NCBI GenBank assembly: GCA_045863335.1
Contig: BTVY01000005.1
Span: 1 to 64,000 of the forward strand
Length of the DNA stretch: 64,000 nucleotides
From: Candidatus Hydrogenedentota bacterium
GTDB lineage: Bacteria; Hydrogenedentota; Hydrogenedentia; Hydrogenedentales; SLHB01
Direction of reading: 5' to 3'
In this document: positions 1 to 64,000 of the stretch, piece by piece
Position numbering within the stretch: position 1 is the stretch's first letter
Layout: each line of letters begins with the position of its first letter
Translations under genes and position numbers: made by a program
Notes under the pieces: model-generated
Told to the model about the DNA's origin: nothing
Databases searched by the model: none
What the model saw: only the letters and a program-made list of their open reading frames with translations

Positions 1-46
1 TGTAAGGGACTTGCACCCTCAAGTGAACGCGCCCTGCCGGGCGCAC

Positions 47-82
47 AAAAAAAGAACCGGCGCCTTGTCGAAGCGCCGGTTC
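47..82 (-). terminator. Intrinsic terminator of the DUF11 protein gene
   Basis: GAACCGGCGC/GCGCCGGTTC 10-bp stem followed on the minus strand by T7 (A7 at 47-53). Confidence 0.8.
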
Positions 83-115
83 GTAAGTGCTTTGAGTTAC
101 CGCGAGCCAACGGCT

Positions 116-1333
116 CTAGGGAGCGACGAGCGTGATGGTGCCGTTGCTGAAGTCCTGCGAGGCGTTGTCACTGGGACAGAAGATTCGCACCTTGTAGTTG
201 GTTCCCGGTGAAAACTTGGGCGACTTGATTAACCAGGGGGCCTTGCCGTCGTTGGGTGTGCTCTTCTTGATGTTTTTGACCTTCTGGCCGTTCTGCCAGA
301 GCTGGATGCGTACTTCCTCGCAGCAGAGCCCGGTGGAGTCCCAGCGAAGGGGCCGCTTATCCCCGATGGTCCAGATCTGTCCGCCGTTAGGTTTCAACAC
401 CGTGAACGCGCAGGGTTCGGGACCAGTCGCATTCACGGTGGTATCCGTCGTCGCGGTTTCATCGCCAGGTGCAGCTTCGGACGTGTCGCTAATCACCGAA
501 ACTTGTCCCGTGATGACGCCGGTCGCCGCGTCGTCCACCCGCACCGTCAACTGAAAGATGCCGCCTTCCTGGTCGATCATGCTGGATTTGGTGAACGTGA
601 CATCACCGGACTGCCCCGCTGGCGGAGCGCCAAGGGTCCAAAACCCGCCCTGCGGGCCGACCGCCGACACGAAGGTGGTATTCGGCGGAGTCGGGAAGAT
701 GACCGTGATGTTAGACGCGTTGCTGGGACCAAAGTTGGACACGGTGTACATGTACACCAGATTCGACCCCGGATCGACGGGATCGGGCGATTCGGTGACG
801 GTCACCCGGAGATCCGAGGCTGTCGCAACGGTCGTGGTCTCCGTGGCGCTGTTATTGCCTGCGTTGGCGTCGGTGGATGAGGTCGTCGCAGTGGCCATGG
901 TGCTGACGATGGTGCCCGAGACAACCGCCTTGTCGATCTTAAGCTTGACTTGGAACTGGGCCGTTTCGGCGGCCGCCATGGATGTTTTGATGAACTGAAT
1001 GCCGTTTGCCGGAAACCCGTTGGTCCAGCCGGTTCCGGAGAGCACCTGAAACTGCACAAGGATCGTGCCGGCGGGCGCAAGCAGTTGCACGTTCACGTTG
1101 CTTGCGGCGGCATCGCCCGTGTTCTGGAGATCGATCACGTAAGTAATCAAATCGCCTGCGACCGCGGGATCGGGAGAATCCGACATGGTGAGCGCCAGGT
1201 CAGGCAAGGCAAAAGCACCGGGCACGGCGAAGGCGAGCGTAACGAGCGCCGCCACAAGGCCCCGCTCCCAATATCCGATGCCGATTCGATTTACCATTCC
1301 CCACCGAGCGCAACACGTCAACTTCATTTCCAT
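116..1333 (-). CDS. Secreted protein with two DUF11 (Ig-like) repeats and a C-terminal Ig-like domain
   Basis: Signal peptide; two DLxxTxxxSPDP...G..(I/L)xY repeats, the first ending NNSA; PNGGQIW..G...RW motif at C-terminus; true start may be downstream. Confidence 0.75.
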   Translation of the reverse strand: MEMKLTCCARWGMVNRIGIGYWERGLVAALVTLAFAVPGAFALPDLALTMSDSPDPAVAGDLITYVIDLQNTGDAAASNVNVQLLAPAGTILVQFQVLSGTGWTNGFPANGIQFIKTSMAAAETAQFQVKLKIDKAVVSGTIVSTMATATTSSTDANAGNNSATETTTVATASDLRVTVTESPDPVDPGSNLVYMYTVSNFGPSNASNITVIFPTPPNTTFVSAVGPQGGFWTLGAPPAGQSGDVTFTKSSMIDQEGGIFQLTVRVDDAATGVITGQVSVISDTSEAAPGDETATTDTTVNATGPEPCAFTVLKPNGGQIWTIGDKRPLRWDSTGLCCEEVRIQLWQNGQKVKNIKKSTPNDGKAPWLIKSPKFSPGTNYKVRIFCPSDNASQDFSNGTITLVAP

Positions 1334-1612
1334 ACCTCCGGATAAACCTGTTCGAAAAGTCCTTGCCCCGAAATTCGCGACGATTCAAGACCATCGCAAG
1401 CGAGCTGCGGGAAGTTGCCCGCTGCGTGCGCAAACGCAAAAGTGTCCCCGGCCAGATCCTAATTAAGAGTACTGCGGGATCGTGAATTGCGCAAGCGCTA
1501 AGGCGGTTTTTTTGCTGGTTGCGTTGCGGTTGGATCGCAGATTTCGAACTAGGCGAATGATTCGCAGACCGTTTCGTGCAATTCGCACATCAAAGATGAC
1601 GTTCCGCCTGCG

Positions 1613-2368
1613 CTACGCAGTGAATGTAGCTGCCCACGTGTCGCGATTCATCTTTGCAATCGTCTTCACGCTGATGCCTTTGGGGCAGGCAGCCTCGCAT
1701 TCGTAGTGGTTGGAACAGTTGCCAAACCCTTCGCGATCCATCTGGGTGATCATGCCGCGTACGCGCAGATTCTTTTCGGGTTGACCTTGCGGCAGAACGT
1801 TCATGTGCGCAACCTTGGCGGCTACGAAGAGCATGGCCGATGCGTTGGGGCATGCCGCGACACAGGCGCCGCAGCCGATACACTCGGCCGCGTCCATTGC
1901 GAAATCCGCCTTCTCCTTGGCCACTGGAATCGCGTGGGCATCGGGCGCTTGACCGGTTCGCACAGAGATGAATCCGCCGGCGGCGATGACGCGATCGAAG
2001 GCGGAGCGATCGACAACGAGATCCTTCACGACAGGAAACGCATTGGCGCGCCACGGCTCGATGGTGATGGTATCGCCGTCGTTGAACTTGCGCATGTGCA
2101 ACTGGCAGAGGGTAGTTTCCTTCTGCGGACCGTGCGCCTGTCCATTCACGACGGCGCCACACATGCCGCAGATGCCTTCGCGGCAATCGTGGTCGAAGGC
2201 GATAGGCTCTTTGCCTTCAAGCTCAAGACCATGGTTCACCACGTCCAGCATTTCGAGGAAGGAGGCATCCGTGTCGATGCCGCGCGCCTGGTAGGTTTCA
2301 AAGCGCCCTTCCGACGCGTTGTCCTTCTGCCGCCAGACTTTCAGTGTGATGTTGATCTTCTTCGACAT
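1613..2368 (-). CDS. sdhB: Succinate dehydrogenase/fumarate reductase Fe-S subunit
   Basis: [23 protein letters not shown] and [12 protein letters not shown] cluster motifs; downstream of sdhA. Confidence 0.95.
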
Positions 2369-2410
2369 CGCGTATTCCTTACAGACTCCGTACCCTAATC
2401 TATTCTCGAA

Positions 2411-2485
2411 ATCGCTATCGGGATCGGTATCGCTATCGGAAGTACCTCATCCCGCTTCGATAGCGATACCGATCCCGATAGCGAT
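2411..2485. repeat. Perfect 28-bp inverted repeat built of ATCGCT/ATCGGG/ATCGGT hexamers in the sdhA-sdhB spacer
   Basis: ATCGCTATCGGGATCGGTATCGCTATCG (2411-2438) and its exact reverse complement (2458-2485). Confidence 0.85.
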
Positions 2486-2550
2486 AGCGATTCAACTCTG
2501 AGCCTAGTATATCTTCGCTTTCATATTTGGTCGCTCTCCCTATCGACACG

Positions 2551-2576
2551 GGATCCTTCGCTTTGCTCAGGATGAC
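2551..2576. repeat. Solo arm of the GTCATTCTGAGCGAAGCGAAGAATC-type palindromic repeat
   Basis: GGATCCTTCGCTTTGCTCAGGATGAC resembles the right arm of the element at 35452-35531. Confidence 0.6.
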
Positions 2577-2588
2577 TCAGCAAGAACG

Positions 2589-4511
2589 TTACTTGTAGCT
2601 CCGCGTCGCCAGATGCACTTCTTCGAATTCCAGCGGTTCTTTATGCAGTTCGGACGCTTCGCCCACGCCTTTGAATTCCCAGGCGCCGACGTAGGTGAAG
2701 TGCTCGTCGTCGCGCTTGGCCTCGCCTTCGTCGGTTTGGTGTTCCACGCGGAAATGACCGCCGCAGGACTCCTCACGGTGCAACGCATCGCGCACCATGA
2801 GTTCGGCGAATTCCAGGAAGTCGGCCACGCGCCCGGCCTTCTCGAGGTTCTGATTGAAGTCCTCGTTATTGCCGGTCACCATGACGTTTTGCCAGAACTC
2901 TTCGCGAATCGCCGGAATTTCCTCCAACGCTTCCTTGAGCCCTTGTTCATTACGGGCCATGCCGCATTTGTCCCAACACAAAAGGCCCAACTGACGGTGG
3001 AAATCGTCAACCGTCCGCTTGCCCTTGATGCTGAGCAGCTTGTCAATCCGCGCCGTGGCTTCTGTCTCGGCCTTCTTGAATTCATCGTGGTCCGTATCCA
3101 CTTTCTCGAACGTGTTGCTCGCGAAATAGTGGCCGAGGGTGTAGGGGATGACGAAATAGCCGTCCGCGAGACCCTGCATGAGGGCGCTCGCACCGAGGCG
3201 GTTCGCCCCGTGATCGGAGAAGTTGGCTTCGCCCAACACGTGCAGACCCGGCAGATTGCTCATGAGGTTGTAGTCCACCCACAGCCCGCCCATGGTGTAG
3301 TGGACGGCGGGATAGATCATCATGGGAACCTCGTAGGGGTTGTCATCGACGATGCGCTCGTACATCTCAAAGAGGTTGCCGTAGCGCTGTTCGATCACGT
3401 TACGGCCGAGACGCTCGATAGCGTCGCGGAAATCGAGATACACCGCCTGCCTCGTGCTGCCCACGCCGCGCCCCGCGTCGCAGGCTTCCTTCGCGCTGCG
3501 GGACGAGATGTCGCGCGGCGCGAGGTTTCCGAAGCTTGGGTATTTGCGTTCGAGATAGTAGTCGCGGTCTTCTTCGGGAATCTCGTTGGGCGGACGTTTG
3601 TCCTCGGAGTTTTTCGGCACCCAGATGCGTCCGTCGTTCCGCAAACTCTCGCTCATGAGCGTCAACTTGGACTGGTAATCGCCATGGACCGGGATACAGG
3701 TTGGGTGGATCTGCGTGTAGCAGGGGTTCGCGAAATAGGCGCCTTTCTTGTGGGCGCGCCAAGCCGCCGTCACGTTGCAGGCCTTGGCATTGGTCGACAG
3801 ATAGAACACGTTGCCGTAACCGCCTGTGCACAGCAGCACCGCGTCCGCCGAATGAGACTCGACTTTGCCCGTGAGCAGGTTCCGGCACACAACGCCCCGT
3901 GCCTTGCCGTCGATCACGACGAGGTCCAGCATTTCCCGGCGCGGCAACACGGTCACCCCGCCGCGGCTTACTTCCTTCATGAGCGCACTGTAGGCGCCAA
4001 GCAACAACTGCTGGCCGGTCTGGCCCCGGGCGTAGAAGGTACGGCTCACCTGGGCGCCGCCGAAGGAGCGGTTGTCCAGCATGCCGCCGTACTCGCGCGC
4101 GAATGGCACGCCCTGTGCAACGCATTGGTCAATGATATTTACACTGACTTCGGCAAGCCGATGGACGTTGGCTTCGCGGGAGCGGAAGTCCCCTCCCTTC
4201 ACCGTATCGTAGAACAAGCGGTACACGCTGTCGCCGTCGTTCTGGTAGTTCTTTGCGGCGTTGATGCCGCCCTGCGCGGCGATGCTGTGCGCCCGGCGGG
4301 GACTGTCCTGGATGCAGATGGTCTTGACGTTGTACCCCAGTTCCGAAAGAGTGGCCGAAGCCGATGCGCCGGCCAGCCCCGTACCCACCACGATAACGCT
4401 GTACTTCCGTTTGTTCGACGGATTGACGAGCTTCATCTCAAACTTGTGGCGGGTCCACTTTTCGGCCATGGGGCCGCTGGGAATCTTTGAATCAAGGCCG
4501 TTACCACTCAT
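2589..4511 (-). CDS. sdhA: Succinate dehydrogenase/fumarate reductase flavoprotein subunit
   Basis: [11 protein letters not shown] motif, [13 protein letters not shown] (covalent FAD His), [25 protein letters not shown]. Confidence 0.96.
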
Positions 4512-4544
4512 TCCGATACTCCAAATCCTTTCGCAGGCGCCCCA

Positions 4545-5249
4545 CTATACGGCGGGTCCAATGGTGAAATGGCGAAAGACCACGTACAGGGGAACCAAGA
4601 TAAACCCGACTGCGACAATCACTCCGAGCACGATGCTCGCACGCCGGATCAAGGGCGTGTAGCGATCGTGGAAGAATCCGATGGTCTGGAAGAAACTCTG
4701 GATGCCATGGCTCAGGTGCATCCCGACGAGCACCATGATAAGCATGTAGAAAAGAACGCGGGGGATACTTCCAAAGGCGTTCCACACCAATCCGTAGAGC
4801 GCGTAGCTTGCGTCCCCTTCCGTTCCCGCGATCACCGAGTCTGGACCCGTTTTTGCAGCCAACGTAAAGTCCGTCAGATGAATGAACACGAAGAAGAACA
4901 CCAGCAAACCGGAAAGGATCATCGTCTTCTTGACGAAATTGGTTTCGCCATGGCTGTGCAAGACCTCATACCGATGGGATCGGGCGCTGCGATTCTCGAC
5001 GACGAGCATGACGGTGAAGGTCACGTGTAGCACGAAGGCCGCTACCAGGATGAGGCGCGCCATCCACAGCAGTTCCGGAATGGCGTGGAGCATCTCCGAA
5101 TAGCCATTCAAGGCCTCCGGCCCGAGGAACAGGAGCAGGTTCGCGGCCATGTGCATAAGGATGAACCCGACCCAGATGAGGCCGGTCACGGCCACGATTT
5201 GCTTTCGGAATACCGAACTACGCCACAACCCGCCAATTTGTGCGTTCAT
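4545..5249 (-). CDS. sdhC: Succinate dehydrogenase cytochrome b subunit
   Basis: SSVFRKQIVAVTG, five TM helices with His ligands (HMAANL, HLSHG); first gene of sdhCAB. Confidence 0.92.
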   Translation of the reverse strand: MNAQIGGLWRSSVFRKQIVAVTGLIWVGFILMHMAANLLLFLGPEALNGYSEMLHAIPELLWMARLILVAAFVLHVTFTVMLVVENRSARSHRYEVLHSHGETNFVKKTMILSGLLVFFFVFIHLTDFTLAAKTGPDSVIAGTEGDASYALYGLVWNAFGSIPRVLFYMLIMVLVGMHLSHGIQSFFQTIGFFHDRYTPLIRRASIVLGVIVAVGFILVPLYVVFRHFTIGPAV

Positions 5250-5419
5250 GCGTCATCAAACTTTCTGTTACAGCCTTCAATCCAAAATCGCGTTGAACAT
5301 GGATCGTGAGTATAGCATTCACGACAGTCCGGAGGAAAAGAGAAGAAAGTCGGGAGTTTTTAGTCCGGAGTCTGGGGGCCGGAGAGCTACAGACCAAAGA
5401 CTACGGACTGACGCCACAT

Positions 5420-5962
5420 TCAGAACGTGAGAGCCGCGATCACCAGCATCATGACTCCCGCCAGCAGTTTAGCGAAGATGCCGCCGACCTTGCCGAGGGC
5501 CGCGCCGAAACCGGTCCACATGGCCTGATGGACCTGGCGTTCCATCTGGATGTATTCGTAGAGGGCGGCGGCCAAGAAGGCGCCGAGGCAAGCCCCGACG
5601 AGTGTGCCAATGAGAGGAATGGGAATCAGGGGTGTGAAAACGATGGCTCCCGCAAAGCACCCGACCAGCGCGGAAATGATCGTGCCCCGGCCACCACCGA
5701 ACTTGGCCGCGCCATACCCCGCCGCGGCCGCTTCAAGCACCTCACCGAGAACGGCGAGCGCAGTCATGAAGAGGAGTCCGACCCAGCCGAAATGCTCGAA
5801 ACCGGTGGCAACCCAGGCAATAACCACGGCGCCAAGGATGATCCAGTTGCCGAAAAGTCCCAGTACATCGAGCACCAAACCGACCACGACGGCCAGCGCA
5901 AAAAGCGACCAGCCCGTGACGGCCAGGGTAGTCGAACCGATTTCTTGCCAAGGAATGTCCAT
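5420..5962 (-). CDS. DUF456-family membrane protein
   Basis: Gly-rich hydrophobic protein with GAAKFGGGRG, G.LVGA.LGAFL and GAALGK motifs. Confidence 0.8.
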   Translation of the reverse strand: MDIPWQEIGSTTLAVTGWSLFALAVVVGLVLDVLGLFGNWIILGAVVIAWVATGFEHFGWVGLLFMTALAVLGEVLEAAAAGYGAAKFGGGRGTIISALVGCFAGAIVFTPLIPIPLIGTLVGACLGAFLAAALYEYIQMERQVHQAMWTGFGAALGKVGGIFAKLLAGVMMLVIAALTF

Positions 5963-6043
5963 ACGAACCTATGCGTTATGCGCGAAGCGCGGAATTGACC
6001 GTGCAAGTAGGATGCGGAAACGGCCGAAAAGGTTGCATGAACC

Positions 6044-6295
6044 CTATTCTTTGCTCTTGCCCGCGCAAAGGGCGAGGCCGGCGGAAGCGAACAGGATTAC
6101 ACCACTCTGAATGGCGACCCGGCTCCAACTGATCTTCTTGTCGTAGGTGTCCAGGAAGAACGGGTAGGGCCGAATCACTTCTTGGGAGGTCTGGATACTG
6201 CCGTGACGCTGGAATCCCGTGTACTCGCTCCACGGGACGAGCAACGATAGGCCGCACAAGAGCAGACCGGCCCCGAAAATCTGTGCGCGTTTCAT
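6044..6295 (-). CDS. Small hypothetical membrane protein
   Basis: AGGAG SD upstream; two hydrophobic segments. Confidence 0.55.
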   Translation of the reverse strand: MKRAQIFGAGLLLCGLSLLVPWSEYTGFQRHGSIQTSQEVIRPYPFFLDTYDKKISWSRVAIQSGVILFASAGLALCAGKSKE

Positions 6296-6366
6296 AATGC
6301 TGTGGACTCCTGGAGTTGAGCCATTACTTTAGATGAGCTTGCGTGCGCGACGCAATCCTCCGGCGG

Positions 6367-7275
6367 CTAGCTACCGAACCCCGCGTCGCGCAGATTCTCA
6401 CGCATGAGTGTCGTCGCCGCGCCGATGTGTTCCAGCAAGACATCTTCGGACTCGGTCTTGTATTCGAAGTGGATGGACACAGGACCGGCGAAATCCGCGG
6501 CGCGGAGGATCTTGAGAAATTCTACGGTCTGTACGACGCCTTCGCCGAGGGGAACCCAGCGGGGACGGTCGCCGTCCCACACGAAATCTTTGACGGCCAT
6601 CATTTTCACATACGGCGCCAAGAGCCGGGTGTTGATGCGCCAGGCGGCGTAGGCGCCTTCGACGGCAGCATGGCCTATGTCGAAGTTCGACCCGAAGTGG
6701 TCGCTGTTCACGGCGCGAATGACCTCGTGGAGATCCCAGAGTACCGCGCCCACGTTGGTTCCGCCTGAGTGATTGTGGTATCCCGCGGTCATGTCGAACT
6801 CTTCGAGCAGCGACGTCAGCGCCCGCATCTGCTCCGTGAACCCGTCGAGTTCTGAAAGAATGACGCCGTCGTCCGAGTAGGACAGTCCGCCGACGCGCAC
6901 GTACTTGATGCCAAGCGCCGATGCCGCCTGAAGGATGGGCCGGGCCTCAGGATCCGCCGCGTCATTAAGCCGGGTCGTGATCATGGGCACGTCCAGCCCC
7001 TCGGCGCGAATCGCCTCTACCGCCCTTGGCAAATCTGTGGCGACGTTCTCCGGTAGGACATGGCCGCCGGGCCGGACCGTAAGATCGAGTCCGTCGAGTC
7101 CGAGATCTTTGGCCGCGCGCGCGAGTTCGGCGTAGTCTTCGATGAATTGAAGGTGTTTCGAAAATGCGCAGACCGGCGGTGAGGAAGCTGCCGCGGCCTT
7201 TGCCGCTGGCTGCAACGCCAGCGCCGCGCCGGTTGCTAACGAAGCTGCCAGGAACTCGCGTCGTGTGTGCGTCAT
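6367..7275 (-). CDS. Tat-exported sugar phosphate isomerase/epimerase (xylose isomerase-like TIM barrel)
   Basis: TRREFL Tat motif; DLTVRPGGHV, YHNHSG, FDIGH, VKD, HFEY. Confidence 0.85.
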   Translation of the reverse strand: MTHTRREFLAASLATGAALALQPAAKAAAASSPPVCAFSKHLQFIEDYAELARAAKDLGLDGLDLTVRPGGHVLPENVATDLPRAVEAIRAEGLDVPMITTRLNDAADPEARPILQAASALGIKYVRVGGLSYSDDGVILSELDGFTEQMRALTSLLEEFDMTAGYHNHSGGTNVGAVLWDLHEVIRAVNSDHFGSNFDIGHAAVEGAYAAWRINTRLLAPYVKMMAVKDFVWDGDRPRWVPLGEGVVQTVEFLKILRAADFAGPVSIHFEYKTESEDVLLEHIGAATTLMRENLRDAGFGS

Positions 7276-7277
7276 GA

Positions 7278-8840
7278 TTACTCCTTCGCCTTGAGGCGAA
7301 TCTTGAACGGCGTATCCGGCGCTACCGAGATTTCGATGCCATCGCGCAATGCGGCCGCGGTCATTTCGCCGTCGTCCGTTTCATACACGCCATCCGCGGG
7401 AACGGTGAACCATTCCGGGAACTGGTTAAGACGCGGGTAGTCGGACGGGATATTCAGGAATTCCGAATGGCGCGGCACGTCGAACCGCAGCTTGCCTTTC
7501 CAGGGCCAGTCGGCTTCGACGACGAAGTACGCGGTCCCGTCCTCGCCGCGGGCGCAGCCCACGCGCAGATCGCCGCGCCAGGGTTCCACGTAGGCGCCCT
7601 GGCTTTTCCACAGCCCGTACATGAGCACCGTGCGCGCGAAATTACCGTCGCCGTGCCAGCCTTCGATGACGCCTGTGTCGCGTTGCGTGGCGAAGAGGCG
7701 TTGCGCCGTGTAATCGGCCCATTCGATGACGGCGGGGCCGGGAACCCGGTTGAGCAGGTTCAACCCGCCTTCCAGGGAGTCGGCAATGCCGTCCATGCGG
7801 TCGCCTTCCCAGGGGTAGTCCTTGGCCTCCATGATGTTGGCTAGCACAAATTCGACGGCCTCGCGGAAGCGCGGTTCCTGATCCAGTTCGGCCACGACGA
7901 GAAAGGCGTTGTAGTTATAGCCCCAATTGTCGGTGCGGTCGTCGGACTTAATCTCGCCCGTGATCGGATTGACCATGTTGTAAAGGAGGCCGATCTCGTC
8001 GCGTCCTACTTCCAGCACGCGGTCAAGCACTTTGTGCATGGCGGGTTTCCACGCCTCGCGCCGCGCGGGATCGACTTGCGCGGCCAGATAGTAGGCTTCC
8101 GACAACCCGCCGATGACTTCGCAGCCGTGGTCGTCCAGACGCAGTTGCTCGGCTTCCGTGGGAAGGTGGTGCTTCAGGAAGTATTCGGCGATCATGAACG
8201 TGTCGTCGCGGTACTGGTCGTTGCCGGTCATCCAGTACATCCGGGCGAGGCTCTGCATCATCTCGCCGCAGACTTCGTGGGAAGTCGACGGCAGCACGCC
8301 CACTTCCGTCTGCTCTTCGCCGTGCTTCCAGATGTCGTCAAGGAGTCCGAGCATCCGCTCCGACCACGGGCTCGGCCCGAGCAGTTCGGTAACCGGAATG
8401 AGGCCGTCCTTGACGTACTCGCTGGCGCCGAAGATGAGGTCCGCCATGACAGGTTCCGGCGTGCGGAAAGACTGGGTTTCAAAGACGAAGTCGTCCGGCA
8501 ACCGATCGACGCGGTTGGTGACGCGCTGCTCCGTTTTCAGCATGTCCTTCATGCGGCCCTCGAAGCGCTCGCGATCCGTGTAGTAGGTGGAAAGCACTTC
8601 GAAGGGATAGTTGTCCGCGGCGGCATCCTTTGCGTTCCAGTAAAGGTCCTTGCTGAGATTGCGCGGGATGAGCCCAGTGACGGGGTCGGCGTGCTTCAGC
8701 CATCCCTGCACGAAACGCCAGCAATGGAGAAGCGATTGGCGGTTTAGTTCGCCGTTCTGCGAGGCCTGCTCCCACGGATCCTGCGCCAATGTTCCGACCG
8801 AAAGCAGCAATGCCACACCTACTGAAAGAACCTGTCTCAT
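7278..8840 (-). CDS. Secreted hypothetical protein, probable (alpha/alpha)6 glycosidase-like fold
   Basis: 520-aa ORF with signal peptide, W/D/E-rich motifs (DAAADNYPF, DNWGYNY, EGWHGDGNFART); ends 2 bp before the isomerase gene. Confidence 0.65.
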   Translation of the reverse strand: MRQVLSVGVALLLSVGTLAQDPWEQASQNGELNRQSLLHCWRFVQGWLKHADPVTGLIPRNLSKDLYWNAKDAAADNYPFEVLSTYYTDRERFEGRMKDMLKTEQRVTNRVDRLPDDFVFETQSFRTPEPVMADLIFGASEYVKDGLIPVTELLGPSPWSERMLGLLDDIWKHGEEQTEVGVLPSTSHEVCGEMMQSLARMYWMTGNDQYRDDTFMIAEYFLKHHLPTEAEQLRLDDHGCEVIGGLSEAYYLAAQVDPARREAWKPAMHKVLDRVLEVGRDEIGLLYNMVNPITGEIKSDDRTDNWGYNYNAFLVVAELDQEPRFREAVEFVLANIMEAKDYPWEGDRMDGIADSLEGGLNLLNRVPGPAVIEWADYTAQRLFATQRDTGVIEGWHGDGNFARTVLMYGLWKSQGAYVEPWRGDLRVGCARGEDGTAYFVVEADWPWKGKLRFDVPRHSEFLNIPSDYPRLNQFPEWFTVPADGVYETDDGEMTAAALRDGIEISVAPDTPFKIRLKAKE

Positions 8841-8884
8841 AGCTGCACGCTCCTTGTTCCCCCGCGCCTCAATCTGGCGACGTG

Positions 8885-10207
8885 TTACGCACGTTTCCTT
8901 GCTGATGTTTTCTTCTTGGGACTTGCCTTGGTCACGGGTTTTCGCGCGGCGGGTTTCTTCTTCGCCGCGGGTTTTGAATGGGTCTTTGTAGCGGTCTTGG
9001 CCGCGGTCTTTGGTTTCGCTTTTGGCTTCGGGGCAGCCGCTGACTTAGCCGCGGCCTTCTTTGCGGCCGCCGGTTTCGCGGCGACTGCTTTCCTCGCAGC
9101 GCTGGATGCTTTTTGCTTCGCGCCCACAGTTGCCCGCCGCCCTTTGACGGGATGGGCTTTCACCCACTCCAACGCGGGCTCGAATACTTCTTCGCGCCCG
9201 TTGATGGCGAAGACCAACTCCATATGACTGTAGTTTGCGGAGTACCCGTTATGCTTGGACAGCACCACCATTTTCTTATCCTTTGTTCGAAGCGACGTGA
9301 AAAACGCCCCGGCCGCTTCCTCCGGGATGAGCGGATCGGAACCACCGAAAATCGCAAGGAGCGGCACATCCAGTTCCGGCAAGCGTTCCTGCACGTCGAG
9401 GGTGTCGGCGCACATGCGCCATATGCCCTTCGACGACCAGCCGCTCAACTCCCTGGCAATACGCGGCACGGGCATTTCCACGGCGTAAAACAACTCCGCA
9501 TTGGTGAGTTTCGGATGCACGTTGTCCCAATTGATGGGAATGAGATTACTCTTGGGATGAATGACCGTGGCAAAAGGAATCAACCCGCGAAAGAAGAACG
9601 ACATAAGACTGTAGGTGAACGGCGCCACAGCCGTGAGGAACTTCCGGCTGGGCAGGTTCGTGTTCTGGAATCCCGGAGGCGCGCCAAAGGTGATGCCACT
9701 GGCGATGTCGCCGGAGCCAAACTTAAGCGCGTAGGCGTAAAGCAGCATGCCGCCCAGCGAATGGCCAACCCAGTGGACGCGGTCGTGGTCACTTTTTTCC
9801 TTGATGAACGCAATGGCGGCGGGCAGATCCTTCAGCAGCACGTCGTCGAGCGCGGCGCTGAGCTTGCGCGTGCCGCGGGGCGGGATGGCGCTGCGGCAGG
9901 CGCGTGTGTCGACGGTCCAGCAGTCGTATCCGGCTTCGGACAGCACATCTACAAGCGATTCTCCGCCGGGGATCTCGAAATTGAGGTGGTTCGACGACAT
10001 GCTGTGGCACAAAAGAACCGGTTCGCCTTTGCCCCCGCGCGGGCGACGCCGGAAGAGACTGATCTGCCAGCCGTCTTCGGTGGCGATCGTGTGCACATCG
10101 TCGGCGCGCACAGGATCGCGGTAGCGGAGCAACAACAACAGGAAGTATCCGTAGAACGCGAAGACCAGCCCCAGTGCGACCAGTGCGGCTATCAAGATAG
10201 CACTCAT
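8885..10207 (-). CDS. Membrane-anchored alpha/beta hydrolase with Lys/Ala/Pro-rich histone H1-like tail
   Basis: N-terminal TM; GHSLGG nucleophile elbow; D (GGSDP) and H (YSHMEL) candidates for the triad; ~85-aa K/A/P tail. Confidence 0.85.
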   Translation of the reverse strand: MSAILIAALVALGLVFAFYGYFLLLLLRYRDPVRADDVHTIATEDGWQISLFRRRPRGGKGEPVLLCHSMSSNHLNFEIPGGESLVDVLSEAGYDCWTVDTRACRSAIPPRGTRKLSAALDDVLLKDLPAAIAFIKEKSDHDRVHWVGHSLGGMLLYAYALKFGSGDIASGITFGAPPGFQNTNLPSRKFLTAVAPFTYSLMSFFFRGLIPFATVIHPKSNLIPINWDNVHPKLTNAELFYAVEMPVPRIARELSGWSSKGIWRMCADTLDVQERLPELDVPLLAIFGGSDPLIPEEAAGAFFTSLRTKDKKMVVLSKHNGYSANYSHMELVFAINGREEVFEPALEWVKAHPVKGRRATVGAKQKASSAARKAVAAKPAAAKKAAAKSAAAPKPKAKPKTAAKTATKTHSKPAAKKKPAARKPVTKASPKKKTSARKRA

Positions 10208-12132
10208 GACCCCTCCTCCCGCTCGATACCACCCGAAGACGGTCCGAGGTGTTCCTTGACGATGGCAGCGAGCGCACGACTGAACCCCGGCACGGCCGCA
10301 ATCTCGTCTACCGTGGCACTTCGTACTTTAGTCAGCGATCCCAGCGCGTTCAAGAGCGTGCGGGCGCGCTTGGGTCCCACACCGGGGATGGAGGTGAGCG
10401 TCGTGCTGAGGGTCTTCTTGCTGCGCCGTTTCCGGTGGTAGGTGATGGCGAAGCGATGGGCCTCGTCGCGAATGCGCGCGAGAAAGAGCACCACCGGCGA
10501 ATTCTGTTGCAGGATGATGGGGTCTTTCCGGCCCGGCAGAAAGAATCGCTCGGGCGAATGGGTTTCATCGCCGAGGGCGCGGGACTTGGCGATGCCCACG
10601 GCCTCGAGGTCCTCGATGCCCAGGTCTTTGAACACGGTCGTCGCCACATTGAGCTGGCCTTTGCCGCCGTCGATCAACACAAGGTCCGGCAAATCGCTTT
10701 CCTCGATGGCCCGTTTGAACCGGCGCAGCAGGACTTCCCGCATCATCGCGAAGTCATCCTGCCCCTCCACGTTCTTGATGGCGAAGCGGCGATAGCGCGA
10801 CTTCGCGGCGACCCCGCCTTCAAAGGTCACCATGGAGCCTACGGCCTGGTTGCCCTGAATCGTGGAAATGTCGAAGCACTCGATGCGGCGCGGGTCTTTC
10901 TGGAGGCGAAGCTTTTCTTTGAGCTGATTGATGAGATCGCGGTTGGCCTGATCGGCGAGACGTTTCTCCTCAAAGTTGTTTTTCGCGTTCCGTTCGGCCA
11001 TGTCGACAAGGGCCTTCTTCTCGCCGCGCTGGGGATGATGCAGGGTGACCTTCGCGCCCCGCTGCTCACCGAGGATTTCCGCGAGCACGTCGGCTTCATC
11101 GAGATCGACCGGCACAAGAATCTCGGACGGCACATTCGAGGCGTTGGCGTAGTACTGCAAAAGAAAGGAGCCGAGCACTTCTTCGATGGCCGTTTCGCGC
11201 TGGTTGAAGGAGAACGAGCGCCCGCCCATCATCTTACCGCCACGAATGAAGAGGACCTGGATCTCGCTGTACCGGCCCTGGACATAGACGCCGAATACAT
11301 CCTGATCACCCTCGGGATGGGCGCGCACGGTGCGCTGCCGTTCCAGCGTCGAGCGAAGCGCGTAGACGCGATCGCGAATTTCGGCCGCCTTCTCGAACTC
11401 CAGCTTCTCCGCGTGCTGCTGGATGGTTTCGAGCAGTTCTTTCTCCAACTCTGCATTGCGGCCTTCCAGCACCATGACGACCTGGTTGACGAGCTTGCGG
11501 TACTCCTCGCGGTCGATGTAGCCGACACAGGGCGCGCTGCACTGGTTCATCTGGTAGTAGAGGCAAGGGCGCGTGCGATTGCGCAGCACGCTGTCCGAAC
11601 AGAGTCGCAGCGGAAAGAGCCGCTGGATCTGCTTGATGGTCTCCCGCACCGCGCCCGCGCTCGAATACGGGCCGAAATACTTGGAGCCGTCTTTCCGGTA
11701 CTTGCGCGTCACCGTGACGCGGGGGAATTCGTGGGCCATGTTGATGCGCAGGCTGACGTAGGTCTTGTCGTCCTTGAGGTTGACGTTATACCGCGGCCGG
11801 TGCTCCTTGATGAGGTTGTTTTCAAGCAGCAGTGCTTCCTTCTCATTCGTGGTAAGCAGAAAGTCGATGTGAGCGACGCGCCGCATGAGGAACCGCACCA
11901 TGTAGCGCGAGTCGCTCTCGTTGATATAGGCCCGGACCCGGGACCGCAGGCTTTTCGCCTTGCCCACGTACAAAACGCGGTCCTTCTCGTCGCGCATGAT
12001 ATAGCAGCCCGGCGTCGCGGGGACTTTGGCGAGGTCAAAGGAGTCCAGAAACTCTTCCGTGCTTCGGCGTTCCGCAGGTGTGCGGAGCAACTCCATGCGT
12101 TGACGGGACGTGATTTGAGGATGATCGCTCAT
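10204..12132 (-). CDS. uvrC: Excinuclease ABC subunit C
   Basis: GIY-YIG (PGCY..LYVGKAKSLRSRV), UVR domain, ECFDIS, DLVLIDGGKGQL, IRDEAHRFA, C-terminal HhH. Confidence 0.97.
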   Translation of the reverse strand: MSDHPQITSRQRMELLRTPAERRSTEEFLDSFDLAKVPATPGCYIMRDEKDRVLYVGKAKSLRSRVRAYINESDSRYMVRFLMRRVAHIDFLLTTNEKEALLLENNLIKEHRPRYNVNLKDDKTYVSLRINMAHEFPRVTVTRKYRKDGSKYFGPYSSAGAVRETIKQIQRLFPLRLCSDSVLRNRTRPCLYYQMNQCSAPCVGYIDREEYRKLVNQVVMVLEGRNAELEKELLETIQQHAEKLEFEKAAEIRDRVYALRSTLERQRTVRAHPEGDQDVFGVYVQGRYSEIQVLFIRGGKMMGGRSFSFNQRETAIEEVLGSFLLQYYANASNVPSEILVPVDLDEADVLAEILGEQRGAKVTLHHPQRGEKKALVDMAERNAKNNFEEKRLADQANRDLINQLKEKLRLQKDPRRIECFDISTIQGNQAVGSMVTFEGGVAAKSRYRRFAIKNVEGQDDFAMMREVLLRRFKRAIEESDLPDLVLIDGGKGQLNVATTVFKDLGIEDLEAVGIAKSRALGDETHSPERFFLPGRKDPIILQQNSPVVLFLARIRDEAHRFAITYHRKRRSKKTLSTTLTSIPGVGPKRARTLLNALGSLTKVRSATVDEIAAVPGFSRALAAIVKEHLGPSSGGIEREEGS

Positions 12133-12254
12133 ACGGGCGACATAGTAGCAAATGGCGCCCGGCTCGAGCGCGGGGTTTCCAAAATTCCGATCCTATGCTA
12201 TAACGGGAGATCCAAGGGCTAAGGTGACATTGTCTCGATTGGAAGGGCTCGCGT

Positions 12255-12875
12255 ATGCAAGGCACGGCCGTAGAATGTCCCGTCTGTGGAACGAAGATGA
12301 TGATCCCTCCAGGCTACGAGAACATGGCAGCGCGATGCCGGGCCTGCAACACGGTGCTAAACCAGGGTCCGCAACTCGCGCACGCCATGGCAGGATTGGG
12401 GGCGATATCGATGCCGGCCGCCGCAGCGCCGGCTCAGCCGGTATCGCAATCTACGACCGAGTACATCAAGTGTCACCTTAAGAGTGCGCTGTTGAGTTCG
12501 TTTCTGTGGGGGAGTGCGGGCGCGATCGCCGGCGGCACCTTAATGGCCCTCATCACGGTCGCGATCATGCGAGGCGCCGACTCGACCCAGTTCGGTGCCA
12601 CCGTTTTCGGAGGGACGGAATTCGGCGTGTTCGCCGGGTTCATGTTGGGCTCCGTCTGGGGGCTTGTCGTGGGGTTCGACCTGGGCTATGGCGTCGGGGC
12701 CGCCGTTGCCGCAGGGCTCGGATTGATCTTCTCGGTAACGCATCATCTGATGGAAATCATGTTCATCGCCACGCCCGATGAACCCATTTACCTGACGGCG
12801 CTGGTGGGCATCGGGGCCGGCGCCTTCGTGGGCAGCGTGAGCGTCTGGTACAAGAACTACCGGGATAACCTGTAG
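12255..12875 (+). CDS. Zinc-ribbon membrane protein
   Basis: CPVC...CRAC N-terminal pair followed by four TM segments. Confidence 0.7.
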   Translation: MQGTAVECPVCGTKMMIPPGYENMAARCRACNTVLNQGPQLAHAMAGLGAISMPAAAAPAQPVSQSTTEYIKCHLKSALLSSFLWGSAGAIAGGTLMALITVAIMRGADSTQFGATVFGGTEFGVFAGFMLGSVWGLVVGFDLGYGVGAAVAAGLGLIFSVTHHLMEIMFIATPDEPIYLTALVGIGAGAFVGSVSVWYKNYRDNL

Positions 12876-12900
12876 TCTTGGGTGAGGACCTTCGTCCCTA

Positions 12901-15378
12901 CTAGAATTGATACGCCGGATCGAAGATTCGATCTTCGGGTTCTTCTCTTTTCCAAAGCACGTAAATTGTGCCAGCCTTGGCGTCAAAGCTGACAACACCG
13001 TCATCCCGCGAAGAGATTGCCACCGGAACGAGTCTGTCCGCGTCAATCTGTTCCCGTACCGCCTCCCACGACTTTGCGTCGGTCGCGGTAACGTTATCGG
13101 GATATGGCGCGACGTTCAGCGGTGTCAGACTCCTCACCAGGCATGGCGCGTCGACATGGGCGCGGATCACCGCCATCTCCAGGCGCCGCTGGTCCCACAT
13201 CATGTCCACTTCAAAGCCCCTGCGCGCCCGCAGACCGGTAACCTGGCCTTGGCTCCACTCAACCGGCAACGCCGGGAGCAAGTGAACTTCGCCGGCGTGG
13301 CTTTGCAACAGCATCTCGGCGATCCCGGCCGTGGCGCCAAAATTGCCATCGATCTGGAACGGCGGATGATCGTCAAAGAGGTTTGGCAACGTCGATTTCT
13401 GGAACAGCGCCTGCAGATTGCGGTAGGCCTGATCCGCATGTTCGAACCGCGCCCAGAAGTTGATCATCCAGGCCCGGCTCCATCCCGTGTGCCCGCCGCC
13501 GTGGGATAGCCGGTACTCCAGCGACTTCCGCGCCGCCCCCGCCAGCTCCGGCGTGCCGCGCAGGGTGATCTGATCGCCGGGATGGAGGGCGTACAGGTGC
13601 GACATATGGCGATGTCCCGGCTCGGGTTCCTCGTAGTCCTCGATCCACTCCTGCAACCGCCCGGTCTTCGCGCTGATCTGCAAGGGTGCCAGCCGATCCA
13701 GGGCGGACTGCAGCTCCGCGCGGAACTCGGCGTCGATGTCGAGAATCTCGCTCGCTTCGATGGTGTTGGTGATGAGATCGTGAATGATCTCCAAATCCAT
13801 CGTCGCCCCGTAAGTGAACATGGACTCCGTTCCATCTGCCTTGCGGAAGCGGTTCTCCGGCGAGTGGGACGGGTTGGTCACGAGACGTCCCTGCGGATCT
13901 TCGACGAGGTAATCGAGCATGAACAGCGCCGCGCCTTTCATCAAAGGGTAGGCGTCTTTCCGCAGGAACATTTCGTCGCGCGAGAAGAGGTAATGCTCGT
14001 AGGGATGCTGTGCCAGCCAGGCCGCGCCCATGGGCCAGATGCCCCAGACGCCGTCCGCCGGAGCGGTGAAACCGAAGATATCGCTCAGATGATGGACCAC
14101 CCAGCCGCGGCAGCCGTAGTGGACCTGTGCGGTGTGCTCGCCGGACGGTACGAGCGAATTCATGTAGTCGAACAAGGGCACGTGGCATTCGGCGAGGTTG
14201 GTTACCTCGGCGGGCCAGTAGTTCATTTGCAGGTTGATGTTCGTGTGGTAATCACTGTTCCACGGCGCGTTCATGTGCTCGTTCCACAACCCTTGCAAGT
14301 TTGCGGGCAGGCAACCGGGGCGCGACGATCCCATGAGCAGATAGCGCCCGTATTGAAAGTAGAGTTCGACCAAGTGCGGATCGTTCACGCCCTCACGTTG
14401 TTTGGCGAGCCGTTCGTCCGTGGGTAATTCGGGGTGGGGATCTTCTCCGAGGTCCATCGACACCCGGCGAAAGAGAGACTCATGATCCGCGATATGCTCC
14501 GTGCGAAGCTCGTCGTATGTTTGCTCTGCAATACGTTCGAGATACTGTCGGCATTGCGATTCCGGATCGCCGCCGCGATAATCCGTGGCCGCAACGACGA
14601 GTAAGGTCACTTCATTCGCGCCCTCAACTTCCAGAACGCCGTCGGCGTTTTCGGTTTCTCCTCCGTCCACTTGCACAAGGAGATGCGATTCGAATCGAAC
14701 ACCAACGGGGTTTTCCTCATCGTCCTTCGGCGCCGCAATCTGCCCGCGCAGGATAAGTCGATCGTTACCTTCGCTCAGACAAACGGCGTCTTGCTCGCGC
14801 GTGAACGAAAGGTCCAGAGTTATGGTGCCCGGCCGGTCCGTAGTAATGCGGGTCACGACTGCTTGCGCGGGCGCAGACGCGAAGGTCTCGCGATGGAAGC
14901 GAACGCCATCGATGGTGTAATCCACCGCAACGACGCCGGTATCGAGATTGAGCGAACGGCGGTAATCGCGCGCTTCCCCGTCCTCTGGGAACGCAATCCA
15001 CAAATCCCCGAGCGATTGATACGAATTGATGCGCTCGGGAATGCCCATCATCGTTTCACCCGCGAGTTTGGCGGCTGTTTCGTTCTTGCCTTCGAAGAGC
15101 AGGCGCCGCACTTCCGGCAACGCTTCCAGCGCGTTAGGATTCGTACGGTCAAAGCGCTTGCCGTCCCAAACGGTTTCCTCGTTGAGCTGTATGCGTTCCT
15201 TCGAAACCCCGCCGAAGACCATGGCGCCCAAGCGGCCATTGCCGATCGGCAGGGCCTCCGTCCACGCTTCCGCAGGCGTGCGGTACCAGAGGGAGAGCGG
15301 ACCCTTCGGCGGCGGGGCGTCCGCGCGAGTGGGCAACACGCCCAACAGCAATACCGCAGCAAGAATCGACAGCTTCAT
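12901..15378 (-). CDS. Glycoside hydrolase family 95 (alpha-1,2-L-fucosidase-like)
   Basis: [49 protein letters not shown]; signal peptide from MKLSIL. Confidence 0.93.
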
Positions 15379-15502
15379 GATCGCGCCCCCCGGTGTCCAT
15401 GCGCCATTTCGAGCCGTCACTCTAGCAAGTCAATGGCGAGACATTCACCTGAGTGGTAGGGATTCGGCCGGAATCTTGGATGTAGGTCTCCACTGGATCT
15501 CG

Positions 15503-15645
15503 CTAGTTTCCCGAACCCTGAGTTCCTTCTCAAAGATCTTGTGTGACGTGTCGCCAAAAGTCCCCCTTTGAAGGGGGATTTAGGGGGATGTTCCCTCAGA
15601 TACCGGAAAAAAAAGTGAAACGAATCTTGAATTCACTACTCTAGT
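15503..15645. mobile_element. ~143-bp CTAG-bounded MITE-like element, family B copy 1
   Basis: Closely matches 35564-35705 over its whole length; CTAG at both ends; internal CCCCCTTTGAAGGGGG hairpin. Confidence 0.75.
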
Positions 15646-15678
15646 TTCATCTACAGACGACCATTGCATCCATGAATG

Positions 15679-15754
15679 GGCCACGAAAGAACGCAAAGAA
15701 CTCAAAAGAAGAGAAGATGAGTTCCCTTCGCGTTCTTTGTGATCCTTCGTGGCC
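15679..15754. repeat. Palindromic element with 9-bp internal periodicity
   Basis: GGCCACGAAAGAACGCAAAGAAC ... GTTCTTTGTGATCCTTCGTGGCC imperfect inverted repeat. Confidence 0.6.
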
Positions 15755-16078
15755 GATTTATTTCTTCATTGGCAGTGGATCCGAACGGCAGAATCTTCTC
15801 AAGGAACGGCCGTTCGTCCTCTGCCTACGCCACGCCTTGGTATCGCATTTTCGAAATCTGAAATCTCAGATTTGAGATTCATTAACCGATCTCGAATGCC
15901 ACCGCGACCGACATAGTTTCGATGCAAGAAACCGTCTCCATTTGAGTCGCGCCCTGCAACGACGGGAGAAATGAAAATGCTCCCCCCGCGAACGAGGGGA
16001 GCTGATGAAGGGTCATTTGTTTGTTGCCGATACGGTCACCGGTTTCCAGACTCGGGTGATGTGCCCTGCGACCTGGTG

Positions 16079-17290
16079 TTACCGGCGTCGCATCAGCCTG
16101 CGGCCGCGGGGATTCGCGCGGCGGCCATTCTTGCGGGGGCCTTCGCCTTCCGCACGAAAGCCGGAGTACACCGGCACCGCGCCTTCCCATTCTTCCCGCG
16201 GGATGCTCTTGCCGAGGGCTTTCTCGATGGTTGTCAACGCCCGATGATCTTCCGGGCTTACGAACGTGATCGCATCGCCGTCGGCGCTGGCGCGAGCCGT
16301 GCGGCCAATCCGGTGGATGTAATCGTCCGAGCTGTTCGGGATGTCAAAGTTAAACACGTGCGTGATGCCCTGCACGTCGAGTCCGCGCGCGGCTACATCG
16401 GTGGCGACCAGAACCTGGTAGCGCCCCTGTCGGAAGCCTTCGATGGCCTGTTGCCGCTGGCCCTGCGTGCGGCCGCCGTGGATGGCCTGAACCTTGAACC
16501 CGGAACTCTTCAGCGCCTTCGCGACGCGATCGGTGCGGTGCTTCGTGCGCAGAAAGACGAGGGCAGATCCAACTTCCTTCTCGCGAAGGATCTTGGAGAG
16601 CAACTCGACTTTCTCGGTTTGGTGCACCGTGTACACCCCCTGCCGAACGGCATCCGCGGGACACGCGATCCGGCCGATTTCGATTCGCGCGGGATTGTGC
16701 TGCATTTCGCGGGCGAAACGCTCGATCTCCTTCGGAAACGTTGCGGAGAACATGAGCGTCTGCCGCTCTTTCGGCAGGGCGGCAACGATGCGGCGGATGT
16801 CGGGCATGAATCCCATGTCCAGCATGCGGTCCGCTTCATCCAGCGCGAGAATGGAAAGATCGCTGAACCGCACATTGCCGCGGTTCATGTGATCGATGAG
16901 GCGTCCCGGCGTGGCCACGATGATGGCCGATCCGCTGCGCAAGGCGCGGGTCTGGTTCTCGAATCCGACACCGCCGTAGATGCACGCCGTGCGCAGGCCG
17001 AGGGCCTTGCCCAGGGGGGCGATGACCTTCTCCACCTGGTGCGCCAACTCGCGCGTCGGCGTGAGCACGAGCATGCGCGTGCGGCCGGGTTGGCATCCCG
17101 CGAGCTGCGTCAGCGACGGCAACCCGAAGGCCAGCGTCTTGCCCGTGCCCGTCTGGGCGATGGCAACGAGGTCCCGCCCTTCCAGCGCGACCGGAATGGC
17201 CTCGGCCTGGACAGGCGTGGGTTCCGTAATGCCTTGGCGTTGAAGGACGCTCAGGCAGCGCGGATGAATTCCCAATTGATCAAAAGACAT
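16079..17290 (-). CDS. DEAD-box RNA helicase (RhlE-like)
   Basis: Q motif, AQTGTGKT, PTRELA, LDEADRMLDMGF, SAT, ARGLD, YIHRIGRTAR; basic tail. Confidence 0.95.
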   Translation of the reverse strand: MSFDQLGIHPRCLSVLQRQGITEPTPVQAEAIPVALEGRDLVAIAQTGTGKTLAFGLPSLTQLAGCQPGRTRMLVLTPTRELAHQVEKVIAPLGKALGLRTACIYGGVGFENQTRALRSGSAIIVATPGRLIDHMNRGNVRFSDLSILALDEADRMLDMGFMPDIRRIVAALPKERQTLMFSATFPKEIERFAREMQHNPARIEIGRIACPADAVRQGVYTVHQTEKVELLSKILREKEVGSALVFLRTKHRTDRVAKALKSSGFKVQAIHGGRTQGQRQQAIEGFRQGRYQVLVATDVAARGLDVQGITHVFNFDIPNSSDDYIHRIGRTARASADGDAITFVSPEDHRALTTIEKALGKSIPREEWEGAVPVYSGFRAEGEGPRKNGRRANPRGRRLMRRR

Positions 17291-17596
17291 AGTTTCCCTT
17301 TCATTTTGCCGGCTCGTCTCGGAGCCATAGCGTTGGCTGATGCTGTATGCTCAACGCTGGCAAAACGGGGAAACGACACAAGTGCAGTGTCCAAATTCTG
17401 AGGTGAGCATCGTGTAGGAGAGAAGACCGGTTAAAGACAACCGCCTACCTGACCAGCAGACTTACATTGCGGAGAGTGTACATGGTAATTTCGGTAAAAG
17501 CAAATGGACGCGCCGCCGTATCGAATCAAATGTGACAACGGTTCTCGCATCCCGCATAATACGGCCTCGGTAATAACCATTGATGAGGAACGGATC

Positions 17597-18385
17597 GTGT
17601 CCGAAGTTTTTGAAGCCAAGGAAACCATCGATGAATGGGATCACGCCTATTATCATCCCATTTCGTTAAAGCTTTACGACTGGGCCGTGGCGGATATGCT
17701 GCGGCTCATGGAAGTCGAACCCGGCGCGACCGTGCTGGACGGCGGCTGTGGTCCCGGGGTCCACAGCATTCGCGTCGCCAAGTTGGGGCATCCGGTTGTC
17801 GGGATCGACATCTCGAACGGCATGCTCGAGCAGGCGCGCCAGCGTTCCGAAGCCGCGGGCGTGGCGGACAAGATCGAATTCCACCAGAAGGATCTCACCG
17901 CGCTGGACCTGCCGGACGCCGCGTACCGGTATGTCTTCTCGTGGGGCGTCATCATTCACATCCCCACCATCGAAAAGGCGCTGGACGAACTGGCGCGCGT
18001 GGTCGAACCCGGCGGTAGGCTCGCGCTCTACCTCACCAACAAGCATGCCATCGATCAGTCCGTTGAGCGCTTCGCGCGATTCGTATTGCGCAAGCCGTTG
18101 GAAGGGCTCGAACACCTGCCCATGGGCGACGGCGTCTGGTATGACATGAGCGGAGAGCGGTTGTGGGTGTGGAAACTGGACGCGGCGGCCGTTGAGGCCC
18201 ACTTGGCCAAACATGGCTTCCGGCTGAAACACCGGCGTATCGGCGAGCTTTCGGAAATCCAGACGCGGCTGAAGGGCTTTCCACGCCGCGTGCTGTTGCA
18301 CCTTAACAACCTCGCCTACCGCATGAACCTGCCGCCACGGATTGGCGCGACCAACCTGTATATCTTCGAGAAGTCGAAGGGGTAA
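17597..18385 (+). CDS. Class I SAM-dependent methyltransferase
   Basis: VLDGGCGPG motif I, GIDIS, RVVEPGG; GTG start after GAGGA SD. Confidence 0.88.
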   Translation: MSEVFEAKETIDEWDHAYYHPISLKLYDWAVADMLRLMEVEPGATVLDGGCGPGVHSIRVAKLGHPVVGIDISNGMLEQARQRSEAAGVADKIEFHQKDLTALDLPDAAYRYVFSWGVIIHIPTIEKALDELARVVEPGGRLALYLTNKHAIDQSVERFARFVLRKPLEGLEHLPMGDGVWYDMSGERLWVWKLDAAAVEAHLAKHGFRLKHRRIGELSEIQTRLKGFPRRVLLHLNNLAYRMNLPPRIGATNLYIFEKSKG

Positions 18386-18417
18386 ATCCGAAGACAGGGC
18401 AGCGGCGATCATTCGTT

Positions 18418-18489
18418 GATCAGACCGATCAGTCGGATCAGTCGGATCAGTCCGATCGGTCGGATCAGTCTGGTCAGTCCGATCTGTCT
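18418..18489. repeat. 9-bp tandem repeat (consensus GATCAGTCS) x8
   Basis: gatcagacc gatcagtcg gatcagtcg gatcagtcc gatcggtcg gatcagtct ggtcagtcc gatctgtct between convergent genes. Confidence 0.85.
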
Positions 18490-18504
18490 TCAGGGAAGCG
18501 CCCC

Positions 18505-18927
18505 CTACGCCGGCTCGGGCGGCAGGATCGTCTTCAACGCGGTGAGCAAGTCCGCTCCCTGGGGTTGCTGCCTGATAATGACCACGAAGGGGTATCGCGT
18601 ATAGGTTTCCGGTTTTCCCGGAATTTCCTGGCCCGCCTCCGCTTCGGCAATCACCAGCAGCCCCGACGCGTCTTTCGCGATGTTGAAAACCTTTTGGTCC
18701 GAGATGCGCAGGATATCGATCCAGAGGTTATCGCCTTTTACCGTGATGCCTTCGTCGAACCGGAAATGCTGGCCTTGCGGCGTGGGAGCCGGTTCCTGAG
18801 ATTTGATCGAAACGCCCTTCTTCTGAAGTTTCGCCACGAGATCGCCGGCAGTATTGATTTGGGGCGCCATCGTACATCCGGCAAGGGCGAGGACAATGAC
18901 GGAAGCGGTGAGAAACGGTAACTTCAT
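18505..18927 (-). CDS. Hypothetical lipoprotein
   Basis: AAGGAGG SD; MKLPFLTASVIVLALAGC lipobox. Confidence 0.75.
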   Translation of the reverse strand: MKLPFLTASVIVLALAGCTMAPQINTAGDLVAKLQKKGVSIKSQEPAPTPQGQHFRFDEGITVKGDNLWIDILRISDQKVFNIAKDASGLLVIAEAEAGQEIPGKPETYTRYPFVVIIRQQPQGADLLTALKTILPPEPA

Positions 18928-18989
18928 AGCGGACCTCCTTGGATTTGTTTGGGCATGACTCTCCGGGTTGAATGTGAACGGATGATTGA

Positions 18990-19604
18990 CTATTCGGTCT
19001 CGGGCACGAGTTGAAATCGGTGCTGATAGAGCGCTTCGGAATCGGGCGGCAATTCGGTCGCCGCGGGATCGAGTTCCACGTCCGGACAAAGCGCAAGCAC
19101 GATGACGATGTTTCCGCCGAAGGCAAACCCCGGCAGCGTCACGTCGTACGCGACCGTCCCGCTCCAGTTTGCTTCGACGGCGCGCAACTGGGCCCCTTCC
19201 ATGGAGCCCGGTGAATAGGCTTCGTTGCCGAGGTCGCCACCATCTGCGATGTACTGCAACCCGAGGATTACTGGTTGGCTCGACGCGTTTTCTACGTCGA
19301 CCTCGATCCGCGCATCCCGCACCGTCGGATCGGGCAAGCGCAGTCCCGTAACGATCACATCGCCCGATTGATCCGCAACCTCCGACAGGGTTTCGTTGAT
19401 GGGCACCGGTTTGGGGAAATTCTTGAGTTGCATGTACGTGCTGGTGGCGGCCAGTCCAAGCAGCAAGACCACCACGCCCAGCCAGGCAATGGGATACCGC
19501 CATTGGCGCTTGATCCGCCACAGGAGCCAGCCCGGCACCGCCGCAAGAGCGCCCACCGAAACAACGGCAAGCGTAATGAGCACAAGAAGAAAGATGGTAG
19601 ACAC
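18990..19604 (-). CDS. Hypothetical membrane protein
   Basis: Two N-terminal TM helices then soluble domain; GGGAGAG SD before GTG. Confidence 0.65.
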   Translation of the reverse strand: MSTIFLLVLITLAVVSVGALAAVPGWLLWRIKRQWRYPIAWLGVVVLLLGLAATSTYMQLKNFPKPVPINETLSEVADQSGDVIVTGLRLPDPTVRDARIEVDVENASSQPVILGLQYIADGGDLGNEAYSPGSMEGAQLRAVEANWSGTVAYDVTLPGFAFGGNIVIVLALCPDVELDPAATELPPDSEALYQHRFQLVPETE

Positions 19605-19657
19605 GGCGCGAACTCTCCCTGCGACGCATTCGTGGAATGCGAATCGTCGTTAGCGGG

Positions 19658-20728
19658 CTACTTGCACGCCGCGACGTTCCGTTTCGGATCGAGTACGGCG
19701 TGGGTCTCTTGAATCAACTCGGCCGTTTGCTCCCAACTGATGCAGGAGTCCGTAATGGACACGCCATACTTCAGCGCGGACACATCGTCGCCCAGCGGTT
19801 GATTGCCCTCGTTCAGGTTGCTCTCGAGCATCATGCCGAGGACGTTCTTGTTGCCCTTGATGCGCTGCTCGACGACCGCGCGCCACACGGCGGGCTGCTT
19901 CCGGTAGTCCTTCTCGGAATTCGCGTGGCTGCAGTCCACCACGATATTGGGATCGAGGTCCTGCTTGAGCAGCGCCTCCGTAGCTTCCTGGACGAACTCG
20001 GCCGCGTGGTTGGGACCCGAACGGCCGCCGCGCAGGATGATGTGCCCGTATGGGTTGCCGGTGGTGTTGACGACGCAGGTCTGCCCGTCGAAATCGATGC
20101 CGAGAAAAGCGTGAGGGTGGCGGGCTGCCTGAATGGCGTCCACGGCCGTTTGCAGATTGCCGTCGGTCCCGTTCTTGAAACCGACCGGCATGGAGAGACC
20201 GCTGGCCATTTGACGGTGCGTTTGGGATTCAGTGGTCCGCGCGCCGAGGGATGCCCAAGCCACGAGGTCGGCCGTGTACTGGGGCGTAATGGGATCGAGC
20301 ATTTCGCTGGCGCAGGGCAAGCCCATCTCGTTGATGCGCAGGAGAATCTCGCGGGCTTTGCGCAGGCCGCCCTCGATGTCGAATGCGCCGTCCAATGACG
20401 GATCGTTGATGAGACCTTTCCAGCCGACTGTCGTGCGAGGCTTCTCAAAGTAAACCCGCATAACGAGATACAGCCGATCGCCCACCTTCTTCGCCAGCTC
20501 CGAAAGGCGCATGGCGTACTCCAGCGCGGCGATTTCATCGTGTATGGAGCAGGGTCCGACGACGGCCATGAGCCGGCTGTCTTTTCGGGCTAAGATGTCC
20601 TGCACAGCTTGGCGTCCGTTCAGCACGGTGACCCGCGCGGCCGCTGAAATCGGGAGAAACTCCTTGAGTTCCCGCGGCGAAACCAGCGGAACCATGCTCC
20701 GAACGTGAATATTCTGTGTCTTGTCCAT
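19658..20728 (-). CDS. aroG: DAHP synthase, class I-alpha (AroF/G/H type; isozyme not determinable)
   Basis: VVGPCSIHD, RVYFEKPRTTVGWKGLINDP, GARTTESQTHRQMASGLS, DCSHANS, YGVSITDSC. Confidence 0.95.
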   Translation of the reverse strand: MDKTQNIHVRSMVPLVSPRELKEFLPISAAARVTVLNGRQAVQDILARKDSRLMAVVGPCSIHDEIAALEYAMRLSELAKKVGDRLYLVMRVYFEKPRTTVGWKGLINDPSLDGAFDIEGGLRKAREILLRINEMGLPCASEMLDPITPQYTADLVAWASLGARTTESQTHRQMASGLSMPVGFKNGTDGNLQTAVDAIQAARHPHAFLGIDFDGQTCVVNTTGNPYGHIILRGGRSGPNHAAEFVQEATEALLKQDLDPNIVVDCSHANSEKDYRKQPAVWRAVVEQRIKGNKNVLGMMLESNLNEGNQPLGDDVSALKYGVSITDSCISWEQTAELIQETHAVLDPKRNVAACK

Positions 20729-20855
20729 CCCGTACCCAACCTCATGCAGCGGTTCCAAGCTAAAGAGATAGTATGGCAGATCTTGGGACAGATGGGCAAA
20801 TCCGGCGGGTCGTCGTGCAAAGCGCCGACGGATTTCCGGATGTTGAGTCGCGCAG

Positions 20856-20906
20856 TTACCACGGCACCCAGCGTATCCACCTTGTAATCATGGAGATCAT
20901 GCGCAT
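20856..20906 (-). promoter_or_regulatory. Possible Trp-rich leader peptide MRMISMITRWIRWVPW upstream of DAHP synthase
   Basis: 3 TGG codons in the last 7 sense codons; same strand, 127 bp upstream of the DAHP synthase ATG; weak SD. Confidence 0.35.
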
Positions 20907-20931
20907 GCTGGTGCGGGTGGTCCGTTTCGTG

Positions 20932-20967
20932 ATGGACGATATGGACTTTATGGACAGTATGGACGGA
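20932..20967. repeat. 9-bp tandem repeat ATGGACNNN x4
   Basis: atggacgat atggacttt atggacagt atggacgga. Confidence 0.7.
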
Positions 20968-21003
20968 GTTCGCCGCGGCGGGCCGCGAACTGTCAAAGCT
21001 GGT

Positions 21004-21753
21004 CTATAAGCCCCGCACGAACTCGGCGCTGATGCGCGCGCTCTCCAGCGAATCGCCGGCGCACTCGTCCTGCTCGACAATATACCAATGGACGCCCGCC
21101 TTTGCGGCGGATTCCAGGATGGGCTTCCACTCGATGATGCCGCGACCCATTTCGGCAAAGGTCCGGTTGTCACCGCCGGTCATGTCTTTAAGATGGAGCA
21201 ACGGAACGCGGCCGCTGTATTGCGTGATGTAGTCCGCGGGATCCGCGCCTCCGTATTTGATCCAGTACGTGTCCAGTTCGGCCGCGAGGTTTTGCGCGTC
21301 GGCAGACTCGAAAATGACGTCCAGAATGTATTGCCCGTCTGCGCGCTGAAACTCGTGGGCGTGGTTGTGGTAACAGAGAATAATATCTGAGTTCCGGAAC
21401 CGCGCGCCCGCATCGTTCATCGCCTTCGCGGCGGCGATCCACGCATCTTTGTCGGGGCACTGTTCGACTCCCAGCCACGGCACCACCGCGTAGCGAAGAC
21501 CCAGCGCGTGAACGGTCTCAATAACACTCCCGGTGTTGTTCACGACTTCCTCGTAGGGAAAATGGCCGCTGATAGCCTGCAAGCCGGCATCGGACAGCAT
21601 TTGATTGTATTCGCGCGGGCCGTAGAGGCCGATACCCGCCAGTTCAACGTGGTCGTAGCCGATTTCTTTCACGCGCCGAAGGGTGGCGGGCGTGTCTTTT
21701 TCAAGATGATCGCGCACGGTATAGAGCTGGAGAGCAAAGGCCTGACTGCTCAT
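21004..21753 (-). CDS. Sugar phosphate isomerase/epimerase (IolE/XylA-like TIM barrel)
   Basis: LQLYTVRD, YHNHAHEF, ELDTYW, HLKD, IVEQD. Confidence 0.9.
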   Translation of the reverse strand: MSSQAFALQLYTVRDHLEKDTPATLRRVKEIGYDHVELAGIGLYGPREYNQMLSDAGLQAISGHFPYEEVVNNTGSVIETVHALGLRYAVVPWLGVEQCPDKDAWIAAAKAMNDAGARFRNSDIILCYHNHAHEFQRADGQYILDVIFESADAQNLAAELDTYWIKYGGADPADYITQYSGRVPLLHLKDMTGGDNRTFAEMGRGIIEWKPILESAAKAGVHWYIVEQDECAGDSLESARISAEFVRGL

Positions 21754-21791
21754 GGTAGGTGCCTTTCGAGTTGGGGTAAATGCGCTGCGCC

Positions 21792-22244
21792 CTAGATCGC
21801 CTTGCGCATGCGTTTGATGTAGTCCTTGATTTCTTCTCGAATCTGCCGGGAGACGATAGGCCCAATGATGGGCGCAACGAGAAAGTTGACATCCACGTCG
21901 CGCTCCACGGATTCGTAGTACTTGATCTCGGTCTTCTTCTTGCTCACGGACTTGAACGTCGCAAAGCCCTTGGACTTCATGTTGCCTTGGCCCACCGACT
22001 TCCATTCCAGTTCATGGTCGTCAGCGAAGGAATAACGAACGGAATGCCAGCCTTCGAAGGTCACGCCGACTTCCGTGCGAGGTTCGAACGTGAGCTTCAG
22101 CGTGTTGTTCTTTTGAATCTTCCAATCCGCGACGCGGCCGTGGCATTTCGCAATCATTTTGAGATCGCTGAAATGGTCCTTGGCCGTTGCGACGGGTACG
22201 TCCACTGTGAAGGTTTCCGTGTATTCGCCTGAATACTTCGCCAT
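21792..22244 (-). CDS. SRPBCC/CoxG-like protein
   Basis: 150-aa START-like pattern with amphipathic C-terminal helix; AGGAGG SD. Confidence 0.6.
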   Translation of the reverse strand: MAKYSGEYTETFTVDVPVATAKDHFSDLKMIAKCHGRVADWKIQKNNTLKLTFEPRTEVGVTFEGWHSVRYSFADDHELEWKSVGQGNMKSKGFATFKSVSKKKTEIKYYESVERDVDVNFLVAPIIGPIVSRQIREEIKDYIKRMRKAI

Positions 22245-22271
22245 GGCTTCCTCCTGAAATGGCGCACCGCC

Positions 22272-23054
22272 TCAAGTTCGGCCGCGCAACCGATCGCGAA
22301 GAAACGCGTAACTCACCTGACAACTCTCGAACACGTCTCCCTCCGACGCATCCTGTTCGTACACCAGCCATTCAACGTTCGACGCCCGGGCCGCGTCCAG
22401 TATGGCAGACCAGTCGAGTACGCCGCGCCCCAGCTCGGTAGGTTCCGGTTCCTGGTCCGGGTTCACGAGGGGCTTGTGATCTTTCACGTGAATGAGGGGG
22501 CATCGCCCGGCGAAATTCCGGATATAGGCAGCAGGGTCAGCCTTGCCCGCCGACACCCAGGCCGTGTCGAACTCGGCATGCACGAGGTCCGAGGGAGTTT
22601 CGTCCAGCAGAATATTCATCCGGAACCGCGTGTCCTCCGGGAACCGTTCGAACTCGAACGCGTGATTGTGGTAGGAGAATCGAATCCCCTCGTCGCGAAG
22701 CCGTTGCGCCACCGCCACCATGCGTTGCAACCCATGCCGCCAATCGCCCAGAGAATCCCGGCACTCGGTCATCATCGTGGCTAGCGCGAGATCGGCCACG
22801 CCCAGGGTGTGCCAGAATTCGACCGCTTCCCGGAAGTTCGTTTCAAAAGGCTCCAGACCGCAATGCCCTGAAATCGTGGTCAACCCTGCCGCATCGAGGG
22901 CGCGACGGATCTCCACGGCCGGAAGCTCCGGCATGCTGCTCCACTGGACGTATTCGAAACCCGCCTCCCGCACGCGTCGCAGGGTCCCGGCAAGATCCTG
23001 CGCGGCCGGCTCGCGGACGGTGTACAGAATCATCGCGATGCCCGGTACGCCCAT
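22272..23054 (-). CDS. Sugar phosphate isomerase/epimerase (TIM barrel)
   Basis: ILYTVRE, YHNHAFEF, EFDTAW, HVKD, VYEQD; paralog of 21004-21753. Confidence 0.88.
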   Translation of the reverse strand: MGVPGIAMILYTVREPAAQDLAGTLRRVREAGFEYVQWSSMPELPAVEIRRALDAAGLTTISGHCGLEPFETNFREAVEFWHTLGVADLALATMMTECRDSLGDWRHGLQRMVAVAQRLRDEGIRFSYHNHAFEFERFPEDTRFRMNILLDETPSDLVHAEFDTAWVSAGKADPAAYIRNFAGRCPLIHVKDHKPLVNPDQEPEPTELGRGVLDWSAILDAARASNVEWLVYEQDASEGDVFESCQVSYAFLRDRLRGRT

Positions 23055-23215
23055 GCTCCCCTCCGGCGGCTGGTTACACGCGGGATGACGTGCTTGAGCC
23101 GCATGGTGGGATTGTCCACGGGATGCGATTTCGAGTCAAGGCGACGTGACCTTGATGCGTTGCGATTTGCTATCCTCGTGGACAGTGGCGTAGAGAGCGC
23201 AGGAGGATTGTTGCA

Positions 23216-24457
23216 ATGGGTTGGACTCGGAATATCGCGAAGCCGCGTCTGCTCGCAAGCATCGTTGCGGCGATGGCGCTGGCGGCGGGGGCATACGGGG
23301 GAGGGGCCATGGAATGGTACAAGTTGCCTGAGGGCGCAGAGACCCGATGGTCGAGTTTTGAGAATCCGGACGGCGCGCGGGGCGCGGGCGGGGCTGAGAA
23401 CGCGGGCGCGAAAGGCGCCGCGTTCGCGCCGTTGCCGGCCGGGGAGTCCGTTATTCTGATGCAAGCGGAAGGCAGCGGCTCCATACACCGCATGTGGTTT
23501 ACCCTGCGTGAGCGGCAGCCGCAAATGCTCCGCGCGTTGAAACTCGAGATGTTCTGGGACGGCGCCAGCACGCCTGCCGTATCTGTTCCACTGGGAGATT
23601 TCTTCGGGGCGATACTTGGCCGTCCCGTGGCGATGGAAAACGAGCTATTCGCGAATCCCGAGGGACGGTCCTTCAACATGTACATCCCCATGCCGTTCAA
23701 ACGGGGCGCCAAAGTGGTGCTCACCAACGAGTCCGACCGCGATGTAGAGAAGTTCTTCTACGACATCAACTATGTCCTCACGCCGGAGCCGGACGAGTCC
23801 GACTTGTATTTCCATGCCTACTGGCGGCGGGAACGCTGGACCACGCTGATGCAGGACTTCGAGATACTGCCCGCGGTGAACGGGGCGGGCCGCTTTCTCG
23901 GCGCGCACCTCGGCGTGATCCTCCATCCCGACAACTTGGGCTGGTGGGGCGAGGGCGAGGTGAAGATGTACCTTGACGGGGACCGGGATTTGCCGACCAT
24001 CGTGGGCACGGGCACGGAGGACTACATCGGCACCGGTTGGGGGCAGGGCGAGTTTCAGCGCCGGTACCAGGGTTCGCTTATCGCCGACGGCGAACATGGC
24101 CAATACGCGTTCTACCGCTACCACATTCCCGATCCGGTCTACTTCCACAAGAACATCCGCGTGACCATCCAACAGATGGGCGGCGCTTCGAAGAAGGAAG
24201 TGATGGCGTTGTTGAATAAAGGCGTGGAAATCAAACCGGTCAGCCTCGACTACGATGGGAAATTCATAAAGCTCTTCGAGCAGGACCATGAAGTGGACAT
24301 CCGCAAACATGAAGCGCCGGACGACGCCTGGACCAACATGTACCGGCGCGACGACTGGTCCGCGGTGGCGTTCTTCTACCTGGACAAACCGGAGAACGGC
24401 TTGCCCCCACTCGCGCCGGTGGACGCGCGTACGGAAGCCCTGCTCGAAGAAGAGTAG
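23216..24457 (+). CDS. DUF2961 / GH172-family protein
   Basis: SSFENPDG, VPLGDFFG, WWGEGEVK, GTGTEDY, YRYHIPDPV; signal peptide. Confidence 0.88.
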   Translation: MGWTRNIAKPRLLASIVAAMALAAGAYGGGAMEWYKLPEGAETRWSSFENPDGARGAGGAENAGAKGAAFAPLPAGESVILMQAEGSGSIHRMWFTLRERQPQMLRALKLEMFWDGASTPAVSVPLGDFFGAILGRPVAMENELFANPEGRSFNMYIPMPFKRGAKVVLTNESDRDVEKFFYDINYVLTPEPDESDLYFHAYWRRERWTTLMQDFEILPAVNGAGRFLGAHLGVILHPDNLGWWGEGEVKMYLDGDRDLPTIVGTGTEDYIGTGWGQGEFQRRYQGSLIADGEHGQYAFYRYHIPDPVYFHKNIRVTIQQMGGASKKEVMALLNKGVEIKPVSLDYDGKFIKLFEQDHEVDIRKHEAPDDAWTNMYRRDDWSAVAFFYLDKPENGLPPLAPVDARTEALLEEE

Positions 24458-24619
24458 TGGAAGTTTGTCCGCGCAGAGGGTTGGTCAAGATGCTAGATCT
24501 TCACAATCTCACTGCGGCTGCTTGTTCAAGGGGCCAACCCGATAGTCTGCGCAACAATTCGCACGTTGTGGTGGATTCTTGATGGACGCGCAGCGTATCG
24601 GGATTCGGACTCATTCACG

Positions 24620-24932
24620 TTGTGTACCCCTTGCAGGGGAAGATGGGATGAGAGACGTCGTTGACCCCAGGTAGCCGTGCCAAAGGCACGCCAACCTGGG
24701 GCTTGGAGTATGTAGGCCCTTCGGGCCATTTCGGCGGCTTCGCGCCGCCACGCGGCGATGTACTCCGCCATGCGGGAAGATATGGGTCGGCATAGAACTC
24801 GCGGCGGCGTCAAGCCACCGTAGTGGCCCAACGGGCCTATATACTCATAGCCCTGGGTTGGCCGCCGCGCAGCAAGGCCTACCCAGGGATCCGTGGCCTA
24901 CCCATTGGCCGTACCCTGAAAGGGTTCTACAA
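24620..24932. repeat. Inverted pair of ~108-bp triple-hairpin elements (resembling IS200/REP-associated ends)
   Basis: 24620-24728 aligns with the reverse complement of 24824-24932, with compensatory stem changes. Confidence 0.65.
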
Positions 24933-25065
24933 CTCTCACTCCCGCGAAATGGCAGGTACCTGTTGCCATACCGCTCGCCGACCGGCTGCACTCAAGACTT
25001 GAGCGTTCCGGTCGCTGGATGGGATCTGGAGCGAACGACCGTATTGCGGATTAGTGGCGCATGGT

Positions 25066-27105
25066 CTAGCGCGGCGCCTTGTCCGGCGAGGGATTGGGCA
25101 AGGCGGCATCGAGCGCGTCCAATTGGACGTTCGTAGGCGTCGGGCCAAAACGCAGGCGCGTGTAATCCCGATACCAGCGCGTAGCGGCGTCACGGTACGA
25201 GGAGTGGTCAAGTTCCGAGGACAGACGCAATGCAAACCGCAGGAGCGTTTCATTTGCGGACCGCTCAATGCCCTGGCGGCGCACCCGTTTGTCCATCTCG
25301 CGCAGCATAGCGTGGAGCCGGGCGCGGTGCGCGGGTTCCCGAACCTGCGCCGCACGCGCTCTTCGGCGCCGGGTTTGCAGCAGCGCCACGGCCACAACCA
25401 GCACGACGATGACGACTAGCGGCACCGGTTTGATCATCCACGCGCCAAGACCCAGGATCGTATCGCCCAGCCAACGCACGACGCCGCGGATACCGCCGAC
25501 CACGTACGCGACCACCACTTCGCGTACGAGGAACTTCACATAATCCCACGCTTGCCCGATTCGTCCGGGCTGCTGCGCGTCGTCGCTAGTAGGTACGCCC
25601 TCTGCCACCGTCGCCTCGACTATAAACCAGCCCCGGTCCTCGTCGTAGGCTTCGACCCAGGCGTGGGCATCGCGGTTGCGCGCGACCCAGTACCCGCCAA
25701 AGGCGTTCTGTTCGGCCGCCACGAAACCCGTCACGTAGCGGCACGGCACGCCCCCGCGCCGCAGCAGAACGGCCGCGCCGGTCGCAAAAAATTCACAGTG
25801 GGCGGGCGGGCGTTCGAGGAGAAACCAGGCCAGGGGATCGACGCCATCCGGCACTTCAACGCCAAGTTGGTACTGGTAGTTCTCGCGAAAGTAGGCCGCC
25901 ACGGCGGCCGCTTTCTCTTCGGTGGACACGGCGTGCTCGAAGAGCGCCGCGGCCAGATTCCCAATTCCCGGGTCGAGATCTTCCGGCAGATAGGTGCAGC
26001 GGCGGCGGTCCTGTTCCGTGAGCGGCTCCGGGGACCGGGGCGCGTCCGCGTTTTCGAGAATATACGTCGACCGTGCATCGCCGTCGGGATTAGCAACATT
26101 GTGCGCGTCGTCCAGCATCAACGACGAAAACGGCGCCTGGATCCGTACCGTGTCGAGCGTCGTGAACAATGCGCCGTGCGTGTCGACTTCGGGCCAGACC
26201 TGGATGGACTCGTCCGAATCCGGTTCGGATGCAGCGAGCGCGAACGCGTTCATACCCCGCTCCAAACCGGCGGATTCGGGCGCAAGCGCTGACGCGGAGA
26301 CCGAGAGCGTCCATTCCGCATTTCCGTAGGTATCGTAGGTGAGGCCTTTCAGGTATCCCGGCATGTCGTTGCTCTCGGCCCGTACGGCGACCTTCGCGGA
26401 GTCCCGTTCCTTGACCTTTCCGACGCTGTGCAGGAAAGCCCTATTGGGAAACCCGACGGATCCGGCGTTGGCCCGCGGCGCCACGAGATTCGCGAACCAT
26501 GCATCGAGTTCTTGCTGGTTCCATTTCAAGGTGAAACTCACCGCCGCGCCAAACGCGACTGCGAGTATCGACGTGGCAATCAGGAGAACCCATGCCCGGC
26601 GCGGCTGTGAGCCGCTGCGTCGCTGGTTTCTTCCCGTCAGCCAGAACGCGGAAGCCAGGAACAAGAAGATGACGGCCGCTGCGAGATACCCGATGGACAA
26701 TACTTCCCGGCGTGTGCCGATATGCAAGACGTCGCCCGCGCAGGTCATAACGATGGCGCCGAACAACACGAAGAGCGGAGTCATGCCCCGTTTGCGGGTC
26801 ACGTGGAGTTCGTAGGTTTGGGCAACAAGAAAGAACTGGATTAGAGCGTATCCGAGGCCGTCCGGCAGTGCCGCCGAGGACTCGGCGTCATTGCGCCCGA
26901 CCACGAGCCACAGAATGAAAACCGTCGCCGCCAGCACGACCCAAAGCCGCCGGTCGCGCATCGCGTTTTCCCGAAGCCGCCATTGTCCTGCGACCGCAAC
27001 AATTGCCACCGATACCGGAAAGAGCCAACGGCCAAAGAAGAGCCCGACCGTTGCCGTTTCCAGCAGGACCATGCACAAACCCACGAACCGTTGCCAGCTT
27101 TTCAT
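25066..27105 (-). CDS. Transglutaminase-like membrane protein (DUF3488 + TGase + DUF4129-like)
   Basis: Multi-TM N-terminus; AHCEFFATG Cys motif, RYVTGF, AHAWVEAY. Confidence 0.88.
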   Translation of the reverse strand: MKSWQRFVGLCMVLLETATVGLFFGRWLFPVSVAIVAVAGQWRLRENAMRDRRLWVVLAATVFILWLVVGRNDAESSAALPDGLGYALIQFFLVAQTYELHVTRKRGMTPLFVLFGAIVMTCAGDVLHIGTRREVLSIGYLAAAVIFLFLASAFWLTGRNQRRSGSQPRRAWVLLIATSILAVAFGAAVSFTLKWNQQELDAWFANLVAPRANAGSVGFPNRAFLHSVGKVKERDSAKVAVRAESNDMPGYLKGLTYDTYGNAEWTLSVSASALAPESAGLERGMNAFALAASEPDSDESIQVWPEVDTHGALFTTLDTVRIQAPFSSLMLDDAHNVANPDGDARSTYILENADAPRSPEPLTEQDRRRCTYLPEDLDPGIGNLAAALFEHAVSTEEKAAAVAAYFRENYQYQLGVEVPDGVDPLAWFLLERPPAHCEFFATGAAVLLRRGGVPCRYVTGFVAAEQNAFGGYWVARNRDAHAWVEAYDEDRGWFIVEATVAEGVPTSDDAQQPGRIGQAWDYVKFLVREVVVAYVVGGIRGVVRWLGDTILGLGAWMIKPVPLVVIVVLVVAVALLQTRRRRARAAQVREPAHRARLHAMLREMDKRVRRQGIERSANETLLRFALRLSSELDHSSYRDAATRWYRDYTRLRFGPTPTNVQLDALDAALPNPSPDKAPR

Positions 27106-28361
27106 AGCGCCTCGACCCGTCCGTTCAGCACATCCCCCGGCGCCAGTTGGGTGATGCGGCACTCTTCCGCGAGCTGGTCGAAGGGCTCTGTGGGTTCGCC
27201 GTCGCGCAACACGATCACCTTGGTGCTACACCCACAATCCACCGCCGCGCGGACCAGCGCTTCCCGCGACGCGTCCCAATCTAACAACACGCAAATGACC
27301 GTCGAGATGTTGGCGAGTTCATCGGTGATGGCGGGCGTGACCACGTCGAAGGGGTTGGTCCGGCACGCATCGACGCAGGCAAGGATCTCCAGAACGTTCT
27401 CGAAGTGGGCCGTGTGCCGCCCTGCGCGGAAGACGTGCAAGGTGGGACCCGCCGCGAAGAGATCGATGATGTATTCGCCGCGGGCCATAGCATCCGCGAC
27501 CGCCGCCGTAAGGCTGACGGCGGCTTCGAGGGTGGGGAATCCCGCCGGGGGCGGCTGCTTCTTGCCGGGGATGAAGGTGTCGAGCACGAGGGCGACGCGG
27601 CAGTAATACTCTTCCTGGTACTCGCGCACCACCGGCTGCGCAAGCCGCGCCCACGCGCGGAAATCGAGGTGCCGCCGGGAGTCGCCGGATCGGTAGGGCC
27701 GGTTTCCGATGTACTCCGGCGATTCGCCCACGTTGGACGAGAGCGCGATGCCGCCGGGCTGGTACCGCGCGCTCACCGGCACGTCGATCCCCAAGAGCGG
27801 ATGAAACCGCGGATAGACCAGCAACGGCGTGCTCTCGGGCTTGCGCCGATCCCGCGGCGCGCGGACGCGATAAATGTGAAAGGGAAACGTCGAGTACGCG
27901 CGCGGTTCGGGCAGAGCGTAGAGGCCGCGCCGTTGAGGACGTAGCATGGAGGTGACCACCGTCGACCCGCCGGGTTCCAGCACCGGCGCGAGTTCCTCCA
28001 CGCCGGTGGATTCCACCTCATCCGGCAGTTGAAGGAACCCGGCGCTCACGTCGTAAGCGGTTTGCTTCCCATTATTGACGACGGTGTGCGCGACCATGAG
28101 CACCTCGCCTGACACCGCCTTCTCGGGCACTCCGCCGCGAAGCCGCAACCGCGGCCGGCGAAGCCTCGCCACGCCATACACGACGACGGCGAAGGCACTG
28201 AGAATGCAGAGCAGATGAAACACGGGGATGTCCAGGGAAGCGGAAGATATCGATGCGGATACGACAATCGCCGCGCCCAGTACTTTGCCTTCCCGGGTGG
28301 TCGTGTGGAGCCACGTTTCCCCCAGGTTCCGCCAGTACGGCCCTGTAAAGGGGAGCTTCAT
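27102..28361 (-). CDS. DUF58 protein
   Basis: RRGLY..FPF, LLVYP, EYIGNRPYRSGDSRRHLDFRAWAR, VREYQEE; in MoxR operon. Confidence 0.9.
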   Translation of the reverse strand: MKLPFTGPYWRNLGETWLHTTTREGKVLGAAIVVSASISSASLDIPVFHLLCILSAFAVVVYGVARLRRPRLRLRGGVPEKAVSGEVLMVAHTVVNNGKQTAYDVSAGFLQLPDEVESTGVEELAPVLEPGGSTVVTSMLRPQRRGLYALPEPRAYSTFPFHIYRVRAPRDRRKPESTPLLVYPRFHPLLGIDVPVSARYQPGGIALSSNVGESPEYIGNRPYRSGDSRRHLDFRAWARLAQPVVREYQEEYYCRVALVLDTFIPGKKQPPPAGFPTLEAAVSLTAAVADAMARGEYIIDLFAAGPTLHVFRAGRHTAHFENVLEILACVDACRTNPFDVVTPAITDELANISTVICVLLDWDASREALVRAAVDCGCSTKVIVLRDGEPTEPFDQLAEECRITQLAPGDVLNGRVEAL

Positions 28362-29308
28362 ACCGGAGCCTGAACGTCCTTCAAGAGTTCTTCGATGGCC
28401 GTGCGTTTATCCACGCCGCCATATTTGGCCTTCGCAGTAAGCACCACGCGGTGCGCCAACACGTACGGGGCCAGCCGCTGCACGTCGTCGGGCACCACGT
28501 AGTCCCGGCCATCGAGATACGCTGCCGCCTGGGCCGTCCGGAACAGCATGAGCGATCCGCGCGGGCTGACGCCGAGTTTGAAACGCGTGTCGCTCCGCGT
28601 GCGATTCGCGATGGTAACGATGTACTCCGAGAGCGTCTCATCGACCCGTGCCCGGCGCACCGCCTGCTGGATGGACACGATGGTCCCGCCCGTGGTCACG
28701 GGCCGGAGCGATTCGAGGGGATGCACTTCCGCTTGGGCATGCAGGATTTGCGCTTCCACATCCGGCTCGGGGTAGCCGAGGCTCAACAGAACGGAGAACC
28801 GATCCAACTGGGCTTCGGGCAAAGGATAGGTACCGTGAAATTCGACGGGGTTCTGCGTGGCGATCACCAGAAACGGCGCCGACAGCGCATAGGTTTCGCC
28901 TTCGATGGTCGTTTGGGCTTCGCTCATGGCTTCCAGCAGGGCGGACTGTGTGCGTGGCGACGCGCGGTTGATCTCGTCGGCCAACAGCACGTTGCAGAAA
29001 ATGGGACCGCGACGAAATGAGAAGGTGCCGTCCACGGGGTTGTAAATCGAGGAACCCAGAATGTCGCCCGGCAACAGGTCCGGCGTGAATTGAATGCGGT
29101 GGTATGTGACGTCGACCGACCGTGCCAACGCCTTGGCCAGGGTCGTCTTACCCACGCCGGGCACGTCTTCGATCAACACGGAGCCGCCGGCGATGAACGC
29201 CGTAATCAATACGTCAACGTTCTCCGATTTGCCCTGAATGACCCGGCACAGATTGTCCCGCAACGCGGCCAGCGCCTGATAGTGTTCGTCTGCAATCACT
29301 TCGCTCAT
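28358..29308 (-). CDS. moxR: MoxR-family AAA+ ATPase
   Basis: EDVPGVGKT, RIQFTPDLLP, LADEINRASPRTQSALLEAM, ATQNP, LPEAQLDRF. Confidence 0.95.
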   Translation of the reverse strand: MSEVIADEHYQALAALRDNLCRVIQGKSENVDVLITAFIAGGSVLIEDVPGVGKTTLAKALARSVDVTYHRIQFTPDLLPGDILGSSIYNPVDGTFSFRRGPIFCNVLLADEINRASPRTQSALLEAMSEAQTTIEGETYALSAPFLVIATQNPVEFHGTYPLPEAQLDRFSVLLSLGYPEPDVEAQILHAQAEVHPLESLRPVTTGGTIVSIQQAVRRARVDETLSEYIVTIANRTRSDTRFKLGVSPRGSLMLFRTAQAAAYLDGRDYVVPDDVQRLAPYVLAHRVVLTAKAKYGGVDKRTAIEELLKDVQAPV

Positions 29309-29490
29309 TCAACCGCTCCCCACTTGTTGACGCCGCGACGGCCGCGACCCCCGGTGCCGTTCATGGTAGCGGTACGCGGGATGCGCCGCAATGGAGCGTC
29401 GGTGCCCGTTCCGTGAGTCATTGTAAAGCACAGCGCTCAAAAGGCTTTAGTCGGCAGGCCGGTATATACCGCGTAGAAGTTCGACAGGGC

Positions 29491-29519
29491 TGTCCTTTCC
29501 ATGGTTCCCCGTTCGTCGT
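29491..29519 (+). promoter_or_regulatory. Putative ECF42-type promoter 1 (TGTCC...TCCCCGTTCGTCGT)
   Basis: Near-identical twin at 43414-43442 with the same TGTC-to-CGTC spacing; precedes first gene of the operon. Confidence 0.65.
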
Positions 29520-29577
29520 GTAGGTGAATTGGTCAACGAAGCTGCCGGCGGCTCAATTCTTCATGAAAGGGACAAAG

Positions 29578-30384
29578 ATGAACAGGCAAGCAATTCTGCG
29601 CAGCGATCGAAATCCGGAACCCCACCACGCTGTGGTGTCTCGGGAGGAATGGATTGCGGTTCGCACACGGTTTCTGGAAAGGGAGAAGGAGCTTACCCGG
29701 CTGCGCGATCGGCTCAGCGCCGAACGCCGCGAGCTGCCGTGGGTCAAGGTGGAAAAGCGCTACGTCTTCGACAGCCCCCAGGGTAAGGTCACGCTGGGCG
29801 ACCTCTTCGACGGTCGCAGCCAGCTTATCGTCTATCACTTCATGCTGGGTCCCGGCTGGAAGGAAGGTTGTGTGGGATGTTCCTTCCTGGCCGACCATAT
29901 TGGCGGCGCGCTTCAGCATCTGATCCAGCACGACGTATCGCTGGTCGTCGTGTCGCGCGCGCCATTGCCGGAGATTGAATCGTTCAAACGGCGCATGGGC
30001 TGGTCGTTCCCCTGGGTATCATCCTTCCACAGCGAATTCAATTTCGATTACCACGTATCCTTCACAAAGGATCGAATGGCACTGGGCCCCACGTACTACA
30101 ACTTCCAGGCGCGGACGTCGCAGACGGAAGGCGAGGCCTCGGGCGTCAGCGTGTTCTACAAGGATGGGCGCGGCGCGATTTACCACACCTATTCGAGTTA
30201 CGCCCGCGGCGACGAGGGGTTGCTGGGCGCGTACAACTACCTCGACCTCACGCCGAAAGGCCGCAATGAAACCGGACCCAACTACAACCTGACGGACTGG
30301 GTGCGCCACCACGACCGTTATGGCGCGGGAGGCTACGTCGATACGACCGGCCGTTACGTGGCGGCGAAGGAGCGGCAATCGTGA
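29578..30384 (+). CDS. DUF899 thioredoxin-like protein
   Basis: [56 protein letters not shown]. Confidence 0.92.
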   Translation: MNRQAILRSDRNPEPHHAVVSREEWIAVRTRFLEREKELTRLRDRLSAERRELPWVKVEKRYVFDSPQGKVTLGDLFDGRSQLIVYHFMLGPGWKEGCVGCSFLADHIGGALQHLIQHDVSLVVVSRAPLPEIESFKRRMGWSFPWVSSFHSEFNFDYHVSFTKDRMALGPTYYNFQARTSQTEGEASGVSVFYKDGRGAIYHTYSSYARGDEGLLGAYNYLDLTPKGRNETGPNYNLTDWVRHHDRYGAGGYVDTTGRYVAAKERQS

Positions 30385-30665
30385 ACGGGACGTCATGCTG
30401 CCAGTCGCCGGTGCGCCGTTCCGGTCTTCGGTCCCGCGTCCTCGAAACCACGGGCTGGGCCGTTCCCGGCGCCCTGCTGGTGCTGATGCCGAAATGCCCC
30501 GCCTGCGTCGCCGGCTACATCGCGCTGGCCACGGGCGTGGGCATCTCGTTCACCGCGGCGGCGTACTTGCGCACCGGACTCCTCGTCGCGAGCGTGGGAC
30601 TGCTCATTCTCCTCGCGGCGCGGCAAGTCCACGGATTCGTCCGGAGAAGACGCGCGGCGCGGTGA
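30381..30665 (+). CDS. Small membrane protein with PKCPAC motif
   Basis: GTGA overlap with the DUF899 stop; CC and CxxC motifs, two TM segments. Confidence 0.7.
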   Translation: MNGTSCCQSPVRRSGLRSRVLETTGWAVPGALLVLMPKCPACVAGYIALATGVGISFTAAAYLRTGLLVASVGLLILLAARQVHGFVRRRRAAR

Positions 30666-30713
30666 CCTGAATACGGGCGATACCCAATGACAACGGCAAA
30701 GGAGAAGGAGTCC

Positions 30714-31592
30714 ATGCAGAAGATCACCCCGTTCTTGTGGTTTAACGACAACGCGGAAGAAGCCGTGGCCTTGTATACATCGGCGTTCAAGGATTCCAAG
30801 ATCCTCAGCACGATGCGCTACGGCGACGCCGGGCCTGCGCCGAAGGGATCCGTCATGACGGTTTCCTTTCTGCTGGAAGGGCAGGCGTTCACCGCGTTGA
30901 ACGGCGGGCCGATCTACACGCATACGCCCGCTACTTCGCTCTTCGTCCAATGCGCAAGCCGCGAGGCCGTCGACGCCATTTGGGCCAAGCTGTCCGACGG
31001 CGGCACCGTGTTAATGGAGTTGGGCGAGTATCCCTTCAGCGAACGCTACGGATGGGTCAGCGACCGGTTCGGTGTGTCTTGGCAGTTAAGTCTCGCCAGG
31101 GCGGAACAGAAGATCTCGCCGTTCCTCCTGTTTACCGGCGCGCAGCATGGCAAGGCGGAGGAAGCGATTCGGCTCTACACCGAGCTCTTCGACGACTCGA
31201 AGATCGTCAATGTCGATCGCTACGGCAAAGACGAGCACGAACCCGAAGGTTCCGTCCGTCACGCGACCTTCGTCTTGCAAGGCCAGCAGTTCATGGCCAT
31301 TGAAAGCGCCCATCCTCATGAGTTCGGGTTCTCCGAAGCTTTCTCGTTTGTCGTGAACTGCGATTCGCAAGCGGAGATCGATCGCTTCTGGGAGAGGCTC
31401 ACCGACGGCGGGCAGCCCCTTCAGTGCGGCTGGCTGAAGGACAAGTTTGGCGTGACCTGGCAAGTCGTGCCGCCCGTGTTGATCGAAATGATGCAGGATA
31501 AGGACCCGAGTAAAGCAGAGCGAGTGACCGAGGCCATGATGCAAATGGTCAAACTCGACATCGCGGCCCTGCAACGCGCCTACGAAGGTTAA
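30714..31592 (+). CDS. Tandem PhnB-like VOC protein
   Basis: MQKITPFLWF, ALNGGP, YGWVSDRFGVSWQ, CGWLKDKFGVTWQ, MVKLDIAAL. Confidence 0.92.
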   Translation: MQKITPFLWFNDNAEEAVALYTSAFKDSKILSTMRYGDAGPAPKGSVMTVSFLLEGQAFTALNGGPIYTHTPATSLFVQCASREAVDAIWAKLSDGGTVLMELGEYPFSERYGWVSDRFGVSWQLSLARAEQKISPFLLFTGAQHGKAEEAIRLYTELFDDSKIVNVDRYGKDEHEPEGSVRHATFVLQGQQFMAIESAHPHEFGFSEAFSFVVNCDSQAEIDRFWERLTDGGQPLQCGWLKDKFGVTWQVVPPVLIEMMQDKDPSKAERVTEAMMQMVKLDIAALQRAYEG

Positions 31593-31619
31593 CTTCGCGA
31601 ACAAGAAAGGGAGCCAACG

Positions 31620-31988
31620 ATGAAATTTCTCTGTCTCATATGCGCGGAGAAGGTGATGGAAGACATGGCGGCAGCCGATGCGGAAAAGCATTTTCAGGAG
31701 TACCTGGAATTCACGAACCGCATCAAGGCCAAAGGCAATTTCGTCAGCGCGAACCGGCTGAAACCTTCCGCAACTGCCAGGACGGTCCGCGTTCGCGAAG
31801 GCAAAGCGATGACGACGGACGGCCCCTTCGCGGAGACGAAGGAACAGGTTGGCGGGTTCTACATCATCGACGCCAAGGACATGGAGGACGCGCTCGCAAT
31901 CGCCGCGCAAATCCCCGGCGCCCGCTTCGGATGCGTGGAAGTTCGGCCCATCGCGGACGACGCGGCGACGCAGGCCTTGGGGTTTTAA
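31620..31988 (+). CDS. YciI/DGPF-family protein
   Basis: TDGPFAETKEQVGGFYII, VEVRP. Confidence 0.93.
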   Translation: MKFLCLICAEKVMEDMAAADAEKHFQEYLEFTNRIKAKGNFVSANRLKPSATARTVRVREGKAMTTDGPFAETKEQVGGFYIIDAKDMEDALAIAAQIPGARFGCVEVRPIADDAATQALGF

Positions 31989-32060
31989 TCGAACGCGCAA
32001 CGAATAAGCCAAAGTCAACGGAACTGCCAATCTGATGATCAAAGAAAGGGAGACAGAACC

Positions 32061-32711
32061 ATGAGAACCACCAGATTGTTTGTATTCACCACTGTCACGG
32101 CAACGGCATTGGTTGTTATCGCCGGCTCGATTGTATTGGCCGCACCTGGAGAGAACAGCTCCGGGAATCAGCCCGCAATCCCGCTACCGCCCGGCTGGAC
32201 GGAAGAAGACCTGCAAGCGTGCATGGTCGCCGGGATGCCCGGCCCCATGCACGAGTTTCTTGCGGAAAGCGTCGGGGAATGGCGCGCGAAAACGACCATG
32301 TGGATGGCGCCCGGAATGGAACCCATGATTAGCGAAGGCGAGTCCACCGTAACAACGATCATGAACGGCCACTACACCCAAGCGGAGATGTCAGGCGAAA
32401 CGCCGGGGATGGGCCCGTACAACGCGCTGGCGATCTATGGATTCGACAACGTGCAACAGAAGTTCGTGGCCATGTGGGTGGACACCATGAGCACGGGCAT
32501 CGGCACCGGTGTTGGTGAGCTTTCGCCGGACGGCAAAACGCTGACCTGGGAGTACACGTACAGTTGTCCAATCACGAAGAAGCCCGCCGTGATGCGGGAG
32601 ATCGAAACCATCACCGGACCGGACACAAAGACCGTCGAATCATTCGCCACGGACCCGAAGACGGGCAAAGAATTCCAGATGATGCGGCTCGAGCTGACAC
32701 GGAACAACTAG
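32061..32711 (+). CDS. DUF1579-family secreted protein
   Basis: PGPMHEFLA..VGEW, GFDNVQQKFVAMWVDTMSTG; signal peptide. Confidence 0.85.
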   Translation: MRTTRLFVFTTVTATALVVIAGSIVLAAPGENSSGNQPAIPLPPGWTEEDLQACMVAGMPGPMHEFLAESVGEWRAKTTMWMAPGMEPMISEGESTVTTIMNGHYTQAEMSGETPGMGPYNALAIYGFDNVQQKFVAMWVDTMSTGIGTGVGELSPDGKTLTWEYTYSCPITKKPAVMREIETITGPDTKTVESFATDPKTGKEFQMMRLELTRNN

Positions 32712-32771
32712 CACCCCGCACGGAACCCGTGACTGTTCCGAGACCGCCTCGAACAAACAAGGACAAACACC

Positions 32772-33503
32772 ATGAACGCAATCCCCCATCCGCCGGTCGT
32801 ATCAAAAGACGAGTGGCTGGCAAAACGTAAAGCGCTACTCCTTCACGAGAAGGAACTCACCAAACACCTCGACGCAGTCAACGCCATGCGGCGCCGTTTA
32901 CCCATGGTGCGGATCGAGAAGGCCTACGAGTTTGAAGGGCCGGACGGCAAGAAATCGTTGGCCGATCTCTTCGACGGACGCCATCAGCTCATCGTCTACC
33001 ACTTCATGTTCGACCCCGAGTGGGATAAAGGCTGCATGGGATGCACCGGGTTCATCGACGCGCAAGGCGATCTGTCGATGTTGCGGCAGCGCGACACGCA
33101 GTTCGTGGCGGTTTCGCGCGCGCCCTATCAAAAACTCGCGGAGTACAAAAAGGATCGCGGCTGGACCATTCCCTGGTACTCATCCTACGGGAGCGATTTT
33201 AATTACGACTTCCACGTCACGTTGGACGAGTCGGTCGCGCCGCCGGAATACAATTTCCGCAGCAAGGAAGAACTGCAGAAACGCAGCGGCGAGGAACCCT
33301 GGTTCATGAAGGGCGAGGCCCACGGACTGAGCGTGTTCTTCAAGGTGAACGGTGATGTGTTCCACACCTACTCCACGTACGCGCGGGGTGTCGAAGGCCT
33401 GACCGATGCGTACAGCCTTCTCGACCGCACGCCGTACGGACGCCAGGAAGACTTCGAAGACTCCCCCGAAGGGTGGCCCCAGAAGCCGACCTACGGCTCT
33501 TGA
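32772..33503 (+). CDS. DUF899 thioredoxin-like protein (second copy)
   Basis: [44 protein letters not shown]. Confidence 0.92.
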
Positions 33504-33605
33504 AGTGAAAAGGCGGTAACAGGCAAATAGAACGCCTCTTGTTGTATAAGTTATCAAGTTCACGCGTGCAAGGCTGGAATGACTCGGAACCTGTGGAGAA
33601 CCCCC

Positions 33606-34160
33606 ATGCTTAAAGTACTTCTCGTTGTCGCGGCAGTACTGGTTGTTGCAGTTGTTGTTTTGGCGATCGTGATATCCACGCGCCCCTCGGAGTTCCGCGT
33701 CTCGCGCTCGGCGACAATCGCGGCCCCGCCGTCCATCGTGTTTGCGCAGGTCAACGATTTCCATAAGTGGGAAGCGTGGAACCCCTGGGGCAAGTTGGAC
33801 CCCCACATGACCTCGACCTACGAGGGCCCGGATCAGGGTCCCGGGGCCAAGTACGCATGGGTCGGCGACAAGAACGTTGGCGAAGGGCGCATGACCATCG
33901 AGGAAAGTCAGCCAAACGAGCGCATTCAAATCAGGCTGGAATTTTTGAAACCCATGAAGGCCACCAACACCGCCGAGTTCACGTTCCAGCCCGAAGGCGA
34001 TCGAACCAACGTTACCTGGACCATGCACGGCGAGAACAACTTCATGGGCAAGGCCGTCGGATTGTTCATGGACATGGACAAGATGATCGGCGACAACTTC
34101 GAAAAAGGCCTCGCCGATATGAAAGCCATCGCCGAGTCCGAAACCGGCGCGACCGCATAA
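33606..34160 (+). CDS. SRPBCC/polyketide cyclase-family protein
   Basis: FRVSRSATIAAP, NDFHKWEAWNPW, VGEGRMTI, MDKMIG.NFEKGL. Confidence 0.88.
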   Translation: MLKVLLVVAAVLVVAVVVLAIVISTRPSEFRVSRSATIAAPPSIVFAQVNDFHKWEAWNPWGKLDPHMTSTYEGPDQGPGAKYAWVGDKNVGEGRMTIEESQPNERIQIRLEFLKPMKATNTAEFTFQPEGDRTNVTWTMHGENNFMGKAVGLFMDMDKMIGDNFEKGLADMKAIAESETGATA

Positions 34161-34182
34161 CCGCGTCTACAGGGAGAGAATC

Positions 34183-34689
34183 ATGTCTGTCAACACCGGG
34201 ACGACTATCGAAACCAAAGGCGACGCGCTGACCATTACGCGCGTGCTCGACGCGCCGCGCGAGCGGGTGTGGAATGCGTGGAGCGATCCGAACCTGTTGC
34301 AACAATGGTGGGGTCCGGAACATTTCACGGTGCCAGTCTATGAGAGTGACTTTCGCGAGGGCGGTCAGTACCACTATTGCATGCGCTCGCCGGACGGCCA
34401 GGACTACTGGAGCATCGGCGCCTACCAGGAAATCGTCCCGATGGAACGAATCGTCTATACCGACTCCTTCGCTGATGAAAAGGGCAACCCCGTGTCCGCG
34501 GCGCACTACGGCATGGACGGCAATTGGGCTGAAGAGTTGATCGTCACGTTGACCTTCGAAGATCGCGACGGCAAAACCCGGTTCACGCTGCGCCACACCG
34601 GCCTGCCCGAAGGCCAACACCGCGAAATGTGCGGCATCGGCTGGAACGAATCCTTCGACAAACTCGAAGCCCTGGTGAAGAACAGCTAA
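34183..34689 (+). CDS. SRPBCC/AHSA1-like protein
   Basis: ITRVLDAPRERVWNAW, WWGP, DFREGG, GWNESFDKL. Confidence 0.9.
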   Translation: MSVNTGTTIETKGDALTITRVLDAPRERVWNAWSDPNLLQQWWGPEHFTVPVYESDFREGGQYHYCMRSPDGQDYWSIGAYQEIVPMERIVYTDSFADEKGNPVSAAHYGMDGNWAEELIVTLTFEDRDGKTRFTLRHTGLPEGQHREMCGIGWNESFDKLEALVKNS

Positions 34690-34875
34690 CGGAAGTGGCG
34701 GTCACCTCGCCATGACCATGCGAGCGCTCGGCGCAAAGTGAATGCGAAAGGTTGGCGCGAAGTCCGCTTTCGAGACGAAACGCGAAAGGGGTCCGGCCAA
34801 GAGGTAAGCACAAACCCAAGAACCCGAACGCATCAATGAACCCCTAGAAACACCAACAAATCCGGGTATCCCATT

Positions 34876-34908
34876 CCCCCTTCGAAGGGGGATCAAGGGG
34901 GATGTTCC
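34876..34908. repeat. Solo CCCCCTTCGAAGGGGG hairpin repeat
   Basis: Matches the internal core of MITE family B (CCCCCTTTGAAGGGGGATTTAGGGGGATGTTCC). Confidence 0.6.
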
Positions 34909-34990
34909 GCAAGAGTGGAAGTCAGATTCGGTGCGAACCGAGCGCCATAAAATCGAAACACATCATCAACCGACCTCAAGGAGAACCTAC

Positions 34991-35380
34991 ATGTCATCGG
35001 AGATCGCCCCCGTATCCAAAGCCGCCCGCTGGACCGGCTACATCATGAGCGCGCTGCCCGTGTTGATGCTGCTCATGAGCGCCACCATGAAATTCCTGAA
35101 ACCGCCCGCCGTGCTCGAAGGGTTCGAGCACCTCGGCTACCCCGTCAGTCTCGCATTCCCCCTCGGCATCGTCGAACTGGTTTGCACGATACTCTACGTC
35201 ATCCCCCAGACCTCCGTGCTCGGCGCGATCCTGTTGACCGCCTACCTCGGCGGCGCGACCGCGACCCACGTCCGCGTGGAAGAAGCCTTCTTCATGCCCA
35301 TCGTCCTCGGCATCCTCATCTGGGGCGGACTCTTCCTCCGCGACCCAAGAATCCGCAACCTGATTCCGCTGCGAAAGTAA
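34991..35380 (+). CDS. DoxX-family membrane protein
   Basis: SATMKF, HLGYP, TSVLGAILLTAYLGGATATHVR, LRDPRIR. Confidence 0.9.
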   Translation: MSSEIAPVSKAARWTGYIMSALPVLMLLMSATMKFLKPPAVLEGFEHLGYPVSLAFPLGIVELVCTILYVIPQTSVLGAILLTAYLGGATATHVRVEEAFFMPIVLGILIWGGLFLRDPRIRNLIPLRK

Positions 35381-35422
35381 AAGGAGCATGGGCGTCCCGC
35401 CCGTGTATCTTCAAAAGAGAAT

Positions 35423-35567
35423 CTAGAACCTATCCCAAAACCGGCGGGTATCGTCATTCTGAGCGAAGCGAAGAATCTCTTCGGAGCGAAAGCCAAGTAA
35501 ATTGAGATTCTTCGCTTCACTCAGAATGACGGATCGTACGTGTGAGTAGTTTTGGGATAGCTTCTAG
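35423..35567. mobile_element. 145-bp MITE-like element, family A, with 19-bp terminal inverted repeats
   Basis: CTAGAACCTATCCCAAAAC ... GTTTTGGGATAGCTTCTAG (1 mismatch); internal CGTCATTCTGAGCGAAGCGAAGAATCTC / GAGATTCTTCGCTTCACTCAGAATGACG palindrome. Confidence 0.8.
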
Positions 35568-35705
35568 TGTCCTGAACCCTAAGTTCCTTCTCAAAGATCC
35601 TGTGTGAGGTGTTGCTCAAAGTCCCCCTTTGAAGGGGGATTTAGGGGGATGTTCCCTAAGATACCGGTCCAAAAAATGAAACGAATTTCGAATTCGCTAC
35701 ACTAG
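35564..35705. mobile_element. 142-bp CTAG-bounded MITE-like element, family B copy 2
   Basis: CTAGTGT...ACACTAG ends; shares its left CTAG with the family A element; homologous to 15503-15645. Confidence 0.78.
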
Positions 35706-35717
35706 AGGAGCAAACCC

Positions 35718-36104
35718 ATGCCCACATCCTACAAACCCCACGGTTACAACTCCGCATCCCCCTACCTCGTCGTCGACGGCGCGAGCAGTACCATCGAATT
35801 CCTGAAGACCGCCTTCGACGCCATCGAGATCCAGCGGGTTCCCGGCGAAAACGGCCGCGTCCGGCACGCCGAAGTCCGCATCGACGACACCGTCGTGATG
35901 ATCGCCGACTGCGTCGAAGGCTGGCCCGCCGTCCCCTCGCACGTGCACGTCTACGTCCCCGACGTGGACGCCACCTACCAGCGCGCTCTCGACGCCGGCG
36001 CCACTTCCGTGCAGGAACCCGTCAAAAAAGACGACGCCGACCAACGCGGCGGCATCCAAGACGCCGGCGGCACCACCTGGTGGATCGCCACGAAAGTGGA
36101 GTGA
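35718..36104 (+). CDS. VOC/glyoxalase-family protein
   Basis: SPYLVVDGA, HAEVRIDD, VYVPDVDATYQRAL, DAGGTTWWIAT. Confidence 0.9.
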   Translation: MPTSYKPHGYNSASPYLVVDGASSTIEFLKTAFDAIEIQRVPGENGRVRHAEVRIDDTVVMIADCVEGWPAVPSHVHVYVPDVDATYQRALDAGATSVQEPVKKDDADQRGGIQDAGGTTWWIATKVE

Positions 36105-36244
36105 GTCACGAATCATGAAATAGGGAGCTTCGCCGTACCAACCGCTCAAAACACGAATCTTCAAGGAGCACGGGCTTCCAGCCCGTGTCCGGAACTTCAG
36201 AATTGCTCCATCACCAGCCCCCAACAAGCAACTGGCAAATCGCG

Positions 36245-36426
36245 CGAGGTGCCACGCGACTTCCAGCCCGTGATTCGAGGTGCCATGGGCTTCCAGCCCG
36301 TGATTTCGAGGTGCCATGGGCCTCCAGCCCGTGATTTCGAGGTGCCATGGGTTTCCAGCCCGTGATTTCGAGGTGCCATGGGCTTCCAGCCCGTGATTTC
36401 GAGGTGCCATGGGCTTCCAGCCCATG
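36245..36426. repeat. 31-bp tandem repeat x6 of a REP-like palindrome (CGAGGTGCCATGGGCTTCCAGCCCGTGATTT)
   Basis: Units start at 36245, 36276, 36307, 36338, 36369, 36400 (last partial); no unique spacers; related solo copies near 35386 and 36168. Confidence 0.9.
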
Positions 36427-36460
36427 AGTCTTCGACCACTTCTCCGCAGTTCAAAACCCG

Positions 36461-36699
36461 GCGCTGAAGGCGCCGCGCAACCCTAGCCAGGGGCGAAACC
36501 CCTGGTAACGGGCGTCTCCCGTTGATCGAGCACTGAAAGTGCGAAACTGCGGCTCTGTCCCGCGATTGACGTGCAACGAAATCGAACCCATATCTGGGAA
36601 ATTACCCATCCTTGCGTCGCCCATTCAGGGCTTCGTGTTCGAGCCGAATCCTTCCAGGGGCTTCGCCCCTGGCTAGGGTTGCGTCACACCCGTGGCGTG
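36461..36699. repeat. Inverted pair of triple-hairpin elements
   Basis: CGCAACCCTAGCCAGGGGCGAAACCCCTGG (36476-36505) vs reverse complement of 36654-36683, 29/30 identical. Confidence 0.75.
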
Positions 36700-36783
36700 A
36701 ATCAGGTATCATTCCCGACCTACTGCTGGCATTCTCCGTTGCGCGCTGGCACTATATTCACAGGCTAGCATGGAGCGAGACCC

Positions 36784-37176
36784 ATGAGCAGAGCGCGCAA
36801 CCGCAGACTGATTAGGGTCGCCCTCGTCCTTGGCGTCCTTGGGTTCGCCTACTGGTGCGTCGCGGGCTACACCCTTCCTGTCTACCACTACGAAAGTTCT
36901 GACCGCGGCATGGCCGACCGCGAAATCGCGTGGAAAGGCCGTCACTTTGAACACGTGCAAGCACTCTTTGATAGATACAAAGCAGCCACGGGCAATTCCA
37001 CTGCCACCCTCTGCAGAACCGACACACGAAACTGGTCCGATCCTCACCTCTGGTGGCAAAACCTCACCCACCCCCGCTGGGACCTCCCCTACATCCCGTC
37101 CTCCGAAAACCCCAACTACCACTATTCGACTAACCAACCCGCCAACCTCCAGTCCGCCAGCGCGCACGAGGGCTAA
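36784..37176 (+). CDS. Hypothetical protein with N-terminal TM/signal
   Basis: GGAG SD; basic N-terminus plus hydrophobic helix. Confidence 0.6.
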   Translation: MSRARNRRLIRVALVLGVLGFAYWCVAGYTLPVYHYESSDRGMADREIAWKGRHFEHVQALFDRYKAATGNSTATLCRTDTRNWSDPHLWWQNLTHPRWDLPYIPSSENPNYHYSTNQPANLQSASAHEG

Positions 37177-37295
37177 CGTTTCTCAATCTGTTTTTCGCAG
37201 CCGGATCCCCTGATCGCACAGCCTGGACAGAACCCAACGTGATCTATTAGAGTACATGGTGTGGTGAGATCGAATTAGAGGGAGATGGCAAGACC

Positions 37296-38330
37296 ATGTT
37301 AAATTTCCGGCGATTCCCTACAGTGATCCTGGTTCTCGGGGCCCTACTAGCACCGGGCTGCAAAGAGCGAATTGCCGACAACGCAACGACCGAGATCCCT
37401 GAAATCAACGTCCGCATAGAGGGCCTTTCTTCATCTCCGGACGAAAGCCAGTTGGCGTTCGCAGTCATTCAGGAATCGCCCTACCTCGGAGTCATTTCCG
37501 TAGACACCGCGACGACGCGAACATTCCCGGCACCTGGACAACTAGAAACGTTCTACGGGATAAGTTGGGGACCAAACGGCACATCCCTGGTTGCAACCAT
37601 CATCGAAGAATCATCTGAAGCGTTTCGCATCCAGAAACTCGACTTAAGAAAAGACGAGTGGTCCCCAATAGTCGTACTTGAAGAAGATATTTGTCAGCGG
37701 GCCATCGTGTCGCTTAATGCCGAGCAACTTGTCTTCAGAGCGGCGATCGAAAAGGACCTCTACACTGTCGATTTGACTACGGGAGCGACTGACAAGCTCA
37801 CCGAGTCCGGCGATACGAACCGACTGGGGTACGCGTGGGCGCATGACAGCGCGTCGGTCTACTACTCCCGCAACAACAGCCACGGCGAGCCGGGAATTTG
37901 GCGAATCGACACCGCAACGCGATCGACAAGCCCGGTTGCAGAAGGCATTACATGTCCAGCGCTTGCGTTATCGCGAAACGGAGAGTATCTGGCTTATCAG
38001 GCTGAGGCCCCTGATGGTAGCAGTCGTTTGTTCGTCGCGAATGCCGACGGCTCCAATCCCTATGAAATCTGTGAAGACAGTGGACCCTTCTTTACATGGT
38101 CCCTCGGTCAAGACCGTATCGCTTCGACTTCCGATGGACGACTGGAGATTTGGGACGCAACGAAAGGCGAAGCCGTTCCCGTGGAATTGGCTGGTAACAC
38201 GCGCAAATCACATCCCGCATGGCTTGAAGAAGGCAGGAAGATAGCCGCGGTATGCAACGAGAATGAAATTTGGATCTACGATTTCGACACGAAGACGCAA
38301 CAGAAGGTGTTTGAGATCGAAAAAGAGTGA
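37296..38330 (+). CDS. TolB-like (PD40/WD40) beta-propeller lipoprotein
   Basis: LLAPGC lipobox; repeated SPD/WGPNG/SRNGEYLAY blades; LFVANADGSNP. Confidence 0.8.
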   Translation: MLNFRRFPTVILVLGALLAPGCKERIADNATTEIPEINVRIEGLSSSPDESQLAFAVIQESPYLGVISVDTATTRTFPAPGQLETFYGISWGPNGTSLVATIIEESSEAFRIQKLDLRKDEWSPIVVLEEDICQRAIVSLNAEQLVFRAAIEKDLYTVDLTTGATDKLTESGDTNRLGYAWAHDSASVYYSRNNSHGEPGIWRIDTATRSTSPVAEGITCPALALSRNGEYLAYQAEAPDGSSRLFVANADGSNPYEICEDSGPFFTWSLGQDRIASTSDGRLEIWDATKGEAVPVELAGNTRKSHPAWLEEGRKIAAVCNENEIWIYDFDTKTQQKVFEIEKE

Positions 38331-38480
38331 CACGCGCATCGAGAGTTTTCGCTATCCATTGCGGAGGTGAGTTGCCGTCGCGACGTGCCGCGCGCCCACG
38401 CTCTTTTACCTCTTCTCCGGCGTGGGTACGATGGCTAAAGTTGCGCCTACGACGCCACCGGTCGCCAGGAACGCCGCAAA

Positions 38481-38504
38481 GTAGGTCGGGAATGATTCCC
38501 GACC
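38481..38504. repeat. GTAG-type REP (GTAGGTCGGGAATGATTCCCGACC)
   Basis: Further copies at 36708-36723 (partial), 44929-44952, 60463-60486, 60672-60695. Confidence 0.8.
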
Positions 38505-38637
38505 AGGAAGTGCAAGCGGATCGCGTCTCCTTCCAAACCTGTGGATGGCAGACCAACGCATCCTCAACAAGAAACGGATTTGAAGAGAATCTCCTCGCCC
38601 CTTGCCATAGCAGCAAAACTCGTCTAGACTCCATGGT

Positions 38638-38868
38638 ATGAACACCGCAAACGTAACACGCGACGGCGATCATCAAACCGTCCATTTACCCAAGGACATC
38701 CACCTGCCGACGGGTCCGGTTTCCGTGCGCCGAGAGGGCGACGCGATCATCCTGGAGCCCATGCGCGCTACCGCCTGGCCCGACGGGTTTTTCGACGACA
38801 TCCACATCTCCGACCCCGCCTTCGAACGTCCCGAGCAAGGCCAACTCCCTCCGATAAAAGGCATATAG
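38638..38868 (+). CDS. vapB: VapB/VagC antitoxin (AbrB-like)
   Basis: TANVTRDGDHQTVHLPK..VRREGDAIILEP..W..FF..FERPEQ; upstream of PIN toxin. Confidence 0.85.
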   Translation: MNTANVTRDGDHQTVHLPKDIHLPTGPVSVRREGDAIILEPMRATAWPDGFFDDIHISDPAFERPEQGQLPPIKGI

Positions 38869-38874
38869 CAATAC

Positions 38875-39270
38875 GTGGCATATCTGCTCGACACCGACAT
38901 CTGCATCGATGTTCTCCGGCGACGGTCGGGAATCGCCGATCGTCTTCGTCAGCTTCCGCCCAGCGAATGCGCCGTCTCCATGGTTACGGTGTATGAGTTG
39001 TTTTGCGGTTTGGCCAAGGCCCAAGACCCCGATAGGGAGCGTCAGAAAGTTCAGTTCTTCGTCACGACCGTAAGCGAGTTACCTTTCGACCGGGCCGCCG
39101 CCGAATCGGCCGCACGAATCCGTGCGAACTTGGAGCGCGACGGGGCTGTGATTGGACCTTACGACCTGCTCATCGCCGGACACGCCATGGCGACTGGCTT
39201 AACGCTCGTCACCAAGAATGTCCGCGAGTTCCAACGCGTGGATGGACTCAACGTGGAATCCTGGACCTGA
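38875..39270 (+). CDS. vapC: VapC PIN-domain toxin
   Basis: YLLDTDIC, TVYEL, IGPYDLLIAGHA, LVTKNVREFQRVDGL. Confidence 0.93.
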   Translation: MAYLLDTDICIDVLRRRSGIADRLRQLPPSECAVSMVTVYELFCGLAKAQDPDRERQKVQFFVTTVSELPFDRAAAESAARIRANLERDGAVIGPYDLLIAGHAMATGLTLVTKNVREFQRVDGLNVESWT

Positions 39271-39403
39271 TTTCGATTTCAGCTAGGCAACCAAGCCCGA
39301 TAAACGCGAGCGCAATGTTCGAGCGTTTTCGCATCATCGCGCTCGACAAGCACGGATCGTCGTGCCCGTCTCTACAATGGGCGCTTGTAAGGATGCGGGG
39401 ACA

Positions 39404-39784
39404 ATGGAATCATACGAACAGCGCTGGGGCCACCCGGCAGACTTTGTCGTCCGGTATTGGCTCTATGCTCCGGATGAAGGGGGCCGCAGAATCACCTACC
39501 AACACCTCCGTTGTGATTTCCTGTATGACGGTGACGATCCGCATATCCAAGGGGTATATGCGATACACCCAGAGTTTCTTGATGACAACGGAAACCCTTT
39601 CGAATAGAGCGTGCCAATCCCAATTCAGGGTTTGGCGTCCATGTTCATAGTTAATCCAGAGTTACGCGAACAAATTCACCGGAGACGGATTCGGGTCGGC
39701 ACGCGCGGACAGTTCATGGAAGGCGCAACACCAATCGGCGAAGTCGTCGTCGAACGGATTATCGGACTCCAAGAGAATCCTTAA
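39404..39784 (+). pseudogene. 126-codon hypothetical gene interrupted by an in-frame TAG at 39605-39607
   Basis: Frame continues 58 sense codons past the TAG (SVPIPIQGLASMFIVNPELREQIHRRRIRVGTRGQFMEG...IIGLQENP) to TAA. Confidence 0.6.
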
Positions 39785-39834
39785 CCCCGCGTTGACAAAC
39801 CTTACGATGCCGAGGCATCCAGTCCGAAAACCAA

Positions 39835-42800
39835 TCACTCCTCCGGCGCGGGCACGGATCGCAGATACGCCATCAAATCCAGAATCTCCTCCTTGGTAAA
39901 ACTGTTCAGCAGTCCCGTAGGCATGGTGGACAGCGGCGCGGGTTTCATTTCGGTGATCTGATTTCGCGCGATGGTGGTGCCTTCGGTGTCTTGCAAGGGA
40001 TTGGTGACGACGCGGAGGGCGTCGTCGGTTTGTTCGACGATGAGGCCGTGGAGGGTGTTTTCGGCGAAGACGTCTTCGGTTTCGATGTGGATCTCCCAGG
40101 ATTTGTAGTCTTCGTTGATGACGGCGGACGGGTCGAACATTTCGGTCAGCATGGCGTCGGGTTGGAAGCGGTCGGCGACGCCGGCGAGGTCGGGGCCGAT
40201 GCGGCCGCCCGCGGCGCTTTCGCCGTGGCAGGCGTTGCAGGACGCGGCTTCGAACACGGCCTTCCCCTTGTCGAGGTCGCGGCCGTTCGCGAGCTGGTCC
40301 AGTTCGCCCGCGAGATCGGCGATGGTCCATTCGCGGATGAACTGCCGCGCGGGACCCTGCTCCTCGTCGGGGTGGTCCTTCATCCATTGCAGGGGATCGT
40401 CGACCACGTGCATCACGCCGTTCATGAGCATCCAATGGCCGGGGAAGGTGCAGACGTAATCGTACTCGCCGATCTTCTCCGGCGCGGTGAATTCGAGCGT
40501 CTCTTCCTGGCCCATGGCGAGCAGTCCGGACGCGAAGAGGATCTTCTTGCTGTCCGGCAACCAGTCGCGGTTGACGCCGTCCGGGCCGAGCATCATCGCG
40601 GCCATGGCGACTTCCGACTTCGCGCCGGGCTGTGTGATGACAAGGTTGTGGTCCATGGCGTCGGGGTTCTTGAACACGAGTTTCACCGGCATACCCGGCG
40701 CGACGGCGAAGCTGCGGCGGTCGTAGCGCATCTGTTCTTTCAACGTCTGAATGTGGATCACCATCGTGCCGTCGACGATCTCCGGCTCCGGCGACGGCTC
40801 CTGTTTGAAGTAGTCGACGTAGACGTCCTCATTGGTGTTGCGCGCATGATGCGCGTGCATGCCGCCGTGACTCTCCTCGCCACCGAGCTGCCCTTCGATT
40901 TCCCACAGATACTTCACGCGCTCCGCGGCGCGCCGCGCGTGGGGTTCCGGTGAATAGAGGACCGCGTTCAGCAGGGCCTCGTTCACGACGTTGTGCTGCT
41001 GGCACAACCACAACGCTTCGAGCAGGTGATGGGCGTCTTCCGCCTTCGTCGTGTCGAACTGGGCGACCCATTCGTTCAACGCCGCCATGACTTCGCTCGT
41101 GTCGCGCTCGCTCAACTCGATGCGCGCGCGCAGACGCACGCCGTCGGTCGGGTGTTTCAGCACGTCCAGCAACGCGGGGATGGGCTGCCCGTCAATCGCA
41201 ACGGACTCCTGCAAGGGCCGCCCATCGACGGTAATGCGGTAGACGCGGCCGTGCTGATGGTCGCGGGCTGGATCGCGGATGTTGTGTTGCATGTGGCCGA
41301 TGAGGGCGTTGGCCCAGTCCGCCACGTAGAGGGCACCGTCGTCGCCGAACTTGAAATCCGCGGGGCGGAAATTCGGATCGCTCGACACGAGCAGGTCTTC
41401 AACTTCCTTACCCTGCACGACGCCGCCGTTGTTGTCGAGTTTGTACTGCTTGATCCCGAGGAAGCCGATGGCGTTGAGGATGATGAAGTTCCCCTGCATG
41501 TCGTCGGGGAAGTGCGTGCTCGAAACGATGCCACTCGACGGCACGGGCCGCACGGTCTTCTCAAACATCTCGTGCATGGTGAACCCGCCTTCGCCGTCCA
41601 TGAGCACCTGGAAGGCGCGGCCCGAGGTGGCGTCCGTGGCGAAGTGGTAGCCCCAGTAGTCAAAATCGCCGCCGTGGGGGTTGGGCGAATTCTCGGCGTG
41701 GAAGCTGAAGCGGAAGGTGCGCGGGTTGAACCGGTACATGCCCGTGCGCCCATGCGCAAGCTGCGCCGACTGCCAGGGCGTCTCCACGTTGCTCACGTTA
41801 AAAATGCCGCGCTGGTAATAGATGTAGCCGTCGGGACCGTAGTCGAAGCCGTTCGCGGAGTGGTGCGTGTCCGCGGAATCGAGCCCGCTGAAGAGGATCG
41901 TCTTCTCGTCGGCCACGTCATCGCCGTCCGTGTCTTTCAGAAACCAGAAGTCCGGCACCGACGCGACGATGACGCCGCCGTTCCAGAAGGTGAAGCCTGT
42001 CGGGTTGTGCACGTAGGCAAAGGTGATGGCCTTGTCCGCAACGCCGTCGCGGTCCTCGTCCGGCAGGATGAGGAGCCGGTCGAGCATTTCATGATCGGGC
42101 TGCCACTTGGGATAGGTCTGCCACGCGGCGACCCAGAGCCGGCCTTTGGTATCCACATCCATCTGCACGGGGTTGACCAGTTCAGGGAACATCTCTTCCG
42201 ACGCGTACAGGTTGGCGGTCATGCCTTCTGCGAGCGTCAGCGTGTTGACGCCTTCGCTCGCGGGCACGTAGTCAAGCGAGCCGGTCTTGCCGTCGGGCTG
42301 GATGTTGGTCTTCACCTGGATGGGGTTCGGCACGTTGCTGTCGTCGGGCTCGACGACTTTCCCTTCAACGGCCTTCCAGATGACCTCGTCGCGGTTCGCG
42401 GCCATCACGTCCAGCATGACGAGTTCGTGCTGCAAGACTTCCGCGTTCGTCTGGTCGTCGACGAACTTCAATACCGATCGCGAGCCCCACACGTCGTTGC
42501 CGTCCGTCGCGCGGTAGCGGTTGAAGAAGCACCAGTTCTTGGCCAGCACCGCCTTGCGGATCTTTTCGATGTGCGTCTCATCGATGGTCTGGCCCAGGGC
42601 TTCCACGATCACCCGCGCGATGGCCTTGTTGCCTTCATCGTTGAGGTGCACGCCATTGATGGTCAACGGCGCGTCGCTCTCCTCGTAGAGTTGCTTCGAC
42701 GGCGTAAACAGGTCAACGAAGGGAACGCCCTTCTCCATCGCCACGCGCGCCATGGCGTCGGTGTAGATGGAAAGCCAGAAGTTGTTCTCCGAGCCGTCCG

Positions 42801-43269
42801 GCAGGTTCGGCGAATCGAGGTCCTCATGCGCGATGGGCGAGAAGAGGACGAGTCGCGGCGCGGATTCACCGTCGTATTGCTTCGATCGCATCTCATCGAT
42901 GAACGCGGACAACTCGACTTTGAAGGTCTCCGGGTCGTGGTTGAAGGATTCGTTGTATCCGAAGAAGGCGAAAAGGACGTTCGTCTTGGCGAGCGTTAGC
43001 CACTCGTCTACCGAGGGGAATCCTTCCTCGCGCGGCCGGTCCGCCACTTCATCGCCGGTGAAGCCCATGTTGCGGATGACGAGGTGCTTGCCCGGGTTCG
43101 CACTCTGGAGGTAGGCCTCCAGCCAACCCTCGTGTTGCATCCGGTCCGGCAACGCGTTGCCGATGAAGACCACGTGGTCCTTCGGTTCGAACTCAAACTG
43201 GGCGAACGCGGGGACCATGCCCGCGGCGAGAACCAGAATCACGGACACGGGAATGATACGACCCTTCAC
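39835..43269 (-). CDS. PVC-type multidomain protein: SGNH-like + beta-propeller dehydrogenase + HEAT + cupredoxin + cytochrome c
   Basis: Signal peptide; GYNES and TINGVHL; DFKFGDDGALYVADW; MDHNLV..CTFPGHWMLM type-1 Cu site; CNACH heme motif, GPDL, STMPTGL. Confidence 0.88.
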   Translation of the reverse strand: MKGRIIPVSVILVLAAGMVPAFAQFEFEPKDHVVFIGNALPDRMQHEGWLEAYLQSANPGKHLVIRNMGFTGDEVADRPREEGFPSVDEWLTLAKTNVLFAFFGYNESFNHDPETFKVELSAFIDEMRSKQYDGESAPRLVLFSPIAHEDLDSPNLPDGSENNFWLSIYTDAMARVAMEKGVPFVDLFTPSKQLYEESDAPLTINGVHLNDEGNKAIARVIVEALGQTIDETHIEKIRKAVLAKNWCFFNRYRATDGNDVWGSRSVLKFVDDQTNAEVLQHELVMLDVMAANRDEVIWKAVEGKVVEPDDSNVPNPIQVKTNIQPDGKTGSLDYVPASEGVNTLTLAEGMTANLYASEEMFPELVNPVQMDVDTKGRLWVAAWQTYPKWQPDHEMLDRLLILPDEDRDGVADKAITFAYVHNPTGFTFWNGGVIVASVPDFWFLKDTDGDDVADEKTILFSGLDSADTHHSANGFDYGPDGYIYYQRGIFNVSNVETPWQSAQLAHGRTGMYRFNPRTFRFSFHAENSPNPHGGDFDYWGYHFATDATSGRAFQVLMDGEGGFTMHEMFEKTVRPVPSSGIVSSTHFPDDMQGNFIILNAIGFLGIKQYKLDNNGGVVQGKEVEDLLVSSDPNFRPADFKFGDDGALYVADWANALIGHMQHNIRDPARDHQHGRVYRITVDGRPLQESVAIDGQPIPALLDVLKHPTDGVRLRARIELSERDTSEVMAALNEWVAQFDTTKAEDAHHLLEALWLCQQHNVVNEALLNAVLYSPEPHARRAAERVKYLWEIEGQLGGEESHGGMHAHHARNTNEDVYVDYFKQEPSPEPEIVDGTMVIHIQTLKEQMRYDRRSFAVAPGMPVKLVFKNPDAMDHNLVITQPGAKSEVAMAAMMLGPDGVNRDWLPDSKKILFASGLLAMGQEETLEFTAPEKIGEYDYVCTFPGHWMLMNGVMHVVDDPLQWMKDHPDEEQGPARQFIREWTIADLAGELDQLANGRDLDKGKAVFEAASCNACHGESAAGGRIGPDLAGVADRFQPDAMLTEMFDPSAVINEDYKSWEIHIETEDVFAENTLHGLIVEQTDDALRVVTNPLQDTEGTTIARNQITEMKPAPLSTMPTGLLNSFTKEEILDLMAYLRSVPAPEE

Positions 43270-43413
43270 GGAATGCACTCCTTCGTTGGACGGATACCGC
43301 AGCGCCTTGCAAGGGGGGAACTTACAGCACAAGGCGTCTACGGGTCAATTGGGCGATTTCATCTGCGCCAATCTGCGCAATCTGCGGACGATACTTCTTT
43401 AATTGCTCTGGCA

Positions 43414-43442
43414 TGTCCATTTCGTAAATCCCCGTTCGTCGT
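43414..43442 (+). promoter_or_regulatory. Putative ECF42-type promoter 2
   Basis: TGTCCATTTCGTAAATCCCCGTTCGTCGT; a 14-bp block identical to 29491-29519. Confidence 0.65.
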
Positions 43443-43581
43443 TATACTGAAGGCCGAGCGAACTGGCATTAAGGCTGTCCGGTTCTACGATGCGGTCTAT
43501 ACAGATAAATCCCTGGTGAGTCGCTCCTTGCAGCGACAATGGGCGGTCGTGGCCATTGGCCGGGTCCGCAGGAAAGGAAAG

Positions 43582-44013
43582 ATGCTCATGCCGATTCAGC
43601 CGTATCTGTTCTTCGATGGCCGTTGCGAGGAGGCCCTGGAGTTCTACAAAAAGGCCTTGGGCGCGGAAGTCCTCATGCTGATGCGCTTCAAGGACAGCCC
43701 CGAACCGCCGCCCCCGGACAAGGTCGCCCCGGGGTCGGAGGAAAAGGTCATGCACGCGTGTTTCCGCGTGGGTGATTCCGAGGTGATGGCTTCGGACGGC
43801 TATTGCCACGGCGCCCCAAGATTCGATGGCTTCACCCTCTCGATCTCGGCCAAGGACGAAGCCGAGGCGGACAAGATGTTTAACGCGTTGTCCAAGGGCG
43901 GCCAGGTGCAGATGCCGCTTGGCAAGACCTTCTTCTCGCCGCGGTTCGGTATGGTGCAGGACCAGTTTGGCGTGGGTTGGATGGTGATCGTACCCGGCGA
44001 GGAACAGCCGTAA
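43582..44013 (+). CDS. PhnB-like VOC protein
   Basis: IQPYLFFDGRCEEALEFY, KVMHA, MPLGKTFFSPRFGMVQDQFGVGWMV. Confidence 0.92.
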   Translation: MLMPIQPYLFFDGRCEEALEFYKKALGAEVLMLMRFKDSPEPPPPDKVAPGSEEKVMHACFRVGDSEVMASDGYCHGAPRFDGFTLSISAKDEAEADKMFNALSKGGQVQMPLGKTFFSPRFGMVQDQFGVGWMVIVPGEEQP

Positions 44014-44030
44014 GGCAAGGAGACCGATGG

Positions 44031-44390
44031 ATGCCGTACGTAGATGGATTCGTGCTGCCAGTCCCGAAGAAGAAGCTCGATGCCTACCGCCGCATGTCCC
44101 GAATGGCAGGCAAGGTGTGGAAGGAACACGGCGCACTCGAATATCGCGAGTGCGTGGGCGACGACTTGAAGGTCGCCTTCGGGCTTCCGTTTTCGAAGTT
44201 GACGGACCTGAAGCGCGGTGAGCTGGTCGTGTTCTCGTGGATCGTCTTCAAGTCCAAGGCCCACCGGGACAAGGTCAACGCGAAGGTCATGAAGGACCCC
44301 CGCCTCTCGAAGATGTGCAAGGAAGACGACATGCCCTTTGACCTCAAGCGGATGGCCTACGGCGGGTTCAAGACCATCGTCGATATGTAA
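44031..44390 (+). CDS. DUF1428 (YbaA-like) protein
   Basis: YVDGFVLPVP, EHGALEYRECVGDD, VVFSWI, MPFDLKRMAYGGF. Confidence 0.92.
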   Translation: MPYVDGFVLPVPKKKLDAYRRMSRMAGKVWKEHGALEYRECVGDDLKVAFGLPFSKLTDLKRGELVVFSWIVFKSKAHRDKVNAKVMKDPRLSKMCKEDDMPFDLKRMAYGGFKTIVDM

Positions 44391-44397
44391 GGGAGAA

Positions 44398-44462
44398 AAC
44401 CCGAAATTCGAAGCACGAAATCCGAAACAAAGTTGAATGTTCGAAATCCGAAAAACCAAAAC
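44398..44462. repeat. Degenerate 7-bp tandem repeat (CGAAATY-like)
   Basis: cgaaatt cgaagca cgaaatc cgaaaca ... cgaaatc cgaaaaa; related heptamers at 15852-15879. Confidence 0.6.
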
Positions 44463-44715
44463 TAATCCGGATTTCTTACACGCACAGGCCAGCGAATAGG
44501 GAAACGTCTTCGCCATATGAACTTGCGCGCGAACACGGATCGATCTGGCAGTTCAGGGTGTGCGTGCGAGAAATCCTCACCGCGGAACCTTCAGGTTTTC
44601 TCGGGCGCATTTCTCACCGCCTCGTATGCTTTCTCTCGAAGGCGAGATTGCAGAGCGGTGAGAAATGCGGGTTAAGGCAATGAGTTCGTGCGACTCCGCT
44701 GGACGTCTCTGGCGC

Positions 44716-44820
44716 AGCCCCGGACGGGGCGGAGGGTTGTAGCCCAGGGTGGAGCGAGGCACGAGCGGAACCCTGGGTTGTGGGTGCAACGTTTCATCGA
44801 GCCCTGGATAGGGCGAAAGA
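44716..44820. repeat. Solo triple-hairpin element
   Basis: GCCCCGGACGGGGC, TAGCCCAGGGT...ACCCTGGG, GCCCTGGATAGGGCGA; same architecture as 24824-24932 and 36461-36547. Confidence 0.6.
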
Positions 44821-44969
44821 AGCGCGCGAACGGCCCGTCCTGGATCGGATTTGGAACCAATCGCGAGTAGATGGACCTGGAGCGAACTGAGACGACAGGT
44901 ATCCGCGCGGATGACCGAGAACGGGACTGGTCGGGAATCATTCCCGGCCTACTGGAGGAGGTGAAAACC

Positions 44970-45452
44970 ATGAACGCGAGGCAAAAGCCGCAGTTGGATG
45001 AACCGCGGTTTGTGGACGGTCTGGAAATGATCATAGCGGGCCAGAATATCCGCTACGACTTTGAGACGCGGGTGAACATTCCCACGCAATGGGCGCGGTT
45101 CGCACCGCAGATCGGAAAGGTCCCGGGGCAGGTGGGGAACAACTCCTACGGCGTGAGTTGGAACTACGACGGCAAGGAATTCGACTACTTGTGCGGCGTG
45201 GAAGTCTCCGATACGTCAGGGCTTCCGGAAAACTTCGAGCACGTTCGGCTCGCACCGCGACGGTACGCGGTGTTCACGCATCACGGCGACGTCTCGACCT
45301 TGCCCGACATGATTCAACGCATCTGGGCGGAATGGTTGCCGGCGTCCGGGCACAAAGCCGCGCAGGCGCCGTGTTTCGAACGGTATACGGAGGAATTCTG
45401 CCCCGACACCGGTACTGGCGGTATGGAAATCTGGATCCCGATTCAGTCCTAA
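44970..45452 (+). CDS. GyrI-like (AraC effector-binding) protein
   Basis: IPTQWARF, FDYLCGVEV, YAVFTH.G, IWAEWLPASG, FERY, EIWIPI; GGAGG SD. Confidence 0.9.
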   Translation: MNARQKPQLDEPRFVDGLEMIIAGQNIRYDFETRVNIPTQWARFAPQIGKVPGQVGNNSYGVSWNYDGKEFDYLCGVEVSDTSGLPENFEHVRLAPRRYAVFTHHGDVSTLPDMIQRIWAEWLPASGHKAAQAPCFERYTEEFCPDTGTGGMEIWIPIQS

Positions 45453-45502
45453 GACAGAAGTCGCAGGACATCCTCATTGACGAAACGATTGGAGCACTGA
45501 AC

Positions 45503-45910
45503 ATGAGCGATACTGCAGCGAAAACCCACTATCTACTTCTAATCCGCGGCACCCACTGGGAAGACGAGCTGTCTCCTGAGCAGATCCAGGAGTTCATGGG
45601 CCAGTTCACCGCCTGGCATGAGCGGCTCACCAATGAGGGAAAAATCGTCACGGCCCATCCTCTGGCGAGCGAAGGCAAGCTCGTTTCCGGCAAGAACGGC
45701 AGCAGCGTGGCCGACGGTCCCTATGCAGAGTCGAAGGAAGCCGTGGGCGGATTCTTCCTGTTGCAGGTGGACAGCTGCGAGGAAGCCACGGCCATTGCCC
45801 AGGCAAACCCGGTACTGAATTACGGCGGGTCCATCGAAGTGCGCCCGGTGATTGCGCAGTGCTCGACCATGCAGCGCGCAAGCGAGATGCTGGCAAGCTC
45901 CACGAAGTAG
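45503..45910 (+). CDS. YciI/DGPF-family protein
   Basis: ADGPYAESKEAVGGFFLL, IEVRP; directly upstream of the ECF sigma. Confidence 0.9.
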   Translation: MSDTAAKTHYLLLIRGTHWEDELSPEQIQEFMGQFTAWHERLTNEGKIVTAHPLASEGKLVSGKNGSSVADGPYAESKEAVGGFFLLQVDSCEEATAIAQANPVLNYGGSIEVRPVIAQCSTMQRASEMLASSTK

Positions 45911-45914
45911 TGCC

Positions 45915-47237
45915 GTGAACGCGCAACCCGAGCCCACTGAAACCCCGCAGGCGCGTGAATCGGCGCGGTTGACGGAGCACTTGTTCCGCCACGAGTCCGT
46001 CAAGCTGGTGTCTATCCTCACGCGCGCCTTCGGGATCGAGCGGTTGCAGCTGGCGGAAGACGTGGTGCAGGAGGCCATGGCGCGCGCCATGCAAACGTGG
46101 CCCTACTACGGCATCCCCGACAACCCCGCGGCATGGATCACGCGGACCGCCAAGAATCTCGCGCTCGATGTCATCCGCCGGGAAAGCAATTTCCGGGAAA
46201 AGGAACCCGGAATTGCCGCTTCGGCGGAGCGATGGACCTCGGAGAACGGCAACGTTTCTGACTCCGTGTTCTTCGACGACGAGATCAGCGACAGCCAACT
46301 GCGCATGATGTTCGCGTGTTGTCACCCATTGATCCCGCAGGAGGCGCGCGTGGCGCTCGCGTTGAAGACGCTGTGCGGATTCAGTACGGCGGAGATCGCC
46401 AAGGCATTCCTCTCGACCGAGGCCGCCGTGGCCAAGCGGCTTACCCGTGCAAGGCAACGCATTCGCGACGCGCAAATCCCCTTCGAAATCCCCACAGGCG
46501 ATGAGGCGCTGATCCGGCTGGAAAGCGTCGAGCAGACCATCTACCTCTTGTTCAATGAGGGGTACAAGGCCTCGACGGGCGACGACCTCATTCGGGAAGA
46601 CTTGTGCCGGGAGGCGATACGCCTCGCAGCTCTGTTGACAGAACATCCCGTCGGCAATCAGCCCCGCACGCACGCGCTCCTCGCGCTCATGCTGCTTAAC
46701 GCCGCCCGGTTACCGGCGCGCGTCGACGCGAATGGCCACGTTCTCCGGCTGCAAGATCAGGATCGGACTCGTTGGGATGCCCTGCTCATTGCGCGGGGCA
46801 TGATGCATCTCGCGCGGTCGGCGGCGGGCGACGAGTTGAGCGAGTACCACCTGCAGGCGGGCATCGCGGCATGTCACTGCGCGGCCGGCGATTACGAATC
46901 GACCGATTGGGCGCAGATCCTTACGCTCTACGATCGTCTGGCCGAGCTGGACGACTCGCCCGTGGTGGCGCTCAACCGGGCCGTCGCCGTCGCGCAGGTC
47001 CACGGTCCGAGAGCGGGAATCGAAGCCGTCGAGTCCATTCCGAATCGGTCACAACTCTATGCCTACCACCTGCTCTACGCAGTACTTGGCGATTTGGAGT
47101 CGCGGCAGGAGAACTACGGCGTCGCGGCGTCCCACTTCAAACGCGCCCTCGAACTCACGGAAGTGAAAACGGAACGCTTATTCCTGTTGGACCGATTGCG
47201 CGAATGCGAGCAACACGACGGCACCCATACCACGTGA
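45915..47237 (+). CDS. ECF42-type sigma factor with TPR-like (DUF6596) C-terminal extension
   Basis: AEDVVQEA, LRMMFACCHP, ALALKTLCGFSTAEIAKAFL, YLLFNEGY, LQDQDRTRWD, SPVVALNRAVA. Confidence 0.92.
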   Translation: MNAQPEPTETPQARESARLTEHLFRHESVKLVSILTRAFGIERLQLAEDVVQEAMARAMQTWPYYGIPDNPAAWITRTAKNLALDVIRRESNFREKEPGIAASAERWTSENGNVSDSVFFDDEISDSQLRMMFACCHPLIPQEARVALALKTLCGFSTAEIAKAFLSTEAAVAKRLTRARQRIRDAQIPFEIPTGDEALIRLESVEQTIYLLFNEGYKASTGDDLIREDLCREAIRLAALLTEHPVGNQPRTHALLALMLLNAARLPARVDANGHVLRLQDQDRTRWDALLIARGMMHLARSAAGDELSEYHLQAGIAACHCAAGDYESTDWAQILTLYDRLAELDDSPVVALNRAVAVAQVHGPRAGIEAVESIPNRSQLYAYHLLYAVLGDLESRQENYGVAASHFKRALELTEVKTERLFLLDRLRECEQHDGTHTT

Positions 47238-47263
47238 TTCGCCGATCCTCGACCATACCAGAT

Positions 47264-47291
47264 TAAAGTTTCCTCCCCCGTCTGCCGATAG
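47264..47291 (+). promoter_or_regulatory. sigma28 (FliA) promoter of flagellin 1
   Basis: TAAAGTTT-N12-GCCGATAG. Confidence 0.75.
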
Positions 47292-47331
47292 ACCTCCATG
47301 AAGCCCGCTAGTGCGCGGCCGCTTCTACCGA

Positions 47332-47368
47332 TGCACGGATGCAAAGGTAGGTAGTCATCACGGAGGAG
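47332..47368 (+). promoter_or_regulatory. Two putative CsrA sites in the flagellin 1 leader
   Basis: TGCACGGATGCA hairpin with GGA in the loop; second ACGGA overlapping the GGAGGA SD. Confidence 0.65.
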
Positions 47369-47375
47369 ATTAGTC

Positions 47376-48197
47376 ATGGGACTACGCATCAACACGAACG
47401 TCGCCGCGCTCAATTCGGCCCGTATTCTTAGTCGCTCTACCGGCCAACTCAACCGAAGTCTTGAACGCCTCGCCAGCGGTCTGCGCATCAATCGCGCGGC
47501 GGACGACGCGGCGGGTCTCGCCATTTCGGAGTCGTTCCGTACGGTCATTCGCGGCACCCAGGTGGCCCAGCGCAACTCGCAGGACGGCATCAGTCTGATT
47601 CAGACCGCGGAAGGCGCGTTGGACACGACAACCAGCATGCTGCAGCGTATCCGCGAACTGGCGGTCCAGGCAGCCAACGGAACCCAGAGCGACGCCAACC
47701 GGCTCGCCCTTGACGCGGAAGTCCAACAACTCCTCCAGCAAATCGATGACATCGCGCTGGACACGGAGTTCAACGGGCTGCGCGTCCTCAGTGCGGCACA
47801 GACCGTTACCCTTCAGGCGGGCGCCCAAGCCGGTCAAACGCTTATCATCGCCGTCAACGGCGCGAAGACCAACGATCTTGCTGTCAATACCGTAAACATC
47901 TCCAGCGTCGCGACCGCAGTCTCCGCCTTGAGCACTATCGACCGGGCGCTGCGAAGCGTCACCACGCTCAGGAGCACTTTCGGCGCCTTCCAGAACCGGC
48001 TCGAGTTCACCATCCAGACGCTCGCCATCCAGGAAGAGAATTCCAGCGCGTCGGACAGCTTCCTCCGCGACGCCGATGTGGCCCGCGAGACGATCGCCTT
48101 CACGAGGAACCAAATCCTGGTCAGCGCGGGAACCCAGGTACTGGCCCAATCCAACGTGATCCCCCAGACCGCCCTTCAGCTTCTCGGCGGCGGTTAA
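47376..48197 (+). CDS. fliC: Flagellin 1 (short, 273 aa)
   Basis: MGLRINTNVAALN, LERLASGLRINRAADDAAGLAI, QRIRELAVQAAN, GAFQNRLE, PQTALQLL. Confidence 0.96.
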   Translation: MGLRINTNVAALNSARILSRSTGQLNRSLERLASGLRINRAADDAAGLAISESFRTVIRGTQVAQRNSQDGISLIQTAEGALDTTTSMLQRIRELAVQAANGTQSDANRLALDAEVQQLLQQIDDIALDTEFNGLRVLSAAQTVTLQAGAQAGQTLIIAVNGAKTNDLAVNTVNISSVATAVSALSTIDRALRSVTTLRSTFGAFQNRLEFTIQTLAIQEENSSASDSFLRDADVARETIAFTRNQILVSAGTQVLAQSNVIPQTALQLLGGG

Positions 48198-48227
48198 TCC
48201 GGCGACAATCAAAGTTAGTTCCAATAT

Positions 48228-48266
48228 GGAGCGCCTCCTTAGCGAGGCGCTCCTGTTATTTTGTTT
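48228..48266 (+). terminator. Intrinsic terminator after flagellin 1
   Basis: GGAGCGCCTC/GAGGCGCTCC 10-bp stem then TGTTATTTTGTTT. Confidence 0.8.
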
Positions 48267-48533
48267 GCGCGATCTACCGCGAAGCCGGTTCCGCAGTACC
48301 TCCCGAATCCGCAAATTTCTGGAATCTGCTGATAAAGATCTTTTGCCGCCTGGTTATTAGTTGACAAGTATCAATCTGAAATTCCAAGGCAGGCGCGAAA
48401 GCGCGGCTTGCATTAAGTCATTTATAAAAAATGGCTTACGAGATAGACAGGCAAGGCCTTCTATGGTTTTTCTTAACTCTGTAAATTAATTACTTGCCCC
48501 TGAATACCCCGAAAATTTCTTTCAAAAAAACGC

Positions 48534-48560
48534 TAAAGTTTCCACTAAAGTTGCCGATAA
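48534..48560 (+). promoter_or_regulatory. Consensus sigma28 promoter
   Basis: TAAAGTTT-N11-GCCGATAA exact consensus; AT-rich upstream region. Confidence 0.9.
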
Positions 48561-48566
48561 AAATCG

Positions 48567-49072
48567 TAGAAAGGCCGGAATGGACCCAGTCGATACCGGC
48601 TAAAGCGAAAGGCAGGGACGGCCAATCGCGCGCGCCAGGGACGGCGCGGAAACAGTTGAAATGCGGTCACAGCGGAAGATTGGGGGAGACCTTCGCCCGA
48701 ATCGGTCAACCGCGGCGCACGTTAGGGACACGCGCCAGCGGCTCAGCCGGGAACGACCGCCTTGCACACCCGGGACGGTGAGCAAGGACGGCGCCGGAGG
48801 GGGAAACAAACACGCCAATCGCCTGCGGGGTAAGGGAACCCGCGCAGAACAGCTAACCAACCGCGAAACAGGGATGACGAGACGTAGTGCAGCGGACCCG
48901 GAACGGGCACACAGGGAAGTGCGCGGGGTACGAAGCACGAAGTCTCTTCGGACTGCGGCAGTCTTGTAGGGAAAGACCGTCGCAAATGGAACCGGCCGAA
49001 AGGGACGGCGGGTTTCACAGGGATGATGTGCGCATGGATGCGCACGGCTAACCACTCACGGAGGACAGAACT
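48567..49072 (+). ncRNA. CsrB/RsmZ-like multi-GGA RNA forming the long leader of flagellin 2
   Basis: 26 GGA, 14 ANGGA and 0 TCC in ~510 nt; many short stems present the GGA motif in loops; no credible ORF. Confidence 0.7.
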
Positions 49073-49891
49073 ATGGGTCTCAGGATCAACACCAATGTAG
49101 GCGCGCTCAATGCTTCCCGGATTCTCGCCCGTTCGACATCCCAGTTGAACACGAGTCTGGAGCGCCTCGCCAGCGGGCTTCGCATCAACCGGGCAGCGGA
49201 TGATGCGGCGGGACTGGCAATTGCGGAAGGCTTCCAGTCGGTCGTGCGCGGCACGCAGGTCGCCCAGCGTAACGCACAAGACGGCGTCAGCCTTGTGCAG
49301 ACCGCCGAAGGCGCGCTGAGCGAAACGACCAACATTCTGCAACGTATTCGCGAACTGGCGGTCCAGGCGGCCAACGGTACGCAGAGCACGGAAAACCAGG
49401 CGGCGCTCAACAACGAAGTCCTGCAGCTCCTCGACCAGATCGACGATATCGCATTTGACACCGAGTTCAACGGGCTCCGGGTGTTGAGCGGTTCGCAGAC
49501 GGTGACCTTGCAGGCGGGCGCGCAGCAGGGACAGACCCTGCGCATCGTCGTCCAGGGCGCGTCAACCCGCGACCTGGGCATCAGCGCGGTGCGAGTGTCG
49601 AACGCGGCATCCGCCGTGGCGGCCTTGAGCACCGTGGACCGCGCGATTCGCAGCGTGACCTCGTTGCGCAGCGACCTCGGCGCCTTCCAGAACCGCCTCG
49701 AGTTCACCATCAACACCCTGGCGATTCAGGAAGAGAACTCGGCGGCGTCCGAAAGCGCCATCCGCGACGCCGACATCGCCCGAGAGACCATTACGTTCAC
49801 ACGAAACCAGATTCTGGTCAGTGCGGGTACGTCCGTGCTCGCCCAATCCAATCTGATTCCTCAGACCGCGTTACAGCTTCTCGGCGGCTAA
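49073..49891 (+). CDS. fliC: Flagellin 2 (272 aa)
   Basis: Conserved N- and C-terminal flagellin motifs. Confidence 0.96.
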   Translation: MGLRINTNVGALNASRILARSTSQLNTSLERLASGLRINRAADDAAGLAIAEGFQSVVRGTQVAQRNAQDGVSLVQTAEGALSETTNILQRIRELAVQAANGTQSTENQAALNNEVLQLLDQIDDIAFDTEFNGLRVLSGSQTVTLQAGAQQGQTLRIVVQGASTRDLGISAVRVSNAASAVAALSTVDRAIRSVTSLRSDLGAFQNRLEFTINTLAIQEENSAASESAIRDADIARETITFTRNQILVSAGTSVLAQSNLIPQTALQLLGG

Positions 49892-50096
49892 ACCGCCGGG
49901 GTGATGGGGTAAATCGAGCTTCACCACTGGCCGGGGCATCGGCCCCGGCCGACAGGTGAACTCCGTCCGGAAGGGAGGTGATTGAGACCGCGACACGGTA
50001 CCGCCGCCGGCACGTGCGCCGTGGCGAGTAACCAGGCAGTTGTACACGCAGTTGGGGTAGGGATGCCCCGACATGCCACTCAAGGAGGGTAAAACT

Positions 50097-50912
50097 ATGG
50101 GACTTAGAATCAATACGAATCTTGCCGCGCTTAACGCGGGACGTATTCTGAATCGTTCAACGGATGCGTTGAACGTCAGTCTGGAACGGTTAGCAAGCGG
50201 GCTGCGCATCAACCGGGCGGCGGACGACGCTGCCGGTTTGGCAATCGCCGAGGGATTCCGCTCGGTGGTGCGCGGCACCCAGGTTGCGCAGCGCAACGCG
50301 CAGGATGGCGTGAGCCTCGTGCAGACCGCCGAAGGCGCGCTGAGCGAAACCACGAATATCCTGCAGCGCGTGCGCGAACTGGCAGTCCAGGCCGCGAACG
50401 GAACGCAAAGCACGGAAAACCAGGCGGCGTTGAACAACGAAGTCTTGCAGTTGCTCGACCAAATCGACGATATCGCTTTCGACACCGAGTTCAACGGAAT
50501 TCGCGTGCTGAGCGGTTCGCAGACGGTGACGCTGCAGGCGGGCTCGCAACAGGGACAAACCCTGCGCATTGTCGTGCAGGGCGCGTCGACCCGCGACCTC
50601 GGCGTCAGCGCCGTGCGTGTTTCGAACGCGGCGTCCGCCGTGGCGGCATTGAGCACCGTCGACCGGGCCATTCGCAGCGTGACGTCCTTGCGCAGCGACT
50701 TGGGCGCATTCCAGAATCGACTCGAGTTCACCATCAATACCCTGGCGATCCAGGAGGAGAACTCGGCCGCGTCGGAAAGCGCCATCCGTGATGCGGATAT
50801 CGCCCGTGAGACCATCGGGTTTACCCGGAACCAAATCCTGGTAAGCGCAGGTACTTCGGTGTTGGCGCAGGCGAATGTGTTGCCGCAAACGGCATTGACG
50901 TTGTTGCGGTAG
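50097..50912 (+). CDS. fliC: Flagellin 3 (271 aa), near-identical to flagellin 2
   Basis: Same motifs; AAGGAGG SD before ATG 50097. Confidence 0.96.
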   Translation: MGLRINTNLAALNAGRILNRSTDALNVSLERLASGLRINRAADDAAGLAIAEGFRSVVRGTQVAQRNAQDGVSLVQTAEGALSETTNILQRVRELAVQAANGTQSTENQAALNNEVLQLLDQIDDIAFDTEFNGIRVLSGSQTVTLQAGSQQGQTLRIVVQGASTRDLGVSAVRVSNAASAVAALSTVDRAIRSVTSLRSDLGAFQNRLEFTINTLAIQEENSAASESAIRDADIARETIGFTRNQILVSAGTSVLAQANVLPQTALTLLR

Positions 50913-51015
50913 AAACGCAGGAACCGCGGGTAGGGATGTCCGCGGGATTGGCCGGAGATCGGGTACGGGTCCCGGCGAGTAACCTGCGGGTCCTGACCGC
51001 CCAGGGAGACGACCG

Positions 51016-51360
51016 ATGGGAGTACGAAGCGTGACGGGATCAGAGCTGCGCGCTCTGAACGATCCGTCGTTGGCTCGGACTCCTTCTGGAGGCGTTCCCG
51101 CGTCAGCGCCAAAAGAAGCGGCGCAACAGGCGCCCGAAAGTCCAAAGCCGGCGAAAGTAGAGGCGCGCGAAGTTGAACGAGTTCAATTGACCGAAGGAAC
51201 GGGTACGCGACTGCGGATCGATAACGAGAGCAAGCGTATTATTGTGCAAATCGTGAACGACGCGGACGAGGTGATTAAGCAGATACCTCCCGACGATCTG
51301 CTGCGCATCGCGTCCAAGATTCGCCAGATTCAAGGTCTGTTGTTTGACGAGAACGCGTAA
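51016..51360 (+). CDS. flaG: FlaG-family flagellar protein
   Basis: IIVQIVN...EVIKQIPPDDLLRIA..GLLFDENA; downstream of flagellins. Confidence 0.9.
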   Translation: MGVRSVTGSELRALNDPSLARTPSGGVPASAPKEAAQQAPESPKPAKVEAREVERVQLTEGTGTRLRIDNESKRIIVQIVNDADEVIKQIPPDDLLRIASKIRQIQGLLFDENA

Positions 51361-51386
51361 CGCGCCATTGATTTGATTCCCGTAGA

Positions 51387-51416
51387 GCGCCCCGGTGGTT
51401 AACGCCACCGGGGCGC
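51387..51416 (+). terminator. Stem-loop after flaG
   Basis: GCGCCCCGGTGG/CCACCGGGGCGC 12-bp stem; weak U tract. Confidence 0.55.
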
Positions 51417-51501
51417 CGTTGTGTTGACCGCTCGCCGGCCTTGTCTTGGCTCGCGCGACGCGCGTTCGCTATAATCCCCCTCTTGTGAACCTCCCCGGCA
51501 T

Positions 51502-52686
51502 TTGCGAATTGGAGCACTCTTGGACGGAATTCTCGGCAAACGGTTGGCGGCCCCGGCACGGGAGCGGCGGTTCGGGCCCTTCTTCGGGCTCCTGACACGC
51601 TACACCCTCTGGGAAATCGCGGTGCCCGCGGCCATGGCCATCCTTATTATCGGCTTCGTGGGCGTAGCCAACGAGTTGCGCGAACGCCGCCTTGTCTTGC
51701 CGCTGGAATTTATCACGGGATGGGACGTGGCCCGGCTGGTCTTTTACTTTTCCCCGACCCTCGCCGCGTACATCATCCCCATCACCTACATGATGGGTAT
51801 CCTGCTCGCTTTCGGGCGGCTTGCCGAGAACAACGAAATCACTGCCATGAAGGCCGCCGGAATTCCATTGAAGCGCGCGATTGCCCCGGTGATTGGCGTC
51901 GGCCTCGTGCTCAGCGGACTATCCTTTGTCCTGATGGACCGCGTGCAGCCCTGGGCCGCGGAGAAGGCCAGTCATATCATCTTCGTCGAACTTCCCCAGC
52001 GCATCACCCTCGAAGTCTTGCCGCCTGGCTCGGTTCAGGAAGTAGGCGACTGGCGCGTGTACTTCGGATCCCGAGACGCCAAAACCAAAACCCTCAATGA
52101 CGTCGTGATCCGCGACACGCGCAGCGACGGCGAATGGGTCTTCTACGCAAAATCCGCCCAGTTTGTGGATAGTCCCGATGGCGCGCGACTGGATCTGCTC
52201 GACGGTCGCATCATCCGCCCGCAAAAGGACGAGACCGTGGCGCCCCTCGTGTTTCCGAAATGGACGGTCTCCGTGCCCACTACCTTTCTGCGCCAGGCCC
52301 CGAGCCAACGCCGTACGCTATCGCTGGAGGAGTTGCTCGCCTACGAAAGGGACGCTAAGCAACAGGCGGATGCACTGCCCACGAAGTCAAACGTCGAAGA
52401 CCTCCGCAAAACTCGAGAGGAGATCGCCGATCGCATCACACTGCCTCTGGCGTGTCTCGCCGTGAGTTTTCTTGCCGCCCCCCTCGCCGTCCGGTCGCCC
52501 CGCGCGGGCAAGTCCTTCAGCTTTGCCCTCGGCGTCGGCATCATCTTCATCTTCTACATGGCCCGCGCACTGCTCGAGCCTTCGGAGTTGGTGTCCATCA
52601 ACGGAGCGATCCTGCGGGCGCTCGCGCCGAGCTTGCTGCTCATGGCGTTGGGCGTGATCGCCGTGTGGCGGGTGGACCGCGTATGA
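51502..52686 (+). CDS. lptF: LptF/LptG-family LPS export permease (LptF position)
   Basis: LLAFGRLAENNEITAMKAAGI, RITLPLACL, 3+3 TM with periplasmic domain; start uncertain. Confidence 0.85.
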   Translation: MRIGALLDGILGKRLAAPARERRFGPFFGLLTRYTLWEIAVPAAMAILIIGFVGVANELRERRLVLPLEFITGWDVARLVFYFSPTLAAYIIPITYMMGILLAFGRLAENNEITAMKAAGIPLKRAIAPVIGVGLVLSGLSFVLMDRVQPWAAEKASHIIFVELPQRITLEVLPPGSVQEVGDWRVYFGSRDAKTKTLNDVVIRDTRSDGEWVFYAKSAQFVDSPDGARLDLLDGRIIRPQKDETVAPLVFPKWTVSVPTTFLRQAPSQRRTLSLEELLAYERDAKQQADALPTKSNVEDLRKTREEIADRITLPLACLAVSFLAAPLAVRSPRAGKSFSFALGVGIIFIFYMARALLEPSELVSINGAILRALAPSLLLMALGVIAVWRVDRV

Positions 52687-53759
52687 AGACGCTGGACCGC
52701 TATCTCTTCTGGCGCATGACGTGGACCCTGTTCCGTGCCGTGTTTGCGCTCGTCGCCATCTATGTGTTGATCGACCTGTTGACGCACCGCGAGATCGACA
52801 TCCTGAAGTACAACGTGCCTTACGACGTGGTCGTACGGTATTACATCGCCTTCATTCCGCAGATCCTCTATCGCATCGCGCCGTTCGCCGTCCTCATCAC
52901 GGGGCTGTTGGTCCTCGGCGACGCCGCGCAAAACAACGAGATCACGGCAGTCCTCGCGGGCGGGATCAGTCTGCGGCGGCTCGTGTTCATGCCCCTGGCA
53001 GTTTGCCTCGCTTTTGCGGTCGCCCTCTTCGCATTCAACGAATCTGTCGGCGCCATCGCCGCCCGAGAAGCGAACCGAATCGACGAGAACTACTTCTCCC
53101 AAAGCCCCGAGTTTCAGCGCAAAGGCGTCAGTTGGGCGAACCTCAGCGAGAAATGGACTTGCCACATCGACAAGTTTAACCGCATCGCCCTCACCGGCGA
53201 GGGGGTCCTGTTGCACGCCGACGAGGGCGACGTCTTCGAGCAGGTGGAGGCCCGCCGCATCTATTGGGACGAGACCCTGAACCAATGGATCCTCGAAGAC
53301 GGACGCTGGTACACCATCTCCGGCGATCGCGAGGCCAAGGGCCGGCGCATTCGTCAGGAATCCGCGCCGTTCAGCGAGTCGCCCGACGAGCTTTTCGCCC
53401 TCGAACAACCCATGGAGACCAAGACTTCCGGCGAACTGATGAGCGAGATCCTGAGCGCCGAAAAACGCGCAATCCCGGCAAGTTCGCTGTGGGTCGACTA
53501 CCACGCCAAGTTTTCGCAGCCCGCGCTCAGCTTCGTCATGATCTGGCTCGCCATACCCTTCGCCATGCGCGTCCGCCGCGGGGGGCTCGGCATCAGTTTC
53601 GGGATCAGCATCGTCATCGCCATCGCGTATCTCCTCGTCTTCTCCGTGACCATGAGCCTCGGCCACGCCGGACGCCTCTCGCCTCCCGTCGCCGCCTGGC
53701 TCGCCAACACCCTCTTCTTCGCCGTCGGCGCGTTCCTCTTCTGGCGGACGCCGACGTAG
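52683..53759 (+). CDS. lptG: LptF/LptG-family permease (LptG position)
   Basis: MKTLDRYL, NNEITAVLAGGISL, KFSQPA, LSPPVAAWLAN; ATGA overlap with lptF. Confidence 0.88.
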   Translation: MKTLDRYLFWRMTWTLFRAVFALVAIYVLIDLLTHREIDILKYNVPYDVVVRYYIAFIPQILYRIAPFAVLITGLLVLGDAAQNNEITAVLAGGISLRRLVFMPLAVCLAFAVALFAFNESVGAIAAREANRIDENYFSQSPEFQRKGVSWANLSEKWTCHIDKFNRIALTGEGVLLHADEGDVFEQVEARRIYWDETLNQWILEDGRWYTISGDREAKGRRIRQESAPFSESPDELFALEQPMETKTSGELMSEILSAEKRAIPASSLWVDYHAKFSQPALSFVMIWLAIPFAMRVRRGGLGISFGISIVIAIAYLLVFSVTMSLGHAGRLSPPVAAWLANTLFFAVGAFLFWRTPT

Positions 53760-53766
53760 ATCTTCT

Positions 53767-53868
53767 TGTAGCCAGGTCCTCGCCTGAATGTAGCGCAGGC
53801 GTCCTCGCCTGCATTCTTTGTTGCAAAGATAAGCTCGCGGGATGCAGGCGAGGACGCCTGCGCTACAT
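53767..53868. repeat. GTAG-type REP doublet (perfect 27-bp inverted repeat) plus a degenerate copy
   Basis: ATGTAGCGCAGGCGTCCTCGCCTGCAT (53788-53814) / ATGCAGGCGAGGACGCCTGCGCTACAT (53842-53868); related copy near 62265. Confidence 0.85.
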
Positions 53869-53978
53869 GGCCTGGGAGTTGGTCGGATACCGTTCCCAAG
53901 CATCTTTCGGTCCCTTTCATGTAAAATCGCGATCCGGGACCAGACCTATCGACCGTGAATTCGACGGAGGGGAATACC

Positions 53979-55217
53979 ATGAAACGCACCGATCCGAAAA
54001 CCATCCAACCTGCGCTGGACGCGCTTTCCACTAAAGTAGGAGATCTCGAATCCATCAAGGCCCGCATCAAGTCCCACCATATCGAGACGCCCTCGTGGGC
54101 CTACGGCAACTCCGGCACGCGGTTCAAGGTCTTTCCCCAGGACGGCGCCCCCCGCAACGCCTTTGAGAAGATGGAGGACGCGGGAATCGTCCACAAGTTC
54201 ACCGGCGTTGCCCCCTCCGTCGCCGTACACATCCCCTGGGACAAGGTAGACGACTTCGGCGCGCTCAGCGCCTGCGCCGCGGAACATGGGGTCCGCATCG
54301 GCGCTATTAATCCCAATCTCTTCCAGGACAATGAGTACAAACTCGGCAGCCTCACGCACGAGGATGCGAACGTCCGCGCGAAAGCCCTCGACCATCTCCA
54401 CGAATGTATCGACATCGGCAAGACCGTCGGGTCCGACATCCTCAGCCTCTGGTTCGCCGATGGCACGAACTACCCCGGCCAGGGCGACTTTCGCCGTAGA
54501 AAGCAGTGGATGCTGGAAGGACTGCAAAAAGCCTATGCGGCCATGCCCAAATCGATGCGGATGCTGGTGGAATACAAATTCTTCGAACCCGCTTTCTACC
54601 ACACCGATATCGCGGACTGGGGCATGTCCTATGCCTTCTGCCAACACCTCGGTGAACGGGCGCAGGTCCTCATCGATCTCGGCCATCACCCGCTCGGCAC
54701 GAACATCGAACACATCGTTGCCTTCCTCATCGACGAAGGCAAGCTCGGCGGGTTCCACTTCAACAACAAGAAATACGCCGATGACGACGTGAGCGTGGGC
54801 AGCATCAACCCCTACGAACTCTTCCTCATTTACAATGAATTGGTCGCGGCCGAAGACGACCCCGCCGTGCACACCGATGTGGCCTACATGATCGACCAGA
54901 GCCACAACCTCAAATCGAAGATCGAAGAGATGATCCAGTCCGTGGTGAATTGCCAGGCGGCTTACGCGCGGGCCCTGCTCGTGGATCGCGCTGCGCTCCT
55001 CGAACTCCAGCGCGAAGGCGATATTGTCGCCGCGGAAGAATTACTCCAAGACGCCTACCAGACCGACGTGCGGCCCCTGCTCGCGCAAGTCCGCATCGAA
55101 ATGGGCCTCGACCCCGATCCCATCCTCGCGTTCCGCGCCAGCGGCTACCTGGACAAGATCCGCCGGGATCGTTCCGCCGACGCGGAAGCGGGACTGTCCT
55201 CCGGCTATCCGGGCTAA
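53979..55217 (+). CDS. rhaI: L-rhamnose isomerase (RhaI type)
   Basis: [61 protein letters not shown]. Confidence 0.92.
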
Positions 55218-55478
55218 TCCAATTGCGGCGTCGTGGTCTTTCCTCAGCGCGACCATCGCGTTGCTGGCCTCCGAGTGTCGTGAGGTGGTGAGCGATTGGG
55301 CATTTCGGATGACGGGAGTTTCTCGCAGGCAAATCCTCTTCCACAGAGGCGATTGACCTTTCCGTGTAAATGCCTATACGCCAAGGAATTCCCAAATCGT
55401 TCGATTGTAGATCCCCTAATTGACCCGGGTTAGCCCCATGCGAAGGATTCGTCAAGGGCAACCGGTAAACGTGAACCG

Positions 55479-55507
55479 TTGCACGAATCAGCCTTTTGCG
55501 CTATACT
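55479..55507 (+). promoter_or_regulatory. Putative sigma70 promoter
   Basis: TTGCAC-N17-TATACT. Confidence 0.55.
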
Positions 55508-55593
55508 AACGGGAACGTCTTACACCTGTTCCAAAGCGGGAATTCGGGATTTCCTCCGGCGAATTCGGGAACAGTTGGGAACCAAAAGCCCCA

Positions 55594-55622
55594 TTGACGG
55601 ATTTAGAATGTCGTGCTAGTAT
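55594..55622 (+). promoter_or_regulatory. Putative sigma70 promoter with extended -10
   Basis: TTGACG-N17-TAGTAT preceded by TGn. Confidence 0.6.
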
Positions 55623-55754
55623 GAACGGGCAAGTACGAGTTATGCCTGATTTTTCTATTTTTCTCTAACTGGTGCGTGGAAGCCTGCGGGAGTGGGTCTC
55701 ACTGACAATCAGCAACTCGTAGTCCGCCCCCAAACCTTCAAGGAGATGCCAAAA

Positions 55755-55943
55755 GTGGCTGTATACCAATACACCGGTGTCCTTGTGAATGACAATGACC
55801 GTGTCGAATCCGGAGCCGTCGTGGCGGACTCGGAAGAGGCGGCGCGGGAAAAACTGCGTAAGTACAGCTTCGAAAAAGTGAAGCTTCAGAAGATTGTCGG
55901 GTCTTCGGGCTTCTTCATGGGGTTTGCCGCGAACGTGAAGTAG
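55755..55943 (+). CDS. Small protein resembling the N-terminal domain of PilC/GspF
   Basis: AAGGAG SD; MAVYQYTG....SGAVVADSEEAAREKLRK pattern; downstream hairpin 55956-55981. Confidence 0.6.
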   Translation: MAVYQYTGVLVNDNDRVESGAVVADSEEAAREKLRKYSFEKVKLQKIVGSSGFFMGFAANVK

Positions 55944-55992
55944 TTGTCCCGTGATGGCCGGGCGGAGCCCTCCGCCCGGCCGACTCTGGGAT

Positions 55993-56223
55993 TTAGCGAA
56001 GTCCCAAAGTCTGGTTGGCCTTGCCTTCGTCGATTAACTTAAGCATTTCTTTCATCAAGTCGTTATAGCGCAGGAACATGCACTTGTTGAAAAGGTGACA
56101 GGTGTCGCATTCCTTCAGCTTCTCCTCGTCCACGCGCAGGTAGTGCTGCTTCGAATGATCGCGAAACCGGATCGTCATGTTGGCGAGCTGCCCGAAACAC
56201 TCCTTCATCGGCGGCTGGGACAT
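55993..56223 (-). CDS. Small Cys-containing hypothetical protein (76 aa)
   Basis: AAAGGAG SD; ECFG ... CDTCHLFNKC. Confidence 0.65.
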   Translation of the reverse strand: MSQPPMKECFGQLANMTIRFRDHSKQHYLRVDEEKLKECDTCHLFNKCMFLRYNDLMKEMLKLIDEGKANQTLGLR

Positions 56224-56261
56224 GAAATGACTCCTTTCTGTGCCGGCATGCGGCTCACTGG

Positions 56262-57068
56262 CTAACGCTTCGATTGTGCATCCGATCCGTGGGGTAAGGC
56301 AAGCGCGACCGCCAATACGTCCACGACCGCGACCCCGGCCGACCGCAAGGCCAAAGCGCATTCAGCGATCGTTCCGCCAGTCGTAACTACATCGTCTACC
56401 AGGAGTACCGTAGCGCCAGCCAAATGGGTGCCGTTCACAACGGCAAAAGCGCCCCGGACGTTTTCCCGGCGTTCGGCCTCCCCGTGAAGCCTGCTCTGCA
56501 CCTTGGTCGGCCGGATTCGCTTCAACGATTCATCGAGTTGGGCTTTCGGAAGCACGTGTAACGCCTCCTGCGCCAGCAGTTTCGACTGATTGAACCCTCG
56601 CTCCCGGTGGCGAACCCGGTGCAAGGGTACCGGGACCACGAAGCCGTAGGTTTCGCAATCGAGTTCCTCCCTGGCCGCTTCCGCCGCGAGTTCTCCGAGG
56701 GGTTGAGCCAGCCGGACACGACCATTGAATTTCAGCAGTTTTACGGCTTCCTCGATCGCGCCCTCGTACTGCGCCGCGCCAAGTATCCGCCGGTATGGCC
56801 GCTGTTCGTTGCTGGCGCTGCACGGTCCGCACAGAAAATTGCTCCGCGTCCCCAAACCAACCCCCGCAGGATGGGGCCGTCCACAGACTGGACAGAAGGG
56901 CCGCTCAATTCGCGGGCTCATCTCCCAGCAGGTGGGGCAGAAGTACCCGTTCTCCTCGGTGAGAATGCGGTCCCCGCACTGCTTGCAGAACTGGGGCAGC
57001 AAGAGGTTTTTGAGCGTCAAGACCCAGTCGCTGGAAAGTTGCATGCCGGAGCCTCTTCGTCTGGTCAT
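56262..57068 (-). CDS. comF: ComF-family protein (double zinc ribbon + PRTase-like)
   Basis: Four CxxC motifs, VPVPLH, ERGFNQS, LLVDDVVTTGGT. Confidence 0.93.
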   Translation of the reverse strand: MTRRRGSGMQLSSDWVLTLKNLLLPQFCKQCGDRILTEENGYFCPTCWEMSPRIERPFCPVCGRPHPAGVGLGTRSNFLCGPCSASNEQRPYRRILGAAQYEGAIEEAVKLLKFNGRVRLAQPLGELAAEAAREELDCETYGFVVPVPLHRVRHRERGFNQSKLLAQEALHVLPKAQLDESLKRIRPTKVQSRLHGEAERRENVRGAFAVVNGTHLAGATVLLVDDVVTTGGTIAECALALRSAGVAVVDVLAVALALPHGSDAQSKR

Positions 57069-57166
57069 CGTGCGGCCATTCTCACAGATTTGGACTCGCG
57101 AACGCCATAAACGTATCGATGATTCACAAGGCAGGTATGATACGGTTGCTTTCGGGAGAGCACGTC

Positions 57167-60100
57167 ATGTCAGACGCGGATTTGATAGCGCGGGTTCTTC
57201 GCGGCGACCGGGACCGGTTCGCGGAGTTGGTGGACCGGTATTTGCCCATGCTGCGGGGGCTGTGCGCAAGTTACGTTACCGACGCCGCGGCGCAGCAAGA
57301 CCTCGTGCAGGAAGCCTTCGTCTACGCCTACGAGAAGCTGGGCCGACTGCGGAATCCGGAGCGGTTCGCTCCCTGGCTCGCCCGAATCGGACGCAGCCGG
57401 TGCATCGACTGGTTGCGGCAGCAGCGGCGTCAGGAACGGTTTCACGAGCGCGCACACGAGATTGCGCCCGCCGCCGAGGACGGTTCGTCGGAAGTCATGG
57501 AGCGCGAACTGCGTGAATGGGTCCGCTCGCGAATCGATCGATTGCCGGACAAGACCCGGGAAGCGATGTTCCTCTGCTACATCGAGGGCCGCAGCACGGT
57601 GGAGGCCTCCCGGTTTCTGGGCGTCCGCGAGACGGCCTTGCGCAAACGGCTGGAGTATGGACGCAAACTCGTGGGCGACGCGCTCTGCGAAGACGTGGGC
57701 AAGACCGCGCCGGATTCCGCTTCCGGCGCGAAGCTGCGGAACCGCATTCTACTCGCCCTTCCCGCGGCGGCGGTTCCCACGAAGACGGCCGCAGCAAGCC
57801 TCGCCGGCGCGCTGGGTGGTTTGGGTTACGCGAAACTCGCGGCAGGGCTGATCGTGACAGCCGCTGCCGTTTACGGAGTGGTCGCCACCTGGCCCTGGAA
57901 TGCAGACACGCTGGACGATTCCGTCGCGCAAGCTTCTTCTACTAGTGTCGTTTCCATCGACGACGCAGCCCTGAGCGCCGATGACCAAGTTGCCGCTGTT
58001 TCCGAGCAAAACCGCAAGAACAAGACTTCATCGGGCGCCGAGTCCTCTTACGACCATTTCTTCTTCATCCGCCACAACCGCGTCCACGGACAGTTCGAGT
58101 CGAGTACCCTGGTTCTTGCTTCCATGACTACCGACGGCTTCGATGTGAAGGATTGGTTTACCCTCGATCGGTATTGGCCCGGTTTGCACCCTTGGTATGT
58201 AGGCGGCGGCAAGGTCTTCGCGACGACGGATGCTGGCGAAGGATCGCTCATCGCGATTGATATCGCCACTGGCACCGCCGAGGAGATCGCGAAGATAGCC
58301 GAGTTCTACGAGCGCGCCGGCAAGTTGTATGAGTTGCTCCAGGAGGGAGTCGCTGCGACCGTTTGTTTGTATGACTTCGAGCGACGCGCCCATCGCAATC
58401 TCATGTCCGTTCCATGGAATTCCGATGTTCGCGAGGCCCAGATTTCGCCCGATGGCCGATACATGGCGTACTCCATGCCCCCGCGAGAACGAACCAGTGA
58501 CGGCAACTTTCTGGTTCGCCCCCCGATTCTCCACGTAGCTGACTTCGAGAACAAGACTGTTGACCTACTTGGAGAAGCGGTTAAGATCATCAGACCCATG
58601 GTCTCCTTCTCAAGTGATTCGGTTGTAAGTATTCCTCTCATTTGGTTGAACAATTCCGAAATACTCGTCGTGCGTTCACAAGAGAGTGCGTCGCAGGCCG
58701 TGGACGATATGGCCCGCTTCCTGACGTTAGTCGATATTCACACCGGCACGATGACCGACCTTCTTCAGGTTCCGGGCAACTACATGAATCGAGTGCGGCT
58801 CTGGCCTGGGGAATGGGACGAACGTCCCATACTCAACGTTACGAGCCTTGGTCAGTTCGCGATCGATGCTGATACCAAGACGTTGACAGAATACGACGGC
58901 ATCGGCGGTAGTTTCCGTTTGACCCGGAAGGAAAGTGGTCGAAAGCTCTTTGATGGATCGCGCCAAGTCGCGGAGATGGAGGGCAACGGCGATCATCTCG
59001 TATCACCCGACGGGCGTCGCGTCGTCTGGGTCAACGAGCGTCAATACGCCGCAGTTGGCGCGGACGGTTCCTATGAACCCATGACGCTTTACTTCTACGA
59101 CACCGGCGATCGGGAAGTCCGAGAGCTGACCAAGGGCGAGTTCGAACTGCCTTATCCCGGTTGGCGGTGTTGGTTGCGCGAAGAGGACATGACGGCCACA
59201 GAAACGCCGCCGATTTCCGAGGAGGGATGGACTCCCTTCGAGTATCGTCCCTGGCCCGTGGAGCGGCCCAAAGCGCCCGACACGCGACCGGACATTCGTA
59301 ATTCGCTCGCGCTTGACGTGGCCACGGACGCCGAATCGTACTGGTTGCACGAACCCGTTGCGATCGCCATCACATTGACCAACATCGGCAACGAAGCGCT
59401 CACGGTGCTGCGGCCTGCCGTTTTTGATGAGCGAGTATTGGAGACCAGAGTGGACGGCCCGGGCTGGAGCGGCTTGGTCGATCAGATCCAAAGCTATCTC
59501 CCGGAACCGGAAGAGATCGTGCTGAACCCCGGCGAATCGGTCAGGGCTTCGGGCATGCTCGAGTGCGCGACAGAGGGCGGGTATACCGTCGAGGTCGAGT
59601 ACCGGGGCTATCGCGAGACGACGGGGCGGAGCTGGCGCGGACGTGTCGAGTCGGAAGCGGTTTCCTTTGAAATCCTGCGCTCCGCAGGTGACGCGGTTCT
59701 CTTCGAAGAGAAGGTCGCACGGCTGCTCGACAAGGCCATCTCTGAATTCGAATCCGATCCCGAATGGGATGGCGCGAACAATACACTCGAAGATCTTCAA
59801 GAGATGGGACCGGACATCGCGCCATATCTCATTCCGTTTATTTCCTCGCAACAGGACGCGCGATTCCGAAGTCTGCTCATGCGGCCCTTGGTCAATGTGG
59901 CGTCGTCCGACGCGTTGCCCTTCTTCGCTGATGTTGTGCAGTTCGGATCGGCGAAGGAACAGTCCAAGGCCATCGAAGGACTGCATCGCATTTACAAGCG
60001 CTACACGGGTAGTGGACGCGACGACATCGCCCAAAGCGCCCTCATCCATCTGCTCACGGCGATTCACACGCCGGACAACGATGCGCGGTTTACCCTGGTG

Positions 60101-60466
60101 CGGCTCCTCAGTCAGGTAAAGGATGGTCGCGTTCGCGAGACTCTCGAACGGGTCGTCGACGATCCAGACGAACGGATTCGTAACGCGGTCGCGCGTTACC
60201 TGGTCGCGTACGAGGGCACCGGTCTCGCCGATTGGCTTTCCGAAGCCGCGACTCAGCCCACGGCGATCACCTTCGCGGCGGCCAAGTCCGTCGTGCAGCA
60301 ACTCGAACAAACCTGGCGTCTCGACCACGGCAAACTTCCCGAGGAAGATTGGGCCCAAGTCTCCGGCGACGCCGCTGCGCTGGCCCATTACCGCGCCACC
60401 ATCCAATCCTGGGAACGTTGGGCCCGCGAAAATCCACGAAGCGCGGAGCAGTTTCTCCCCCAGTAG
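57167..60466 (+). CDS. ECF sigma factor with ~900-aa extension (TM, beta-propeller, Ig-like, HEAT repeats)
   Basis: QDLVQEAF..LRNPERFAPWL (region 2), RLPDKTREA..EASRFLG (region 4); TM near aa 215-245; SPDGR blades; HEAT-like C-terminus. Confidence 0.85.
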   Translation: MSDADLIARVLRGDRDRFAELVDRYLPMLRGLCASYVTDAAAQQDLVQEAFVYAYEKLGRLRNPERFAPWLARIGRSRCIDWLRQQRRQERFHERAHEIAPAAEDGSSEVMERELREWVRSRIDRLPDKTREAMFLCYIEGRSTVEASRFLGVRETALRKRLEYGRKLVGDALCEDVGKTAPDSASGAKLRNRILLALPAAAVPTKTAAASLAGALGGLGYAKLAAGLIVTAAAVYGVVATWPWNADTLDDSVAQASSTSVVSIDDAALSADDQVAAVSEQNRKNKTSSGAESSYDHFFFIRHNRVHGQFESSTLVLASMTTDGFDVKDWFTLDRYWPGLHPWYVGGGKVFATTDAGEGSLIAIDIATGTAEEIAKIAEFYERAGKLYELLQEGVAATVCLYDFERRAHRNLMSVPWNSDVREAQISPDGRYMAYSMPPRERTSDGNFLVRPPILHVADFENKTVDLLGEAVKIIRPMVSFSSDSVVSIPLIWLNNSEILVVRSQESASQAVDDMARFLTLVDIHTGTMTDLLQVPGNYMNRVRLWPGEWDERPILNVTSLGQFAIDADTKTLTEYDGIGGSFRLTRKESGRKLFDGSRQVAEMEGNGDHLVSPDGRRVVWVNERQYAAVGADGSYEPMTLYFYDTGDREVRELTKGEFELPYPGWRCWLREEDMTATETPPISEEGWTPFEYRPWPVERPKAPDTRPDIRNSLALDVATDAESYWLHEPVAIAITLTNIGNEALTVLRPAVFDERVLETRVDGPGWSGLVDQIQSYLPEPEEIVLNPGESVRASGMLECATEGGYTVEVEYRGYRETTGRSWRGRVESEAVSFEILRSAGDAVLFEEKVARLLDKAISEFESDPEWDGANNTLEDLQEMGPDIAPYLIPFISSQQDARFRSLLMRPLVNVASSDALPFFADVVQFGSAKEQSKAIEGLHRIYKRYTGSGRDDIAQSALIHLLTAIHTPDNDARFTLVRLLSQVKDGRVRETLERVVDDPDERIRNAVARYLVAYEGTGLADWLSEAATQPTAITFAAAKSVVQQLEQTWRLDHGKLPEEDWAQVSGDAAALAHYRATIQSWERWARENPRSAEQFLPQ

Positions 60467-60695
60467 GTCGGGAATGATTCCCGACCAGTCCCATTCTCGA
60501 CCCACCGCGCTCGAGTGGTGTGACTGCGAGTCTGCCCCGGAATCGAGTAATCACTGGACGTTCTGAACGAATTCGCACTGCACTCGCGATTGAGTCGACG
60601 CGTTGATTCTGTGGCTGAGTTCTATTGCCCAGGTGAAGCCATCGTGGAGGATCAGCTACCGAGAACTCCTTGGACGGGAATCATTCCCGTCCTAC
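60463..60695. repeat. Inverted pair of GTAG-type REPs
   Basis: 60463-60486 and 60672-60695; the first supplies the TAG stop of the ECF gene. Confidence 0.75.
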
Positions 60696-60747
60696 TTGCA
60701 ACAGTGCGCATAGCGCCTATCTATACGGGGCTGTCGTGTGGTAGAGT

Positions 60748-62190
60748 TTGTGGGTTTTGTTGTGGAGCGTTCTTCCCGTGAATACCGGGTCCAATCATAT
60801 CGACGAATCGCGCTGGGCCGGCCTGTCCGAGGTGCTTCGGCTGGCCATGCCGGCGATTCTCGCGTCCATCTCATGGACGGTCATGCAGTTCATCGACACG
60901 GCCATGGTCGGCCAACTCGGCCAGGTGCCTTTGGCAGCGGTCGGGTCGGCGGGCCTGTGGTCCTTCGTCATGAACACCTTCGCCGTGGGCGTGGTGGGGT
61001 GCGTGGCGACCTTCGTGGGGCAGAGCCTCGGACGGGGCCGCCTCCATGATTGCGGACGCTACGCGTGGCAGGGGATCTACCTCTCCCTCGCGACGGGCGT
61101 GCTTGCGCTCGTGTTCTGGCCGTTGGCCGATCCCATCTTTCACCTCATGCCGCACTCGCCCGATGTGACCCGCCAGGAGATTCTCTATTTCCGCGTGCGA
61201 CTCTTCGGATACGTGTTCATCGCGTGGCAGACCGCGCTCGCGTCGTTCTTTCAAGCAATCAACCGCCCCATGATCCCGATGGTTTCCGCTTTCGCGGCGA
61301 ACCTCGCAAACATCGTGCTGGACTACGGACTCATCTTCGGCAATTTTGGCTTGCCCCGAATGGAGGTAGCGGGGGCCGCCTTGGCGACGGTTATCGCGCT
61401 CGGTTTCCAGGTGGCGATCCTGCAATGGATTTTTGTCAGCAAACCCATGGAGCAAACCTACGCAACGCGTAGCGGATTTGCCTTCGATTGGCGCAAGACA
61501 TCGGAACTCTTCTCCGTCGGTTGGCCCGCAGGGATCTCGTTTTTGCTCGACGTGACAAACTGGGGTATCTTCACCAGCTTCATCGTCGGCTACTTCGGCG
61601 ACAGCGTGCTCGCGGCGCACACGGCGGCCATCGCCATCATGCACATTTCCTTCGTGCCGGCCATGGGACTCAACCAGGCCATTGCGCCCATCGTGGGCCA
61701 ATGGATTGGACGCGAGAATATCCCCATCGCCAAAGCGCGCGCGTATACGGGAACGAAGCTCGGTATCGCCTACATGTTTGCCATGGGCATGATCTTCGCC
61801 CTCCTTGGGCCATCCATCATTCATGCGTTCTTCATCAGCGATCCGAACGTGGTGAAGCTCTGTCACGTTTTTCTCATGATGGGTGCCGTGTTTCAGGGCT
61901 TTGACGCGATCAACATCGTCCTGTCCGGCGCACTACGCGGCGCGGGAGATACGCGATGGATCGCGGTGATGACGGCCATCGGTGCATACGGGATCTTCCT
62001 GCCCTCGGCCCTGGTGATGGCCTTTGTCTTTAACTGGGGCGCAATTGGCGCATGGCTCGGAGCGACGGTCTACATCATTCTGCTGAGCGGGGTGATGTTC
62101 CGGCGCTTCCACAGCGAGCGTTGGCGTCACATCAAGATCTTCCGCGCGGATCTCGTGGCGCCCATGGAGATCGCGGACGTCGCGAAGTAG
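60748..62190 (+). CDS. MATE-family efflux transporter
   Basis: RLAMPAI, IDTAMVGQLG, NIVLDYGLIFG..G.P..GAALAT, GALRGAGDT; ~12 TM; start may be GTG 60778. Confidence 0.93.
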   Translation: MWVLLWSVLPVNTGSNHIDESRWAGLSEVLRLAMPAILASISWTVMQFIDTAMVGQLGQVPLAAVGSAGLWSFVMNTFAVGVVGCVATFVGQSLGRGRLHDCGRYAWQGIYLSLATGVLALVFWPLADPIFHLMPHSPDVTRQEILYFRVRLFGYVFIAWQTALASFFQAINRPMIPMVSAFAANLANIVLDYGLIFGNFGLPRMEVAGAALATVIALGFQVAILQWIFVSKPMEQTYATRSGFAFDWRKTSELFSVGWPAGISFLLDVTNWGIFTSFIVGYFGDSVLAAHTAAIAIMHISFVPAMGLNQAIAPIVGQWIGRENIPIAKARAYTGTKLGIAYMFAMGMIFALLGPSIIHAFFISDPNVVKLCHVFLMMGAVFQGFDAINIVLSGALRGAGDTRWIAVMTAIGAYGIFLPSALVMAFVFNWGAIGAWLGATVYIILLSGVMFRRFHSERWRHIKIFRADLVAPMEIADVAK

Positions 62191-62289
62191 CGAAGCTGCA
62201 CGATAGATCGTTCAACGATGGAAGAACACGGGTGAGGGCACCTGTGTGTTTCAGGTACATGGGTCACAGGCGGGGACGCCTGTGCTCCT

Positions 62290-63999
62290 TTATTCGCCGC
62301 GTTCAATCACGTAGTGTCCGTCGACATAATTCCGGGTTCGGACGACCAGCATCTTCGCCTCCGTGTCGTAGTCCCACTGATTGCCCTCGGCGAGGCCGAC
62401 GCCATCGATGGTGATGTTTGCCGGCTTCGCATCCATCTTGATCCGGAGGATGTGCGGTTTCTCCTCACCGCCCAGACGCACTTCCAAGTTCTCGCCCGTA
62501 TTGTCGGCCACGATCGCTGAACGTCCGCTGCCGTCGGGATGGACCACTTCAAACTCGCTGCGCTCGCGGGGATAGATCAACCACGTGAGATACCCGTCCG
62601 ACATGCGATCGCCAAACCCCGTGTATTCTCGCTTCACGTCCATCGGAACGATCGCGCCATCGCGCACGTAGACCGGAAACTCGTCGAGCAGAAACTGGCG
62701 GGTGATCGTCGTAGGACCTTCGATGACCTCATCGTCTCCGAACAGGTACCGCCATTGTCCTTCCGGTAAAATCACCTCACGTTCAAAGGAGTCTTCATAG
62801 ATCGGGGCCACGAGGAAATCCTCGCCGAACAGGTACGTGTACTTTGACTCCAAGGGCCGCATCAGCGGTTCCCCGCCGAGGTGACAGGCGACCACGTGCG
62901 TGTAGATGTAGGGGATCAACTCCGTGTGGAGCCACGCGTACTCGCGCACAATCTCCCATTCGTCCGGCACCGATTCCCACAGCGCGCGGTTCGTGTGTCC
63001 ACCATTCAGGAACAACCCGCAGAATGCGGAGAACTGCGCCCATCGCGCATACAAACGCGGCGGGAATTCGCCGCCCGAGTAACCCGCCACGTCGGACCCA
63101 ATCACGTTGTATCCCATCGTCGCGCTGCGCAGGATATCAGCGATGGCCTCTTCGATGCCTTCCTCTTCCACGCTCCACGCATGGTCCTGGTCGCCGACCC
63201 AGTTCACCGGAGAAGCATCGATGGGCGCGAATCCTTCGGGGTGCGCCTTCGTGTCGAGCCAGTACTTCCATTCGCTGTTCTCGCCTTCGTCGTCGAGCAG
63301 GCCGATTCGATCCGTCGATCGCGACAAGGTGATGAACTCGGGATTCTGCGTGAGACCGTGTTGATACTCATCGCGGTAGTAGTGGTCCATGTACGTGCGC
63401 GTCGTCATCACGCCGGAGTGGACGCGCCGGTACGGCAGGGGGACCGGTCCCAACTGCGTGCGAAAGGAGGTTGCCGCGCCATCGAGTTTCCAGCCGTCGA
63501 TGCCCCAGTCAAAAACCTGCTGCTGCAAGCCGCGCCACCATTCCATGGCGGCGGGATTGCTGTAGTCGACGAATCCGCCGCGGCCTTTCCACCAGCCGGT
63601 CGGTTCGCCTCCCCCCGCAAGGTAGCCGTTCTCGCGGGCTTCTTCGTACCAGTCCGAGGAATCCTGAATCGCAGTATCTTTGCTGGAACTGTTGACCATG
63701 CTGGTCATCCACAGCACGACGCGATAGCCGTCGTTTTCCAGTTCGCCAAAAAACTGCGCCGGATTCGGGTACCGCTCTTCGTCGACAATGAAATCGTTAT
63801 ACCGCGTACTCCACGGACTGTCGATGAGGATCGTCCGCACGGGGAAGTCGTGCTCTTCGTATCCGGCCAGCAATTCGCGCACAGCCTCCGCGGTATTAAC
63901 GTCGTCTTCCCACACCCAGCATTCCAGCGCCCAGGCAGGCGTCAAAGGCGGCGTACCGTGCCGCTGCTCGTTGAACGGCATCCCCCAGAACGGCAGCAC
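62290..63999 (-). CDS. Glycoside hydrolase family 31 protein (5' end beyond the window)
   Basis: IDSPW, DYSNPAAMEWW, GIDGWKLD nucleophile motif, WVGD, GSDVAGY, RWAQF, FLVAP. Confidence 0.88.
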   Translation of the reverse strand: MLPFWGMPFNEQRHGTPPLTPAWALECWVWEDDVNTAEAVRELLAGYEEHDFPVRTILIDSPWSTRYNDFIVDEERYPNPAQFFGELENDGYRVVLWMTSMVNSSSKDTAIQDSSDWYEEARENGYLAGGGEPTGWWKGRGGFVDYSNPAAMEWWRGLQQQVFDWGIDGWKLDGAATSFRTQLGPVPLPYRRVHSGVMTTRTYMDHYYRDEYQHGLTQNPEFITLSRSTDRIGLLDDEGENSEWKYWLDTKAHPEGFAPIDASPVNWVGDQDHAWSVEEEGIEEAIADILRSATMGYNVIGSDVAGYSGGEFPPRLYARWAQFSAFCGLFLNGGHTNRALWESVPDEWEIVREYAWLHTELIPYIYTHVVACHLGGEPLMRPLESKYTYLFGEDFLVAPIYEDSFEREVILPEGQWRYLFGDDEVIEGPTTITRQFLLDEFPVYVRDGAIVPMDVKREYTGFGDRMSDGYLTWLIYPRERSEFEVVHPDGSGRSAIVADNTGENLEVRLGGEEKPHILRIKMDAKPANITIDGVGLAEGNQWDYDTEAKMLVVRTRNYVDGHYVIERGE

Positions 64000-64000
64000 C

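Follow-up and report, generated by a model that had tools for sequence, protein, structure and literature searches.

In a Candidatus Hydrogenedentota MAG, the second of three tandem flagellin genes (fla2) is preceded by a long leader region (48534-49072 of the window, i.e. of the 64-kb stretch of DNA analysed here), and the question raised by this locus is what such an untranslated segment does in a flagellin mRNA. Antagonism of CsrA is usually divided between two arrangements, namely multi-GGA sponge sRNAs under BarA-UvrY control in Gammaproteobacteria and the protein FliW in other flagellated lineages. The original prediction was that the fla2 leader, or an RNA processed from it, is a CsrB-like CsrA sponge under FliA control, and the genome in question carries fliW-csrA and fliA together with the three flagellin genes.

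The features of the locus are listed in Table 1. The exact TAAAGTTT-N11-GCCGATAA promoter, which we take to represent the sigma28-type consensus, was found as predicted and is kept across the order in the relatives' loci compared. Transcription of fla2 presumably starts near 48567, giving a leader of ~505 nt. The motif is also present 5' of fla1, flgM, and fliD, and the FliA protein encoded on contig C27 reaches 255 bits, above the cut-off of 190, in agreement with the promoter type expected under FliA control. The csrA gene, whose absence had been named as fatal to the proposal, is present: csrA (72 aa) and fliW are adjacent and overlapping on contig C1 (89 bits for CsrA and 124 bits for FliW). 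An RNase E/G homologue is also encoded in the genome. The products of fla1 and fla2 share 78% identity. The other sigma28-type leaders contain 3 GGA and 1 TCC (fla1, ~85 nt), 5 GGA in 89 nt (flgM), and 7 GGA in 144 nt (fliD), and the two-site design of the fla1 leader recurs in 15 short leaders (13 distinct). No sigma28 motif was found by the motif scan in the fla2-fla3 spacer.

Table 1. Features of the flagellin locus, with positions in the window
Feature	Position	Strand	Basis or detail
Sigma28-type promoter of fla1, TAAAGTTT ... GCCGATA	47264..47290	+	motif scan
fla1 short leader, GGA hexaloop hairpin ATGCACGGATGCA and CACGGAGGA at the Shine-Dalgarno, canonical two-site operator (predicted)	47291..47375	+	
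fla1, flagellin, 273 aa	47376..48197	+	Pfam Flagellin_N 1.6e-40, Flagellin_C 3e-20
Terminator-like hairpin and T tail 3' of fla1	48228..48263	+	10 pairs, 8 G-C, tail TGTTATTTTG
Sigma28-type promoter of fla2	48534..48560	+	TAAAGTTT 48534-48541, 11-nt spacer, GCCGATAA 48553-48560
fla2 untranslated leader, 26 GGA, 0 TCC, strong predicted fold	48561..49072	+	
5' proximal stem-loop with CCGGAATGGAC	48573..48601	+	predicted fold
Adjacent hairpin pair, ggc-AGGGACG-gcc and cgcgcc-AGGGAC-ggcgcg	48611..48648	+	MFE fold
Conserved GTTGAA motif within ACAGTTGAAAT	48655..48660	+	
Hairpin cacc-CGGGAC-ggtg	48767..48780	+	MFE fold
Hairpin gggt-AAGGGA-accc	48828..48841	+	MFE fold
Hairpin gcac-ACAGGGAA-gtgc	48907..48922	+	MFE fold
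Hairpin gtctt-GTAGGGA-aagac	48961..48977	+	MFE fold
Hairpin gccg-AAAGGGA-cggc	48995..49009	+	MFE fold
Operator site 1, GTGCGC-ATGGAT-GCGCAC, GGA in hexaloop	49028..49045	+	predicted hairpin
Operator site 2, CACGGAGGA, overlapping the Shine-Dalgarno	49057..49065	+	
Shine-Dalgarno region of fla2, ACGGAGGA	49058-49065	+	8 nt 5' of ATG at 49073
fla2, flagellin, 272 aa	49073..49891	+	Pfam Flagellin_N 2e-41, Flagellin_C 1.5e-22
fla2-fla3 spacer with its own GGA hairpin GGGGTAGGGATGCCCC and CTCAAGGAGGG	49892..50093	+	
fla3, flagellin, 272 aa, 93% identity to fla2	50094..50912	+	
flaG-like gene	51016..51360	+	Pfam FlaG 9.8e-14
Terminator-like hairpin 3' of flaG	51387..51416	+	13 pairs, 11 G-C

RNA contigs covering 48643-49313, 48803-49103, and 48914-49176 span the junction between the leader and fla2; they come from two studies, with three metatranscriptome runs between them, and show neither the ends nor the levels of transcripts. 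RNA contigs running into fla2 contain 430 nt or more of the leader, indicating that transcription is not confined to the close vicinity of the fla2 start, a point on which the proposal depended. Another contig (49717-51366) spans the fla2-fla3 spacer, and fla3 and flaG appear to be co-transcribed with fla2. Run X1 was regarded as uninformative because its cover is even over the whole 4.6 kb, spacers included, and it may hold DNA, and run X16 gave no contig on 48204-48642, missing cover not being counted as evidence of silence. Nothing terminator-like was found between 48534 and 49073, and no conserved ORF was found on either strand, both as originally stated.

Coding functions for the leader were considered and rejected. 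The ORFs 48600-49055(-), 48661-48969(+), and 48494-48781(+) had no Pfam match at E-values up to 1, and the translated central parts of 22 leaders are dissimilar, save for one weak pair. Long stop-free runs on the minus strand provide no evidence for a gene because they are expected from a T-poor plus strand (T accounts for 62 of the 539 bases in 48534-49072). A uORF starting from the internal GGAGGATG was likewise discarded, its frames varying in length and sequence among relatives.

The 26 GGA, including 14 in the form ANGGA, that had been counted manually in 48534-49072 were reproduced, and the same region also holds 13 GGGA. The claim that TCC is entirely missing needs correction for the region as a whole, in which one TCC is present (gtTTCCac), and holds for the transcribed part (48560-49075), because this sole TCC falls within the promoter spacer. 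When the transcribed part was shuffled 1000 times with preservation of dinucleotides, the mean number of GGA was 17.14 (sd 2.75) and 26 was reached in 0 of the 1000 shuffles, and the mean number of TCC was 3.40 (sd 1.52), with 2.3% of the shuffles lacking TCC. Segments of 540 nt taken from the 64-kb window contain 10.1±3.6 GGA and 10.5±3.6 TCC, and the fla2 leader is the extreme among them. Genome-wide, the difference between GGA and TCC averages 0.25 (sd 5.7; 134,082 segments of 500 nt) and amounts to +25 in the fla2 leader, which ranks 11th among distinct loci. At their starts, nine of the ten higher-ranked loci show either short tandem repeats or a repeated element rich in G, and the tenth, on contig C57, has one frame open throughout. 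Part of the GGA richness of the leader could be of mutational origin, since the genome is rich in GGA-bearing short tandem repeats. A crude genome-wide scan for GGA hairpins with 4-bp stems was unspecific, with many coding regions outscoring the leader, and carries no information on other sponge loci.

The leader is predicted to fold with a minimum free energy (MFE) of -219.8 kcal/mol (z = -5.3), a stability that none of 100 shuffles attained. GGA was found in 8 of the 12 loops of the MFE fold, compared with 1.73±1.24 loops (maximum 5) in 200 shuffles, so that the comparison with dinucleotide-shuffled controls suggested at the outset revealed a clear excess. All seven hairpins that had been picked out from the sequence are present in the MFE fold, which adds an eighth, ggc-AGGGACG-gcc. 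Upstream of the operator described below, about eight stem-loops show C-A-N-GGA-N-G in their loops, in addition to some fifteen other GGAs, and TCC, a potential pairing partner of GGA, is missing from the leader.

The final 45 nt of the fla2 leader is predicted from its sequence to be a canonical CsrA two-site translational operator. All 20 distinct long leaders can form the inner four stem pairs of site 1, with outer pairs differing in type, and the GGAGG at site 2 is invariant in 21 aligned leaders. The distance from the GGA of site 1 to that of the Shine-Dalgarno measures 24 nt in the fla2 leader and 22-25 nt across all 20 of these long leaders; according to PMC4894983, the corresponding spacing is 21 nt in flaA and the optimum is 18 nt. 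The fla2 leader shares with leaders of the hag/flaA type a late promoter, two GGA sites ~20 nt apart, and the co-occurrence of csrA and fliW. It departs from the short, one-dimer design of this type in its length (~505 nt) and in its 26 GGA, and the fla1 leader fits that design.

Long leaders (about 230-665 nt) that are rich in GGA and poor in TCC recur across the order, which is uncultured and common in sludge and bioreactor samples, and their sequences turn over. All 22 long leaders analysed (312-665 nt, counted from the -35 element) are GGA-rich and TCC-poor. GGA-holding loops exceed those of all shuffles in 17 of the 22, and in the remaining five (L012, L015, L018, L021, and L043) they are not above the best of 20 shuffles; conservation of GGA loops in relatives was thus borne out as recurrence. 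Twelve further long leaders from metagenomes contain 3.38 GGA and 0.68 TCC per 100 nt, and, among the matches listed, 39 of the 134 other genomes from the phylum had both ends of the query on a single contig, spanning 263-698 nt. The GGA excess, the TCC deficit, and the placement in loops recur in lineages of 43-64% G+C with unalignable sequences. Of the 341 GGAs in 20 non-redundant long leaders, only 96 reside in hairpin loops of the MFE fold, and the context of these 96 is C (53), A (59), and G (53) before GGA and C (37) and G (59) after it. This C-A-G-GGA-C-G context fits the CANGGANG hexaloop, which is given as the high-affinity CsrA form in PMC4894983.

Within the genus, the number of GGA is steady at 25-27 while identity in the central part drops to 0.34-0.49. 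Substitutions at GGA columns (2 of 152 cells, versus 40 of 873) indicate their avoidance as a trend only. Compensatory changes were found in 12 of 139 predicted pairs of the genus alignment (four sequences, three of which are at least 94% alike), many predicted pairs are broken in the fourth sequence, and covariation proper is weak. In G004 (L006), the stem at 48828..48841 is changed on both sides with pairing retained, and the hairpin at 48961..48977 exhibits a compensatory change from G-C to A-U (alignment column pair 463-480). The metagenome scan returned no relative above 82% flagellin identity and hence no set of intermediate divergence. The 450 nt 5' of 44 outgroup flagellin loci contain no similar case, in a comparison confounded by neighbouring coding sequence and unknown promoters.

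Two further elements are conserved in the 5' part. The CCGGAA(A/T)G element is also located at the 5' end of the leaders of relatives, and several relatives retain 5' domain hairpins without GGA, e.g. GGGGTGTGCACCCC. In addition, [AGT]TTGAA, which resembles an RNase E site, is found 95-190 nt past the -35 element in all but one of the 22 long leaders and in none of the 15 short ones (9 of 12 and 0 of 19, respectively, in metagenomes). Its predicted single-strandedness is 0.52, compared with 0.38 elsewhere, and is higher in 12 of 18 leaders; an internal copy of the operator lies 5' of the motif in 9 of the 22. Descent of GTTGAA from flagellin Q-L-N codons of a decayed upstream gene was rejected as its sole cause: the motif is better kept in leaders than in its supposed source, because TTGAA occurs at this position in just 32 of 73 flagellin genes.

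With slightly better than even confidence, we regard the fla2 leader as a multi-site CsrA-binding leader that acts both as a repressor in cis and as a CsrA sink in trans. CsrA binding, the number of dimers bound, and any effect in trans are what we infer. The fla2 mRNA is probably both controlled by CsrA and CsrA-absorbing, since the CsrA-type hairpins of its leader are about as many as those of CsrB. Several CsrA dimers would occupy a single leader. In cis, a dimer kept on the operator would leave fla2 untranslated and might affect fla3 and flaG as well, and this repression would end when FliW, freed by flagellin export, strips CsrA from the RNA. In trans, every transcript would take several CsrA dimers out of the pool, and late, sigma28-timed transcription of the leader would therefore leave less free CsrA for the weaker two-site leaders of fla1, flgM, and fliD.

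It is conceivable that the leader works in cis only, the extra GGA hairpins raising the local concentration of CsrA or blocking ribonucleases and thereby giving tighter repression or a longer-lived mRNA, with the CsrA pool unaffected. Multi-site leaders acting in cis are known among CsrA targets (glgC and hcnA), a complete operator forms the 3' end of the leader, RNA contigs run from the leader into fla2 without a break, and the antagonist FliW is present. We nevertheless consider restriction to cis unlikely: an abundant late mRNA with a CsrB-like density of sites should titrate CsrA by mass action, the GGA count is maintained in the genus despite sequence turnover, and even the two-site flaA leader titrates CsrA in Campylobacter jejuni, as stated in PMC4894983. 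The strong fold, the scarcity of T, and the conserved GGA-less hairpins of the 5' domain would also suit a structure unrelated to CsrA, such as a binding site for another RNA-binding protein, protection from Rho or nucleases, or a thermometer or riboswitch sensor. This is quite improbable, however, given that GGA is enriched beyond dinucleotide composition and in loops of CANGGANG context, that the operator is built from the same GGA-loop design, that no Rfam family, riboswitches included, matches the window or 19 relatives' loci, and that the unconserved central sequence is contrary to a ligand pocket.

A separate stable sponge RNA, produced by cleavage of the leader or by a halt of transcription within it so that a 5' domain ends near AGUUGAAU and the mRNA starts downstream, would account for the restriction of [AGT]TTGAA to long leaders and its somewhat more single-stranded state, and both the RNase E/G homologue and the internal operator copy 5' of the motif point in this direction. 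The leader has no terminator-like site, however, and the contigs show just its 3' 430 nt joined to fla2, making such release very improbable. Least credible of all is neutral filler, i.e. growth of the leader by insertion or repeat expansion with function limited to the promoter and the last 45 nt. The many GGA-bearing tandem repeats of the genome (GGAC-type short repeats), the fast divergence of the central part, and the range of leader lengths among relatives (233-665 nt) would be expected on these grounds, but the strand-specific GGA excess, TCC deficit, and loop placement recur in unalignable lineages, TRF detects no array (of 80 nt or more) in the leader, and the fold energy lies far below that of shuffles.

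Beyond the preferred combination of repression in cis and CsrA uptake in trans, the fla2 leader may, as a possibility held tentatively, be a true functional CsrB analogue that arose independently within a flagellin transcript in a FliW lineage. In that case it would serve as a sigma28-timed, high-capacity sponge, perhaps freed by cleavage at AGUUGAAU, protein and RNA antagonists of CsrA would operate together, and the order in which the flagellins are produced would depend on how short and long leaders compete for CsrA. The locus presents a FliW-bearing candidate phylum with a CsrB-scale array of GGA hairpins inside a flagellin mRNA leader. Leaders of this kind, about 230-665 nt long, also make up a conserved RNA element that is found throughout an uncultured order and has no entry in Rfam. 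If CsrA binds it, the principle of an mRNA that is both target and sponge would be stretched from the two-site flaA to a many-dimer RNA, a CsrB-like architecture would have originated independently, and a simple model for the ranking of multiple flagellin genes by short and long leaders would be at hand.

Among known systems, E. coli CsrB (369 nt), processed by the same script, contains 22 GGA and 2 TCC and has GGA in 9 of its 14 loops, and the fla2 leader (516 nt) contains 26 GGA and 0 TCC and has GGA in 8 of its 12 loops; GGA occurs at 5.96 and 5.04 per 100 nt, respectively, and TCC is scarce in both. The predicted likeness to CsrB therefore stands for GGA density and loop occupancy and does not extend to family membership, as no CsrB/Rsm family model matches. 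Rfam gave no matches at the gathering score in the 64-kb window; no Csr/Rsm family was detected in 48200-49300 at E-values up to 10 or in 19 relatives' loci at E-values up to 0.5, and weak rows in 48200-49300 (E of 1 or more) correspond to sraL, SorX, and Hrs13. The fla2 leader is not a stand-alone CsrB-family sRNA, and the notion of a separate sponge sRNA is not supported, with no terminator of its own and RNA contigs that run on into fla2. CsrB and RsmX/Y/Z are independent RNAs with a terminator and depend on BarA-UvrY/GacA, whereas the fla2 leader is part of an mRNA, lacks a terminator, and has a promoter of the sigma28 type. Its lineage also carries fliW, the presence of which is described in the review PMC7652899 as anti-correlated with BarA-UvrY.

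A literature search outside subscription journals retrieved no paper combining Hydrogenedentes or Hydrogenedentota with CsrA and none on a long multi-GGA flagellin leader. Going by PMC7652899 and PMC13443453, the locus resembles Bacillus subtilis hag, a flagellin gene of the sigma28/sigmaD class with FliW as protein antagonist and a short leader with two CsrA sites, of which the first lies in a stem-loop and the second covers the Shine-Dalgarno. The short fla1 leader has exactly the hag design, whereas in the fla2 leader the two sites are preceded by some 450 nt of additional GGA hairpins. A high-capacity RNA sink would have to be squared with the near 1:1:1 stoichiometry at which FliW-type systems work, according to PMC6529632. 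The leader of the Salmonella fim operon, as outlined in PMC4894983, is similar in being the 5' UTR of structural genes that sequesters CsrA and ranks surface appendage genes; the fla2 leader differs from it in having a full operator, in a lineage with no known Csr sRNA. The closest precedent is the flaA mRNA of C. jejuni, likewise a late flagellin mRNA of a FliW-bearing bacterium, which, according to PMC4894983, is a CsrA target and sponge with a two-site leader in a CsrA-FliW network. The function of flaA has been shown, whereas that of the fla2 leader is one that we infer, and the fla2 leader exceeds flaA in its ~505 nt, its 26 GGA, and eight further GGA-loop hairpins. The idea of a flagellin mRNA that serves CsrA as target and sponge alike has thus already been published for flaA (PMC4894983), and what is new in the Hydrogenedentota locus is the scale and the lineage.

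The flagellin gene fla2, the second of three in tandem, is preceded by a sigma28-type promoter, and 512 nt separate the end of this promoter from the fla2 ATG. The original prediction had read this region as a CsrB-like CsrA sponge built into a flagellin leader, and the exact promoter with an 11-nt spacer on which it was based is present. The segment from 48534 to 49072 contains 26 GGA, 14 A.GGA, and 13 GGGA motifs, and just 62 of its 539 bases are T. The GGA and ANGGA counts given originally were thus reproduced, whereas the claimed absence of TCC applies only downstream of the promoter (none in 48560-49075), a single TCC being located in the promoter spacer. None of 1000 dinucleotide-preserving shuffles attained 26 GGA (mean, 17.14; sd, 2.75); TCC had a mean of 3.40, and 2.3% of the shuffles were TCC-free like the leader. 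The GGA-versus-TCC contrast makes this locus the most extreme 540-nt stretch in the 64-kb window. Genome-wide (6.75 Mb; 134,082 500-nt windows; mean GGA minus TCC, 0.25; sd, 5.7), the leader scored +25 and ranked 11th among distinct loci; the ten loci outscoring it are short tandem repeats, copies of a G-rich repeated element, and one 500-nt segment with a single frame open throughout. Short tandem repeats (periods of 6, 7, 10, and others) abound in the genome, and many of their units contain GGA (such as TGCGGAT and AACACGGACC); several of these repeats are located at contig ends. The fla1-fla2 spacer upstream of the promoter is unusually A/T-rich for a genome of 60% G+C.

Features of the fla2 leader, its gene cluster, and related loci (coordinates without prefix refer to the window; G000, genome of the window; L001, its fliW-csrA locus on contig C1)
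Feature	Position	Strand	Remarks
fla1 promoter motif	47264		sigma28-type; short leader of ~85 nt
fla1 flagellin	47376-48197	+	Pfam
Terminator-like hairpin	about 48228-48253		3' of fla1
A/T-rich tract	48505-48533		gaaaatttctttcaaaaaaacgc; UP-element-like, abuts the -35 on its 5' side
fla2 promoter	48534-48541, 48553-48560	+	sigma28-type; TAAAGTTT, 11-nt spacer, GCCGATAA; sequence reading
[AGT]TTGAA motif	48655-48660	+	ACAGTTGAAAT
Operator site 1 (predicted)	49028-49045	+	GTGCGC-ATGGAT-GCGCAC hairpin
Operator site 2 (predicted)	49057-49065	+	CACGGAGGA
fla2 flagellin	49073-49891	+	Pfam
fla3 flagellin	50094-50912	+	Pfam
flaG-like gene	51016-51360	+	Pfam
Terminator-like site	51387-51416		3' of flaG; next beyond the leader
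flgM	G000:C7:13013-13401		behind sigma28-type motif; leader 89 nt, GGA 5, TCC 1
fliD	G000:C29:26884-28746	-	behind sigma28-type motif; leader 144 nt, GGA 7, TCC 2
DUF5610 gene	G000:C59:27814-28416	-	directly behind sigma28-type motif; Pfam 1.6e-20
208-aa ORF	L001:1737-2360		immediately downstream of fliW-csrA; no Pfam match (E ≤ 0.01)
Degenerate AAGGGAC units	C59:3340-3530		about 20 A.GGA
Other tandem repeats (G000)	C58:29851; C42:1901; C15:21511-21728; C62:15775-15896; C5:158915-159034

The genes needed for such a circuit, which the original prediction had proposed to look for, were all found by scored matches in this genome (99.4% complete). Single copies of csrA (89 bits; cut-off, 27) and fliW (124 bits) adjoin on contig C1 with an overlap of 20 nt, and a FliA/WhiG sigma factor is encoded on C27 (255 bits; cut-off, 190). 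A relaxed promoter pattern occurs at 17 genome sites, including those before fla1, fla2, and the genes for the FlgM anti-sigma factor and FliD; a stricter pattern occurs at 8 sites versus 3 with a reversed control. The sigma28 assignment is based on the FliA/WhiG gene, these four motif positions and, in part, the E. coli consensus. flgM and fliD are likely to be further CsrA targets. The position of the DUF5610 gene directly behind a sigma28-type motif may point to a late role in flagellar function or chemotaxis. fla2 and fla3 share 93% identity, and fla1 is 76-78% identical to both. The closest public loci are in Candidatus Hydrogenedentota/Hydrogenedentes metagenome-assembled genomes (flagellin identity up to 95%), with a few under other automatic labels.

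The leader is predicted to be highly structured (-219.8 kcal/mol; z = -5.3; none of 100 shuffles equally stable). All seven hairpins proposed originally appear in the minimum-free-energy fold, together with one more, and a whole GGA is located in 8 of 12 hairpin loops, compared with 1.73±1.24 (maximum, 5) in 200 shuffles. E. coli K-12 csrB, scored by the same script, served as a yardstick: CsrB (369 nt) contains 22 GGA (5.96 per 100 nt), GGA in 9 of 14 loops, and 2 TCC, and the leader (516 nt) contains 26 GGA (5.04 per 100 nt), GGA in 8 of 12 loops, and no TCC. The resemblance is thus quantitative in GGA density, loop occupancy, and TCC content. In the predicted fold, CGUAG (48565-48569) pairs with CUAUG (49071-49075), which includes the start codon, closing the whole leader; this pairing is invariant in the four sequences of the genus and therefore uninformative.

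At its 3' end (final 45 nt), the leader carries a predicted CsrA operator with two sites, of the hag/flaA type. When 22 long leaders were anchored on the site-1 GGA, the inner four stem pairs were formed in all 20 distinct sequences and pairs 5 and 6 in 14 of the 20, with four to five standard pair types, around an A-N-GGA-N loop. This layout recurs, on a different stem, in short leaders from 15 loci of other flagellin genes, 13 of them distinct. In the long leaders, 22-25 nt separate the site-1 GGA from that of the Shine-Dalgarno sequence. For Campylobacter jejuni flaA, a spacing of 21 nt between two GGA hexaloops is reported, near the optimum of 18 nt for a single CsrA dimer (Dugar et al., PMC4894983).

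A DNA search yielded matches in 32 of 41 related genomes. Most align at the query ends only (the promoter and first 50-80 nt, and the operator and gene start), the middle being alignable in just two of the 41, both of the same genus (94-98% identity). Of 135 genomes of the phylum, nearly all from one order, 93 matched; by hand count of the matches listed, both ends lie on one contig in 39 of 134 other genomes, spanning 263-698 nt (597 in the query). The 22 long leaders (312-665 nt from the -35; 43-64% G+C) all contain more GGA than TCC (e.g. 27/3, 25/7, 14/1, 19/6, and 13/1), and metagenome contigs provided 12 more (233-531 nt; 3.38 GGA versus 0.68 TCC per 100 nt) and 19 short leaders (99-205 nt). 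Conservation of GGA loops was borne out in 17 of the 22, where loops with GGA outnumbered those of every shuffle (20 shuffles each, and 200 for the leader of the window); this was not seen in L012, L015, L018, L021, and L043. Of the 341 GGAs in 20 non-redundant leaders, 96 fall within hairpin loops of the predicted folds (mostly 4-7 nt), with the context C (53/96), A (59), G (53), GGA, C (37), G (59), i.e. CAGGGACG, which fits the high-affinity CsrA form CANGGANG quoted by Dugar et al. (PMC4894983). In the genus plus the relative nearest to it, GGA numbers remain at 25-27 as central-part identity falls to 0.49, 0.39, and 0.34, a pattern that fits selection acting on the feature and not on its sequence. 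A feature kept while its sequence turns over is the expected behaviour of a protein-sponge RNA. Strict covariation is sparse: in the sole alignable set (four sequences, three at least 94% alike), 12 of 139 pairs show compensatory change, and many pairs are broken in the fourth sequence, although single examples are clear, such as GTCTT/AAGAC to ATCTT/AAGAT in the related genome G004. Substitutions affect 0/76 and 2/76 cells of GGA columns versus 12/437 and 28/436 elsewhere, which is a trend only.

The motif [AGT]TTGAA (mostly ACAGTTGAAT) occurs in 21 of 22 long leaders, 95-190 nt past the -35, and in none of 15 short ones; in metagenome leaders, the numbers are 9 of 12 and 0 of 19. Descent from flagellin codons does not explain it. 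The motif is predicted to be somewhat more single-stranded than the remaining leader, and because an RNase E/G homologue is encoded on C12, it is a possible ribonuclease processing site. In 9 of 22 long leaders (copies listed at L007, L010, L017, L019, L020, L025, L034, and L043), an internal operator copy (GCAAGGATGC ... CAAGGAGGATG), including a Shine-Dalgarno-like CA[ACT]GGAGG, is located ~95-117 nt past the -35, where short leaders place the real ribosome-binding site; hairpins such as GGGGTGTGCACCCC follow it. This copy looks like a decoy site, and its location suggests that long leaders may have arisen by insertion behind a short-leader module, the decoy being left over.

Part of the stretch was found in 20 public runs, six of which are RNA libraries; four RNA runs were examined, all as contigs. 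The metatranscriptome X16, whose strain is about 97% alike, contains a 670-nt contig over 48643-49313 and a second one (49717-51366) bridging the fla2 end, fla3, and flaG; X17 and X18 provide contigs of 301 nt (48803-49103) and 263 nt (48914-49176). Coverage by X1 extends evenly over all 4.6 kb and is hence uninformative. At least 430 nt at the 3' end of the leader are thus linked to the fla2 coding region by contigs of three runs from two studies, in line with the proposed flagellin transcript; as such contigs carry neither ends, strand, nor level, and RNA libraries may contain DNA, the start of transcription is a predicted one. No terminator-like site was found in the long leader, as originally noted, or in the fla2-fla3 interval.

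A stand-alone sRNA is rejected, since the leader has no terminator-like site of its own and the RNA contigs run on into fla2. A conserved reading frame was found on neither strand, in agreement with the original reading, and the Rfam search it had proposed gave no match, either for the window or for 19 loci of relatives. For these reasons the leader should not be classified with the CsrB/Rsm families: the label 'CsrB-like' holds for site density, and family membership does not, the leader being part of an mRNA. In one relative (locus L020), two matches to the Acido-Lenti-1 RNA of Rfam, just under threshold (33.5 and 33.3 bits versus a gathering threshold of 37; E about 8e-4), are located 5' of the flagellin promoter (678-732, +; 870-924, -).

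From the late promoter, the operator, the upstream array of CANGGANG-type loops lacking a complementary TCC, the existence of csrA and fliW in the genome, and the order-wide retention of the trait, we infer that several CsrA dimers may load per leader. In cis, CsrA would clamp the operator until FliW, released on flagellin export, takes it away, as in the partner switch described for Bacillus subtilis and C. jejuni (PMC7652899, PMC4894983); in trans, an abundant late mRNA with so many sites would lower free CsrA. A leader combining cis operator and trans CsrA sink is favoured by a small balance of probability. A purely cis role is rather improbable, and the remaining rivals are still less probable. 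Because fla1 has only the short leader with two sites, the two leaders could, speculatively, rank the flagellins: once the long leader is transcribed, fla1, and also flgM and fliD, would be freed from CsrA, with fla2 and fla3 repressed longest.

In the literature searched, subscription journals being outside its scope, no report was found of a leader of comparable size or site number or of a CsrA-related RNA in Hydrogenedentota. The leader is of genuine interest for research on CsrA and on flagella, within the limit set by an uncultured host. In its working, it would resemble the CsrB/Rsm families in site density only. The principle of a flagellin mRNA that is CsrA target and sponge in one has been published, the two-site flaA leader of C. 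jejuni already lowering free CsrA (PMC4894983).
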